NCBI GenBank assembly: GCA_030295235.1
Contig: AP026123.1
Span: 2,480,001-2,544,000 of the forward strand
Length of the DNA: 64,000 nt
Source: Fistulifera solaris
Taxonomy: Eukaryota
Reading direction: 5' to 3'
Shown here: piece by piece, positions 1 to 64,000 of the stretch
How the letters are laid out: each line of letters opens with the position of its first letter
Numbering within the stretch: the stretch's first letter is position 1
The notes under the pieces: generated by a model
Told to the model about the DNA's origin: nothing
Databases searched by the model: none
Seen by the model: only the letters and a program-made list of their open reading frames with translations
Translations under genes and position numbers: made by a program

Positions 1-545
1 CTGTGAACACGGCTACTGCAATCGCAAAAATGATTCCGCCTCCGAATCCGGGTGCTATGCAAGATCGCAAAGGTGCTAAACGGCAGAAATTCGGGTCCGA
101 CAATGGATCCGTCGGAGACCGGCAGACACCCATTATTACCACCGTTCCACCTCCTGGTCCTCAGCGATCGATTCAAATCAACACCATACCGCCAATCAGC
201 AGCAAGAGCAAGCAGCCGAACAGCAAGTCGAAGCAAAAAGTGCTGTCCGAGACAGAGGAGGAAGCCGCTGCCGCCATGACATCCGAAGTAGAGCGAAGTG
301 TTTCAGCGTCGCTTCTGACCTTGGCTTCTACCCCCACTGGTTTATTCAAAGGTCTTTCAACCTTGTTCAGCAATCCTAGTACTAGCGTTGTCATGGGAGC
401 CCAGCCGATACCACCCATTGAACAAGCGCGGCCTCCGTCGCCCGATTTTCCCGCCGCGGGTTTGAAGAAATCAAAGAAGAGTTTGTTAGACGATGACGAC
501 GATGAGCGCCCTGAAGAAGCACGTCTTCGCACTGTACCCTGGTAG
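1..545 (+). CDS. 3' end of a hypothetical low-complexity protein (truncated by window edge)
   Basis: ORF open from window start to TAG at 543-545; no recognisable domain. Confidence 0.5.
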   Translation, partial: VNTATAIAKMIPPPNPGAMQDRKGAKRQKFGSDNGSVGDRQTPIITTVPPPGPQRSIQINTIPPISSKSKQPNSKSKQKVLSETEEEAAAAMTSEVERSVSASLLTLASTPTGLFKGLSTLFSNPSTSVVMGAQPIPPIEQARPPSPDFPAAGLKKSKKSLLDDDDDERPEEARLRTVPW

Positions 546-718
546 TGAAGGCTAGTGATAGATACTAATGTAGTGTATTTTCCGTAAATAATACCGAGTA
601 GATATTAATTTCTATTAAACCAACTACGTTCTGCGTGCTGGATCCCCTCCAGCGGAGTAAACTACTGCCAGTCGTTTTGCATTTGAACTCGGCGAATGTC
701 CCTTTGCACTCGATTCAA

Positions 719-1264
719 TTACAAAAGATCAAAATCATCCAGCTTGTCATTGTATTTTTGTACAGAGCGGCGAATCTTCGACTGGTCTACCCAAGTAACA
801 TAATCTTCCATCGATTTGGTTACTAGAAACGACGGATCGGTTACGACGTTGGGTCCAATTCGTACTTGTCCTTGCTCGATCCAAGTAATGGCAGCCTTGA
901 TTGTCTCTGCCATTTTCAAACGCACCATAATTACAGGTAATCTTCGTCGACACAAAGCGGATACGGTAATCTGTTCTGCCGTTTGTAGTGATTTAGTAGT
1001 ATTAATGCACCCCATATCGTTCAGTTTGGTGAGCAATTGTTCCGTCATGGCAATACGAAACGAGTTATCTGCAGGTAACGTTTTCAATTTGGCCGCTAAT
1101 TTTGTGACCATACCAACTATTCGATTGTAACTGGTGTAATCATCCCGATTCTGCAAATGATATCTTCTCATAACCTTGGCGACTTGCAAGTTGTCTTCGC
1201 CTTTCCATGAGTACAGATCTACTTTTCGGAGAAGTTTCTTTTCATGGTGCTTGAGTTGCCTCAT
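719..1264 (-). CDS. IMP3: U3 snoRNP protein Imp3 (S4-fold rRNA processing factor)
   Basis: MRQLKHHEKKLLRKVD start, CRRRLPVIM and IEQGQVRIGP S4 motifs, 181 aa. Confidence 0.95.
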   Translation of the reverse strand: MRQLKHHEKKLLRKVDLYSWKGEDNLQVAKVMRRYHLQNRDDYTSYNRIVGMVTKLAAKLKTLPADNSFRIAMTEQLLTKLNDMGCINTTKSLQTAEQITVSALCRRRLPVIMVRLKMAETIKAAITWIEQGQVRIGPNVVTDPSFLVTKSMEDYVTWVDQSKIRRSVQKYNDKLDDFDLL

Positions 1265-2433
1265 TTCTACGTTACTAAATTATCCAGCAGTCAGAAAGAA
1301 GTAGAATGATGAAATGCAGATTGAACTGGTTAAATGCTGATAGATTCCAGCGTTCTTGATCATAATGGCATGTCAATGCAAAAGCGTGGTTTTCTTTTCT
1401 TGGTTTTCGCAATGGTGGAGGACAAGGGACGACACGGCCAGACGGACAAGCGATCCGTAAAGGTTAGGGTTTACCATCTTACCGGTCTACTAACGACAAA
1501 AGCGTGACGCTGATGAATATACCACTGTACTCTTTACTATCAATCAGTGATAAAATGGGAAATGGGCCAACATTTTACTACAGTGAGTAGAGAAATGGTC
1601 TGTCCGAGCGGAAATTCTTCATACTAACTTTCGATTAAGAAGCTTAAATATCAATACCGCTCCAATTTGCCGTTCTTACATCAAGTGTACTGCGTTCAGA
1701 AAGGAACGTGGACCCGCGTCGACACTCTCATAGCAAAGAATACTAGTAGAATGATTGTGTCACACCGACCAACGCACCAGCCAGCCATCTCTTCTCATGC
1801 TCGATGAACTTTTTCTTTTTACGTTTACGAGGTTCTTTTTTTTTGCGAAGTGAACAAAGTCACGCTTGAATATTCATCTCAACCAGCTTACTAAACTTAG
1901 ATCTCAAGATACTAAGGGTGAGGAAGTTTCGGCTTGTAGTGATGATCTGTCTTGCTTGAAAATTGCTGCCCGGCTGGTCGAAACTCGGTCCTGTTTCGGT
2001 TGATTTTGGAGGTGCTTAAACGAAGGAGAAGGAGCAATGCATCCCGGTTGCCGTTCGGCGTGTTATCTTTGGTCGCATTAATTAGACGTCTGGGAAGTCG
2101 ACGTGGGGCTCCTCTTGCTTGAAAAATTCTCAATCAGCCGGTCCAGTTTGTTTTCGTGCGACCACGTGGGTCCGAGTTTTCCATCCACCTTTGCTTTGTT
2201 GAGTCAGATCATACACATTTTGATCTTCGCCTTCCCATTTAGCATCGTTGTTTCGACCTTTCTTTGTTATGAGCTTTGCCAAATGCAATTTCCGTTCGTA
2301 TAGCCTTCTCATCCGTTTTGTTTTCTTTTCGCAATTCTATTTCGCCTCTTTCCCTTGTTTCCCACCGACTCTCTCTGTGTAGATACTCTTACAGTTTAAT
2401 CAACCAACGACGAAACAAAACCCCATTTGAAAC

Positions 2434-4243
2434 ATGACGAACGGTGCTACTACCCTTGTGAACCCTTCTTCGGAACGTGTCTTGCGCTCCGCGACGAAGA
2501 ACCCTCTGTTGGGGCCCACGTCTGGAAAGGAGGAACATCTCCATGATGTTGCCCTTGTGGAAGCGGAGGAGAGGTTGATGGATGAGGAGATTACGTCAGT
2601 GGAAGATAATCATGAGGAGATGTCATCGGTCGAAGACAACATGGTCACGGCGGCGTTAGTTGAGAGTTCTCGGAGTGCGCTGAGGAACCATGTCCATAAT
2701 GACGATGAGAAAGGAGATCATACGGATGATGGTAAAGAGGGCCGTTATGGTCTAAGAAAGCGTAGGCGACCCACCGGTCAGGACTTGGAGCGCTTGGAAC
2801 ATTTTCAATCTTCCAAAGACGGCGGGTTGATGCGGTCGAATGCACCTCCGACTTCTCCGCGTGACCTAGATCTTGAGGGTAGGCCTGCCGAGTCACTACA
2901 GATTCGTAAACATGTTGGGACCGAATCAATGCGAAACAAACCGCCTCCGAATGCGAAACCTGCGGAAACGGGACCATCTCAAGTGTCCTTGAACCCGCAT
3001 GCTTCTGCAGTACGCTCAGCTTCACTTCGAACGAAACAACCCGAAAGTAAGGCTACAGCACCACGACCGAATCTTTCCAAAACAAACCCAGTATCGGTGA
3101 CATCTGTTCCCAATCCTTTGCTTCATATTACTGACACCGCTCCCATGGATGCTAGCAAATCGATTCTAGCCGCTTCGCCTTCCCTTCCTCCGCCCGTTGT
3201 TCATATATCTCATACTGTACCTTGCCCACTACCGGGACCCGCCGTCGATGAGTTTTCGGGGGTGCATACTTCTAGTGTGTCTACCAATTTCATTGACAGC
3301 AATCGATCAAATGCGCATAGCACACCGGCTCTGCGAAAATCTTCAGATGCATTGCCTGTGTCGGCGCCAACACCAAATGTCACCTTCGCAATTGGTGATA
3401 TTGATGACGGCGAAAAAGGTCGAAGAGTCACGTTAAATGAACAGCCTCATCTTGGTCCTCGTATCAGGGGCTTTTCCATTGACATGGATTGTAAGTCTCT
3501 CTTATTATTCGCCTCCAAGTCTAGTCGCCACCTAGCATCCATAAACTCACATTTTCATTCGCAGTGGGGCTTGACTTCGCCGACCTAGGATCTTCGCAGA
3601 ATGACTCGGTAGATGGACGCAGTGGCCGCGATCGGGCCTTCTCTTTCGAATGCTTCGCTTTTGGAATCAACGCTGATGAACCTCTTCCTCCGTTGGAGCA
3701 ACAAATGTCGATGATGCAGGGAAGACCAAGAGGTGATTCGCTGATTTTTGATCCCGCCAGCTTTCAAGATGGGGGCATTCATGAAAAGAACGCGCTGGAG
3801 ACGTCCTTTAGCCCCGCCCCGCAGCCGGAGGTGCCACCACCACCACCTCTCAAGGTGGTTCGAGCTCCCCAGCCTGTACCTTCCAAGCCACCGGCCAAAC
3901 TACCCACCATTGCGGAAGCCCCGCGCGTTCCTCCGCCGGTAGTCATGCCACCACCTCGCATCATTCCCACCGAGCCCGTAGTTAGCAGCTCTACCGCTAC
4001 GGCTACACTGTTGGTGAGTCCGGGCAGTTCCACTACGTTATCTTTGGAACTGGTGAACAAGGACGGACGCATCGGAATCTATTTACCCGACGCACGTCGT
4101 GCTCGCATCGCTCGGTTCCACGCGAAGCGCGCCAAGCGCATTTGGAGAAAGCGCATCAAGTACGATTGCCGCAAAAGCTCGCCGATTCCCGCCCTCGCAT
4201 CAAAGGTCGTTTTGTGAAACGCACCGACATGGATGACGAATAA
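2434..4243 (+). CDS. CCT-domain protein
   Basis: Intron 3491-3564 (GT..CAG) joins ORFs in frame. C-terminal GRIGIY..RRARIARFHAKR..RIWRKRIKYDCRK(K)LADSRPRIKGRFVK CCT motif needs one extra A in the run at ~4173-4176. Confidence 0.85.
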
Positions 4244-4349
4244 TCGTTTCGTTATTGTATAATTAATTCTCATTTGTCGTATTAAGTCAAGCTTGTGTTT
4301 TTTGTTACGGTGTGTTCTTAAACAGATCATGAACATGTTTTACTCTTAA

Positions 4350-4849
4350 TTATTTGAGAAAATCGTAAAAGCCCACACCTTCCGAGATGGCATACGCCCC
4401 TCGACCCACAACCGACAAAACGACAGTCGACCAAACAAACACGAGACCGAGCTCTTTCGGCTTGATCTCCGAATAATTGACTTTGACGCCTTTGCGTTGC
4501 GACTCAAATCGCTGATAGGCCCAATCGTTGGGATTGCGCAAATAGGCATCCATATTTCCCTGCGCTTCATTGCGACTGACGCCATCTTGTGCCATGAATT
4601 TAAGGACCGCCTGCTCGTAATCTCGTTGTTGAAAAATGCGGGAGAAGAATGGTTTCGGGCCGTGCATCAACAATGTTTTACCGGGGCCATAACCGGCCTC
4701 GGGTCGTTCGTCGGGTGAATTGGCCACCCATTGGCCGCCGACGAAACGGGGGCCATGAAATGTGTCGTTGCTGCCGTTCGGCCTGGCGAAGAAGGCGAGA
4801 AGGCTTGAGTAGCAGTGATTAGAAGTGAAAGAAGGAGTAGTGATCGCAT
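4350..4849 (-). CDS. Small plastid-targeted membrane protein of unknown function
   Basis: Signal peptide ending TQA-FSP (ASAFAP-like); frameshift near 4755 joins to ORF with a C-terminal TM segment. Confidence 0.65.
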
Positions 4850-5586
4850 CTTTTCTCACGAAGTAATGATATTAGATACGAAGTAGATTTGGTTGTTGCT
4901 TTGCAAAAGTTGTCGGAAAAAAGCGCACCCGTTTTGTCCTTGAGGTTTGTGACGTGTGACGTGGTTATCGGTTGTCCGTTGCACATACCGGAAAGACGAG
5001 AAGACAAATTTGCATTGTGCAAAGTGCAGAGAGAGTTCTGCTCATCAAAAAGAATAAAAGGGAATTTCAAAGCATAGATTGACGAAATGCAACATAGTGA
5101 ATACCAAAAGACCTGTCAAAGGGCGCTTTACGAATCATTGAATCTTTTAGGCCCGAAACAAACAAATATTCATAACCGAAAAGCAGTCGTAGTAACATTC
5201 CTCCTACATTTTTAGATAAATAAATGCAAAATCAACAATCCGCAAGTTTCTGGGTATTTCTTTAGGGCAGTCAAAGGGAAGGCGTGTCCTGCACATGATG
5301 CGTAAAGTATTTTGCTGTGCATAGCTATCCCAGGTCGGTCTCGGGAAAATACTTGATTCATGACTAAACGCAGTCTTGTAAAAGTGAGACTACAATTGAT
5401 AAGATAGTCATCTATAAATACCGGAAAGACACTCTGACATCGGGCATCCGCCTCGTTTTCATCTGCGGTAATATTCCATGCGTGAAAAACATCGCATTGA
5501 ACGCTCATCATTGTTTTCGATGTAAACATCCATCGACGAACTATTGCACTGTTAATCATTCAATCAACCCAAAAAACCTACATTTC

Positions 5587-6686
5587 ATGTCCGCGGACGA
5601 CATTATTGCGCCGACCGAATTTGATTATCGCGCCAAAGTCAAAGAAAATGAAGATCTCCGGAAACGCATTGATGCTTTGAAACAGCAAGTTCGTAGTTTG
5701 AAACACAAATGCACAGCGTTGGAAAAATGGAAAGCGGAACAGAAAGCCGAACGAGCGAATCAAAAGAAAATGCAGAGCAGTGATACTACTATGGTTTCTA
5801 TGGAACAAGTGCAACAATTTTTGGCCGAATACGGAGGCCTGAGTCGATATACCATTGTCGATGACGAGTGGCACAATAAACACCCGAAAGCGGCGAATCA
5901 TTTATTAGGTTTTCCATCGTGGGAAGAAGGGAAACAAATTATGAAATTGCATTTCCCCGACTTAGTACAATCCTGTCCTAAGTTGTATCTCAGTCGCAAC
6001 AGCAAGCGACTGCAGTTGAAACGGGCACGACGCTCTTTGAGCGCTGCGTCGCCGTGAAGCTTATGGAGCGACTCGGGTTGGCGGCGAGTAAGTGTGGGTC
6101 CATTTATAGTGCGGATGAACGAACAGTAAAGAGTTGGCGGGCCGAATGGCAACGGAAATGGGGGATTGATGAGATTAAAGTATTTCAGTGTCAGCCATTG
6201 CTCGGACCTTCCGCGGTCAAGAAACGAAAACGGATGAATGAAATGATAACCGCCACCGAAATGACGGCCCCGACGTATGAAAGTGGAGTCATCGAGCGAA
6301 GCAGTGCTTCCAATTTTACATCCAGGCCTCCCATGGCGCAAGATGCGTCCAGTCAATCACAACCTCTCGGCAATCTAGTCAGTACGGGGCAGGGGCATGA
6401 CGAGTATTTGATGCATCAAGACACCATGAATAGACAAGCGGAAGAAAGACACCATGAGGCTGGGGCATTAGCACCCGCATACATGATACACGAACCATTG
6501 CCACCACCGCCTTTAGCGGCAGCAGTTGCCGCTTTTATTCGCAACAACAACGGAGGCATGCATCCATCCTATCGTGGACCTTACGACACGGGAGGATATT
6601 TTTATAATCAACATGTCGCGATCTGCATAATTGAACCTGCTGAAAACTATAATATTCAGAGTCCTTTGCTCCTTGCGGATGACTAA
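5587..6686 (+). CDS. Hypothetical coiled-coil protein
   Basis: Two abutting ORFs (5482-6057, 6054-6686) joinable by one indel near 6020. Confidence 0.55.
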
Positions 6687-7540
6687 AGTCTCAAAGTGCG
6701 CTACCTCTAGAGCACTACTTTATCCAGCATCCTTATTGATTATTGCTTTCGTGTTTGCAGCAGCTCTGTGCAAAGATAAAAAGACGCAATCACGGATCTA
6801 ACCATCTAGATTTCCTTCTTGATCGTTCTTTATCCATTATTTGGGTTTAATGCCATCAAATGGTATGATACTGCCAGAGCTAGAGAGAAGCTTAGACGAG
6901 AGAGAGATGCTTAAACTAGAAAAAGACAATAGTCGATAGAGTTCATTTTGCATCCCCTAAATCCTAGCAAATGAACTTTGAGACGGTCCCTTCATCAACT
7001 GACGACTCTCCACTCTGCACACTGGGTCATGAAGTTGTCTTTCTTTGTTGTTTCGTGTCTTGGTAAGAAGCAAGGAACAACAAAACGTGCCATCGCGTCG
7101 ATCTCCACTCACGACCAGATGCACGACGACTCACGACTCACGTATCGGTATCCCCCCTACTAGATATATGCCCTGCCTACTGCTTGGTCCAGAGTGAGGA
7201 TTGGACAACTCTTTATTTAAAGACAAGATAAACATAAGCCCTCTATGTGTTTTGTACGTTCACCATAAACAATTATGGCTGATTCACGGATTGCTTCTTT
7301 CGCCTCTTCAAATGGAATGTCACTTTTACAGTAATGTTTTAGACGTTAGGCGTAGCCGTACTGACACGAATTTAAGCCCCTTGTTGAGGGACTCAGGACC
7401 TTCACGGAGAAGAACGCAAAGAGCAAAGATCAAAGATGCGAGATGCGCTCTCGAAAACACACTCCGCTCTAAAAAAGGACCTCTTGTTGCATTCAATGAT
7501 CATCGCTAAAGGGGAACAAGTACATTAGCAATAGCAACAG

Positions 7541-8634
7541 ATGGATCGTAACAATATACACAGATGCATATCGTCCTACAAGCTGCGGCCGCGATCCGAG
7601 CCGACGCGAGGCGTCGTTCGGCGTTGTTCCTCGTATTATCCCTCCGGAAATCGAACCGTGTCGTTTAGTAAGGAGCCTTCGTGGTCGTACGTCCCATCGC
7701 TGGACTGCATGTCGAAGGAAACTATCTCTGCCGTGTGGTTTTCGTCGAAAGAATGCGATCGGATGAAGGACGATGCTCTCCGGCATGTCTCCGCTATTGA
7801 TGCCGGACTCGTCGACGTGGACGCCCGCGGCTTGGAGGAAAGGACCGCCGCTGGAGCGTGGGAGGCCTTTCAATCCCGGAGTCAAGCTTACAATCTTGTT
7901 TTAGGATTACAAGAACGACAAAAGAAAGCCAAAGAGGAGGATCCACATGCTATTGCTGAAGTGTATGCGGAACAAAGTCGATTACGCATGGCCATAGCAC
8001 AAGCACGAGCTCAAGAAGACGAAAAAGTCGCCCAGAAATACTTGAATTCTACCAAACTGGAGAGTCGTATGACAGTACGCCGTATTTCTCTGGCAATGCT
8101 GGACATACAAAAGAAAGCAACCCCACAGCGTTCATCCTCTGTCGAGAGCATGAACAATTGGGAGAATCTTTGCTGGAAACGAAAGAATCCTTGCGTAGCA
8201 TTCAAGTACCTGACGATGACGAGGAGGAGGAAGCGGAAGCGGAGGAGCCCAGCGACAATAAGGGAAAGAAACTTATCAAAGTAAGAGTCAAAATATCCAA
8301 ATGTCTCAGCGAACTGACCGATTCTACCGAATCGACGGGAGCAATGACGGATGAGTCGGAGTCGTCATCCATATCGGATGACTTTACCGATGAAACCGCT
8401 TGCCTCATGGAAAGCCGGGCATCCTTATGCTCGGTCAAACTGAAGACGAGTAAAGACAAAAAGAAGAAAGAAGATAAGGAACACAAGAAAGATAAGACCA
8501 AAACGAATCGAAAAGCTAGAAGCAAGGAAGAACTCAAGCGTTTGTCGCCGCTAGGGGCGCCCACATCACAAGTATCTGCAGAGGAAAGAGCGTCTTTGCT
8601 AACTATCATCACCCGACCGAATATTGTTTCATAA
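7541..8634 (+). CDS. Hypothetical diatom-type protein
   Basis: VSFS..WFS..E..RMK..RGLE pattern typical of diatom-specific family; frameshift in G run at ~8160. Confidence 0.6.
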
Positions 8635-9104
8635 TACCATTCCGCTCATACCGTTCGCTCTATTTGACAAACCGGGTTTTTGGTTCTTGCATTGTAGTAA
8701 CTTAGATAAAAAGAATTAAAACTTGATTTGATTCTATCAAAGCGGAATGCTTATGATATTGACCTCGTACGACTTCTATTTCGTTCACTGGCTTGACCTA
8801 GTCTGCGATACTATGTCTGCGTATTTTACTACCAGTATGAACCCAAGTGTTGTTCGTATTTCACCACGACTGCTCTCAGTCATGAGCAGATTGTAACTGT
8901 CACTAAGGGCGCTAGTCTGGTCGAAAGTGTACATATGACGGTTCCTATTTAACGGGGTCGATCGAAGCGACCTAATTTACTTATGTCGAAAAACTGATAT
9001 TAGAAGGTGGTTGGCGGTTGATGATATTTTTTCCGCAACGCTTGGCAAAGCCAACCTCATTTTTCATTTGTCGCAATCCATGCAACACGGATAAGATCAG
9101 GATC

Positions 9105-9830
9105 ATGTCTTCCTCAAGTCATCTTTGTGCAGTTTGTCTTCAAAAGGCGAAGTACCGTTGCTCGCGCTGCCAAGAGACTTGGTATTGCTCGGTCGAACAT
9201 CAACGACAAGATTGGAAGTCGCACAAGGCGTCCGTCTGCTTGTCAGAAGATCCTCGTGTGCTCCAACTGATCGAAGCGATCTCGTGTGACAATAAAGCAG
9301 TAGTGAAGAAGTTGGCTTCCATCCCAGCTGTATTGAATGGAAGAGTCTCGTCGTATAATCCTACAGGACAGCCGCGAAGCTTGCGCAAGAAATGGTCTCC
9401 TTTGCATGAATGTACCCGAGTCGCCAACCTCACAGTGCTCAAGCTACTCTTGAAACAAAAACCCAATCTCGAAGTCGAAGACGAGACTGGAGCAACGCCT
9501 TTGTTTGTTGCAGTCAGTGTTAAGGCACATAAAGTCATTCGCACTTTACTCAATGCAGGAGCCGATCCAGATGCCACAACCATGGAAGGCTGGTCGGCGT
9601 TGGTGATTGCCGTTCGTAACTCCGACATTGAAACGGTGGAGACGCTTTTGCAAAACGACGTTGATGTGATGGGTAGTCGCGACCCTCTGGGACGTAACGC
9701 CCTAGACGTAGCTGAAAAGGTCGCCGCCGGTCGAGGGATGGCTTTCGGACTTGGCAAGACGACTTGGGAAACGTGCGAGAATGCGCAGGATATTGTGGAT
9801 ATGCTCGTTGGTCACTTGGATGATTGGTAG
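9105..9830 (+). CDS. MYND zinc finger + ankyrin-repeat protein (copy 1)
   Basis: CAVC..CSRC..WYCS.EHQ..DW..HK..C plus SPLH/TPLF/SALV ankyrin repeats. Confidence 0.9.
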   Translation: MSSSSHLCAVCLQKAKYRCSRCQETWYCSVEHQRQDWKSHKASVCLSEDPRVLQLIEAISCDNKAVVKKLASIPAVLNGRVSSYNPTGQPRSLRKKWSPLHECTRVANLTVLKLLLKQKPNLEVEDETGATPLFVAVSVKAHKVIRTLLNAGADPDATTMEGWSALVIAVRNSDIETVETLLQNDVDVMGSRDPLGRNALDVAEKVAAGRGMAFGLGKTTWETCENAQDIVDMLVGHLDDW

Positions 9831-10417
9831 TGACGAGAATGTACTTGATTGTAGCTGCGATCTCGGTGTTGGTGATAAGAAGGGCACTGGACGAACTAAA
9901 TTTCGCAACCTATCCAAATAGACTACTAAAAAGCATAACGGAGTACTTTATAATGCATGAAGTTTCCGCATGACTGAATATCTTTCTAGTTTTTGGGCTA
10001 CTTACCCCGTAAAATCACAGCGTACTGACTGATTTTACCATGACTGCTCTTTCTATCCAGAGAGGACGTTGTTTTACTCGTTGAGCTTTTGTGTTTCTTT
10101 CCTGCTCTGCCTAGTTTGTTTCTTCGTGTGCTGACACTACCAGAAAGCGTCGGTCTGATTGGTAAGCAACTACAAGTACAGTAATGGCTATTCCATCCTT
10201 ACAAAGTCGAGATCGTAAACTTAGCGAACGATCTTCGATAGTCGGGACTGAAAATCATTTCAGTCGGAGAAATCTTGATTCCGGAGTACTTTTATTGCTA
10301 TACTAGACCCACCATCGTTTCGCGGATTTTTCGAAACGCCAGTTGACCACAAAAACACAAAAAGATCCGATTGCAACTAGCTCAATAACAAGAAGCTGCC
10401 TATAGCCTGTACTTGTC

Positions 10418-11131
10418 ATGCCCATGGAACGCCCTCTTTGTGCCGTTTGTCAGCAAGAAGCGACAGAACGATGCTCGCGCTGCCAAGAGACCTGGTATTG
10501 CTCAGTCGAACATCAACGACAAGACTGGAAAGAACACAAGGCAACGGTCTGTCTCGCCGAAGATCCTCGTGTGCTACAGTTAGTGGAAGCGATTACGAAC
10601 AATAATAGAGCCGTGGTAGAAGAGTTGGCGTCTATTCCAGCCGTGTTGAATGGCAAAGTTGCGTCGTATACTCCTAACGAACGAACTTTGCAGAAATGGG
10701 CCCCATTGCACGAATGTGTTCGATCTGCCAACCTCGACTTGCTTCAACTACTGCTACAAAAGCAACCCAAACTCGAAGTCAAAGACGATGACGGAGAGAC
10801 ACCCTTGTTCATTGCCGCCAGTGCTCGAGCGCCCCGCATCGTGCGCGCTTTACTCACTGCGGGCGCCAATCCGAACGCTTGCGGACAAGATGGATGGTCG
10901 GCCTTGATGATGGCGACACGGAATGCGGATTTGGAAACCGTACAAGCATTCTTTGATAGTGGTGCTGACGTCTATGCGGGTCATGACATGTTTGGTCGTT
11001 CCGCAATGGATTTCGCACAGGCATTGGCCACGGGTCAAGGATTACATTTTAGAGAGGGCGAGGATTTTGAAGAAGTCTTGGAGAGGGCGCGCCAAATGCC
11101 GGCTTTGTATCAGGCCTATTTGCGTGCATGA
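10418..11131 (+). CDS. MYND zinc finger + ankyrin-repeat protein (copy 2, tandem paralogue)
   Basis: Same architecture, clearly similar to 9105-9830. Confidence 0.9.
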   Translation: MPMERPLCAVCQQEATERCSRCQETWYCSVEHQRQDWKEHKATVCLAEDPRVLQLVEAITNNNRAVVEELASIPAVLNGKVASYTPNERTLQKWAPLHECVRSANLDLLQLLLQKQPKLEVKDDDGETPLFIAASARAPRIVRALLTAGANPNACGQDGWSALMMATRNADLETVQAFFDSGADVYAGHDMFGRSAMDFAQALATGQGLHFREGEDFEEVLERARQMPALYQAYLRA

Positions 11132-11413
11132 AGAATACGATACTTTTTGAGTTATCGTATCTTGCCAGAAACACAACACGGCTGCAGAGTTTTTAATCAT
11201 TCATGACTACCCAAAACATTTTTAAAAATAAATTAAAAACTAAGCTACTCTTTCAACGACGTATAAAAGTGAACGTCCTCCACTTCCTAGGTACGACTAG
11301 TCCAGCTAAAAAGTAACTTGGCGTTTCAAAGCCTTCAGCGATCTTCGTCAACAACGTTCGCTGCTTCGTCTCCAAATGATACTCGATACATCATTATGTT
11401 TTGTTATTCAAAA

Positions 11414-11500
11414 CGCGGACAAGGTGGAATCGGACCACTACGCCTCTCGGCGTCCACGGATTTGAAGTCCGCGCCCAACACCAGTCAGGATCATGCCCGC
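11414..11500 (-). tRNA. tRNA-Sec (selenocysteine, anticodon UCA)
   Basis: Minus strand GCGGGCATGATCCTGACTGGTGTTGGGCGCGGACTTCAAATCCGTGGACGCCGAGAGGCGTAGTGGTCCGATTCCACCTTGTCCGCG. It has a 9-bp acceptor stem, 6-bp D stem, CTTCAAA anticodon loop, long variable arm, 4-bp T stem, G discriminator and a following TTTT terminator. Confidence 0.95.
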
Positions 11501-11623
11501 TTTTGTATAACTCTACACACTACAAACAAATAAAAAAGAAAAGTTACACTGACCTCGGCTCCATGTTTTGTGGGCGTCAACAGTCCAAAGTGTGAAATAG
11601 TATATCATTCTTAAAACAGCAAT

Positions 11624-12517
11624 TTACGCACGTCCCAAAGACGCCAATTTCTTGGCTTCTTCTTCCGCCATGGCCTTGGCTCGCTTGTCCAACTTGGCCT
11701 GCGTCTTGAGACCCATGATACCACCACCCCACTTGCGCAAGGCATCGGGATTCTTGTTGAATTTCTCTTCGGCCAAATTTTGCAACAATTGCAATTGCGA
11801 GGCGTCGGCCTTTTCGACTTGCGTCAAACAGACGGCGGCGGCCGTTTTCATGTGCACGAGCGCACCGAGGCGGGCCTTGTCCTTGACAATCATGTACGGG
11901 ACGTTCATTTTACGGCACAATGCGGGCAACCACATGACGAGTTCAATGGGATCCACGTCATTGGCGATGAGTACGAGTGACGCTTCCTTTTCTTCAATGA
12001 GCGAAGTGACATTCTTGAGTCCATATTGAACCGTCTTGGGACGGGTGTACTCGGGTTCCTTGCCGGCGGCTTTGGCAGCGGCCGCTTCCTTGATGCGTTG
12101 CTTCTTGGCAGCCGGTGTTTCGGGACGGTACTTGTTCAACAACGTAAAGACAGTCATGGCTTCATTCTTATTGAGTGGCTTGGTGAATTGGTTGATCGCC
12201 GGTGGCACTTTGAGACGTTGGTAAAGAACGGACTTTTGACGTTGCAGACGCACGTAGGCGGGCCATTTGACGAAACGACTCAAATCCCGCTTGTTGGGCT
12301 GAATATCACCTCCAATGTTAAAGTTACGAGGACGAGAAGGAAAGAGAGGATCCGCGGCCTTGACGACTTTGGGCTTTTCTTCCGTCTTTTTGGTGGATTT
12401 GGTAGACTTGGTTTTCTTGGCCTGTAACGAGAAAGAGAGTGTGTGTGAGCGAGACTGTCCGTCAATAGAAAGGAAAAGAGAGAGTTGAGACCGGATCTCA
12501 TTGATAACACTTACCAT
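11624..12517 (-). CDS. RPL7A: 60S ribosomal protein L7a (eL8)
   Basis: RDLSRFVKWPAYVRLQRQ, LVLIANDVDPIELV, WGGGIMG; ATG followed directly by intron 12514-12422. Confidence 0.97.
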   Translation of the reverse strand: MVSVINEIRSQLSLFLSIDGQSRSHTLSFSLQAKKTKSTKSTKKTEEKPKVVKAADPLFPSRPRNFNIGGDIQPNKRDLSRFVKWPAYVRLQRQKSVLYQRLKVPPAINQFTKPLNKNEAMTVFTLLNKYRPETPAAKKQRIKEAAAAKAAGKEPEYTRPKTVQYGLKNVTSLIEEKEASLVLIANDVDPIELVMWLPALCRKMNVPYMIVKDKARLGALVHMKTAAAVCLTQVEKADASQLQLLQNLAEEKFNKNPDALRKWGGGIMGLKTQAKLDKRAKAMAEEEAKKLASLGRA

Positions 12518-12854
12518 GATGAAAAATTCTAAGAGGGTGTGTTTAATTTTGATTGACAACAAAGTGACGAGATAGAGGACTCTGTCGGATTTTTGTGTGA
12601 AAAAGCTAGTAAAGCGGTAAGTTGGCAGCGTCTTGCATGCCATCCGACAATCTTTCTGTGACGTGCGAGGTGCGAGCCACATCATCCGCGTCTGGTCGTC
12701 CCCCGTCATTCATTCATTTGACGAAAAACGGCAACAAAATCAACCACGCAAAACAACACGGCAAAACTCTTTTGCTCATTTCTTCACTTCATTTCCTGAG
12801 TTCGTTATTATCTCGAATCTTTGTTGCTATCAATTACTCAACTCAAACATTAAC

Positions 12855-14193
12855 ATGACAACTGCCGGACTTTTATTGTTTTCGCATCACGCATTGCGTC
12901 GTAGTCCTCTGCGTCTTTCTTCGACGTGCGTTCGCTCGTTCGCAACGCAATTCAATCGCGACAAACCGCACGTCAACATTGGTACGATCGGACACGTCGA
13001 TCACGGCAAGACGACCTTGACACAAGCCATCACCAAGGTATTGAGTGAAAAGGATGGTCGAAAAGCATGTCGTACGAAGACATTGATCGAGCACCCGAAG
13101 AAAAGGCCCGAAAAATTACCATCAATACGTCGCACATTGAATACGAAACCGCGAATCGTCATTATGGCCATATTGATTGGTGCGTTGTCGTGTAATTATT
13201 GATATTGTGTGTATTATTCGCCTTTGTCTCACACACTCATCCTCCGATACAGCCCCGGACACGCCGATTACGTCAAAAACATGATTACCGGTGCCGCACA
13301 AATGGACGGTGCCATTCTGGTCGTCGGAGCGACCGATGGTCCCATGCCACAAACCCGTGAACACATTCTCTTGGCCAAACAAGTCGGTATTCCCAATCTC
13401 GTCGTCTTTTTGAACAAATGCGATCTCGTGGATGATGAAGAATTGTTGGAATTGGTCGAAATGGAAATTCGTGAATTGTTGTCCTTTTACAAATTCGACG
13501 GGGATGCCATTGAAATTGTACGTGGGAGTGCCTTGGCGGCGGCGAATGGCACTAACGATGAGTTGGGCAAAGACGCTATCCTCAAATTGATGGATGCCGT
13601 CGATCAGCACATTCCGGAACCGGTCCGAGAAACGGACAAGCCCTTCTTGATGCCCATTGAAGATACATTTTCGATTGCGGGACGTGGAACCGTCGTGACG
13701 GGACGTGTCGAACAGGGTATTGTCAATGTGAACGACGAATTGGAAGTCATTGGTTTGGGAAATAACAAAAGACTGTATGTACGGGAGTCGAAATGTTCCG
13801 CAAATTGTTGGATCAAGGTCGGGCGGGTGATAACATTGGTGCCTTGTTGCGTGGTTTGAAGCGGGATGATGTCCGACGAGGACAAGTCTTGTGCAAGCCC
13901 GGATCGATTAAGGAAGCCAAAAAGTTTGAAGCCGAAATTTATGCCTTGAACAAGGAAGAAGGTGGACGACACAAACCTTTCATGACCAACTATCGTCCCC
14001 AATTCTTTTCCGAACAGCCGATGTCACGGGGTCATTGAATCTGAAGGAAGGTGTGGAAATGGTCATGCCCGGTGACAATACTTCGATTACAGTGGATTTG
14101 ATTGCTCCCATTGCTCTGGAACCGGGATTGCGTTTCAATATGCGAGAAGGTGGTATGACCGTGGGAACGGGTATTGTAACCAAGGTTCTTTAA
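12855..14193 (+). CDS. TUFM: Mitochondrial elongation factor Tu
   Basis: Presequence then [33 protein letters not shown] (intron 13180-13252), NKCD, GGRHKPF..YRPQF; several homopolymer frameshifts. Confidence 0.95.
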
Positions 14194-14493
14194 ACCACGA
14201 AAGTAAGTAATAAAGAAGTTAGGAAGGACTCGATTGTCTACAGTAGAATGTAAGATAAGAAGTCTTGAAATAGTAGATACGGAGTAAAAGATTACTCAAG
14301 TACTAGAACGAATAGTCGAGCGTGTAAACGAGCAAAGATCAAGCAATGAATGTAAGCGCTCTCTGCAATGAATACATGCGAAAATAAGTCGTCTATGGAT
14401 CAAAGAAACAGCCGTTTACTTTTCTTTAAATATTTCTCTACAATACGAAATGTCGATGCGTAATTCAAGTTCATTGTTGTTATTCTTTCGTCT

Positions 14494-15133
14494 TTAAACG
14501 ACTAAACCAATCACACCCGCCGCAATGCGGGGACCCGCATTCCCGGTCGTACCCGAATTTTCGTGTCCACCTCGTCCCAAATCATCTTCACCCGCATATA
14601 CCACAATCGATCGTCCAATGACGGAATGCGGACCCAATAATTGGACCAAGGCATTGTCGGGAATGTTCACCACACCCGAACCATTTTCACCAATTTCGAC
14701 ATTGCCCAAATCACCGGCCATGCGATTTTCGTCCGTCGGGGCGCCGTGTGTTTTGCCTGTTTTTGAAAGGAGAAGAAATAAGTTTGAGTGTAACGAGTAA
14801 TTGACTTGTACATGAAAGTAAGAACAACGAAGAAAGGAACGAGAGAGGCTCCTATATCGTCGTCGACTCCAACTTTGTTTTCCTCTTTCTTCGGATCAAC
14901 ATCACATGCCGATTCTTCTTTCAGAACGCACCAAATGGATTGAAAATAGGCCCACACGAATTGCCTCCTTGCGAAAGATCTCCGGCGACACAGATCGAGA
15001 GACCGTGTTTGCCCGGCGTCAAACCCGACAGAGTGCCGTGAATGCTCGTACTGCCTTCACTGGACGTTAACGTCAATGTCCCCACAATACTGTTGTTCGA
15101 GTATACGACACAAATTGCTTTGCAAGTGGCCAT
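14494..15133 (-). CDS. Cu/Zn superoxide dismutase homologue lacking metal ligands (pseudo-SOD)
   Basis: SOD1-like [42 protein letters not shown]; intron 14931-14757. Confidence 0.88.
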
Positions 15134-15480
15134 AGTTGTTGATTGAAGTGGTATATTATTATTATGATAGAATGAGGCGAGGATATAACGAGATTTTGTT
15201 GTTGTTGTTGTTATTTTTTGTTATGCTGCTTTTGTTGTCTGCTCATGAAGGGATGAGGTTCAAAATGGTTGTGCGGCTCCAACGTGCGACAGTCTGTCTG
15301 TGGGTCCGATCTCTAAAACCCGGGATTCAACAAACAAATGACTCAACTATGGGAAATGTCGGCGTATAACACGACGAAACGTCCCGCATCTCCGGACTTC
15401 GAGGTCTCGACAGGAACCGCAACAAAACTTAGATACAAGTATGAGTCAAAGTAGCAGTACTTGTAGTAACAAACTATCTA

Positions 15481-16152
15481 TCATAAGCGAACAAACGATA
15501 CATAGCTGCCCTGTGCACCCTGTTCCTCCAAATGCCATTCACGGTCGGTCGACTCCGGCAGGAAAAAGTATCCTTTGGACAACCAGTCGCGCTTCAGCCA
15601 GTAAGCGTATCCCGTACGAGCGTTCCAACATCCTTCTGTAATTTGTACACCCTGTGAATCGATGCCGTGAATCTTCCACAAAGAAGAATCATGTGGCTCG
15701 AAACGAAGATTCGACGTTTGATGCACCAACTTCTGGGTCGTCTCTCCATCCACAACCCTGTAGAAACTGGCTTGATACGCCCCGTTGGTGGGTGGCGGTG
15801 ATGCTGGTGATTCTTCTTCCGGTACAAGCAACACTGTTTCTCGGGCTTCCTGCAACGCCAGATGGAATGCCTTTTTTCGATCTTGATTCGCGAGATAATT
15901 GCCAACAACACAGAGCAGCAAGGGGAGAATCACGAACAGGAAAATGATTACCGACATGAAAATAAGCATAAATAAATCCCATTCTCTGGAACATTCTTCT
16001 TCTTTCTCGGTGGAATAGCAGTGATCCGTAAAAATCCAATGTTTCTGTAGCGAATAGGTTACTGTCCCGTTCCAATCGGTGTGCTGCGCCCGACAAACAG
16101 TCATCCATGTCAACAACAGCCAACGAAATGTGATGCTCGACAACATGAGCAA
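15481..16152 (-). CDS. Hypothetical single-pass membrane protein
   Basis: Signal peptide and one TM helix, 223 aa ORF. Confidence 0.6.
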   Translation of the reverse strand: MLMLSSITFRWLLLTWMTVCRAQHTDWNGTVTYSLQKHWIFTDHCYSTEKEEECSREWDLFMLIFMSVIIFLFVILPLLLCVVGNYLANQDRKKAFHLALQEARETVLLVPEEESPASPPPTNGAYQASFYRVVDGETTQKLVHQTSNLRFEPHDSSLWKIHGIDSQGVQITEGCWNARTGYAYWLKRDWLSKGYFFLPESTDREWHLEEQGAQGSYVSFVRL

Positions 16153-16516
16153 ACGAATAAAAAATGGAATGATGTGATGTTGAGAGTATCATGAATGAGA
16201 CTTTGTGAAGGGAGATGATGATTCCATAGTATGATGGTTTCAGCTTCCGAATGTCAAAGCTTGGGTATCATTATTTTTCTTCGAAAGAAAACGTCAAGTT
16301 AGTTGAACATGACACGTTATGCCAGTACCGGTCAGAATGCGTTGTGAAGGAAAACGAAAAGTCGATACACCCCTCTTAGACCTAGACCTACTATTCCGGT
16401 AACATTTTCTTAGTAGAAACATTGTTGCGTCCTTAGCTTGAGCTCGGCTTGCTCGGCTTCATTCAAGTCTATTTTTTGTCTTTTTTCAATTATACTTTTG
16501 CATTTCGTTCGGACCG

Positions 16517-16945
16517 TCATCGCTTGGCAGCCGCAAATCCTGATTTGTTTGCAACATCAATGGATTGTTGTTTAAACTTGACTCCCACTTGAATCCATTC
16601 TAAAAAGACGACGGCTTCTTCGGGTGTCGTGCCGAATTTCTCGGCAAATTGGGCCGCCGACACGGAACCCTCTTCGCCCGCGGTCAAGAACTCGGCAATC
16701 GCCGAAGACTTTTCTTCCGTATTCAATTTGTATCGTTGAATGATACGATCAAACTCTTGTTTGTGTAATGTGTATTGATCGGCCTGATAAGCATCATCGC
16801 AAACACTCTGCTTGTGACGTTTCCAATCTTGTTTTTGGTGTTCCGTCGAACAGTACCACGCCTGTTTGCAACGCGAACAGCGTTGTGTGGCGACTTGCTG
16901 ACAAACAGCACATGCCTGAGTGCTCGGGATGGCGGCGGTGGACAT
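16517..16945 (-). CDS. MYND zinc finger protein
   Basis: CAVC..CSRC..WYCS.EHQ..DW..HK..C. Confidence 0.88.
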   Translation of the reverse strand: MSTAAIPSTQACAVCQQVATQRCSRCKQAWYCSTEHQKQDWKRHKQSVCDDAYQADQYTLHKQEFDRIIQRYKLNTEEKSSAIAEFLTAGEEGSVSAAQFAEKFGTTPEEAVVFLEWIQVGVKFKQQSIDVANKSGFAAAKR

Positions 16946-17393
16946 GGGTGGAAGAATGCAACAAATTATAAGCGATTACTTTGGGTACTGCCAGGAGAAG
17001 AACGAGAATGAGGCCATGGCGGTTTCTCGGCCAACGAAAAAAAGCGTCGAGTGGCAAATGGCGGGAGCGTCTGTACGTCGTACCTCACTCCTCTTTTCCT
17101 GGTCAGAAATTCAGTCAAGGAATGTACAAACACTCTGACGTTACCAGTAACATGTAACGAGAATGACACCGATGTTCGCCAAGACTACTCTTTTTCCCTC
17201 ACATCAGTACCGCATGCAAGTGACACACGGACGCGTCATGCTGGATACTTTTTTCATTTTCGTTTTGTTCTTTTGGATCGTTCGATCGAATGTAAATCAA
17301 CCGTTCGGATTGAACTCCTGTATCTTTCATTCCTTTCTTTTAGACTACAAACAAGCACAAAGGGCGAACAACAAAGAAGATCATTACAACATC

Positions 17394-18936
17394 ATGAGTG
17401 CACCAGACGAAAAAGACGGCATTCTCCAAGTCCCTCCGACCAAACAGCTGAATGCCATCGTTCACGATGCGCATTTCATCGGAGGGGAAGCTTTCAATCA
17501 ACGATGGTCGTTTGCGCTGCCAATTTATCGATTGAGTCGGCCGCCGAAGGATATGCTCGAGTTACTGGAAGGTTGTGCTCCGGGGCCATCGCTGCGTCCG
17601 AAACTACTCCAGATCACCGAACAGGCTCTGCTCTACCTTCTTCCTTTGGATAGTGGGCTTTACTGGAGTGATGAACGGCAATGTTATCGACACAAACTCT
17701 CTTTTACTATTTCGACCAGACGACGAAGTAGCAGGCATGAAAGTAATGTCTACAATGTCCACATTATGGGTGTTTCTCCGTCGGCCACCGCAGAAGCATT
17801 ATTAAAAGTACTGCGGTTCCCCACTCCACAAATGCTGACCATCGAGTTGGGGATTCGATCCGATAGTATCACTCCTCTCATTTTGCAACAAATACTGTGT
17901 GAATGCGGTGGTCTCGAATTTCTGTTTTCGCAGGAAGCCTTGTCGTCGGACGAGTGCTATCGACTGGCACGACACGCTTCGCAGCTCGTGTTTCAGGAAT
18001 GCATCTTTTTGGATTCGGGTGCGGCCTTTGTACGGGGTGTACAGGAACGGGAGAATCCTCTTTCTTTGGCTTTTCTAGGGCGTGATCGACCTTTTCCGGA
18101 TTTCATACCTTTACTGCGTTGTGCGAACTTGTACGAGTTGGAGCTTCGACAGGGATTTTCTTTGACCGAATTAGAATGTCAAGCACTGGCGGATGCTTCC
18201 ATGGAGTCTCTGACCTTGGATGAATGCCGATTGCACGATCACGGCAAATCCCTGTTTATGGCGATTGCGAAACGAATGGGTCCACAACATTTGCGAGTCC
18301 GTTTTTGGGACGAAACAGAACCACAACATCAAGGGCTCCTACCGGCTCTCTGCTCTGCACAATGTCAACTCGAAAGTATAGGTTTGATTGGACCGAAGCA
18401 TATACCAAGTTTAGTTTCCTGGCAAAAAATGCTGAAAGCCATTCTTGTGACAAACCGTTCGCTTCAGTCGCTCGAACTCGACGCCTTTCGTGTAACAGAT
18501 GACCATTGGGATATTTTCCTCGATGCTTTGGAACAGAGTACGACAATCAGCCGACTAAGTTTGCTGAATATGACCAGCATTGCTAGTGATCAGCACGGAT
18601 GCATGGCTCGTTCTCGCCGACTACTCGACATTTTGCAAAGAAAACGACATTTGGAAGACATCGAGATAGCCGGCGACTGTCCCTTCGACCCAATTCTATG
18701 GTCCACACAAATCGTCCCTCTTGTCCAGGAGAATCGATACCACAATTGTTTTGGTAAATTGCAACGTGATCCACACGGTGCAGCTCTTTAGCACATGCTA
18801 TGGCTCGACCCGAATTGCAAAACGAACACATTTCTTACGGCTTCCTTCTCTTGGAATCGAGCGTGAACTTGTTGGCGTAGTAATTTTAAAAGAGTTCGCT
18901 TTGAACATACAACAGCTCTTATTTCCTTTGGATTGA
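17394..18936 (+). CDS. Diatom-expanded LRR/RNI-like hypothetical protein
   Basis: Repeated LxxLxL motifs (LVTNRSLQSLEL, STTISRLSL); frameshift near 18790. Confidence 0.6.
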
Positions 18937-19582
18937 TCTCGTGATTGATGCAATTTGATGTTTGAATAATTTGTGACGGATGCGAGCTCAACTTTCTCCG
19001 ATAATGATCGTGAAATTTGTACGTAACATAAATAAAAAATGTGACTGCAATTTCGTTTGCCTTCAAGTAGCATTCGGCCCTTTCTACTCTCATCGACTAA
19101 CACATCGTATGACTATTGAGTAGAATGTATGATCTAGATTTATTGGACGTTTTCAGAAAGTACCTAGTATCGGATACTCTATGTATCGATAAATGTCTCG
19201 ATCATGTCCTGTGTCACTCTTTACTATGATTTGCAAAGTAGATCAAGCGCGCTTTCGAAAATCAATCAGGCCTATGACCAACATACAACCGAAATGCCGT
19301 CCATTCGCTCGGAACTTTCGGACTTCACCGTGTCGAGCACGGCCCAATGAAATTTCCGCTTCGGATGGCGGAAGATGCAATCTCAAGCAAAGTGTAGTAT
19401 GGCACTCCGTACTCCGTAGGGTCGCACTCGTTGATTTGCGCCCCCGTCACTCATTATGAGCAACTTCGCCCCTGCAGTCATTCTTTTCTCCGCCCAAAAC
19501 GCCTTCTATCATCTTGTGTTTCGGGTTGTTTAGTTGTTCATTCCATTGACTTTTGTTCTATTTTAAAGACAAGACAAAGCAC

Positions 19583-22500
19583 ATGGACTCGGCTCCGTCA
19601 ACACCCGGCAGCAGCCATGAAAATGGCGGCGCCAAATTGTACAAGACGAACAAAGAATTGTTGGCCTACATGTCGCAAGCCTTCAATGTCAACCGCGGTG
19701 ACGATTTCGAAGAACGAGGATCGGATGACAGTTCTCTGGATTTGGATGATGACGATGATTTGAGTGTGGGTTCCAGTTCTTCGTTTTCCGTCTCATCGTA
19801 CGCGACGAGTGTGCAAGATACCAAAACGATGGGTGACGAAACGCGCATGTTGACCGAAGAAGGTGGACTCGTGAAACGCAGTAAAGTGGCCATCTTCATA
19901 GGCATTGTGGCGTTGGCTTGTACCAGCGCTTTAGTGACCACGTACTTTGTTCGTAAAAATGAAACGACGACGTACCATGAACGCTTCGTTTCGTTCAGCG
20001 GTGATGTGAGTGAGAAATCGCAAAAGGCGCTCCGACAAGCGTTTACGGCGACCCAACAGTTGAGTCGGACCATTACCGATGCCATCGTGAGTGCCGATAA
20101 TTATTTTGTCGCGGTGCCTTTGTTCGAAATTTATGGTGGGGAAGCGAAAGAAGCCGCTCAAGCCGAGGTGATCTTTTGGACGCCGCGGATCGCGGAAGCT
20201 CGGTTGAGTGATTGGGAATCGTTCGCTGCAGAGAACCAGCAATGGATTCTCGATGGATTGGTGTACGAGAACTCGACCGTCAATGATCCCGGCAGTATTC
20301 CGACCACGGTGCACACCCGCAACGGGCCCCATGTTCATCACGCCAAAGATGACATTCACATTCAAGGTTACCATTTCCCCATTTGGCAAATGGTGGGAGC
20401 ACCGGAATGCCTCCATTGTGAACTTGGATCTCATGGCGGATTCGACACGCATGGAACACGACATGATCGATGCCACCTTGTTGCGTCAGCCACTCTTGTC
20501 CTCGATTCAGGACTTGCAGTATTTGACGGTGCACGCACATGATACACCGGTCAATACGTCGCAAGAAGAATGGCTCGAAGAAAACAACATCACCATTGGC
20601 CTGGACAAATACTATCCTCAAATGTATCTGGAGCAGATGCAACAATCCTATATTCTCCAGCCCATTTTCGCTACCCGCGATGGTTACTTCTTCAGCAACG
20701 CCGGAGTAGCGAGCGTCACACGATCGCAAACATTGCAATCGGATGTTGTCGGCTTTGCCGTGGCTGTGTTCCGCTGGGACTCGTTGTTTGCCGATATTCT
20801 TCCCAGTGGCGTTTCGGGAATGGTCGTCGTCGTCAGCGACGGTTGTAGTACGACACTCTCCTATCAAATCAATGGCAAAACGGTGGAATATCTAGGGTTC
20901 GGTGATTTGCACGATCCCATGTTTGAGGAAGAGGTTGTGAATATCACCGACTTTGGAAGCCTGGCGGACTTTTCGGTCGTCACGCATTTGCATCGAGAAA
21001 TCAATGGCACTTCGTACGATGAACGTCATGCTGGAACCAAGAAAGGACATTGTCAGGTACGAAAGAACGAGGAGCTACAACCATGTCACTACATACCAAG
21101 CCGTTATACTAACTTTTCCATCGTTTTGCCAGTTTACTGTTCAAATTTACCCCTCCGAAGAGTTTGTTGATGTCTATAACTCGGATACACAAACACTTTA
21201 CATTGCTGTTATCGTTGTTATCTTTGTGGTTGTGATTTTCCTGTTGTGCATGTACGATCTCATGGTCATTGCTCGACAACGAAAGATCATTCACATTGCC
21301 AAACAAACGAATACATTGATCAGCAGCTTATTTCCAAAGGCAGTTCAAAAGCGCATTCTGGAAGATGCCGAGAAAAATGAAAAGTTAAAACTGTTATCCG
21401 CCGACGAATACGATCAAGTTCTTGGCGATGACAGCAAAGCCAAGTCCGTAATGGAAGAGCATATGAAAGGACAGTATCAAACCAAAGCCATTGCTGATTA
21501 CTTCCCTTCGGCGACAATTTTTGTAAGTATGAACTGAACGTAACTACTATCGAATATCGTTCCCTCGTCCATCTCTAACTTTTCCTCCCATGGTCGCCTT
21601 CTCGATGGCAAACAGTTTGCAGATATTGTTGGTGCGTAAACTGTTCGATCTCAGATCTCGCCCTTTTCATAGTTCGTTTCACTCACTTTCCGCTGTAGGT
21701 TTCACAGCTTGGAGTTCGACACGAGATCCGACGCAAGTGTTTGAACTTTTGGAGACTCTGTTTCATTCATTTGATCAACTAGCGAGAAAACGAAGGGTGT
21801 TCAAGGTTGAAACAGTCGGTGACTGCTACGTGGCTGCAACTGGTTTACCGGAGGCGCGCAAAGATCATCCCGTTGTCATGGCTCGTTTTGCTCGTGATAT
21901 TCTCTACAAATTCGGTGTCCTTGTAAAACAACTGGAAGAAAAACTAGGACCTGACACGGGTGACCTGGGTTTGCGAGTCGGACTGCACAGTGGGCCAGTA
22001 ACTGCTGGTGTTTTACGAGGTGAAAAGTCGCGCTTTCAGTTGTTCGGTGATACTGTCAATACTGCGGCACGAATGGAGAGTAACGGAGCTCCCAACCGCA
22101 TTCATCTTTCCAAGGAAACAGCTGACCTTCTTATGCAAGCGGGGAAAGTCAAATGGGTAAAGCCAAGAGAGGAATTGATCCATGCAAAAGGAAAGGGAGA
22201 GCTGCAGACCTATTGGTTGGAGTACAGCCGTAGCGAAAGCAGGAAAGGAAGTGTCAACAGTGTCACCGATTCCATTCGGAGCTCGCTACAGAGTGATTAC
22301 GATGAGAGCAAGAAGATTCTTTCTGAGATCTCATTCAACCCAATGTCGGAGAAACTGCAGCGTCTCGTCAAATGGAACACGGAGTTGCTCTCAAAATCCT
22401 TACAACTCATCCTTGGACGACGTGTTGGAACTCAAATTCAAGTCGATGATGATGATAAAATGCGCGCACTGGAAATGGCTAGCCGAACCGTTGCTCGTCA

Positions 22501-23599
22501 GGGAAAGCTGGTCTTTGACGAAGTCGTAGAAATCATTAATCTGCCCCCGAAAGCGGAAATCAGCGATTCCGATCCACTCCAACTCGGTGTGGAATCAGTC
22601 GACCTGTCACCGGAAGTGTACTCCCAATTGCATGATTATGTCCGAACAATTGCTGCAATGTATCCCGAGGACAATCCGTTCCACAACTTCGAACACGCAT
22701 CACACGTTTGCATGAGCACGATCAAGTTGCTGGCCAGAATTGTCGCTCCAAACGATGATAATGGCGCCGGAAATCTCCACGATAACACTTACGGAATAAC
22801 ATCTGATCCGCTCACGCAGTTCGCTGCCGTTTTCAGTGCGCTTATTCATGACGTGGATCACCCGGGCGTACCGAACATGACGCTAGTTAGCGAAGGCACG
22901 TCTCTTGCTGCTTCTTACCAAAATAAAAGCATCGCAGAACAGAATTCCATCGACCTCGCTTGGGATTTACTTATGGATCCAGCATACGAGGACCTGCGAC
23001 GTGCTCTGTACGTCAATGAAACCGAATTCAACCGATTCCGTACACTGGTTGTCAATCTGGTCATGGCGACAGATATTATGGACAAGCAAATGGGCGCATT
23101 CCGTAAAGCCAGGTGGAATAAAGTATTTGGAGACGACGACGAGAAGGATATTCGTGGGTCAATCTCCCAGAAGGATATCAATCGCAAAGCGACTATTGTT
23201 CTGGAACACTTAATCCAAGCCTCGGACGTGTCACACACAATGCAACATTGGCATATCTTCGTGAAGTGGAACGAGAGACTTTTCCAAGAAATGTCCCTTG
23301 CTTATGACGAAGGGCGCGCCGAAAAGAATCCTGCGGAAAACTGGTACCAAGGCGAAATTGGTTTTTTCGACTTTTACATCATTCCTCTTGCCAAAAAACT
23401 TGAATCATGTGGTGTTTTCGGTGTATCTTCCGATGAGTACTTACAGTACGCGCAAAACAACCGCAACGAGTGGGAGCGCAAAGGCCACGAACAAGTTCAG
23501 ATATATATTGAAAACTATCGAATGAAGCGAGAAACTATGACCATGGCGACCCCTCCTTCGGTGATTCCACAAGAAGAAGAGGAGGAGGAGGAGTCATAG
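19583..23599 (+). CDS. Membrane receptor-type nucleotide cyclase with extracellular CHASE-like region fused to a cyclic-nucleotide phosphodiesterase domain
   Basis: Two TM helices; FADIVGFT, KVETVGDCY, GPVTAGV, FGDTVNTAARMES cyclase motifs; FHNFEHASHV, IHDVDHPG, ASDVSH PDE motifs; introns 21057-21132, 21523-21615, 21632-21698; indel near 20400. Confidence 0.92.
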
Positions 23600-23841
23600 A
23601 TATGCACCGGATCTTCACCAAGACAATCGACCTTGTCCTATACTCGCTTTTACTGACGATTCACATTGAAAGTCCATAACCAGTTTGTAAAATCTTCGTG
23701 AAACTTCAAGCCTTTGTTGCTAGCCAATTTGGGAACACGGTTATCTGTTTAACCTTGTAGAGGCACCATGCGGTAGTCCCTTGACCGCACAATGTCGATA
23801 CGCCACCAAATGACTCTAGTTCTGTAAAAGTCTCCTTTCAC

Positions 23842-25094
23842 CTATTCGCCGTTCTTCGCCTGGTATTTCTTGAAAGCTTCTTTGTGCTTTTTTGCTCCGC
23901 ATATGGTTTTCCATCTGTCCGGCGCTCTTAAAATCTTTCCGACAACACTCGCAACGCCAAAAATCAGGCTCTTCTTCCTCTTCCTCTTCAGATGAAACAT
24001 CAGGAGACCCATCATTGCTCACTTCACCATGACTACTCCTCTCGTCTCCATGGCTGTCAACTTTGAATTGCGCGTTCGCGTTTGGCAAGTCATTGCTATC
24101 ATCAGCAATGTCGCCCTCTGCTTGTTCACTATTTTCCTCCTGAAGCTCCTCATCTTCTTGAGATTGCTCTGTGTTCTTATTTTTCTTATTTTTCTTATTT
24201 TTCTTTCCCTTCTTCTTTTTTCCTACACCATATTCGTAATCGTCGTCTTCCAAATCCGCCAGTCGTATCCGACCAGCTTGTCGATCCTCTTCTTCCATTT
24301 TAAGCCATACGGTCGGCCGCCTCCTGTCGCCACTCTTCAACTGCCGCTTTTTGCTCTTCTTTCCGTAACGCCTTTTCTCGCTTCGACGCGGCTTCCTTTT
24401 GTAGCTTTTCTCGTCGCACTTCCTCCGCTCGTTGGGCCACCCGAAGATCCCGCTTCTTCACAAAGTGTACGAGGGCTTGAATTTCCGCATTCCGATCCTT
24501 GCGGGCCGACTTTCGGGCCTTCTTATTGGCATCGTCCATGGCGCGACGAATGCGACGATTCGGTTCGGACAACGTGTCGTACACGTCCGCCCAAGCAAAC
24601 GAAAGCTGGGAAGCAAAGGATTCCCAAGCCTGATAAAACGCCGTAACGACGGACCAATCCGACTTCTGATTTCCAAATTCCACGGGCAAATGCGACTCGG
24701 ACGATGCGGCGGCTTCTTCTCGTGCAATGGCGGCAAACACTTTTCCATAAACGGCATAAAATCCATTTGAGGTCTCGTCATCAAAACCCGAAAAACAACT
24801 GGGATGCAAAAATGGGGCGACTTGAAAAATCAAATCATTTGCGTTGGTTCCATCCGTAGTCGACCATCCCTGTAGGATTGCCGATCGATGCTCATCGTAC
24901 CATTGCCGTTCGGCGGGATCCGATAAGCATTCGTACGCTTCTTGGATTCGTTTGAAAACTTCCGGGTCACCGCCCTTGTCGGGGTGATGTTGGAGTGCGA
25001 GTTGACGATGGGCCTTTTTGATAGAGGCCGCGTTCGCTTGCATTTCCACGCCGAGAACATCATAGTGACACTGTATTGTTGTTTCTGTTGTCAT
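23842..25094 (-). CDS. DNAJC21: DnaJ protein with C2H2 zinc finger (DNAJC21/Jjj1-like)
   Basis: HYDVLG..HPDK J-domain, ER.WYD.HR, FY..W.SF, RR.RR.M, C-terminal CECC.K.FKS..QMENH..SKKH; frameshifts near 24305 and 23890. Confidence 0.88.
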
Positions 25095-25402
25095 GAGATT
25101 GCGGGTAATTAAGAGAGAAAGCGATACAATTATGCTACTTTTACAACACAGCGAGAGCAAAGAAAAAAATGAAACGGAAAAAATGCGTGGTAAGGGCTGG
25201 TTTCGCGAAAAGGAGCTCCGCGATAGCACGCGCATGTACATAAAAAGACTATAGTGCAGGTTGATTCACGAAAACATTTTGATGACAAAAACCGCAGGCT
25301 GCGCTGAACAGGCTGGGGTGTCAATCGTTGTAATGTAAACGAGTAACCAAGATATTGTGAGATTATTATAATTTTAAAGAGGCGGATCCAATGGTGTGAA
25401 AG

Positions 25403-25980
25403 TTATTGTCATGCTGGCTCGGGTTGAGGCGTAATTCAAGAAAGAAAAAACATGTCGGTGGCGTCAATATACTCGAAAGCGGACATCTAAAGCATGTCGA
25501 CGTTCTAGCGGTTCAATTTTATGCAGTTTCCTTCTATTACATGATTGTAATGCACTGCTTGCAAATTGAACTGCTACTTTGCCTCTAGGGGTAAGATACA
25601 TGCACATAAACGATGCTGTGAAATCACGTCGCATTGATGTCGCGGTGTCGATCGCCACGCTACTGACGAATAACCATGATATTCTAACATTATAAATAAA
25701 AGATAAGAAACGTTTTAATGATGTGTTTATTATTGTCATATTCGCTAGAACTGAGGCGTAATACAAAAGAAGCAGAGCATCCCCGCGACGGAAAAATACT
25801 CGAAAGTGGATATCTCACGTATTTTAGCGTTCTAGCGGTTCAAATTTTCACAGCTGTCTTTCCTTTAAATGTTTTTGATTTAGTGGTTTCAAATTGAACC
25901 GCTGGATTGTCATTTAGCAAAAGATACAAGCGCATGAATTGTCATTTCGCCATGGTCGTCGTGTAATTACCGCGTTAAGA
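25403..25980. repeat. Diverged direct repeat pair (period ~327 bp), each copy with an internal inverted repeat
   Basis: Shared TTATTGTCAT, TGAGGCGTAAT, ATACTCGAAAG, CGTTCTAGCGGTTCAA, AAATTGAAC, AAGATACA blocks starting at 25403 and 25730. Confidence 0.8.
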
Positions 25981-26120
25981 TTTTCCCTCCTTTACTATAG
26001 TGGTGTTATGTAGCTGCGTAGAAATCTGGTACAAATCTACAGAGCAATTTTTCCAGTCCCTTCCGACGTGTGACCAGCCCTTAAAAAAGTTTCACCGGTC
26101 GGTCGGACGAAGGCAAGACA

Positions 26121-26555
26121 TTTTACTATAGGCCAAAGTGTTGCCCGTGTTTACCAAGACTGCATTTCAGTCATGAACCATATTTTTCAAGCCACTTTAT
26201 GGTCGCTAAATTCTGATTGTTGGACTCAATGTGTGAAGTTTACTGCCTTCGCTGCCTCAAGAAGCATTTGCAGTGCGTGCCTTGACTCATCATGTCAAAA
26301 TGCTGTGCAGATCGTTGACTGCACTATTTACTATAGGCTCAAAGTGAAGACGACTTTTACCACGACTGCATTTGGTCATGAATCATGGGTAACTAAGGTT
26401 TTACAATACATTGTATACCAAGCCTTCGTGCGTTCGGCTCGCTTGATAAACTAGACTTCTTTTCCAAACCATACAAACACCTTCAGTAGCATTTGCAATG
26501 CATGCTTCAATGATTCATCGTGTCAAATGGATTGCAGACCGTGGAGTGCAGTAGT
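26121..26555. repeat. Diverged direct repeat pair (period ~206 bp)
   Basis: TTTACTATAGG..GACTGCATTT..GTCATGAA..AGCATTTGCA..TCATC.TGTCAAA..TGCAGA at 26121 and 26327. Confidence 0.8.
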
Positions 26556-26720
26556 CAATATGGACCCAAATTTAGATCTATGACCTATGGCCTAGACAAA
26601 GTTTTATTATAGAAGAAAACAACACCTAACATGTCCCCAATATCATTTACTCCACAAGATGTACAAGCTCTACACGACAAGTTCCCCGAATGGCGTGTCA
26701 AAAGCCTTCTTCGTTCATAC

Positions 26721-28386
26721 TCATGCCAAAAGAGCCAAAACATCCTTCGCGAAACCGTGCTTCTTGGCAATGGCATAGGGTGCCTTCCCCTTGATCTCCA
26801 TCTTCTTGGAGGCTGGATATTTCTCGACTAGAAATGCAATTATTTCTTTGGGTGTCGTTTCCACGGCGAGCGCAACGTGTAAAGGCAATTTCCCCTTGCC
26901 GTCGGCCTTTTTCACAATGTCTTTGTTTCGTTCGACGAGAAACTTTACGACGGCAAACGGCAACTCATGGAACAGGGCCAAATGCAGCGCGGTGGCCCCC
27001 GACTTGGTTTGTGTTGTACAAACGTCGGCATGAGACGACGGAGCGAGTTCTCGAATGACGGCAAGATCGGCACCCTCGCGACAAGCTATATGCAATGGCC
27101 TATTTCCTTGATCATCTTCCATATACAAGGCTTCCGGACACCGTTTGGCCAAGAAATGAATAATTACCGGAGTTGTCTCACTCCATGCAGCTGTATGCAA
27201 AGGTGTCCGTTTGTTCAGTCCAGTACTCAGCAACGAATCTGGATGCTGCTTGTACAAGAAGCGCACCATACCCTCTTCCCCGTGAAAAGCACAGGCATAA
27301 TGCAACGGACTGCCCAATCCATCATCAATGTCTTTGATAGCCTCTTTGTTTGCGGCATAACATATAACTACAGTCTTCTTGGTTCCCCCCAAAGCACAGA
27401 TCAACGACAATGGATACACCAGACTCTTCTTGCCTTTGACAATGAAATCCACTTCCAATTTCTCTTTCGCCAACCACGGATTCTTCTCCAGTAAACTCCG
27501 CGTCTTGGCGTCGTCATAGTTCTTCTTTTCTTTCTTCTTTTCGGATTCCAATTGATTTGCGCAAAGAACTCTTTCCTCACCTTGTCCTTGTCTTCCTTTT
27601 TCATCTTGGTCTTTTTCTTTTTCTCCTTACTTTCACCTTCGTCCGGTGCATCGTCCGACAAACTGTTGATGGTCAACACGGAAATGGAAGAGTGGGCGCG
27701 TCCCGGCGCTTTGCGGGTGGGAACACTGGCCGGAACAATTTTCGTGGGCGATTTGCGCACGGCGACCCGAATCTTTTGGGACTTTTCACCGGCGTCATAA
27801 GACGAATGGAGTCATCATCACTGTCACTTTCACTGTCCGATTCAATGAGTCCCTTTTTTCGTAAACGATCTTGAAATTTCGTCGACATGTTGAAGGTTTT
27901 GATGCGGCTGGCAATACTCATGTCATCGTCTTCGTCCGCGACGTGCAACCACTCGGCGTCACTTTCGTTCAACTCGGGCAAATCGGAATGCGTAAAGACG
28001 GAATGACTGGCATAACTCGCATCGTCGGGATTGATTGTCACGTATCTTGTTTTGTAGGGATTGTCCGGATCTGGTTCGAGCTTTTTCAATTCTTCTTCGG
28101 AAATACCGTATTGATTGAGACGTGATGCCGTTCCGGTCACAATCAAATCCGAGAAACTTCCGGATGCCTCGTTCAGAAAATCGTCGTCGAACTTTCCAGG
28201 AACCGGACCCGGACTGCTGAGCGACCGAAGACTGGCATTCAGTGACGCGATGGACGACACCGACCGCAGTGATGAAACGGAAGCATTGGAGACTTCTTTT
28301 GGCGCTGTCTTTTTCTTGGATGTCTTCGAGTCGCTCTCGGAGCTTTTTGTCTTGGATGACGACTTTTTCTTGGTCTTTTCGCTCAT
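26721..28386 (-). CDS. Ankyrin-repeat protein with acidic low-complexity N-terminus
   Basis: SPLHYAC, TPLHTAA, RPLHIAC, TALHLAL, LPLHVAL; three ORFs joinable by indels near 27790 and 27550. Confidence 0.8.
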
Positions 28387-29092
28387 TGTTTTAATTCTTC
28401 TTGTCGATGCTGTTAGACTTCTACGATGACAAGAATAGCATGCGCATAACAGGACGAATGAATGATAGAAGATGATAGGTCGTCAAGGTGCGCAAAGTTT
28501 GAATTTTGGAAAGGGGTTCGTAGTACTAAATGTATCACTCATGTCCCCCTCCCCGAAGAACTTTCAAACGTAAACCACGATCCAGTCATCGTACTTTTCT
28601 TGTGTTAGTCGCCACACGGTCAGCAATGACAGTAAGACCAAGTGTGACGCAGGTTGAATGTGGATTCCAAAAAATTTCTAAGTACGTGTAAATTTTACGT
28701 TTCAGATTTAACAATCATTTTGTCCCAACTAACTTTAACATGACAAAATGACTTTTAATAGTTTACAAAACTCGACAAAAACGAAAAACGTTTCACACTG
28801 GCATCTGGCATTTGTTGACAAGCGATAGTCATTTGTAGGTGGAAAGTGATTGGTACCGGAAAGACAAAGTGGATGACATTTATGTAGGTGCGCCGCGCGC
28901 CGTTTGTGATGACAACTGCATTGCGTTTCATGTTTCATCGTTTATTAAACAAAAGTGCTCCGTTTCGACTTGTTGTAGACTTATACGCATTGAAAGATCT
29001 TCTTAACTGATATCCTTCTCACGAAAGTCTAGCTCGCCAGCGCTCAACCAGTCCTACATAGAACCAGTCCTACATAGAATAGATTCAATAAT

Positions 29093-30230
29093 ATGAGCAG
29101 CCAAGACCCTCACATCAACGATCCTCTTCCCCCGGGCTGGTCTCGTGGCTTCTCCAATTCACAAAAACGAACTTTCTATTTCCATTCCGAAACCAAACAC
29201 ACACAATGGCATTTTCCGACGGCGTCCGAGGCCAAAGATCCCATGAAAGCGCTCGAACGCGCCAACGCCGCCAAGGAACGTGAGAAACGAAAAGCCGCCA
29301 CCACAGCTCCGCCCGAAGCCAAACGACCCCGCAGTGAGAGTGACAATATATTAGAAGACTTGGAGGCGAGTTCCGTGGCGATCATTGTTCCCTTTCGGGA
29401 TTTGCATGCGGCACAGAAACGCGCCGCGCATTTGCAACAATTCATTCCGCATATGGTGCAATTTCTCGGCAGCTTAACAAAGGACGGGAAGATTTCCAAC
29501 TATCACATTTACATTATTGAACAATCGGACGATCAACGCAAATTCAATCGCGGCAAGTTACTCAATATTGGTTTTGATGTCGCGCGGAAAGCGGCGGCCC
29601 GGAACCACGATGTGTTTATTTTTCACGATGTGGACCTGTTGCCGGATGCCGCTTTGGGAGATTGGTACGCGAAATTTCCAAAACGGCCCATTCACATTGC
29701 GCGGGTTTGGAAGCGCTATTCCAACAACCCCAAGTACTTTGGGGGAGCCGTCAGTTTTTCGTCGTCCGACTACAAACGGATCAACGGGGTACGTACAGAT
29801 TAAGTGTATTGCTGAGGGCGCTATCAAAAGCAATGAGCAGTTTTCTAAATTCGTTTAATACGAACAGTATCCCAACAACTATTGGGGTTGGGGTGGAGAA
29901 GATGACGAAATGCAACGTCGTTTAGAGAGACTGGGTATCACGTTTGAAGCGCCGACACGAGGTAGTCTCAAGGATTTGGAAGACATGACTCTAACAGAAA
30001 AGTTGGATTTCCTTCGATCCAACAAAGCATGGAAAAACAATGTAAAATGGGAACTGAATGACGAACACGAGAAAACGTGGAAAACGAATGGCTTAGCCGA
30101 CCTGAAATATTCTGTCTTGAAAACGACCGAATTGGAAGGCGGAAACAACCATGCCAGCAAGATCACAGTCGATGTCAAGCTAAATGGCAGTCACTGGACG
30201 AACGATAAGGTTTCGGTAGATTTAATTTAG
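29093..30230 (+). CDS. WW-domain + GT7 (beta-1,4-galactosyltransferase-like) protein
   Basis: LPPGW..FYFHSETKHTQWHFP WW domain; AIIVPFR, FNRGKLLNIGF, FHDVDLLP, YFGG, NG|YPNNYWGWGGEDD across intron 29789-29867. Confidence 0.9.
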
Positions 30231-30395
30231 TAAAATATAAAAAATAATGAAGTTGACTAGTTGCATTCAGACGATGGCTTCTAGTTAGCATTGTAATCAA
30301 ACCAGAGCACGACGCTGAAACCCAAGCACTTAAAAATTTGAGCGATTGATTCTTTTATTTGAATTTATGTGATAATATGCCTTAAGTCGTTCGGG

Positions 30396-33158
30396 CTATG
30401 ATGGTTCAGTTGGAATTTGAATGGACTTGTAATATACTCGGGCAAAATCGATAAATGATATCTTTCCACCACGTTCCGAGTCAGCCATGTCCATCCATTT
30501 AGCAAGCTCGTCGTCGTTGACGGGCCCATCCCTCGATAACCGCAGCATTACGTCACCGAGCTTTTTAACTTCAATGAACTGCTCACCGTTCACTTCGGGG
30601 AGGGATGTGAAAACATCGTACAAGTTGATCAAACTTTTCCTTGAGCAATTGAATTCTTCTGTAAGATCATTTAATCGATCATCGGGTAACCCAGGAATCG
30701 TGGCTTCAAGGGTCATTGATGAAAGCAGGTCGCGTTGAGACGAAATCATTGGCCGCAGTCTTGCAATATCTTTTTCGCGGATAGCACCTAGCAGCACAGC
30801 AAATCGAAGTGCGCTCTCGGTTCGTTCGCTGACGACATCAGTCGCCCCTGCCTCCAACAACTCGGTCTTCCCGAGAAGTTGGCCACTCACAGCGCGAGCG
30901 TAAATGGGCGTTCCTGGTGGCAGCCATTCTCGAAGACGTTCCGTGGCTTCTAAACGCTTTGCCTCAGACCGAAACGCTATTACTACTCCTTTTGGGGATT
31001 TTATTCCAGCTGCTCTAAGCAAATCTGGCGAAGCAGCATCCCCGAAAACAACATTATCGCCGGATAACAGACCGGCAGCAACCCTAGATGGGTTCAAGTC
31101 GAATGCAACAACACCGCCATTTTTCGTAGCCCCAGAAGCTTTCAAAACAGCAAACATTTTTCTTCCGAACTCGGTGTAGCCGCAAATGACAATGGCATCC
31201 GGTGCAATGTCCGCGGCAGGGCCAACCGTCTCTCCTTCACCTGATGGGACTGTCAATGCACTTGCAAGCAACCCTTTCTCCAGTCCAGCCAACCATTCTT
31301 CTTTCGATATGGTTCCATCACCGTTAGTGTCGAACGCCACAAAGAACTCCGCTATTGAGATATAGCTGAGTCCTCGCTCTACCAGAGCCGATCGCAACTC
31401 CTCAAAATCTATTGTCCCCGAGTCATCCGTATCAATTCTAGAGAACAACTCCATAGCCTCTGCTAACGGAACCCCACCGTCCGCGCCCTCACTGCTTTGG
31501 TCGAGTCTGTCAAGATACTCTCCGGTAATCTGTGCGATTTCGCCGAGGAAGGGCGTTAATGCCATAGAAATGATGACGGTGGCTACCAAAAATTTGTAGA
31601 GCTCGGTCGGCAAAACTCCCAAATCTCGGGCAAGATTGAAGAGAACCAACGAAAATTCACCTCCACCGGAAAGAGTAATAGCAACTCGTGCAGCCTGGGC
31701 ACGCGTTCGTCCCAAAGGGAGCGAGGCGCCGTAAAGAACAATAGCTTTAGCCGCTATGAACATTGTAATACCGATAATCAGAGTCGGAAGATCTTCCAAC
31801 ACCACTGCTGGGTCCACGCTGGCTCCCGCCGTCATAAAGAAGATGCCCAATAAGATGCCTTCAAACGGGCGCACATCGGCCTTGATTTGTGCTCGGTATC
31901 GGTTATTGGCCAGCAGCACACCCGCGGCAAACGCACCGGTGGTGGCCGAAAGTCCCAAAAAGTCCGCCGCCTGTCCCATACCCAAAGCGACCAAAAGGGC
32001 CGCGGCCACGAACGTCTCGGTCGACCGCGCCGCCGCCACGGCATCAAACACGTATCGCAACAAAACGGAACCAATGTACAGAACCGCCCCGAATCCAATC
32101 GTCGCTTTCGCGGCCAGAATCCCCAATTCCGTCCCGGATTGAGGTCCGGAACCCGCCACGAGCGGCAACAGCACCAACAACGGTGCGACGGCCAAATCTT
32201 GCAGCAGCAATACCGAGAACGCCGCAATGCCTTCGGTTTTCTCTTTCCATCCCTTCTCGGCTAATACGGGGAGCACAAATGCGGACGACGAGAGCGCACC
32301 CGCGGACGCAATACAAAAGGCCAAGGTCGGTGATTCAAAGATTTGTTCAATGTAATCGTCCATTTGCAAAATCGGTGCGACGTATTGCAAAATAATGGGC
32401 TCGAGCAAGAGCAAGCCAAAGAAGAAGATGGACATGGAAACGAGAATTTGAGCCACGCCCAGTGTTCCGAAGGCCCCCAATCGTTTGAGTCGTTCGGGTG
32501 ATAAATTGAGACCTTCACTGAATAGCAAAAACAAAATACCGATATCCCCCAACTCAAAGGCGGCCTCTTTGTTGGCAAAGGCATCCAAACAGTAGGGACC
32601 CATGAAATAGCCGGCCGCAATAAAGCCGAGGACGGGCGTGACACGAAAATATTTGGCCAACGGAACGACGGCTACGGTGGCCGCCAAAAAGATTAAAATA
32701 TCTTGACCCAGACTTTCGAGCGCATCTTTGGTGACGACATCGTGCACATTATTGTCATGAATTACAGCCGTGTCCGGAGACAACACGACATCACTGGCCG
32801 TGGCCAATCCTTGACTGATGGTGTGTATGACGCTGTGCGTAGTTGTTGATACGGGTTCCAGCAGATCGACAAAGGGAGGTAACATGGTAGCGCTGGCTTG
32901 TAGAAAACTGGTAGCCGCATCGAGAAAGCTGTCCGGTGAGAATATATGCAGTTGCGTGGTCACTTTCCTCCTTAATTTTGGGTCTCGATATACCAGATTT
33001 CTGTGTCTTCCATATGTTTTTGTGTGAAACGCGTCACACAACGAGATTATTGTGTGCAAAACGAGCAGCAAGCCCATTGAAGGCACAATAAAGCGACCGT
33101 GTCTCCGTCTCGATTTCCAATCCTTTCTGTCATCGTGCTCAGCACTGTAGGAAACCAT
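30396..33158 (-). CDS. KEA3: Plastid K+/H+ antiporter (CPA2, KEA3-like) with EF-hands and RCK domain
   Basis: Signal peptide ending CDA-F, LSSSAFVL, LLLQDLAV, GAFAAGVLL, GGEFSLV; EF loops DTDDSGTIDFEE and DTNGDGTISKEE; VVFGDA RCK. Confidence 0.88.
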   Translation of the reverse strand: MVSYSAEHDDRKDWKSRRRHGRFIVPSMGLLLVLHTIISLCDAFHTKTYGRHRNLVYRDPKLRRKVTTQLHIFSPDSFLDAATSFLQASATMLPPFVDLLEPVSTTTHSVIHTISQGLATASDVVLSPDTAVIHDNNVHDVVTKDALESLGQDILIFLAATVAVVPLAKYFRVTPVLGFIAAGYFMGPYCLDAFANKEAAFELGDIGILFLLFSEGLNLSPERLKRLGAFGTLGVAQILVSMSIFFFGLLLLEPIILQYVAPILQMDDYIEQIFESPTLAFCIASAGALSSSAFVLPVLAEKGWKEKTEGIAAFSVLLLQDLAVAPLLVLLPLVAGSGPQSGTELGILAAKATIGFGAVLYIGSVLLRYVFDAVAAARSTETFVAAALLVALGMGQAADFLGLSATTGAFAAGVLLANNRYRAQIKADVRPFEGILLGIFFMTAGASVDPAVVLEDLPTLIIGITMFIAAKAIVLYGASLPLGRTRAQAARVAITLSGGGEFSLVLFNLARDLGVLPTELYKFLVATVIISMALTPFLGEIAQITGEYLDRLDQSSEGADGGVPLAEAMELFSRIDTDDSGTIDFEELRSALVERGLSYISIAEFFVAFDTNGDGTISKEEWLAGLEKGLLASALTVPSGEGETVGPAADIAPDAIVICGYTEFGRKMFAVLKASGATKNGGVVAFDLNPSRVAAGLLSGDNVVFGDAASPDLLRAAGIKSPKGVVIAFRSEAKRLEATERLREWLPPGTPIYARAVSGQLLGKTELLEAGATDVVSERTESALRFAVLLGAIREKDIARLRPMISSQRDLLSSMTLEATIPGLPDDRLNDLTEEFNCSRKSLINLYDVFTSLPEVNGEQFIEVKKLGDVMLRLSRDGPVNDDELAKWMDMADSERGGKISFIDFARVYYKSIQIPTEPS

Positions 33159-33671
33159 TTGTTGGTAGATTGAGGTTCCTTATGAACCTTTCTTTACATA
33201 AAACAACAAACTGCGTTGTTCAAAGACCTTCTTCGGATGAGGCAAAGGTATTCTGCCACCGTTTCATCATCATCGCCGCAACGAGAAACGCTGACGATTT
33301 TGGCGTTGTTTTGTTGCTTCGTCGTTGTCTCGGGTTGAGACAGCTGTCGAGGTGGCGAATGGTGATCTCACGAAGGTTGAGGTTCAATGCATGCTAAGGA
33401 TGACGTGTTCTACGACACAATGAGTGAGTCCTGAGTCTCAGCGTCTGTCAGTCTACCCCCATCGTTTTCGACGGCGCGTTTTTTCTGGTAGACTTTGTAC
33501 AGGCTTCTACGTGTACACAAAGACTATCAGTTGTAACTAGTACAAACTCTACGTGAAACGGATTGGAGGCAACTTTCATCACAATGGCTGCGCTTTCTTT
33601 GCACTCACAATCTTGTTGTGATTCTTGTATTTCATCGCTTTGCAAACAAACAAATAATCAACATCGTAATC

Positions 33672-34159
33672 ATGTCTGGAAAAGGTAAGCATTGTTGTAG
33701 ATGGCACATGCATCGCGACGCTCCGATTTGCTGACACTTGCGAATCAATCATCATCATTGACAGATAAAGGAGGCAAAGGCAAGGGCAAGGGCGGCCGAG
33801 GTGAAAAGAAATCCACCAGCAGTTCCACCAAAGCCGGTTTGCAATTCCCCGTCGGTCGTATCGGACGTTATTTGCGTCAAGGCAAGTACGCGACGCGCAT
33901 GGGAGCCGGTGCTCCCGTGTATTTGGCGGCCGTGTTGGAATATTTGTGCGCCGAAATTTTGGAATTGTCGGGCAATGCCGCCCGTGACAACAAAAAGACG
34001 CGCATTGTGCCCCGTCACATTACATTGGCCGTCAAGAATGATGAAGAATTGAACAAATTGTTGGGTGGTGTCACCATTGCGTCGGGAGGAGTCTTGCCCA
34101 ACATTCATGCCGTGTTGTTGCCGAAAAAGGTCAAGCCGTCGGCGTCGCAAAACTACTAG
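33672..34159 (+). CDS. H2A: Histone H2A, H2A.X-like C-terminal SQ motif
   Basis: [36 protein letters not shown]; intron 33685-33764; ends SASQNY. Confidence 0.96.
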
Positions 34160-34354
34160 ACGAAGAAAGGAAGAGGTATCATCCTGACTTTTACAACCAT
34201 TTCTTCTCCGATCGCTCAGCTACAGTACTACGGGGTCGTACCTTGGGGAACGCAAAAGTATTTCATGGGTAGTTGGGTCGGTGTAAAATATAATCTCACA
34301 TTCATATATCTCTATTTATTTATGACTGTTGTTTTGCCTTCTTATTCTTAAGCC

Positions 34355-36154
34355 TCATGCCAATCTCGGCTCTTCGTTTCTCCTGATTCTTTCGCTTCGC
34401 GGCAAGCTCAGTTTTTGTTTCGCTTCGAGCAAAGCCGCCAGTCGGCGGCGGATGCGCGTCACATCCCCTGCACCGAATAGGCCAAAAATCCCAGCAATAG
34501 ATGAAATTTGGCTTCCTTGTCGTCGAAAGTTCGACTCAAATCACAAACCAACGGACGCGAGTGAGCGACTGCTTTGCTCTCCGAAAAGTCGTCCGAATCA
34601 TCATCCTCATCCTCGGGAAACAAACTCGACAAAGTTTCAAAGCCATACCACACGCGACTCTTGGCAAAGAGTCGTTGACGATCCAAAAAATCCAAATAGT
34701 GTTCAATATCCCCATGGGTCAAATGCGCAAAATGACATTCATTCCACGGAATGTTGACTTTGCCCGAAAGACGAAACGACCAGGACATCCACTGTGGGTC
34801 CATCAAACACGCCAAGGCCACCAGGGCCAAAAAGTCTTCGGTGCGACTAAAGTGATCCAACGAAAGTCCCGGCCATGGTGTCACGCCTTCTTCGAGTCCC
34901 AATAAACCCAAGGATCGCTGGTAAATGACGGCCGGCAACTGCGTCTGCTTCACCAAAAACTTCAACATGGCCGGGATGGCCGACACGGAATGAAAGATGA
35001 CTTCTTGATGCGTCTCGGACCAATTGTTACAAGTTTTCATTTGACACGCGGCCGCCAACCACGTCGTCAAATCTTCCAATGTCCGTGGTCGTGGTGCACA
35101 CGGAACGGCAAAGAAGGAGGATTGCAAGAAGGTAGCTTTGCGTTGCAAGTGCGGCGGCAATAAAGCGAATGCTCGCAACAAGGGACTCTGGGACATCCAT
35201 TGACACGCTTGAAAACTGGTAATCCCTTGTTTGGAACATGCCAACCACACTATGGCCATTATTAAATCCATCGATGGTTCGATGCGCAGCGCCGCTCGTT
35301 TGTAATCGGATCGTTCCCCCAAGGACGCAATCAAACGTTCCACGGTCATTTTTTTTGGTCGATGGGGTTTTGAGTGGACGTTTGCGAGTCGTTTTGCCGG
35401 TGGATTTTTTCGGGGTAGGAACTGTTGCGGATGGGGCAGTTGTTTTCGTATCCTTAACGTCAGCTCGGTCGTTCGATTCGTCGTCTTCTTGTTTGATACT
35501 AGCTTTATTCTTGCGTTCCTCGGTCAATTGCTCCTCGACTTTACGTTTCGACCAGTACGCGAGATTGGCCATCACCAATCCACGCGTCGCGGACGGCAAG
35601 AACAAGTCGCGAAAGGAAAAGCGCCACACGGGATACTTTTCGCCCATCTCCTGGGCGCCTTCCTTCCACGCACACAAGTAACGCAACCACAAGCGTTGCA
35701 CCGTTTGTAAATAATCGTGACGCTCGTGGATTGTACGCAATTGCAGTACTTGGATAGCAAACAATCGAGCGGCTTCCATGATTACATGACTCATGGCTTC
35801 CAAACACACTTCTAAATTGGGCAACGGCTGCGATTGATCCAATTCTTCGAGCGGCCGTTTTCCCTGCTTGGTGGCACCACCATAACTCGGTCGCATCGCT
35901 TTCAAGGCGGTTCCCCGACGCGCCGCCAACACATGAATGTCATCTTCATCGACTTCTTGTGTCACATTGACTTGCGATTGCGTGAAACACGACGTACACA
36001 CGTCTTGTCCACTGGTGGGATCGTGATACGAATCGGTACTGCCACAATGTTCGCACTGAAACTGTGGTTGACTGAATTGACTGAGATGCGATTCGCGACC
36101 AATTTTGATGTCGTCGTCATCGTCTTCTTCCCACCAGTTGAATGAAGAAGACAT
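34355..36154 (-). CDS. Probable RNA polymerase I initiation factor RRN7/TAF1B-like
   Basis: N-terminal zinc ribbon CEHC..CTSC, V.RLWLRYL motif and helical cyclin-like region; frameshifts near 35350 and 34470. Confidence 0.55.
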
Positions 36155-36506
36155 ACTATGTTGAGAAAAGAAGGAGAAGTAGTTACGAACTTGTCATTAT
36201 CACGCGAGAAAGACAAAACAAAACGAAGGTTGTCGCGTTTTTTCTGCGTGCTTTTTCTTTTTTCGTGCCGGTGCGCGGTAACGTCCTTAGTGCGCGGTGC
36301 ATGAATCGAATAAACGGTAAACCCACAACAAGAGGTTCCGTTTGGCGTCTCTTGCATCCGTCCAATGTTGTCAGATTGAGGGTCTGGACGTCAATCAGAG
36401 TGGCTTATATATCATGGATCGGGGGTAGAAATACGACGTGATTGGGATGGCTCTGTGGTTCAATTCCACAGTACGTTAGTATTTTTTTAAAACATAATGT
36501 CATATC

Positions 36507-36909
36507 ATTATAATTTCTGGTAAACCAGGTCGCAACAATGATGATTCTGAGCTACTTGTTAAGAGATTTCTTTATTTTCACGTTGAAAATCCGAGGATCG
36601 ACACCTTGAATTTTTACTATAAAACGGAGTGTTAGTTTACCCCATCCAAGACTGGATTGTACAGCAGTCATGAATCGAACAACAAAGGGTTCCGCGTTTT
36701 GCGTCTCTCGTATCCATCCATTTTCATTCAACTGCGAATACAATTATAATTTCGGGTAAACAACGTCGCAACAATGATGATGATTCTGAAATACTTGTTT
36801 AAAGTTTCTTTTATTTATACGTTGAAAATCCGAGGATCGACACCTTGAATTTTCACTATGAAACGGAGTGTCGGTTTACCCCATCCAAGACTGGATTGTA
36901 CAGTAGTCA
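36507..36909. repeat. Direct repeat pair, ~165-bp unit, period ~237 bp
   Basis: Near-identical ACGTTGAAAATCCGAGGATCGACACCTTGAATTTT and TTTACCCCATCCAAGACTGGATTGTACAG blocks. Confidence 0.92.
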
Positions 36910-37059
36910 AGTAACGCAATTGCTTGATTTATCGCGATGCCTTTCACAATAACAAAACGTCGCCTTTGACATCAAAACAAAACATTGCCTACTCCATCAC
37001 CATCCTTTGCTCGTCCTACTATACTAGATGAAATCAATAAACAGGTGTTTCTGCTTCGT

Positions 37060-37290
37060 GAATAATCTCTGTGTGACTCAAAGCACCGATGTTTCCAGAT
37101 TTTCTGAAACTTGCACAAAATCTCTGACTGATGCAAAACATCGATGATTCTTCCAGAATTTCTGGAACGTGAATGAATTTCTGTGTGACGGAAAAGCTCC
37201 GATTCCAGATTTTTGGAGCTTTGCACAAAATTTCTGTTTGACGCAAAACACCTATTCCAGATTTTCTGGAACGATCCAAAAATTCTGTAA
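37060..37290. repeat. Short array (~4 units, ~52-57 bp) of the TTCCAGAWTTTCTGGAA satellite family
   Basis: Four palindromic cores separated by GCACAAAA..CTG.GTGAC..AAAAC spacers, as in 50930-52480. Confidence 0.85.
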
Positions 37291-37486
37291 TGTGCACATG
37301 CACATGGCTTTAAGGTCCTATACCTCGCATTGTTTGTCTTTGGATCATCTTTGGTTGCGTTTTGTTTGACGAAATCTTAAAAAACCACAAGAGAAAACTG
37401 TTTGGAGTAGAAGGAGACGAACGATCATTAAGGACGACTTTCGCTCTTCCGCGACGACGACGACGACTCTTTTTTTTTTCACTACA

Positions 37487-37990
37487 ATGCCTGCCGATGA
37501 GGAGGACTGGTTGCCTCGCAAGAAACCATCAACCAGCATCTTTTTTTTGTCCTTGTTGGGGAACGGCTAATAAATCGAGACATGTTCGATTTGCGGAACC
37601 AATAACAATGCCAGATGATTCTGGTAAGACGAATCTTCGTGTTGTTGTATTCTTGGATGTTGTTCTTTTCGTATCTAATCGTCTATTCTATTATATTGTG
37701 TTCTACAAACAGACACGATGATGATCCCATCGGTCGTCGACGACGACGGACCATTTCAAGAATCCTTTCAAACAAATGCCGAACTATTGGCGTCGTCCGA
37801 ACATGAATCGGCGTTCGATCGGATTCTGGGACCCTCTCAAAAACAAATCATGGAAGAAATCATTCGATTGTTTTTGTTTGTGATCTTATTGCGATGGAGA
37901 GAGGAACCCGCGCGGCTATCGAACGAGACGACCAAGACTACCAACAATAATGATCCTGTTAGGTACAAGCCAACAACTTCTACTCTGTGA
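37487..37990 (+). CDS. Possible small hypothetical protein
   Basis: ATG at 37487, GTAAG..ACAG intron ~37624-37711, downstream ORF to 37990; needs an indel. Confidence 0.3.
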
Positions 37991-38125
37991 CAGTATTTTT
38001 TGTATTAATCCATTTTTGTATCTTATATTGCTTTTGTTAGCGTCTTTGAAGAATATGGTTGTTTGCATTTGTGTATTTCATCCTGTTTTTAGCTCCGATC
38101 GACGACGATCTGCACTTCAACGTGA

Positions 38126-39756
38126 CTACATGCGCCCCGCAAAATGAGCCATGTCGTGCGTCGTTGTCGTAGGAACATCTTCCACTGCCGGCCAACGGGT
38201 CGTGACTTTGATGCGATTCGAAAAAATTCCATACCGCCATCACCAGTAATATCCATATCTCCGTATTTACTCAAAGTCCCGTACAAGCCACCGAAACTAA
38301 AGGGTTCCCGAGGAACGGGAATGCCAATGTTGCATCTGTCGAATGGATGGGATGAGTGAGACAACAACAAAAGCACACATAACCGACCATTCAACACAAC
38401 GTACCCCAACATGGACGCCCGAAAGCGTTCCAAAAACCATTCGGCATGACCTCCATTCGTCGTGTAGACACAGGCCGCATTCCCAAAGGGATTGGCATTT
38501 TCAATCCGCATCGCTTCCTCCCACGACGCACACTTATAGACGGACAAACACGGACCAAAGACTTCTTCCTTCATCATGGCATCCTCCGACGATTGATGCA
38601 ACACGATGGTAGGTCCGATCCAATGTCCACCACCTTCTTGATTCCACGTCCGACCATCCAACAAGAGCGTCGCTCCACATTGCTCGGTCGCTTCTTGAAT
38701 GTACTTACAAATCTTTTGATACGAGCGTTCATCAATGACGGGTCCCATTTGTCCCGGACCGGTTCCGGGTTGTATGGCCGCCGCTTTCTTTACAATCGAA
38801 TCCAACAATGCTTGACTCTTGTCACCAATCAATAACAAGACAGAGGCCGCCATACATCGTTGTCCGGCACATCCGGCAAACGACACCACAATATCGGATG
38901 CCGTCGATTCGATATGACACGTATCCGTCAAGGCCACCAAATGATTCTTCGCGCCCCCCAAGGCGGTACAACGTTTGTGGAGGGCGCGACATTCCGTCGC
39001 CACCGATGCAGCAATGGGACTCGAACCGACAAAGCGTGACCGCTTGGACGGCAGGATGTTGAATGAGCGATTGAATGACTGCTGGTTGATTCGTTTGCAA
39101 CAAGGTGACGACCCCGGGAGGAACCCCGCTTGTTGTAACAATTGCGCGACTCGATGCATGGTCATGGGCACTTTTTCCGATGGTTTCAAAATGAAGGTAT
39201 TCCCCATCACCAAGGCAATTGGTAAGGTCCAACACGGCACCATGAAGGGAAAATTGAACGGTACAATACTGACAACGACCCCGAGGGGGGTCCGACGATC
39301 GTGACACACGACGTTGCCACTGCTCACGGGCAACACCCGTCCGGCCGCCAATTGCGGTAAACTGCAGGCATATTCGACCGTTTCATTGCCTTTGGCGACA
39401 TCCGCCAAGGCTTCCGTGATATTTTTACCATTTTCTTGGACAATGAGTGCGGCCAGTTCTTGGGCGTGTTGACGCACGAGAGAATGAAATTGCATCATTA
39501 TGGCGGCCCGGGCTTTGATCGTGAGCGCTTTCCATGCCGGAAACGCCGCTTGAGCCGCTGCGACGGCGGTTTCGACGTCCTGCTGATTGGAAACCGCGAC
39601 TTGCGCAATGGTCGCGCCCGTAGCAGGATTGACGACGGGAATGTATTCGTTCGAATGCGGCTGGACAAAGACGCCGTTGATGTAATTGTCAATGATCGGA
39701 ATTTCTGCGTCCTGTTCTTCTTCCGTTAGTTTCATCTTTTTGGGATTCGGAGTCAT
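38126..39756 (-). CDS. ALDH6A1: Methylmalonate-semialdehyde dehydrogenase (ALDH6)
   Basis: PFNFPFM, LKPSEKVP, FVGSS, GGAKNH, FAGCAGQRCMA, EEVFGP, NIGIPVP; intron 38404-38336; homopolymer indels. Confidence 0.92.
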
Positions 39757-40333
39757 AGTGTTGTCTTTTGTAAGTGTGATGTATGGAAAAGTTGCAACTG
39801 AATGGAGGATCGGATACTGATGATTCTTGTGAGAAGCTTTGTGTGTCATCGTCGTCGTCATGGTGTCGAAGTTTCGCAAAACGTCGAGAAAAACGAATCT
39901 CACCTCGATGACGTCATTATCGTCTGGCCGTATCTTCCAAGAATATGATCGAGTTCGGCGGAACACGCGACACTACTTGACAATTGACAACTGTATACCA
40001 AAGAGCATCCTGGTCCCATCGTCTAAGTAAGTGGATGAACAAGACATTTTGCGGTATTTTTATGCTAAAGGAAAACCATCTTTCGTCTGCAAGTCCCATC
40101 CAAGGAAGAACACGAGGCCATTCACACGACGACGACACTCTTTGCGACGATGGTGTCTTATTTTTTTTCGTTTACAGCGCACGGCTGGGAATACGGGGAT
40201 AACGATTGATTATTGCTCTTGCGTATATAATATTCAATCCGTCTTGTAAATACATCGTTACTTCTTGACGCTACACGCGTGCGGGGAAACAACACAAATT
40301 GGCATACATTTATACGACAATAACACGACAAGA

Positions 40334-41115
40334 ATGAACTCACAACAACATCGCCGTCGATTCGAGGAGGTCAAACACGCCTTTCAACACACGGTGCGTT
40401 CGGCATTACAAGAGTTGCAAGAGCAACACGGCTTTTCGCATGAACATGCCGTACAAGCGGTCTTGCACGAATTGGTACAAGGCATTCGTATTGAAGATGA
40501 AATGGTACGTAGAGAAGGAATGTAGTGTTTTTCTTTTTTTAAAATCTAAATCATCTCATTCACTCTTCTAATTAACGCCACAGGTCTTTCCCATTATGAA
40601 ACAGCACGATCTGTGCTGGGAAGAAGCTCTTGCGGGCACTGGCCGTGTCCCGCGCGGTCGAGCAAGTAACGCAAGAAACGCATTGCACTACAACCGCCGT
40701 AGAACAATTGACGCAACGATTGCAAGCGGCCGAATTGTGGAAACATCGGGGTGTTCTGCCCATTACATCGCATGTATCGCGCAAGCCGAGTCAGTTACTG
40801 TCTTTGCATTCTACGAGTCAAGAGACTCGCGCCAGTGAAATACTCACGTCTTCTAATCACGAGAATGCTATTCCCAAACGAGACAAGCCATCTTCCGCAG
40901 TCGAAGCGACGACTTTGCCCATTCCGGCCGAAATTACTGCCGATTTTGCCACTACTACTCATAATAACAATTTAGAAGAGGCCAAGACGAAAAGTAGCAC
41001 AGCCAAGACAGTTGTTGCACGCAAAGTCACCAACAAGCCCGAGTCGAATCGGAAGCGTGCCGCAAAACGGAGTCGGGAACACGAAGAAGAATGCAGTGCG
41101 AAACGATCTTGCTAA
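40334..41115 (+). CDS. Hypothetical protein
   Basis: Intron 40505-40583; downstream ORF 40630-41115; basic C-terminus. Confidence 0.5.
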
Positions 41116-41231
41116 AGTATGTAGTAGTAGTAGGTTTGAATCATTATACGAAATTAGCGACTTGTTGATTCGAAGTAACCAAGATAATTGTTTAGATAAT
41201 TAACTATTCGATATACCCAGTTCCCGCTCTG

Positions 41232-43147
41232 CTACGAGCCGTATTTGATTAGACCGAAAATAGCTTTCAACTTGCCCAACCAACTTTCGTCGTACATGAG
41301 TCCTACCAGCGCATTCGCAAACCCAATCCCCTTCTCCTTGTCAATTGGATAACTCAACGGCGGTGGAATGGAAGTACGAACTAAAGACGGGAAACGATCC
41401 ACCAATATGGAACGCTCCAAACACAAGGCTTGCAAGCCTTCCGGGCCCGCAAAGCGTCCAAAGCCCGAATCCTTGACTCCACCAAAGGGCAAGGCTTGGA
41501 CCAAATAGTTCGATCCAAAGTCGTTGACACAAAACATACCGGTCCGGAATTGCCGGCCCATGGCGAGTCCCCGCGATTGGTTGCCACAAAAGACACTGGA
41601 TCCCAAGCCAAAGTCACACTGATTCACCAAATCAATGCACGTGGCATCGTCGTCCTTCGGGACTTTGACGACGGTCATGATGGGACCAAAGGCTTCTTCT
41701 CGAAACAAACGCATGTCGGGTGTCACGTCGGCCACAATGGTGGGTTCGTAGAATTGCAATCCCGCCGTCGTATTGCGTTTCCCACCACAAATCACGCGGG
41801 CTCCTTTTTGAACCGCATCATCCACTAACGCTTGCACAATGTCCAATTGCTCTGCGGTCACCATGGATCCACAATCGACGGCACCACTGTTTGAAGGACA
41901 CGTCGCCAACGGGACCCCTTGACGCAATTGCTGTACCATGGGCGCAATGCCGTGCAAGAATTGTTCATAAATGGATTCGTAGACCAAGACGCGTTCAATG
42001 CCGACACAATTTTGACCACAATTTTGGTAACAGCCCCGCATCACCCAGGGATACACATCCTTGAGTTGGGCGTCCTCTAAAATGACCATGGCATCTTTGC
42101 CACCCAGTTCCAAAATGACGGGTTTCAAACAGTGTGACGCCGTTTCCATGACTTTGCGTCCAATCCCCGGGGAACCCGTAAAGATGACTTTATCGACCAA
42201 GGGGTGCGAACACAAGGCCGCTCCGGCGTCCGCAAAGCCCGTAATGGTTTGACACACATCGGGATTGTGACCATTCACTTCCAGAGCACGCTGCACGATC
42301 CGGGTAAAGTATTGCGAACTCCACGAGGTATGTTCCGACACTTTGCCCACGACGGCATTGCCCGCAAAGAGACCCGAAAGAATGTGATTGACGAAATTGT
42401 GGAAACTGACGAGAACGTGAGTGGATAGTACCAGACATCATCACATCACATATCACAAATGACTTACGGATAATTCCATGGCGCAATGGGGGCAATGACC
42501 CCCAACGGTACATATTCGACCATGGCGATTTTGTGCATCATGAGCGGCCCCGTGGGACGATACGAAGGTTGCAACCACAATTCGCCCCACGCATTGAGTG
42601 TGCGAATTTTTTCCGTCGTCGTCAAAATCTCACCCAAACAGGCATCGACGACGGGTTTTCCGGAATCTCGAGACGAGACGCGACAAATGTCGTGGACATG
42701 ATTTACGACGTAACGCTGCAACGTCCGCAACACACGACGGCGTTGCGCAAAGGTCGTTTTCGACCATTCCTTTTGTGCCGCGGCGGCTTTGACACAAGCT
42801 TCGTGAACATCTTGAGCGGTCATGGCTTTGACTTGTCCCAAATACTGACCCGTCGATGGATCAAAGCATTGAATGGTTCCAGGATGTTCTGGATCGTGCA
42901 ACGATCGCTTCTTCTCGGCAGAAGAAGAAACACCATCATCACGAGCTTCGGCGTCCGTCAGTTCGACAGCAATCAAAGGAACGGGTCGTAGAAATTCGAG
43001 CATGATTTTCAAGTGATATACAACATTCCATTGTTGCAATTGACGAACTACCAGCAAGACAACGAGACTGGTAAGGAACCAAGTGATTGCTGTCGTCTCC
43101 GTCGTAAAGGATGCCATAACAGCGGGACATTCTTTCATATCGCTCAT
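41232..43147 (-). CDS. Membrane-anchored aldehyde dehydrogenase (ALDH22/Msc7-like)
   Basis: N-terminal TM, PWNYP|FHN (intron 42467-42406), FTGS, LELGGKD, GQNCVG, EEAFGP, PFGGVKDSGFGRF. Confidence 0.9.
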
Positions 43148-43409
43148 ATTCTTTATAGTATGACCAACTGATACGGAGTAGTATTAACGAATCTATTTTT
43201 TCGACAAAACAAATAAAGGAATGTAACACAATACTTGCATCGGATGTTTGGTTATTGCGTCTCTCATCGTTGTTTTTCTCCTCCGTCATTTTTTCGTCCG
43301 CGCACATGTTCCTGTCGCACCGTCTTCGAAAGAAGCTATGGCTATAACGGTAGCTGATTCAGTCAATTTAACAACATTCTTCCTAAAAAAATTAACATTC
43401 ACATTCTTT

Positions 43410-44742
43410 TTAACTATATTCACGGAGACATACTGGATCGTGTTTTTCGTTTCCCACTGCGCAAGGCCCTTTTGGACGATAGAATGGGAACCGACGGAGT
43501 TTTCTTTTGACGGGTGTCGTCTTGGCTTTGACGGGAGTTGTCTTTTTCGTAGGAATTTTCTTCGACAATGGCTTCTTCGTAGGACTACTTGTCTTCGTCT
43601 TGATTTCTTCCTTCCTGTGAAACAAGTTGGATACATTTCCCCATAATCCTCCTCCTTCCTTCGAAGCTTCCTTCACGTCCGTACTGTTCTCATTGGATAC
43701 GACGACCTGTGGAATCACTAAATGATGAGTCAATGGTGGTGAGTCGATGATGGATTCATCGACTCTGATTCGCTCTTTCAAGACTCACCATCGGCCGCTT
43801 TCTTTTGATCGTACGCTTCCTTTTGTACCTTATAAGTAGCTTGTTCCTGTTGTGCCATTTGCTCATACGGTTGTTTTTCGTGCGGGGTCATGGCCGCCCA
43901 TCGTTCTCCCAAGAGGCGCAGAATCTCTTGCGGCGTCGCGGCCGGATTCTGTGTTTTCAACCACGAGCGGACTTGGGCATCCGAGTTGAAGCACAGATAG
44001 GCTGTTTTGGGGCGTTTCGGTGCATTTGGGTCTTTCGGGCGGCGGGGACTTTTTCCAATTTCTTGTCGTTTGTCTAGCAAGGAAGAACAGTATGATAATG
44101 AGAAATGTCTGAGGCTAACTTGACACATATCAGTCGAATACACAGATAACGAACGAACGAACCTCTTTCTGTTCCGGTTCATCATCGACTTGCATGGCTT
44201 CTTCTTTCTTATTGGCTTGATACGCGGCCGACTCGATTTTGTACTGCTCCTTCAACGCTTTTTTCTTTTTCGAGATAGGGTTGTTTTTGGGCTTCGGTAT
44301 ACACATGTTTCCACAAATGCGATGCCAAACCGTTGATTTCGTTCGATGTCATGTGCGGATTGGCCTGACGGAGTTCGGCGCGTTTGTCGTTTTGAAACAA
44401 AAGGTAGGCCGAAGTGGGTCGTTTCGGGGCGTCGGGATCCTTTTTGGCGCGTTTGCGGCCTGTGGTCGTGAGAGCGTCCCCTGAAGAACGTTTCGGTGTC
44501 GGTGTCTTGGTGGTGGGAGCCGCTGGGGCGCGGGGAGGTGTCATTGCCGTACTGGTAGTTGCTTTCGCTGGCTTTTTAGTCGGCGATGCCGTCGTTTTGG
44601 TAGCGGTAGTCGTCCTTGCCGGGGAGACTGGCGTCTTTCCGTTGAGACCTTTAGGAGGTTGAGCAAACATATTGGCTTTATCAGTCTTTTTCGCTGGGGA
44701 TTTTGTGGCCTTTGCGGGCGTGGCGGCTGTGATGTGTGTCAA
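43410..44742 (-). CDS. HMG-box protein (two HMG boxes), multi-exon; ends approximate
   Basis: KDPDAPKRPTSAYLLF and KDPNAPKRPKTAYLCF..GERW..EKQPYE. Confidence 0.85.
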
Positions 44743-44813
44743 TTTGATGATGATGATGATGATGTGTGAGTTTGAGGATGCCAGCAGTTCTTTGACAACT
44801 CAAGCAGTATGAA

Positions 44814-45041
44814 TCACTTACGCTTTTCAACTTCATCACCATTCACTTCTGCGGCGACAGATGAGCTCGTGAAATCCAGCCATCGTCCCAATTTGATGGT
44901 TTTGAGCAAAATCAGAACCGCGAGAAGACCAAAAATGATGGAAAAATAAAACCCCAAAATCGACCACAACGCCGACTCGGATTTCGCGCTCGTCATGTCC
45001 AGTTCGGTAAAGACTTGTTCCGTTCGTATGTCTTGTACCAT
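44814..45041 (-). CDS. Small single-TM protein
   Basis: 75-aa ORF with one hydrophobic helix. Confidence 0.5.
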   Translation of the reverse strand: MVQDIRTEQVFTELDMTSAKSESALWSILGFYFSIIFGLLAVLILLKTIKLGRWLDFTSSSVAAEVNGDEVEKRK

Positions 45042-45657
45042 GATTTGTGATGAATTGTTGAAGTAATAAAAAAGCTGATAACGTGGTTTGTCACTATTCA
45101 CAACAATGGTTGATTCAACCGCAACGGAGTGACAATGAAAATGACTGCTCCGCGCCGAAGTGCTCGCATTTGCAGCCGTTGAATTCAATGAAATCGATCT
45201 TACTATTCCATAAAATGTACTTGTAGAATTCCTACTTGGAAGGGTGTACCTCATTCATCCGTTCAAAATTTCAAAATGAATTTGAGTTAACGAAAAACCT
45301 TGTTCTGGTACTACGTTTTATACAGTATAAAGTGTGTCGGAACGGCGTGCCAAGTTTTGGATAACACTGTGACAAGAGTAAGTATTTTTCTTTTCCCGCC
45401 TTCATTTGTGTTTCATACATGGCAAAGGAGAACCGTTTTTGTGAAATACTTAGCTTGCGGTATTCGATCTTGTTTTTTAGAAGACAAGGTTCATTTTGTT
45501 GTCGGGCGTGTTGCGCGACGTGTTGATCACGACAAACTGTTTTGATCGTCGTCTGGAACAAACTTTGAAGCTTACCAAAAGCAAGGAAGATATTGTTGGA
45601 TCAGGTAACGAACAAGGATTCAATCAATTCCACAGGAGAAGCTGTTGCGGCAAAAGT

Positions 45658-48600
45658 ATGGCAGACGATTTTGAATTTGACGATTTTGACGACGATGACG
45701 AGGGAGGGCGCAATGTTCGTGCAAAGAAAGAAACAAAGAGCGAGCTTGCGTCGCACATTAAGCCTACTGCGAGTCAGAAGAGACGATTCAACATGAATCG
45801 TGACAGGGTTTCGGAAGGAAGTAGTGAAACATCATCATCGCCGTCAGTCACTTCTTCATCAGTCGGACCCCAACAGTCATCTGTTGACGATGCGGAAAAC
45901 CAGAAATGCAGCCAAACCAGCCAAGAGTCTGGTCTATCTCAACCTTCCAATCCGTCCTTGACAACATACGAAGATAGCTTGGAGACGCGGGCGCCAACTT
46001 ACGGTGACGACTCGCAATCGCAATTCACTGCGTCGCCCGGCAAACGAGTTCATTTTCACGCAAAAGCAAAAGATGACGTTTCACACGCTTCTTTGGAGAA
46101 TGCTCCTACCGATAGTGGGGCGTCCGATCGTTCCGTCTGTACCAAGGATCCCAACGAGTTGTCGATTTCCACCAACGGCGACAACACACAATCGCAGTCG
46201 ACGGAAGTGTCCTCGACACTGCCATCACAAGCGACGGAACTATCGTCGACACAACAATCTTCGTGTCGAAGCAGTGAGCCGCGAGACACGAAACGATCAC
46301 TTGTCAAGACTGGGGGAAAACGACCGAAAGGTTTTAGAGACAAAGCGTGGATGAAAGAGCTCGAGGACCATCCTGACAAGCCACGAAAGAGGCGCATGGT
46401 GCCGCGTCCACTCGTGGAAAAAGACAACCTGATCGGGTCGATCGGACGCAGTTCTCAATCGTTGCGGGAGGCCGGCAGCTCGCAGCTGTTGCACGATGAA
46501 TTTGTACACATGTGCAGCACTTTAGAGGGTAGTCTGTCGCCCAACGGTCCGGATCGAGAACAGTTGGCTTCGCAATTGCTACACTTATTGTCGACACCCG
46601 AAAATCGCCGCGCCCTTTTCTTGGAGGGTCAGATTGTACAAAAGGGCGAAGACTCACCACTGGAAGCGCTATTAAATTTGATCGGCGCGCTCGATGAACT
46701 CAATGCTTTGGAGTTGATAAATTCGGAAAACAATTTGAAGCCTAGTGATAGCAAATCTCAACAGTTTTTTGACACAATGGGCATGATTGTGTATTTGTTG
46801 GCCTTTGACTGCACGGTCTCGGATGAGGGAATTTCGGAAGCTTCGGCGCGCAACGCTCGAGATATCCGTCACGAGATCATGGCTCATCCGAATGCTTTGC
46901 GAGGAATACTGCGTCTTATAAGAATTGATCCCATCGTGTCCAGCTTAAGAGCGAATAATGCAGAAACTTGCGGTGGTATACAAAACATGCTCTTTGAATC
47001 GTCTCCAGGGAACTCATCATCGGGTAGCGTCGCGGCTTCAACAGTTTCATCTTCACATTCCGTTGCCGACCCCACAAAGATGGGCCGTTTCCGAAAAAGA
47101 AGGCGACAGCTGTTCAACGACGAATTGTGTCCCCTCCCGGAACAATCTGTTACGGAGGCACCGGGAACGTCGTCAAGAAAGTTTGTACCCGATTCGTCGA
47201 AGAAAGGCAATGACGATTCGGAATTTGATTTTGATGATCTGCCACCCAGGAAACAAACCACGCCGGTCAAACAAAAGCTTGATAAAATTAGTTCGCGTGT
47301 CATTGACTCGCTCCCTTCTCCAAGTTCGACAGCCGACGCGACACCAATGCATACCTGTTCGTTACCTACATTATCCGAGCATCGAATCGTAGGAGATGTT
47401 TCACATTCGATTCCGCTGATCGCACTTGTTAGAATCGTTAGCGGAAAAACGGAATGGTGCGAGAAATCCTGCTTGGATATGGAAGTTTCTAACGGAAACG
47501 CCAGAGAGTTTGGTGCCAATTCATGTCTTCGCGAACCGAACCCCAATGAAGAGGGAAAAGAAGATGACGACAATCCACTTCTTCAAACCAACAATATGCT
47601 GGGAAAGAGCGGGTGCCTTCCTCTTTTGTCACGAGCGCTTTGTGAAACTCTCGCAGCGATTCTGTGGGTTCTCGACAAGCGCTCTCCATGTCGACCATGC
47701 ATCTCCTATCTATACGACAAATTTTCCTCACTCACGGTTTTGGTGGATGATGCCTGTCTAATGAACGACGGGAATCGTGAGCAGCTCTGTCGAGAAGGTT
47801 ATGCCTCGGAATTCGACTGCAGCCTTGTGGTTAGTCTAACATCATTTCTTCGGGTGCTCTACGGCAAGCATCTAATCTTTGACGGAAGGGCTAATTTCAA
47901 GAACAGGATATGGGACGAAATGGTATTAGAATCGCTTCGGTCGTTGACGAGCTTGACACACGACAATGGTTATGCAGCAAAGGAAGTATTGAAGAGGAAA
48001 CTAAAGAGTCGCTTTGATAAAGAGAATATTGAGGTGACATCTGTGGAAGTCATTTCGAAAGTATTACATGCTGCCGCCTCTCGGGGCGCAAACCCCGATG
48101 CTAATTCTTCTCAGAACAAAAAGATTCGGTACGACTCCGTTATCTTTTGTTTGAATATTCTGACGAACTGCATTGAAAGTAGCGTGGGTGTATTACTATC
48201 CACCTCGCTTTTATCGGTCACTGTTCCGGTCCAGGCGAATGGGGCTACGATTAGATCCAGCAACACAACAAACTTTATCAGCTGGTTGACTCAATGGCTT
48301 GTTGGGCAAACGGAGAGCTTTCGCGACGCAATATGCGCATTTGGATCCGAGTCGACACATTCCCAGAGAAGGTTAGAGGCCAGCGAGAACGACCAACTGG
48401 TCACCGCCGGCAACGGGTTTGTTTTACTTGCATCTATTTTAGCCCTCTCGGCGGATGTTTCAGCGAGTTCCGTCGATACCTTCGAACAAAGCATTCACGA
48501 TTTGATTTTGACCAATCTCCCCGGAATTGACTACCAAACCAAAGTTGGATTTGTGAAGAATCTTCTGACTGTATTTTGTAATTTCTACCAAGTTTCTATC

Positions 48601-48678
48601 GGGGATCTGAGTGTAGCCGTCACTGGCCCCGTCAAGGCATTGATTCGAAAACTGGATTATCTATCACTTCCGGCATAA
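45658..48678 (+). CDS. WAPL-like cohesin release factor
   Basis: Disordered N-terminus, then LREAG..LHDEF, LTSLTHDN and LNILTNCIE motifs resembling the WAPL helical domain. Confidence 0.6.
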   Translation: MADDFEFDDFDDDDEGGRNVRAKKETKSELASHIKPTASQKRRFNMNRDRVSEGSSETSSSPSVTSSSVGPQQSSVDDAENQKCSQTSQESGLSQPSNPSLTTYEDSLETRAPTYGDDSQSQFTASPGKRVHFHAKAKDDVSHASLENAPTDSGASDRSVCTKDPNELSISTNGDNTQSQSTEVSSTLPSQATELSSTQQSSCRSSEPRDTKRSLVKTGGKRPKGFRDKAWMKELEDHPDKPRKRRMVPRPLVEKDNLIGSIGRSSQSLREAGSSQLLHDEFVHMCSTLEGSLSPNGPDREQLASQLLHLLSTPENRRALFLEGQIVQKGEDSPLEALLNLIGALDELNALELINSENNLKPSDSKSQQFFDTMGMIVYLLAFDCTVSDEGISEASARNARDIRHEIMAHPNALRGILRLIRIDPIVSSLRANNAETCGGIQNMLFESSPGNSSSGSVAASTVSSSHSVADPTKMGRFRKRRRQLFNDELCPLPEQSVTEAPGTSSRKFVPDSSKKGNDDSEFDFDDLPPRKQTTPVKQKLDKISSRVIDSLPSPSSTADATPMHTCSLPTLSEHRIVGDVSHSIPLIALVRIVSGKTEWCEKSCLDMEVSNGNAREFGANSCLREPNPNEEGKEDDDNPLLQTNNMLGKSGCLPLLSRALCETLAAILWVLDKRSPCRPCISYLYDKFSSLTVLVDDACLMNDGNREQLCREGYASEFDCSLVVSLTSFLRVLYGKHLIFDGRANFKNRIWDEMVLESLRSLTSLTHDNGYAAKEVLKRKLKSRFDKENIEVTSVEVISKVLHAAASRGANPDANSSQNKKIRYDSVIFCLNILTNCIESSVGVLLSTSLLSVTVPVQANGATIRSSNTTNFISWLTQWLVGQTESFRDAICAFGSESTHSQRRLEASENDQLVTAGNGFVLLASILALSADVSASSVDTFEQSIHDLILTNLPGIDYQTKVGFVKNLLTVFCNFYQVSIGDLSVAVTGPVKALIRKLDYLSLPA

Positions 48679-49257
48679 ACGTTCGTTGATCCGGCATTGT
48701 GGTCTAGCTAGCGTGTTGCGCTGTTTACATTTCACCATGCTATTCATCATGCTAGAGTCTAGAATTTCGGCTTGGATGCACGCACCCTAGCTATAACACC
48801 AAATTTAGTGTTTCGTCGGTGTTTTCAATAAGTGATAAGGCAGAACTGAATAATCATGCATGTCTTAGCACTACCAACACCCTAAATAATGATGGATAGA
48901 CATTCGTCCAACTTCGACCAAGTTCTCGACTTAATCTGGATTAGGTTCCCAATCGCTCACTCACGAGTGTATCCTTTCCGCTCTTCTGATTGGTCCGCGG
49001 AGACATCCACCGTCGACATGCGTTCGAGGGTTTGAGCGTATCTTGGGGGAGATAAACTTTTGAAAGTTGTACCGGACTTGCGTAGAAATCTACGACACGG
49101 GAATAGCGCTGCGGCCGATCAATCATGAAAAAACACCCGATCCGTTCGACACACAAAATCGTTTCGCACTCATTTTTGCTCGTCTTTTCTCTTTTCCATC
49201 CTTCTCATCTTGATTATGTCACACGGTTTTGTCGTTCCCGCGTTTGTCTTTCAGCAG

Positions 49258-49911
49258 ATGGCCGTCTTGGAAGAATGGAATGCCGTTGCGGACGAGTGGG
49301 ATGAACGCGACGGCGGTCGGGCCCAGTGGGTCTATCATTTGGTGAAAAAACACGTGCCCATCACACCCGACATGACCGTCCTCGACTTTGGTTGTGGCAC
49401 CGGCTTGATTGCCGATGCATTGCGTCAAGACGTAAAAAAGGTCGTCGGTGTGGATGCGGCCGTGTGCATGGTGGAAGTCTGTGAAGAGAAAGTGGAATTG
49501 CAGAAATGGAAGAATGTGCAAGTCTATCGTGCCTTGTTGGGTGATCCGAGCGATGAAGACACGCAAGAGATTCTACGCAAATACAAAGACAAGTTTGATG
49601 TGATTATTGCAAATTCCGTGCTGCTTTCGGTCATCCCCGAGACGATCGGAACGACCATGTCGGCGCTAGGTTGGCTTCTCAAGCCGAATGGCTATTTCTG
49701 TCATACCGAGAAGCCCGGTGACGAAAAGGGCTTTACAACGGAAAAAGCTCAGATTTTCTACGAAAAAGCCGGGCTAGAGATGGTTTCGACGAGCGTCGTC
49801 ACGTGCGATATCCAACCGGCGAGCGATGTCTTTTTCGGCATTGCACAGAAACGTTTCGGTCGCAAGCATTGCTGTGAATTTGAAGTGCCCTGCATCGACT
49901 ATTCCGAGTGA
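49258..49911 (+). CDS. Class I SAM-dependent methyltransferase
   Basis: VLDFGCGTG motif I, VVGVD, KFDVI, LLKPNG. Confidence 0.88.
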   Translation: MAVLEEWNAVADEWDERDGGRAQWVYHLVKKHVPITPDMTVLDFGCGTGLIADALRQDVKKVVGVDAAVCMVEVCEEKVELQKWKNVQVYRALLGDPSDEDTQEILRKYKDKFDVIIANSVLLSVIPETIGTTMSALGWLLKPNGYFCHTEKPGDEKGFTTEKAQIFYEKAGLEMVSTSVVTCDIQPASDVFFGIAQKRFGRKHCCEFEVPCIDYSE

Positions 49912-50114
49912 TTATTCATTTGTCAAGGTTTGATAGAAAACTATAAGGTATTTATCATTACATAGAGCTTCATTATTTCAATTCCATTCATCCATTCAAT
50001 CTCTCCGCAGCTGCGGCTGCGGGGATGGTGTCACCGCATTCACAGAAAATCTGTGGGCTTGCAGTCTTCACCTACCCAGAAAATCTTTGAGAGTGTTGCG
50101 TATTTACGTATTGT

Positions 50115-50572
50115 GATTCATGACTCAAGACTGAAATGTAGTCGCGGTCTCTTGGAACCTACAGAATGCGACTATAGTAGATACGGAAGACAACTCTTTT
50201 CGCAGGGCTCTTCGACGTGAAAGACAATGACATTTGATGCCAACGCTACCAAAGACGATGAAATAGCAACAACGACACATGGAGCTCAAGGAATTGGGAG
50301 AAAGATCGAATGGTAGGCAGCATTGTCGCTCAAAAGAGTATTGATTCATGACTCCTCAAGACTGAAAAGCAGTCTCGGTATCCTAGAACCTACAGAATGT
50401 GACTATAGTAAATACGGACGACGACCTTTTCGCAAGGCTCTTCGACGTAAAATAGAGGGATGTGTAATGAAAACGCTGCTTAAGACTATTTATAGCAGTA
50501 ACAACAAATGGAGCTCAAAAGATAATGCTGAACGATCGAATGGTAGGCAGCATTGTCGCTCAAAAGAGTATT
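50115..50572. repeat. Tandem direct repeat pair (~228 bp); third diverged copy at ~52520-52712
   Basis: GATTCATGACT..GACTATAGTA.ATACGG..GGCTCTTCGACGT..GGAGCTCAA..GATCGAATGGTAGGCAGCATTGTCGCTCAAAAGAGTA repeated. Confidence 0.9.
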
Positions 50573-50603
50573 TTTTATTCAGTCTCCGGTTGACGAAACT
50601 GGA

Positions 50604-50889
50604 GGGGCGAGGTTCGATACGGTGGTTGGTCGATCTTGGCGCCCAGCGCCGTAGATGAGAGTCTTGAGACGATCGGTGGTCCCCGGTCGTGCCTGAATCA
50701 AATAGGAGTCCCTCTGTTCGCATGATTCACATGTTTGACCTGGCAGCGGTTCGTTGTTAGGTGGATTTCATCCGTTGTCCATTGGGTCAGTTGTGTTTCT
50801 CTAACTTGTATTAGGGATTCGGTTCTGTTGTAGGATAGGACACAACTCGGCTGATCTGGGCTCATCGTCACGTTGAATTTCCTCGCTCC
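50604..50889 (+). ncRNA. Putative structured non-coding RNA (~290 nt), RNase MRP/P-like or novel
   Basis: Ends pair as an interrupted rod enclosing five hairpins; frequent G-U pairs work only on the + strand; no credible ORF. Confidence 0.45.
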
Positions 50890-50929
50890 AAGCTCCAACC
50901 AAAACAAAAAAACAGGAGAGAAGGAAGGA

Positions 50930-52480
50930 CCGCGATTCCAGAATATCTGGACCAGTCCCACAGTATTTCTGGTTGAGGGAAAAAGCGCGGATTAAAGAAA
51001 TTTGCAAATTTGCACAAATAGGCTGTCCTTCTCAAAACACTTAGTTTTCAAATTTCAGAAATGTCCACAGCATTTTTATATAATCCAAAACACCGAATCC
51101 AGAATATTTGGAACGTCCACGAAATGTCTGTTTTTGAACAAAAATAACTGGCCCAGAATTTTTGGACCAGACACACAGAATTTCTGGTTCATTAACCAGG
51201 ACTCCAGATTCCAGATTTTCTGGAATCTGCACAAACTGGCTGCTACTCTCAAAACGCTAGTTCAAGCTTATCATGAATGTCCACAGCAATTTATGAGCCA
51301 AAACAGTGATTCCAGAACATCTGGAACGCGCACGAAATGTCTGTTTGACTCGAAACAATAGGTCCTGAATTTCTGGACCAGTAAAACAGAATTTCTGGTT
51401 GACACAAAACCACGGATTCCTGAATTTCTGGAATTTCCACAAACTGGCTGTTATTCTCAAAACACTAGTTCTTGACTATAATGAATGTCCAAAGCATTTT
51501 ATGAGCCAAAACACCGAATCCAGAATATTTGGAACGTCCACGAAATGTCTGTTTTTGAACAAAAACAACTGGCCCAGAATTTCTGGACCAGTAAAACAGA
51601 ATTTCTGGTTGACACAAAACCACGGATTCCAGAATTTCTGGAATTTGCACAAACTGGCTTTAATTCTCAAAAACTAGTTCCCGAAGATCGCGAATGTCCA
51701 CAGCATTTTTATATAATCCCAAACATCGATTCCAGAATATCTAAAACACGCACGAAATGTCTGTTTGACACGAAACAACAACTGGTCCAGAATTTCTGGA
51801 CCAGTCACACAGAATTTCTGACTGACTAATCACGGATTCCAGAATTTCTGGAATTTGCACAAACTGGATTTAATTCTCAAAAACTAGTTCCCGAATATCG
51901 CGAATGTCCACAGCATTTTTATATAATCCCAAACATCGATTCCGGAATATCTGGAACGCGCACGAATTGCCTGTGTGACGCGAAACATCTAGTCCAAAAT
52001 TTCTGGTTGAAACAAAACCATGTATTCCAGATTTTCTGGAATTTGCACAAACTGTCTGTAATCGTCAAAGCACTAGTTCCAGCATATCAGGAATGTACAC
52101 AGCATTTCTAAATGACAACAAACACCGATTCCAGATAATCAGGAACGTGCACGAGATTCCTGTGTGATGCGAAACAACTGGTCCAGAATTTCTGGACCAG
52201 ATACACAGAGTTTCTGCTAGACACAAAACCACGGATTCCAGATTTTCTGGAATTTGCACAAACTGGCTGTTATTCTCAAAATGCTAGTTCCACAGCATTT
52301 CTGAATGACCACAAACACCGTTTTCAGAATATCTGGAATGGGCACAAAGTACCTGTGTGAAGCGAAACAACTGGTCCAGAAATTCTGGACCAGACACACA
52401 GAAGGTTTGGCCGACACAAAACCATGTATTCCAGAATTTCTGGAACTTGCACAAAAATCTCTGTGTGACGGAAAACAGCG
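50930..52480. repeat. Satellite array: ~52-bp palindrome-centred units in ~210-bp four-unit higher-order repeats (~7 copies)
   Basis: Recurrent TCCAGAATTTCTGGA cores; (G/C)CACAAA(CTGG) landmark at ~51011, 51229, 51437, 51647, 51857, 52045, 52256, 52449. Confidence 0.95.
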
Positions 52481-52956
52481 ATTTTGATAAGCATAGTAAA
52501 TTCTAGCCATTTTTATTTTACTGAAGTGCAGTCGTGGCGAAATACGGACAACATTTTGGGATAAAAGTAAATACGGAAGAAAACGTTTTGCAAGGCTCTT
52601 CGACGTAATTATAATTACGTTGAATACAGTTGCTGTTAAAGCCTATACCATGGCCACGACGACAAAGGGAGCTCAACAATACGCTGAACAAACAACATTT
52701 TGTCGCTCCAAAAATTTGATACATGACTGAATTGCAATCGTGGATAAGTTGCGATACACTTTAGACAATAGTAGCTGTTGTTGTCCTTCTTTTGAAGCGG
52801 ACGGAAATTCTGAGCTGTGTGAAAACTTCTCGAAAAACGAAAACATTCTAATTCCATTTTCCATCGTCGAATCAAGCGAATGAATCTCTTAAAATCAAGA
52901 GAGATGGCTTTATAAGTAAAAGGATACGACTAAAGAAAGGGTGTACAAGTCAGAAT

Positions 52957-54681
52957 ATGACAGAGAATGTGAAAGAAGGATCCTTTAACGATGATGTGAC
53001 ACTCATTCATGTGCCGTCGTCGCTGTTGGCACTATCGGTGGTGCCCCTTCTCGGGATTGCTATCGTATCGTATCAGATGAATCTGGGATTGGAAACTTCC
53101 ATCTTGTGGGGAACCGTACGATCCTTTGTGCAATTATCGATTTTGAGTGCTATCTTGCAGCCGATCTTTTATTGGGGACAAGACAACCCCTGGGTGGTTC
53201 TGGCGTACCTCTGTTTTATGGTCCTCCTCGCGTCCTATGAAGCAACCAGTCGGTCTCAATATCACTTTCAAAATGTCTTTACGTACATGTTCTTGGCCAT
53301 TGCACTGAATATCACTGTGGTTTCCTTGTTTGCCTTTGGGATTATTCTCAAACCACAGCCCTTATGGAATCCTCAATACGTCATTACGATTGTCGGCATG
53401 CTGCTGGGCAATGGCATTACGGGCATCAGTCTGGCGTTGAATAGTATTACCAGCAGTTTCGTCGAGCAACCCTTGGAAATTGAACTGCATCTTTCTTTCG
53501 GAGCTTCTCCAGTGGAAGCGTGTCAACGCCTCGTGCGCGATGCCGTTCGTGTCAGTACGACCCCCATGTTGAATTCCATGGCCGTCATCGGATTGGTGTC
53601 GATCCCGGGCATGATGACAGGACAAATTTTGGCGGGATCGTCGGTGATGGAAGCGGCTCGCTATCAACTGTTGATCTTGTATCTCATTGCGGTCACCGCC
53701 TTTGGGACGGTGCTCACTGAAATTTGGCTGGTGCAGAGAGTCGCGTTTGACCGGCAGGCACAAATACTGCGGCCTAATTTCTTTTTTCCAAAGCAATCTG
53801 CATTTCACGATATAAAATCATTTTTAGAAAATGTATTGAAACGAAGAGAGAATTCGCGTTTACAGCGTTTGAACGAAAACACCAATCTGCCCGACTACCG
53901 TTCTATTGATGATGCTTCAGCAAAAAACTCATCCGAAACGACGATTGAGTTTATACTAGCGGTGGATCGCGCTGCAGACGGTTGCGAAAATCAAACAAGT
54001 CTTTTGTCGTTTCAAGATCTGTCTCAAAGTATAGAACGGACAGAAAAAGACCCCTTACTGCTGTTTGACCGAATTTCACACACAATTCATTACGGTGATA
54101 TGGTGTTTGTCGTGGCACCCAGTGGTGCTGGCAAATCAACTCTCTTGCGAATGTTATCCAAACTAATTTTTACCGATGCAAGCAATCGTATCCTGTTGGA
54201 GGGACGTTCGACGTATTCCCCCACTGTTTGGCGCAAAAGGATCCGCTACGTACGCCAGAACAAAGTTGACATTCCAGGCACGCCTCGCGATATGATTGTT
54301 CGCATTTTGACATTTCAATCCTGGAAGATTTCGAAACACTCCATGCCATTTACAACGCAGCAAATGATCAGTTCGGTGTTACACTTTATCATCGAATTCG
54401 GCTTGGAGGAAGAGTGCATTGACAAATTGTGGAAGGACCTTTCGGGTGGCGAGTCTCAAAGAGTCTACCTTGCAATCGCGCTGGCATCACAACCCGATGT
54501 TTTATTGTTGGACGAAAGCACCAGCGCTCTCGACCTGGATTCCAAACTTCTGGTCGAACGCGTGCTTTGGAAAATTGTCTTGGAAAAGAGAATGGGTATA
54601 CTCTGGATCACGCACGATACGGAACAAATTGATCGAATGACTTTCCCTCCCAAAGCATTTCAAGGTAACTCTTCGAGTTAG
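52957..54681 (+). CDS. Fusion of UPF0014 permease (FetB/STAR2-like) and ABC ATPase (FetA/STAR1-like)
   Basis: PQYVI.IVGMLLGN, GLVSIPGMMTGQILAG..AARYQ; then APSGAGKS, LSGGE, LLLDE, ITHD. Confidence 0.9.
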   Translation: MTENVKEGSFNDDVTLIHVPSSLLALSVVPLLGIAIVSYQMNLGLETSILWGTVRSFVQLSILSAILQPIFYWGQDNPWVVLAYLCFMVLLASYEATSRSQYHFQNVFTYMFLAIALNITVVSLFAFGIILKPQPLWNPQYVITIVGMLLGNGITGISLALNSITSSFVEQPLEIELHLSFGASPVEACQRLVRDAVRVSTTPMLNSMAVIGLVSIPGMMTGQILAGSSVMEAARYQLLILYLIAVTAFGTVLTEIWLVQRVAFDRQAQILRPNFFFPKQSAFHDIKSFLENVLKRRENSRLQRLNENTNLPDYRSIDDASAKNSSETTIEFILAVDRAADGCENQTSLLSFQDLSQSIERTEKDPLLLFDRISHTIHYGDMVFVVAPSGAGKSTLLRMLSKLIFTDASNRILLEGRSTYSPTVWRKRIRYVRQNKVDIPGTPRDMIVRILTFQSWKISKHSMPFTTQQMISSVLHFIIEFGLEEECIDKLWKDLSGGESQRVYLAIALASQPDVLLLDESTSALDLDSKLLVERVLWKIVLEKRMGILWITHDTEQIDRMTFPPKAFQGNSSS

Positions 54682-54725
54682 CCATAAATATTTCATATTA
54701 TCAATTGATGCTGAAACAAGTTTGC

Positions 54726-55966
54726 TTATAAATTAAAAAGCTCATCTTCGTCGAAGGAACCGTCGGAGTCGATCGATGGATCCATCGCATTCATCGCTAT
54801 CTGACCGGACAATCTCAAGTCGATTTCTTCAATCAACCCAGTCGCCATGACATTTAACACCAGTTGAGCATTGTACGCTCCCCGTAGGCTGGGCCGTTGT
54901 AGTTCATTCACCACTCCTATCGTCAAGCCCATTCCAAATACCAGAAACGACAAATACCAAGATTGTACGGCCAATATTTCGCTGCCACCAATTGTTTGGG
55001 AACCGGCACCCAACAGCGGAAACGTAAATAACACAACGGCAAATAAGGTCCACAGCAAGGGCATGTGCAATTCCGGAAGTTTTCGTTGCAAAGCACCGAG
55101 ACGCTGTGCTCGTGCCTGACGCAATGATCGAACGGTTTGATAAATGATGGAAGGCTCACCGACACTAGTTAGATACAGAATGTCCTCCAAAGGATCATCC
55201 GACGGTGGCGCCGAGATCATGACCGCTGGATCCGCGGTAGTGAATTGGGTCAAATCTTCATGCACATACGTGTGCATACAAGACAACATGCGGCTGTACA
55301 ATTCTTTTCGGCCTTGAGACACCAAGGCGATTTGTTCGAGCAACGATTTGGCCATGGTCACTTCTTCAAATAACGCCAAGTAAATTGCTTCTTGTTGTTG
55401 ATACTAAGAAAGGAAGATAAGTAACCAAAGTCTTGCGGTCGATGAAACATCCCGCGCATTCTTTCGCTTACCATAAAGTAGTATGTCTGACCCAGTAGAA
55501 GTGCAAAGACGAGACCCGACGTTGTCAAAATATTTTGAATGAATTGCGACGCATCTTGTGATACTACCGCGAAAACGCCGGAATCATCAATCAAATTCGC
55601 TAATACCATAGCAATCGCGGAATACGTTACTTTAGCACTCGCTGCTAGTCCAAACGAAGGAAGCACCACACGTAAAATGGTGACCCAATTGACAAAATTT
55701 TGCAATTGATCGGGACGATCTTCCACATTGGTCAAATATGCAGCCGTACTTTCGTATAAGTTGTTGTAATCAATGTTGAGAGACGATGTTCTGATGGGGC
55801 TTATGTCGGAAGAGACTTGGGACAAGCGACGAACGCGACTATAATGGTTGGTAGATGCGAAGCGGATTTCTCGAACCGTCGATTGCGATCTTTCTAGTGT
55901 GGCAAATGCTGCGGTTGTTTCTATTGACGCCGCTGCGCTGATGAGAAATAACACGATGATCATCAT
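54726..55966 (-). CDS. Probable plastid multi-pass membrane protein (DUF4239/bestrophin-like)
   Basis: Signal peptide ending TAA-FAT; intron 55471-55404 joins ORFs (YFM|YQQQE); GLVFALLLG, LRQARAQRL and ELQRP motifs. Confidence 0.65.
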
Positions 55967-57140
55967 TTCTCCTTATTTTTTTGTAGAAACAGAGATAAGA
56001 GAGAACAGCAATCACCGTAAGGTGTTGCTATAGTGTGCATTATTTTGCTTTTTGTCATCGTCGGCATCCGGCGTCGCATCGTTTGTTTTATTCTTCTTGT
56101 CGCGACTGTCCGTCGTCCGGAAACCACGTTGGAGTAACTGTACGACATAATCACTATACTTTGTAATGCCTTTACAGTAATGCATCGTGAAAGAATTCAG
56201 TATGGCATAGTTGTGTAGAGTCTTACTTTTTGATCTAACACGCAATCTTGCTGCTAATCACGAATAAGGCTCTGGATTTAAGCTCAGCATGACAACGTCC
56301 GGAGATGGCAAGAACACCTGTAAAATATTGAGGAAGAAGGCATATGCGACATACTTGAGAAAGACATAAGCCTTATCTTGCATTTTGGATTTTGGTTTCT
56401 AATTTTGTAACAATAATTGTTTTACTTATATTCATCATTCATCCTCAAACTCAGGACTCAGGCGCTGAAATCTGAAATGAACGTCGAAGAATACACCGCA
56501 TACTACGTAGAAAATAAAAGTCCCTATTAATTCGCAACGGACGTTAGAGTAATACTCAGTACTAAATAGTATCCTGTGCTTGAGACGTGTAAGTCGATCG
56601 GAGTAGAGGAAAAAATCGACATTTTACGCGACAATTCACCGAGACAACAGACAAGGCTTAAGTACGTTGTAAGCAAATCATACCGTAAGGAAGCACTTTC
56701 TGGAGGACCATGAATAAAACGTGAAACAAGAAACGAGCTCAGAATCGTCGTTGTTAGTTGTTAGTTGTTAGTGACCGAGATTTAAAAAGATTGTCCCGAG
56801 CATCTGAATTAGTACGAGAGACTTTGAAATGAGAAGTTGAAACTTGATGCATTGATAATTCCATACAGTTACTTTCCTATCTTATGAATAGTACATCATT
56901 TAGTTTCGTTTTAGATTTAAGGTCACAGATTGCACCATTAATTCGAAAACGTACATTTCAGCCTATACAATCCATTTCAAATGAGTCGGCCGATTTCCTA
57001 TTTTTTCCGGCGCTGTCAATTTCGGGCCCTGCCTTTTTCATTCTCATTTCAATCCAAAGACAACAACAGAAAAGCAAAGCTTCCCCTTGTAATTTATCCA
57101 AAACGTAAAAAGACTTCAACAGCACAAGCTACAGAGAAAG

Positions 57141-59090
57141 ATGAGCGAAACAGGGTGGCTTGATGAAGACGAGGTCAACTTGTCGGCAAACGCATTCGCC
57201 GAGCGCGATTCTTGCTTCCAAGACGTCCCTGACCGAAAAGCGGATTCTCCTACAATTCATGAGTTGGAGACGACCGAAGGTGTAACAGAATTTGATGACT
57301 TACATCTCAATCAGGGACTGGATGCAATCGTCCGTGTGGATTCGCAGCGCAAACGGCGCCGGGTTGGAGCCATTCCATTGTATTGCATCTTGATGGGTGT
57401 CATCGCCGTCGTTGCTATTACAACGATGGGCATCATGCTTCCCAAGTCGAACAACAATGACACTAGCGAGCCACGTACAGTCCAATCGAACGAGGAGCAA
57501 GTCACTGAGATCCAAAAGGCCCTGGTAGAACAAGGTATTTTGAATGAGAATGATTCCGTGGAACCTGGTTCTCCTCGATACAAAGCAATACAATTTGTCG
57601 CCGTTCATTCGGAATCGGTTTCTCAATCGGATTCACCTTCACAAGAAATCAACTCGTATGCATTTATCGCACGTTACGTTATCGCTCTGACGCTATACAC
57701 GTTGCGCGGACCCTGGTTCACCATTAATTCTCCGATTTGCTCATTGTTTCACAAACAGGGCGAACCGTTGTCTGGAATCCGCTGCGACGAAAAGGACATC
57801 CTACGTCCCTCAACTTAGGTACGTATTCTTTCCCTCTCGAACAATTAAAATTCACAAAAGCTCATTCTTTGAACTTGTTGGACTCGCAGAGGGTCAAGCG
57901 CTTTCAGGACAAATTCCTACTGAATTTGGTCTGCTCACATCTGTACAGCACCTGAACTTCGTCAACAACTCTCTTGATGGCTCGATTCCTTCTGAATTGT
58001 GCAAACTTGATCAACTCTTGTCATTAAAGCTCGGTTGGAACAAGCTCCGCGGCACGGTTCCTGAATGCATGGGTCAAATGGAATCTCTCCAGCTGCTCAA
58101 TCTCAATTTCAATGACCTGGGGGCTCGCTTCCGGAAAAATCATTCCGAAATCTGCACGAAATGTATATCAATGCCAACAACTTCACTCAGTCTCTCCCAG
58201 ACTTGGTTGGTAACATGAGTAAACTCGTAGGATTTTCCGCGCGCGACAACAACTTTTACGGAAATGTCGCGTCCGCGTTCGATCGACACGCGGAAAGTTT
58301 GGTGTTTCTGGATTTGGGCTCCAATAGACGATTGGGAGGTCAATTTCCTCAGTCCCTTCTCACAAATGCGCCCAATCTCGAATACTTGTCGATTGGAAAC
58401 AATGCTATTGAAGGCAGACTGCCGTGGAATATCCCACAGAATGACAAGCTCAAGGTCCTATCGGTTTACAGCAACAGAATGAAAGGCATGATTCCTCCTT
58501 CCATCGCAAACTTGACTTCACTGACTCAGTTCATCGCTTCTGATAATCAATTTAGTGGCCCGCTGCCATCGAAGCTCCCGACAGGCCTAGCAGCGCTGTT
58601 CTTAAGTGGAAATCCTTTTTCTCCAGGACCGATTCCAGAAGAATGGGCGTCCTTACAACGCATGATAGCATTCCGTATGCGAAGAACACGTCGAAATGGT
58701 AATCTGCCCGCATGGGTGGGACAAAACTGGACCGAGCTTACTTTGTTGGATATCGGCGCCAACAATTTCGAAGGTAGCATTCCTGCCTCTTGGGGCAAGC
58801 TGCCGCAGCTCGAGTATTTGTTCCTAAATGGAAATGCACAAGTTTCAGGGGGAGTTCCGGAATCTTTTGCTACGTCTAGTTGGAAGAAAGTCGTCGTTTA
58901 CCAGACAAATGTTACGGGGAATTGGGAGTTCGCCTGCCCTAAAACAGACCCCGAACCTGCTGTTCTTGGCACGCACATCGACAAATGCTCATGCTGCGTG
59001 TTATGTGATGAGTGGACTTGTGCCAAAGAGTTCATAGATCGAACCGACAAGACTGTGAATTGGGTGTACCGTAACTATTTGGGCGTCTAA
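57141..59090 (+). CDS. Type II membrane LRR protein (copy 1)
   Basis: TM helix, SPRYKA..RYVI cap, plant-type LxxNxLxGxIP repeats, CSCC end; intron 57819-57889; indels. Confidence 0.85.
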
Positions 59091-59869
59091 TTGTCTAATG
59101 TAACTGTACCGGGCGCTGTAAAGATAAAGTGGTCGATTTTTGTGTTGTAACAACCAGTGTTCGCTTTTTATAAATCATAGTACGCTCGGCTTTATTTTCT
59201 GATCGCTCTAAAACGTCCTTGTCTAGAAGGACATCGATCGTGTGTGTGTGTGTGCTTAATTTCCTCTTGGTGTGTGCAACAAACGTTAGTTTTCGTATCG
59301 CCAGCGTATCTTTTCCCTCGCACTGGCACTCAGAACACAGGTCACAAAACTTCTTACACATAGCCTGAGTCCCGTAAAGAGTTGCTATAGTAGATAGTAG
59401 ATTGGGAGAAAATGTAGGATTGATACTTTCCTTCGTACTTAAACCTCGTAAGTTTGGGTAATGAGTAATGACCATTGCTCTCCGCGATTCATAAGCTATC
59501 TCTGAAACGTGCTATTTTCTATTAATAGACTTTTTGGATATAAGCCACCTCTCGAATGTGGTCAATGAAGTAGTCTGGAAACGGGCCAATTTGGGCGACA
59601 AACAAAATTGTATCGTGTTGGGCTTTTAACGTGACTGATGTTTGTAGTAATATTTTTACGCAGGGTCATGGTGCACTCCGTCGAATTAGTCCGATGCCCG
59701 CGAAGATCGATCCGTTCGTTTGAATTTTCTTCTACAAGAGCCGCTCTCTCTCATCGCGCACCCCTAATAAACGGTCGTTTGTTCTGCTGCAATTGAGAAG
59801 ATTCAAACGAACGAGGCAGTTGCTTACCATTGAACTAGAAACAGCTAAAAAGAAGAATAACAAGGCACC

Positions 59870-62072
59870 ATGAGTCACATGTGGGCCGACTATTACGATA
59901 GTCGTAAAGACGAAATCATTTCTTTCGAATCCGACGGTGAAAATGAGATGGACCATGACGAAGAAGCTATCATGGTCGACAGCCGATCGAAATCCAGAGA
60001 GCCCGATGGTCTTTTCCTCGTCGAAGACGACGATAATCTCAGTGATGATGACGAGATGCCGGATATGATCTACCGGGATGACCCAACGCCGCTCACGAGT
60101 CCCAAGTCGAGACAGCAAGCTTCCAAATTCTCGTTGAACGACCACAGCATGCCTTACGTCAACAATCTCCACAATCTTCGCAATGTACAGCCGGAAAAGA
60201 TCAAAATTTACAAGTTTCGGACAGTGCTCTGTGTGGTTCTCGCCATTTTCGCGACGGGCATGACACTCGGTTTTGTTCTGCGCGCGGAGGAGGACAAATA
60301 TATGGCGGCACATCCGAAGCCGGGGGCACCGGTGAATAGCCCAACGGGAGGAAGCTCCCCGGTGTACCGGTCGTTCCGGGAGGAGATTCCGAGGCGGCCG
60401 ATACAGGAAAATTGGGTCAAGTGAAAGAACTACTCATCCGCCACGCTGTCTCCAGCTCGGATGACCTAGGTACGATGGGTTCTCCGCAGTGGAATGCCAT
60501 GCACTGGATTACGTTAGTGGACGAAGCGCAAATGCCGCTACCCGATGAAAATGACAAGGATGCTGTTTACAAGTTCGTACAGCGCTATGTGATGGCCCTC
60601 CTTTACTATGACACCAACGGACAGGCGTGGGAGCATGGATTGCACTGGCTCTCGTCGACGGGAATCTGCGAATGGTTGGACTTTGTAGGAGATGTGAATC
60701 ACCAGAAACACAATACAGGACTCGGTTGTGACGCCGACGGAAATCTCAAAATTTTGTCTCTGGGTAAGACGATCTTGCAATGAGAGCACTGGAGTGCACG
60801 TGTCAAAACTAACACTTGTTTTGTGTCGCAGACTACGAAAAAATGAGCGGTTCGATCCCGACTGAATTTGGACTATTGACGACGCTAAAAGAGATCAATT
60901 TGGCAGGAAACTCGATTGAAGGCAGCATTCCGACAGAAATTTGCCGACTGAAATACCTTGAAATATTTGCCTTGGATCAGAATTTCATTGAAGGGACGCT
61001 ACCGGAATGCTTTGCCAATTTGATTCGACTCGAAGGTTTAGGACTAGGTGACAATCTTATGACAGGAAAGCTCCCGCTTGGATCGTTCGACAACTTGAAA
61101 GACCTCTTGATCAACGACAACGAGTTTAGTGGTGATCTTGACATCAGTAAACTCACATTCCTCGAGGTGCTTGACGTGAAAGGAAATTCATTCTCGGGTA
61201 CGGTGGATGCCAATCTTTTCGGCGATTTGAAAAACTTGCAATATGTCGACTTGTCGGACAATGAATTCTCCTCCACTGAATTCCCCAGTTTCTTTTTTAC
61301 CTTCCCTAACCTGGGTGTATTGGACCTTTCCCAAAACAACATTCAAGGCGAATTGCCCGCAGATATCGGTCTCAACACTCAGTTAAAGTACCTGGCTGTT
61401 CATTCGAATAGTTTAAGCGGTGAAGTTCCGTACAACATTGTCAACTTACAGAACTTGACACACTTGAATATTGGTCAGAATGACTTTATCGGCAGATTCC
61501 CGATTCAGCTGAGCCGCATGACGAACTTGGACGTTTTGTATCTGCCTGATTTGCCTGGTTTGGACGCCGGACGAATGCCGGATGACTTTATCACCTTGGA
61601 CAAGTTGAAAATCTTATCTTTGCGCAATACGAATCGAAATTACTTTTTACCAGCGGAATTCGCTCGCATGAGACATTTGGAATACCTCGACATTTCTCAC
61701 AACGCGTTGACGGGAGGATTACCCGTGGCATGGGGCACAGATTTTCTTTACATGCGGGTGTTGTTGGTGAATGACAATCCCAATTTGCAAGGTGATATTC
61801 CCACCACATTTACCAAGCTGGGTGCTTTGGGACAACTGTTTATTCAGGGAACCAATCTCGGAAAGAGCACTCTACCTTCATTGTGCACGACCATGATACG
61901 GTCGCAAGGATCTCAATCCATTTTCGCCAGCTGCGAGAATGGTCGAATTGACTGCCCCTGTTGCATGTGCTGTTCTGCGAATGATGACAAGTGCGGAGCC
62001 AATTTGATGGGCGAGTACGATGCCAACTGGGATGCCGAATTCCGTGTAGGACAGGTCCCCTCCTCAAGGTAA
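59870..62072 (+). CDS. Type II membrane LRR protein (copy 2)
   Basis: TM helix, SPQWNA..QRYVMALLYY cap, LRRs, CPCCMCC end; intron 60764-60831; indel near 60410. Confidence 0.88.
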
Positions 62073-62266
62073 AAGAAAGGCATCTATTGCTGCGTCAAGA
62101 CCTCTAAATAATGAAACGAAAGTACATGTAATAGCCCCCAACATTTATTATCAGTTCATTCTTTTAAACTGATAACCCGAGTCGGTGTATTCAATGCAAT
62201 AAGTAATAGTTGAAAACGTTTTGGCTTTAGGCTGACCTGCAATGTGCGCAACTCTTTATTTCTTCG

Positions 62267-62548
62267 TTACTTCTTGCTCGACCGCGGCAGCGATTCTTTC
62301 GCTCGAACATGCTTGGACGAGTAGATAGTACCACTACCGCCGCTACCACCTCGATCCTGTTGTCGCTTATCTATCTTGCTTCCCGAAGTTGCTGCAAAAT
62401 CATCATAATCATCGTATTCATCGGCCGCTTCGAAAAACTGCGTACTATCGACACTATTTTCACGCGCGGTCTCCTTTCCTGGAGCAATCTCACTAGGTAG
62501 CGTACCGCCCTCCTCGTCTGTCGCTTGCTTCTTCGATTCAAAAGACAT
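62267..62548 (-). CDS. Small hypothetical protein
   Basis: 93-aa hydrophilic ORF with GTIYSSKHVR motif. Confidence 0.5.
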   Translation of the reverse strand: MSFESKKQATDEEGGTLPSEIAPGKETARENSVDSTQFFEAADEYDDYDDFAATSGSKIDKRQQDRGGSGGSGTIYSSKHVRAKESLPRSSKK

Positions 62549-62898
62549 ATGTACCTGTATTTGGATTACTGAGCGGTCTGATACGAGATAATAACGACTT
62601 CAGCACCTGTTTCTGCAAAATGATGAAAACTGCAACGGCTTTATTTTTTGCGGCTTCGTTTCTGGTGTCTTTCAAGTCGTATCGGGAACGCCAACGGTGT
62701 CTTTTACGATTCATTCCGCATTCCCGAGTCCCGAAATCTATGGACTGATGTTCTTTTCGTTTCTATTTCCCTTCGACTTCTCAATGGCCGTTCGTATCTT
62801 CCAAGGCATATAGTATGCACACGCAATTCATAAAAACAACACCATTGCAAAATTGCAGCCATTTTTTGTGAGCTTCCTTCCGTCATCCACCACTGAAC

Positions 62899-63340
62899 AT
62901 GACTCTTCAAACTATTTTCCGACATAGCACTAGATTGGCTCGACGTCGCTTAGCTTCGACCGCAGCAGTCCCCAAGCCTCCCGTTCCCGAGGCCATCTTG
63001 AAAAGAATGACTTCAAAACGAACTACCTTAGTGATCCGTCGACCTATCCGTTATTTGGGGGTCATGGCAGCGGCGGGGTGATTGTCGTCATCTTTACGGT
63101 CAATATGGTGAATTACAAGAACTGGAGTATCCTTCCTTCGTCGAAAAACGAGACTTTGGAAAAGATCCAACTCCGACCAAGAAGTCAATTACGGAGATTG
63201 TTTCGCGAGAACCGATTACGTTTCACCCGCAGGCCATGAAGGACACTCGAGCGGAAAAGAAAGGTCTTGGTGTCGAACATAAGGAAATGTTGAGCGCACC
63301 CGGGTCCATGAAGCCTTCGGATCAGTATGAAAAAATTTAA
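62899..63340 (+). CDS. NDUFA4/B12D-like paralogue (frameshifted in assembly)
   Basis: Colinear with 63430-63834: PKPPVP, DFKT..LSDPSTYPL, EIV.REP..FH.Q, GLGVEH; breaks fall in homopolymer runs. Confidence 0.7.
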
Positions 63341-63429
63341 TGAATTATTCATAGTGTATAATATGTCGATGTTTTTTCTATTTAGATACATTCATGGTGA
63401 GAAGATTTTATAGATGTAACATTTGCTGT

Positions 63430-63834
63430 TTATCGTCCTTTGGATTTCAACCACTCTTCATGGTCAACTCCAAGTCCTTCTCGTCGAATATCCTTAAATC
63501 CTTGAGCGTGGAAACCTCTAGGCTCTCGGGTAATGATCTCGACGAGCGTGGTTCGGCGACCCGAATCTTGTGGCATCGTCTCGTGTTTCGCCGAAGGAGT
63601 GATTTTCACATTCTTATAACCAAGTCCATTGATGGACATGCCGACCATGAATGTCATGGCCGTTGTCATGATCACAATCAATGGATACGTCGAGGGGTCG
63701 CTCAAAAAAGTAGTCTTGAAATCTTTGTTCTTGGTAAGAGATGCCGGAATCGGTGGTTTGGGGGCGGTCGCAAGAGAAGCAAAGCGTCGGCTGGCCAAAG
63801 TGGCGTTGCGCTGCATGATGGTACGGAGACTCAT
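63430..63834 (-). CDS. NDUFA4/B12D-like mitochondrial membrane protein
   Basis: Presequence, FLSDPSTYPLIVIM TM segment, VKITP..K motif. Confidence 0.75.
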   Translation of the reverse strand: MSLRTIMQRNATLASRRFASLATAPKPPIPASLTKNKDFKTTFLSDPSTYPLIVIMTTAMTFMVGMSINGLGYKNVKITPSAKHETMPQDSGRRTTLVEIITREPRGFHAQGFKDIRREGLGVDHEEWLKSKGR

Positions 63835-64000
63835 GGTTTAGATTTGCTAGAGCAAAGAAAGATATTTGAAAGTTTTTGTGAGATATTGGATTGTGAGAAG
63901 AGAATGTGTTAGTTTGAAACTGTTTTGACACGACGAAGATGCAAAGAATTTGCGAAGAATGCGAACCCGACGGGCCCCCAATGAGAATTTTTGACGCGAA

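Follow-up and report, generated by a model that had tools for sequence, protein, structure and literature searches.

The locus lies within the window, by which the whole analysed stretch of 64,000 nucleotides is meant, between two protein-coding genes on the forward strand. The upstream gene matches several methyltransferase families (Pfam Methyltransf_12/31/23/25/11, E 1e-13 to 1e-10). The downstream gene joins two transporter domains (PF03649, E 3e-67; PF00005, E 7e-22), and its product is 85% identical to a Fistulifera solaris protein. In forward-strand order, the spacer between these genes holds two repeat units (R1 and R2), a 358-bp segment, a leader with an array of ~1.5 kb, a 27-nt tail, a diverged third unit (R3), and part of a fourth (R4):

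49216-49911, forward strand: upstream flanking gene, a class-I methyltransferase ORF of 231 aa, outside the repeat block
50115-50342, forward strand: R1, the first ~230-bp unit, which opens with a conserved head of ~70 nt
50343-50572, forward strand: R2, the second ~230-bp unit, in tandem with R1
50583-50834, forward strand: dispersed part of the middle segment, a truncated copy of a multi-copy element that is apparently transcribed elsewhere in the genome
50835-50937, forward strand: leader between the segment and the array, with no other copy in the window and low summed depth in the bins that hold most of it
50938-52455, forward strand: tandem array of ~7.3 higher-order units of ~210 bp, each with four ~52-bp monomers
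52488-52514, forward strand: tail of the dispersed element, 27 nt
52520-52712, forward strand: R3, the third unit, the head of which lacks its first ~10 nt
52715-52790, forward strand: R4, the fourth unit, head only, ~170 bp upstream of the ATG of the next gene
52957-54681, forward strand: downstream flanking gene, a 574-aa fusion of a UPF0014 permease with an ABC ATPase

All five blocks described in an earlier note on this DNA are present, far above chance expectation. Their layout, with two repeats, a segment, an array, and a third repeat copy in the same orientation, was confirmed by TRF, blastn, and shuffle scores. The block also occupies the largest gene-free interval of the window, as had been claimed, on a crude map of ORFs of at least 110 aa (49912-52956, 3045 bp). 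The lone ORF inside this interval (51485-51829) has no Pfam match, and a Pfam search of six ORFs within the block returned nothing better than E 0.24, so the block is without a coding signal.

The locus was compared with contigs from two DNA runs. The first, X1, is possibly the sample from which the window was assembled; the second, X2, is a metagenome of another study and may add DNA of other organisms. On the 5-kb stretch around the block, 686 X1 contigs and 674 X2 contigs were placed. Since contigs of the independent run X2 carry the same junctions with 0-3 differences per contig (50313-50563, 50797-51114, 51101-51415, and 52523-53181), the layout is not an assembly artefact. Two further sets, X3 and X4, were labelled as RNA by the guess of the tool, and a poly(A) end in X3 is the sole direct sign of RNA. 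Their contigs gave no cover over the array and most of the flanking genes, and no conclusion was drawn from this. Summed contig depth is read here as an indicator of multiplicity, not as a copy number, and is compared with a flank depth of 20.8 in X1. It reaches 3.8-11.8 times the flanks over R1-R2 and ~19 times over 50536-50869 (385-400). Across the array it varies within 2.5-51 times, and 52373-52706 stands at 20-31 times. The bins of 50870-51203, in which most of the leader lies together with the first unit of the array, reach just ~2.5-2.9 times (53-60). Every component of the block is multi-copy and belongs to a dispersed family.

R1 and R2 are 80.2% alike over 232 positions (blastn; TRF period 230, 1.9 copies), and the final 43 nt of R2 are 98% alike to the corresponding part of R1. 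R3 is more distant: its positions 52520-52689 are 67% alike to R2 over 174 nt on the same strand, with a local score of z = 27.6 against shuffles. The head start that is absent from R3 in the window is present in 25 X1 and 18 X2 contigs, which continue leftwards from 52520. R4 was matched by the head model at E 1.4e-13 and is itself in the training set of that model. The third copy that had been described as closing a bracket thus exists on the expected strand, but the partial fourth unit from ~52715 continues the run beyond it. A look-alike search of a sequence index gave no match to R1-R2 and none to the array.

The ~70-nt head of these units combines a hairpin motif with a 5-bp stem and a TATAGTA box; the hairpin motif is followed ~30 nt later by the TATAGTAAA box. 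The head was found at no fewer than four other intergenic places in the 64-kb window. A model built from R1-R4 only recovered four further heads at E ≤2e-4 and gave no matches in 20 shuffled windows. These places, together with a second array of the same monomer, are as follows:

5170-5219 and 5352-5397, forward strand: two heads ~183 bp apart, E 1.8e-4 for the first with the R1-R4 model and 1.5e-5 for the second with another head model, the training set of which did not include this second head
8842-8884, reverse strand: single head, R1-R4 model, E 5.5e-5
26177-26123 and 26383-26319, reverse strand: two heads ~206 bp apart, R1-R4 model, E 1.5e-7 and 2.8e-6
36300-36908, reverse strand: tandem pair of ~240-bp units with head-like starts, beside the small array
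37057-37288, forward strand: a further, smaller array built from the same 52-bp monomer (4.3 copies), at a distance of 14 kb from the main array

Head-bearing units in the other intergenic spacers of the window are mostly tandem pairs. The two units at 36300-36908 are 87% alike over 171 nt, with a ~130-bp insertion in one of them, and both were in the training set of the model that matched their head-like starts. Their bodies align with the R units no better than shuffles do (z ≤1.04), and the common part is the head-like start only. Each of the five head-bearing loci in the window is oriented towards the next ORF downstream, as is each of the two arrays.

The middle segment had been called unique. 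It is indeed single within the window, where blastn found no second copy of 50573-50930, but genome-wide it is a dispersed repeat, as its depth in X1 indicates. An array-less joint that connects 50834 directly to 52488 occurs in two X1 contigs and one X2 contig. The 27-nt tail beyond the array contains an AGTAAA hexamer (52495-52500). One X3 contig (277 nt, depth 1238.5) contains a part resembling 50614-50806, which is followed by 43 nt, by an exact match to 52488-52514, and finally by a T and 23 A; its poly(A) begins just past the equivalent of 52514, ~14 nt after the hexamer. On the upstream side, eight X2 contigs diverge from the window before 50583, with an agreement of 0.64 in their 30-nt consensus, and an X4 contig (420 nt) is identical over 50601-50669 and unlike the window in the preceding 351 nt. 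In its other copies, the segment follows different upstream sequence and lacks the array, and the element appears to be transcribed and polyadenylated elsewhere in the genome.

A coding reading of the segment was rejected. The 43-aa open frame at 50594-50722 has no protein relative at E up to 0.1 among longer proteins, and the eight substitutions between the window and X3 that fall on it, placed by hand, lie mostly at second codon positions. The suggestion of a structured RNA turned out to be weak. Folding is at most marginal, with z = -1.37 for the dispersed 252 nt and z = -2.32 for the full 358 nt, where 1 of 100 shuffles folds as well, and an Rfam search of 50540-50960 with E up to 10 was negative. 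The head and the segment were also compared by eye with the consensus features of Helitrons, hammerheads, and SINE A/B boxes, and these readings were dropped. No match to a 24-nt piece of the segment was found when metagenomes were scanned.

The satellite that had been described at ~1.55 kb is real and palindromic, with one correction: a 52-bp monomer lies beneath the 210-bp unit. TRF gave periods of 210, 189, and 193, and the autocorrelation of the array is 0.396 at lag 52 and 0.414 at lag 210 (mean 0.264, sd 0.026). Three of the four monomers in a unit start with a 15-23-nt palindrome around CCAGAATTTCTGG. With up to two mismatches and on both strands, the 15-nt palindrome has 40 matches in the window against 0.18 expected; 34 of them lie in the array (50938-52455), and the other six lie at 37094-37289. 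Compared with the 52-bp monomer of the second array, the quarters of the 210-bp unit score z 6.9, 10.5, and 12.3, and the fourth scores 1.3. The best-kept columns of the array are those of the b-palindrome and the following ~15 nt (0.90-0.94, against 0.57-0.8 elsewhere), and this conservation could reflect constraint rather than neutrality. The features of a dispersed higher-order satellite are present, namely head-to-tail monomers, a higher-order period, separate arrays, and multi-copy contigs.

Searches for relatives of the array were negative within their scope. Rfam listed no family at E up to 1 over 49000-54000, which includes self-cleaving ribozyme motifs in the repeat, and at the gathering score it reported only tRNA-Sec in the whole window. 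A ribozyme-bearing tandem repeat or retrozyme was set aside, as Rfam gave no ribozyme match. A metagenome scan for two palindromes 30-50 nt apart returned seven loci, none of them related; one had a blastn match of 135 nt at 67% (L004), and the array of another (L006) has an unrelated 54-bp repeat unit. A full-text literature search for the palindrome core found no paper.

Taken as a whole, the locus is probably composite, with three dispersed repeat families, unrelated to one another, lying together in the spacer that precedes the ABC-transporter gene. Neither the window nor the contigs yielded a full-length copy of any of these families. Its parts are multi-copy, array-less junctions and another upstream neighbour occur in other copies, the array has a higher-order structure, and heads are spread over the window. 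As to the order of events, the modes of movement of the families, and the growth of the array, we infer the following course. A run of ~230-bp head-bearing units, R1-R4, would have occupied the spacer first. A copy of the longer multi-copy element may then have landed between R2 and R3, removing the first ~10 nt of the R3 head. This copy would have been truncated upstream, so that only its last ~250 nt (50583-50834) and the 27-nt tail (52488-52514) were kept. A 1.65-kb block, made up of the ~100-bp leader and the array, could have been inserted or have grown near the 3' end of the copy. Unequal exchange or slippage during replication could then have expanded the array to its roughly seven four-monomer units of 210 bp. 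No part of the block requires a function at this site, and most probably it is DNA of a selfish or neutral kind, tolerated in a promoter-side spacer.

The region at 36.3-37.3 kb stands against such a patchwork, as it again pairs head-bearing tandem units with an array of the same monomer. The pairing of head units and array at this second locus hints at a non-random association that a patchwork does not explain.

Another explanation is that the array serves as a cis-regulatory platform, with the palindromes binding a dimeric DNA-binding protein that modulates the downstream gene and with the flanking repeats being incidental. Both arrays lie upstream of the next ORF (52957 and ~37488) and on its strand, and within the unit conservation is highest in the b-palindrome and the ~15 nt that follow. 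The TTCnnGAA cores of the palindromes resemble one half of the heat-shock-factor consensus site. There are, however, two arrays only, so their position and strand are possibly due to chance, and conservation of the palindromes can also be obtained through recent homogenisation or hairpin-templated repair. We know of no binding protein for the palindrome, and a regulatory array is regarded as unlikely. A broader version, in which the head and the 52-bp palindrome monomer belong as modules to an undescribed repeat system that lies genome-wide on the promoter side of Fistulifera genes, is likewise doubtful. Such modules would insert, or be retained, solely upstream of genes and in gene orientation, where they would supply promoter or factor-binding sequence.

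The earlier note had also proposed a non-autonomous mobile unit with an RNA module and a tandem array as its cargo. Mobile DNA was rightly suspected, since all three components belong to dispersed multi-copy families, but together they do not behave like a single unit enclosed by repeats of its own. A single element, TRIM/LARD-like or cargo-carrying, in which R1/R2 and R3 bracket the RNA module and the array, is improbable. Same-strand repeats do bracket the block, every part is multi-copy, and at the second place tandem units with heads again have an array of the 52-bp monomer no more than ~160 bp away. However, the bracketing copies are 67% alike, against 80% for R1/R2, and a fourth unit directly follows R3, so the "terminal repeat" amounts to a row of such units. 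The segment, in its other copies, is preceded by another sequence and lacks the array, and the bins of 50870-51203 stay at just 2.5-2.9 times flank depth. At the second locus, the units lie on the strand opposite to the array, and their bodies show no significant similarity to R (z ≤1.04). Finally, no inverted-repeat pairs surround the array, where ~1 would be expected. Joints such as 50350 to 52520 were considered as empty-site alleles and rejected, as their shorter side measures just 25-42 nt and the same picture would arise from any junction between two units at another genomic site.

A role in chromosome function, as a centromere or as an autonomously replicating sequence (ARS), is very improbable, since the block fails on minimum GC, on clustering of low-GC windows, and on the two F. 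solaris motif cores tested. In favour of such a role, the block is the largest ORF-poor interval of the window, the GC of its array (39.9%) falls inside the 36-42% range of the 16 putative F. solaris centromeres, and small-scale repeats were noted in three of these 16 (bioRxiv 10.1101/2021.11.10.468027). The Phaeodactylum premise behind the suggestion concerned the wrong organism, since the window comes from Fistulifera solaris or from a very near relative. For P. tricornutum, centromeres are reported to need at least ~500 bp at <33% GC and to be without repeats or conserved motifs (bioRxiv 10.1101/096016). The GC of the locus is 41% against 46.5% for the window. Along the GC profile, the lowest 500-bp values in the spacer are near 37% (36.8% at 52481-52980 and 37.4% at 51451-51950), and there is no low-GC cluster. 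Elsewhere in the window, several sites reach equally low GC. Of the 1278 windows of 100 bp in the whole stretch, 28 are at ≤32% GC; such windows number just one or two per 3 kb over 48-53 kb, with a window maximum of four at 54001. The array has a GC within the range of the putative F. solaris centromeres, yet shows no peak of low-GC 100-bp windows. The cores of motif 1 and motif 3 from the F. solaris preprint have no matches in the window at up to three mismatches; these are the cores of two of the three MEME motifs, and the third, motif 2, is highly degenerate. In addition, the array monomer recurs in a second array at a distance of 14 kb, and every part of the block is multi-copy.

Read as a compound of repeat families, the locus carries a caution: in this compact diatom genome, the longest tracts without genes can consist of stacked dispersed repeats and need not be centromeres, so that the rule of short, low-GC tracts in Phaeodactylum should not be transferred by eye. 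Three repeat families are documented here, for which no printed description was found for Fistulifera. The F. solaris assembly preprint goes no further than mentioning "highly repeated elements" of unknown function between some genes (10.1101/2021.11.10.468027). If the bias in strand and position holds genome-wide, the heads and arrays would be candidate repeat-borne promoter elements in an oil-producing diatom of biotechnological use.

Several known systems can be set beside this locus. With P. tricornutum centromeres it shares its shortness, its poverty in ORFs, and a GC somewhat below that of its surroundings; it differs in that it bottoms near 37% GC, consists wholly of repeats, and belongs to another organism. 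The putative F. solaris centromeres (10.1101/2021.11.10.468027) come from the same or a very close organism, overlap in GC, and have small repeats in some cases. Compared with these centromeres or an ARS, the locus has no low-GC peak and neither of the two tested motif cores.

Among mobile elements, the locus departs from a TRIM or LARD both in its terminal repeats (R2 and R3 are 67% alike, R1 and R2 are in tandem, and R4 follows R3) and in the recurrence of a whole element, as other segment copies have another left neighbour and no array and the depth at 50870-51203 is low. It also departs from a SINE. No head derived from tRNA, 7SL, or 5S RNA was found by ARAGORN or by Rfam over 50540-50960, the only ARAGORN prediction in the window being a tRNA-Sec at 11414-11500, and the tail ends in CCATTTTT and directly abuts R3, with no A-run. 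Polyadenylated non-LTR retroelements leave upstream-truncated copies, and solo LTRs are comparable. The segment resembles these as the 3' part of a longer multi-copy element, with a related copy that ends in poly(A) ~14 nt past AGTAAA. It differs in that the copy in the window has no 3' A-run and no clear target-site duplication, and no parent bearing a reverse transcriptase was seen among the window and the contigs.

For the array, a comparison is offered by Cg_HINE of the Pacific oyster, a non-autonomous Helentron element, in which short satellite-like arrays in gene-rich DNA are tied to mobile elements (PMC7492417). In contrast to the features given for it, the 11-12-nt subterminal inverted repeats are absent around the array here (0 pairs of 11 nt with at most one mismatch, ~1 expected by chance), no tandem repeat occurs in 50573-50937 (TRF, lowest score threshold 30), the left flank of the array is not shared with the second array, and the monomers carry long perfect palindromes within a four-monomer higher-order unit. 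The likeness to Cg_HINE lies in the central tandem array of satellite-like monomers and in the overall arrangement, in which a short array of a scattered monomer stands between repeated non-array flanks in euchromatic intergenic DNA.

The repeat block at 50115-52790 is a nest of lineage-specific repeats that is ordinary in kind. It fills most of the spacer 49912-52956, which is the longest ORF-poor interval of the window on a map of ORFs of at least 110 aa, in agreement with an earlier note that called it the largest gene-free interval. The layout described there, with two units, a segment, an array and a third unit, was likewise recovered by TRF and blastn:

50115-50342, first unit of about 230 bp (R1)
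50343-50572, second unit (R2), followed by a 358-bp segment
50583-50834, dispersed part of the segment
50835-50937, leader
50938-52455, tandem array
52488-52514, tail of 27 nt
52520-52712, third unit (R3)
about 52715, fourth unit (R4), present as its conserved start immediately 3' of R3

A 230-bp period was found by TRF at 50124-50572 (1.9 copies, 80% matches), and a 210-bp period from 50938 is followed by periods of 189 and 193 as far as 52455. In blastn, R1 and R2 are 80% identical, and the third unit copy (52520-52689, same strand) is 67% alike to R2, with a local alignment score 27.6 sd over shuffles. The 358 bp separating R2 from the array have no second copy within the window by blastn. 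The flanking ORFs are real genes: upstream a methyltransferase, downstream a fusion of a UPF0014 permease with an ABC ATPase. The downstream protein shows 99% identity to one database protein and 85% to a Fistulifera solaris protein; the window is from F. solaris or from a species very close to it, and the Phaeodactylum premise of the earlier note does not apply. Elsewhere in the window, two neighbouring ankyrin/zf-MYND ORFs (9122-9568 and 10435-10872) are 73% alike in DNA, suggesting that a gene was duplicated locally.

All parts of the locus are dispersed repeats. Contigs from public runs were aligned to 49200-54200; of the DNA-like sets, X1 carries the same organism label and is possibly the source of the assembly, and X2 is metagenomic and comes from a different study. 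The X2 contigs repeat the locus junctions with 0-3 differences per contig (50313-50563, 50797-51114, 51101-51415, 52523-53181), so the layout is real and common to an independent sample. These 5 kb attracted 686 contigs in X1 and 674 in X2. Summed contig depth is not copy number, according to the tool's own caveat, but the trend is clear nonetheless. In X1, against 20.8 in the flank, R1-R2 have 79-245, 50536-50869 has 385-400, the array has 53-1071 and 52373-52706 has 426-644. Most of the leader and the first array unit fall in the bins at 50870-51203, which reach only 2.5-2.9 times the flanks. The segment that had been called unique is single within the window only. No printed description of these repeat families was found; a poorly framed literature query on Fistulifera and satellites gave nothing relevant. 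The UPF0014-ABC gene has another copy among the X1 and X2 contigs, with about 85% nucleotide identity over 52988-54200, and the protein search gave relatives at 85% and 82%. Two subgenomes are described for F. solaris in a preprint (10.1101/2021.11.10.468027), and the second copy fits what is expected of an allopolyploid.

The segment and the tail together make up the 3' terminus of a larger, multi-copy element, as indicated by differing left neighbours, direct joints and a contig ending in poly(A). Left of 50583, other copies are unlike the window (8 X2 contigs, 30-nt consensus agreement 0.64), and a 420-nt contig of X4, a set labelled RNA, is identical over 50601-50669 and unlike the window over the preceding 351 nt. 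Two X1 contigs and one X2 contig join 50834 directly to 52488. A 277-nt contig of X3, whose RNA label is the tool's guess (depth 1238.5), starts like 50614-50806 with 17 differences and 10 gap letters, and continues with 43 nt, then 52488-52514 with 0 differences, then T and 23 A. An AGTAAA hexamer at 52495-52500 lies about 14 nt ahead of the start of this poly(A). Elsewhere, the parent element is apparently transcribed and polyadenylated; the window's copy is left-truncated and split by the 1.65-kb block of leader and array.

The structured RNA suggested earlier gained little from folding. For the 252-nt dispersed part, z was -1.37 on the plus strand, with 19 of 200 shuffles folding equally well, and -0.16 on the minus strand; the full 358-nt segment gave z = -2.32, with 1 of 100 shuffles as good. 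A G-rich stretch at 50601-50612 is complementary (8/9) to the CCTCGCTCC stretch of the leader at 50881-50891, itself similar to the motif at the end of the 230-bp units; this pairing makes up most of the modest signal of the 358 nt. Rfam gave no match at E <=1 over 49-54 kb or at E <=10 over 50540-50960. Over the whole window, at gathering score, it found the selenocysteine tRNA gene alone (11415-11500, minus strand; RF01852, 77.3 bits), in agreement with ARAGORN (11414-11500). A 43-aa open frame in the segment has no protein relatives, and ORFs within the block have no Pfam match better than E 0.24.

The 15-nt palindrome TCCAGAATTTCTGGA has 40 matches in the window at <=2 mismatches, both strands counted, vs 0.18 expected; the array holds 34 of them and 37094-37289 the other 6. 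Array autocorrelation is highest at lags 210 (0.414) and 52 (0.396), over a mean of 0.264 and an sd of 0.026. When quarters of the 210-bp unit were compared with the 52-bp monomer of a small array at 37057-37288, three aligned significantly (z 6.9, 10.5, 12.3) and the fourth did not (z 1.3). Together with the two lags, these matches define the array as about 7.3 higher-order units of four monomers. Its columns are best kept in the second monomer's palindrome and over the ~15 nt that follow (0.90-0.94 vs 0.57-0.8 elsewhere). The palindrome core matched no paper in a full-text literature search. The small array holds 4.3 monomer copies and lies about 150 bp from a tandem pair of head-bearing units of about 240 bp (36300-36908, opposite strand); this site resembles a divergent promoter.

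The first ~70 nt of the 230-bp units form a conserved head, which starts ...GATTCATGACTG and runs through a short hairpin motif to a terminal TATAGTAAA-like box. A profile of R1-R4 only (0 hits in 20 shuffled windows) found the first four of the following at E values from 1.5e-7 to 1.8e-4, and a wider profile gave the rest:

26177-26123, minus strand, head
26383-26319, minus strand, head
8884-8842, minus strand, head
5170-5219, plus strand, head
5352-5397, head outside the training set of the wider profile, E 1.5e-5
36.3-36.9 kb, two head-bearing units, both in that training set

The head start absent from R3 is present leftward of 52520 in 25 X1 and 18 X2 contigs. Up to 12 heads occur in the 64 kb, at five intergenic loci (5170-5397, 8842-8884, 26123-26383, 36300-36915, 50115-52790), mostly paired 180-240 bp apart; unit bodies are shared only among R1, R2 and R3 and within the 36.3-36.9-kb pair. 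All five loci aim at the next same-strand downstream ORF, where about half would be expected at random (p ~0.03, from the ORF map only), which is a lead rather than a finding. The head may represent either a transposon end whose insertion is biased or a promoter module carried by repeats. An intergenic tandem duplication (25339-25575 and 25666-25903, 70% alike, ~327-bp spacing) separates a DnaJ/zuotin ORF from the head pair at 26.1-26.4 kb.

Of the mobile unit proposed in the earlier note, the dispersed, multi-copy nature of every part stands on contig depth, but a single repeat-bracketed unit is unlikely. The bracketing copies are 67% alike vs 80% for the tandem pair, and the run of units goes on past the bracket as R4. 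Moreover, neither the R2-segment junction nor the array is common to other segment copies, and the low summed depth at 50870-51203 also speaks against a single unit.

The chromosome-function alternative, a centromere or ARS, is very unlikely on a GC floor of 36.8%, the lack of a low-GC cluster, absent motif cores and multi-copy parts. Phaeodactylum tricornutum centromeres, as given in 10.1101/096016, have at least ~500 bp under 33% GC, no repeats, and 100-bp windows of <=32% GC clustered within 3 kb. In contrast, the locus is built of repeats; its lowest 500-bp windows have 36.8% and 37.4% GC, and low-GC 100-bp windows number 1-2 per 3 kb (window maximum 4, at 54001). GC is equally low elsewhere, e.g., 36.4% at 36461-36960. 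For F. solaris, the subgenome preprint (10.1101/2021.11.10.468027) puts forward 16 putative centromeres, with 36-42% GC, and links three consensus motifs to replication. The cores of two had 0 matches in the window at <=3 mismatches; the third motif is too degenerate for such a search. Two arrays of the 52-bp monomer family lie 14 kb from each other, which, with all parts multi-copy, does not fit a one-per-chromosome element.

As a nest of repeats, the locus probably formed in steps: head-bearing units in a row occupied the spacer on the promoter side, and the polyadenylated element inserted a truncated copy between units two and three. Near the 3' end of this copy, an array of the 52-bp monomer, which occurs genome-wide, would then have been seeded and have grown by unequal exchange into four-monomer units. 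Two points lie outside this patchwork account, namely that heads are paired with a 52-bp-monomer array at a second locus in the window and that the palindrome is better conserved than the remainder of the unit. The Helentron non-autonomous (HINE) elements of the Pacific oyster are defined, in PMC7492417, by substructures that include inverted repeats at the array flanks. No inverted-repeat pair surrounds the array here, so these defining substructures are absent, and HINE elements are the nearest described analogue of arrays between repeated flanks.
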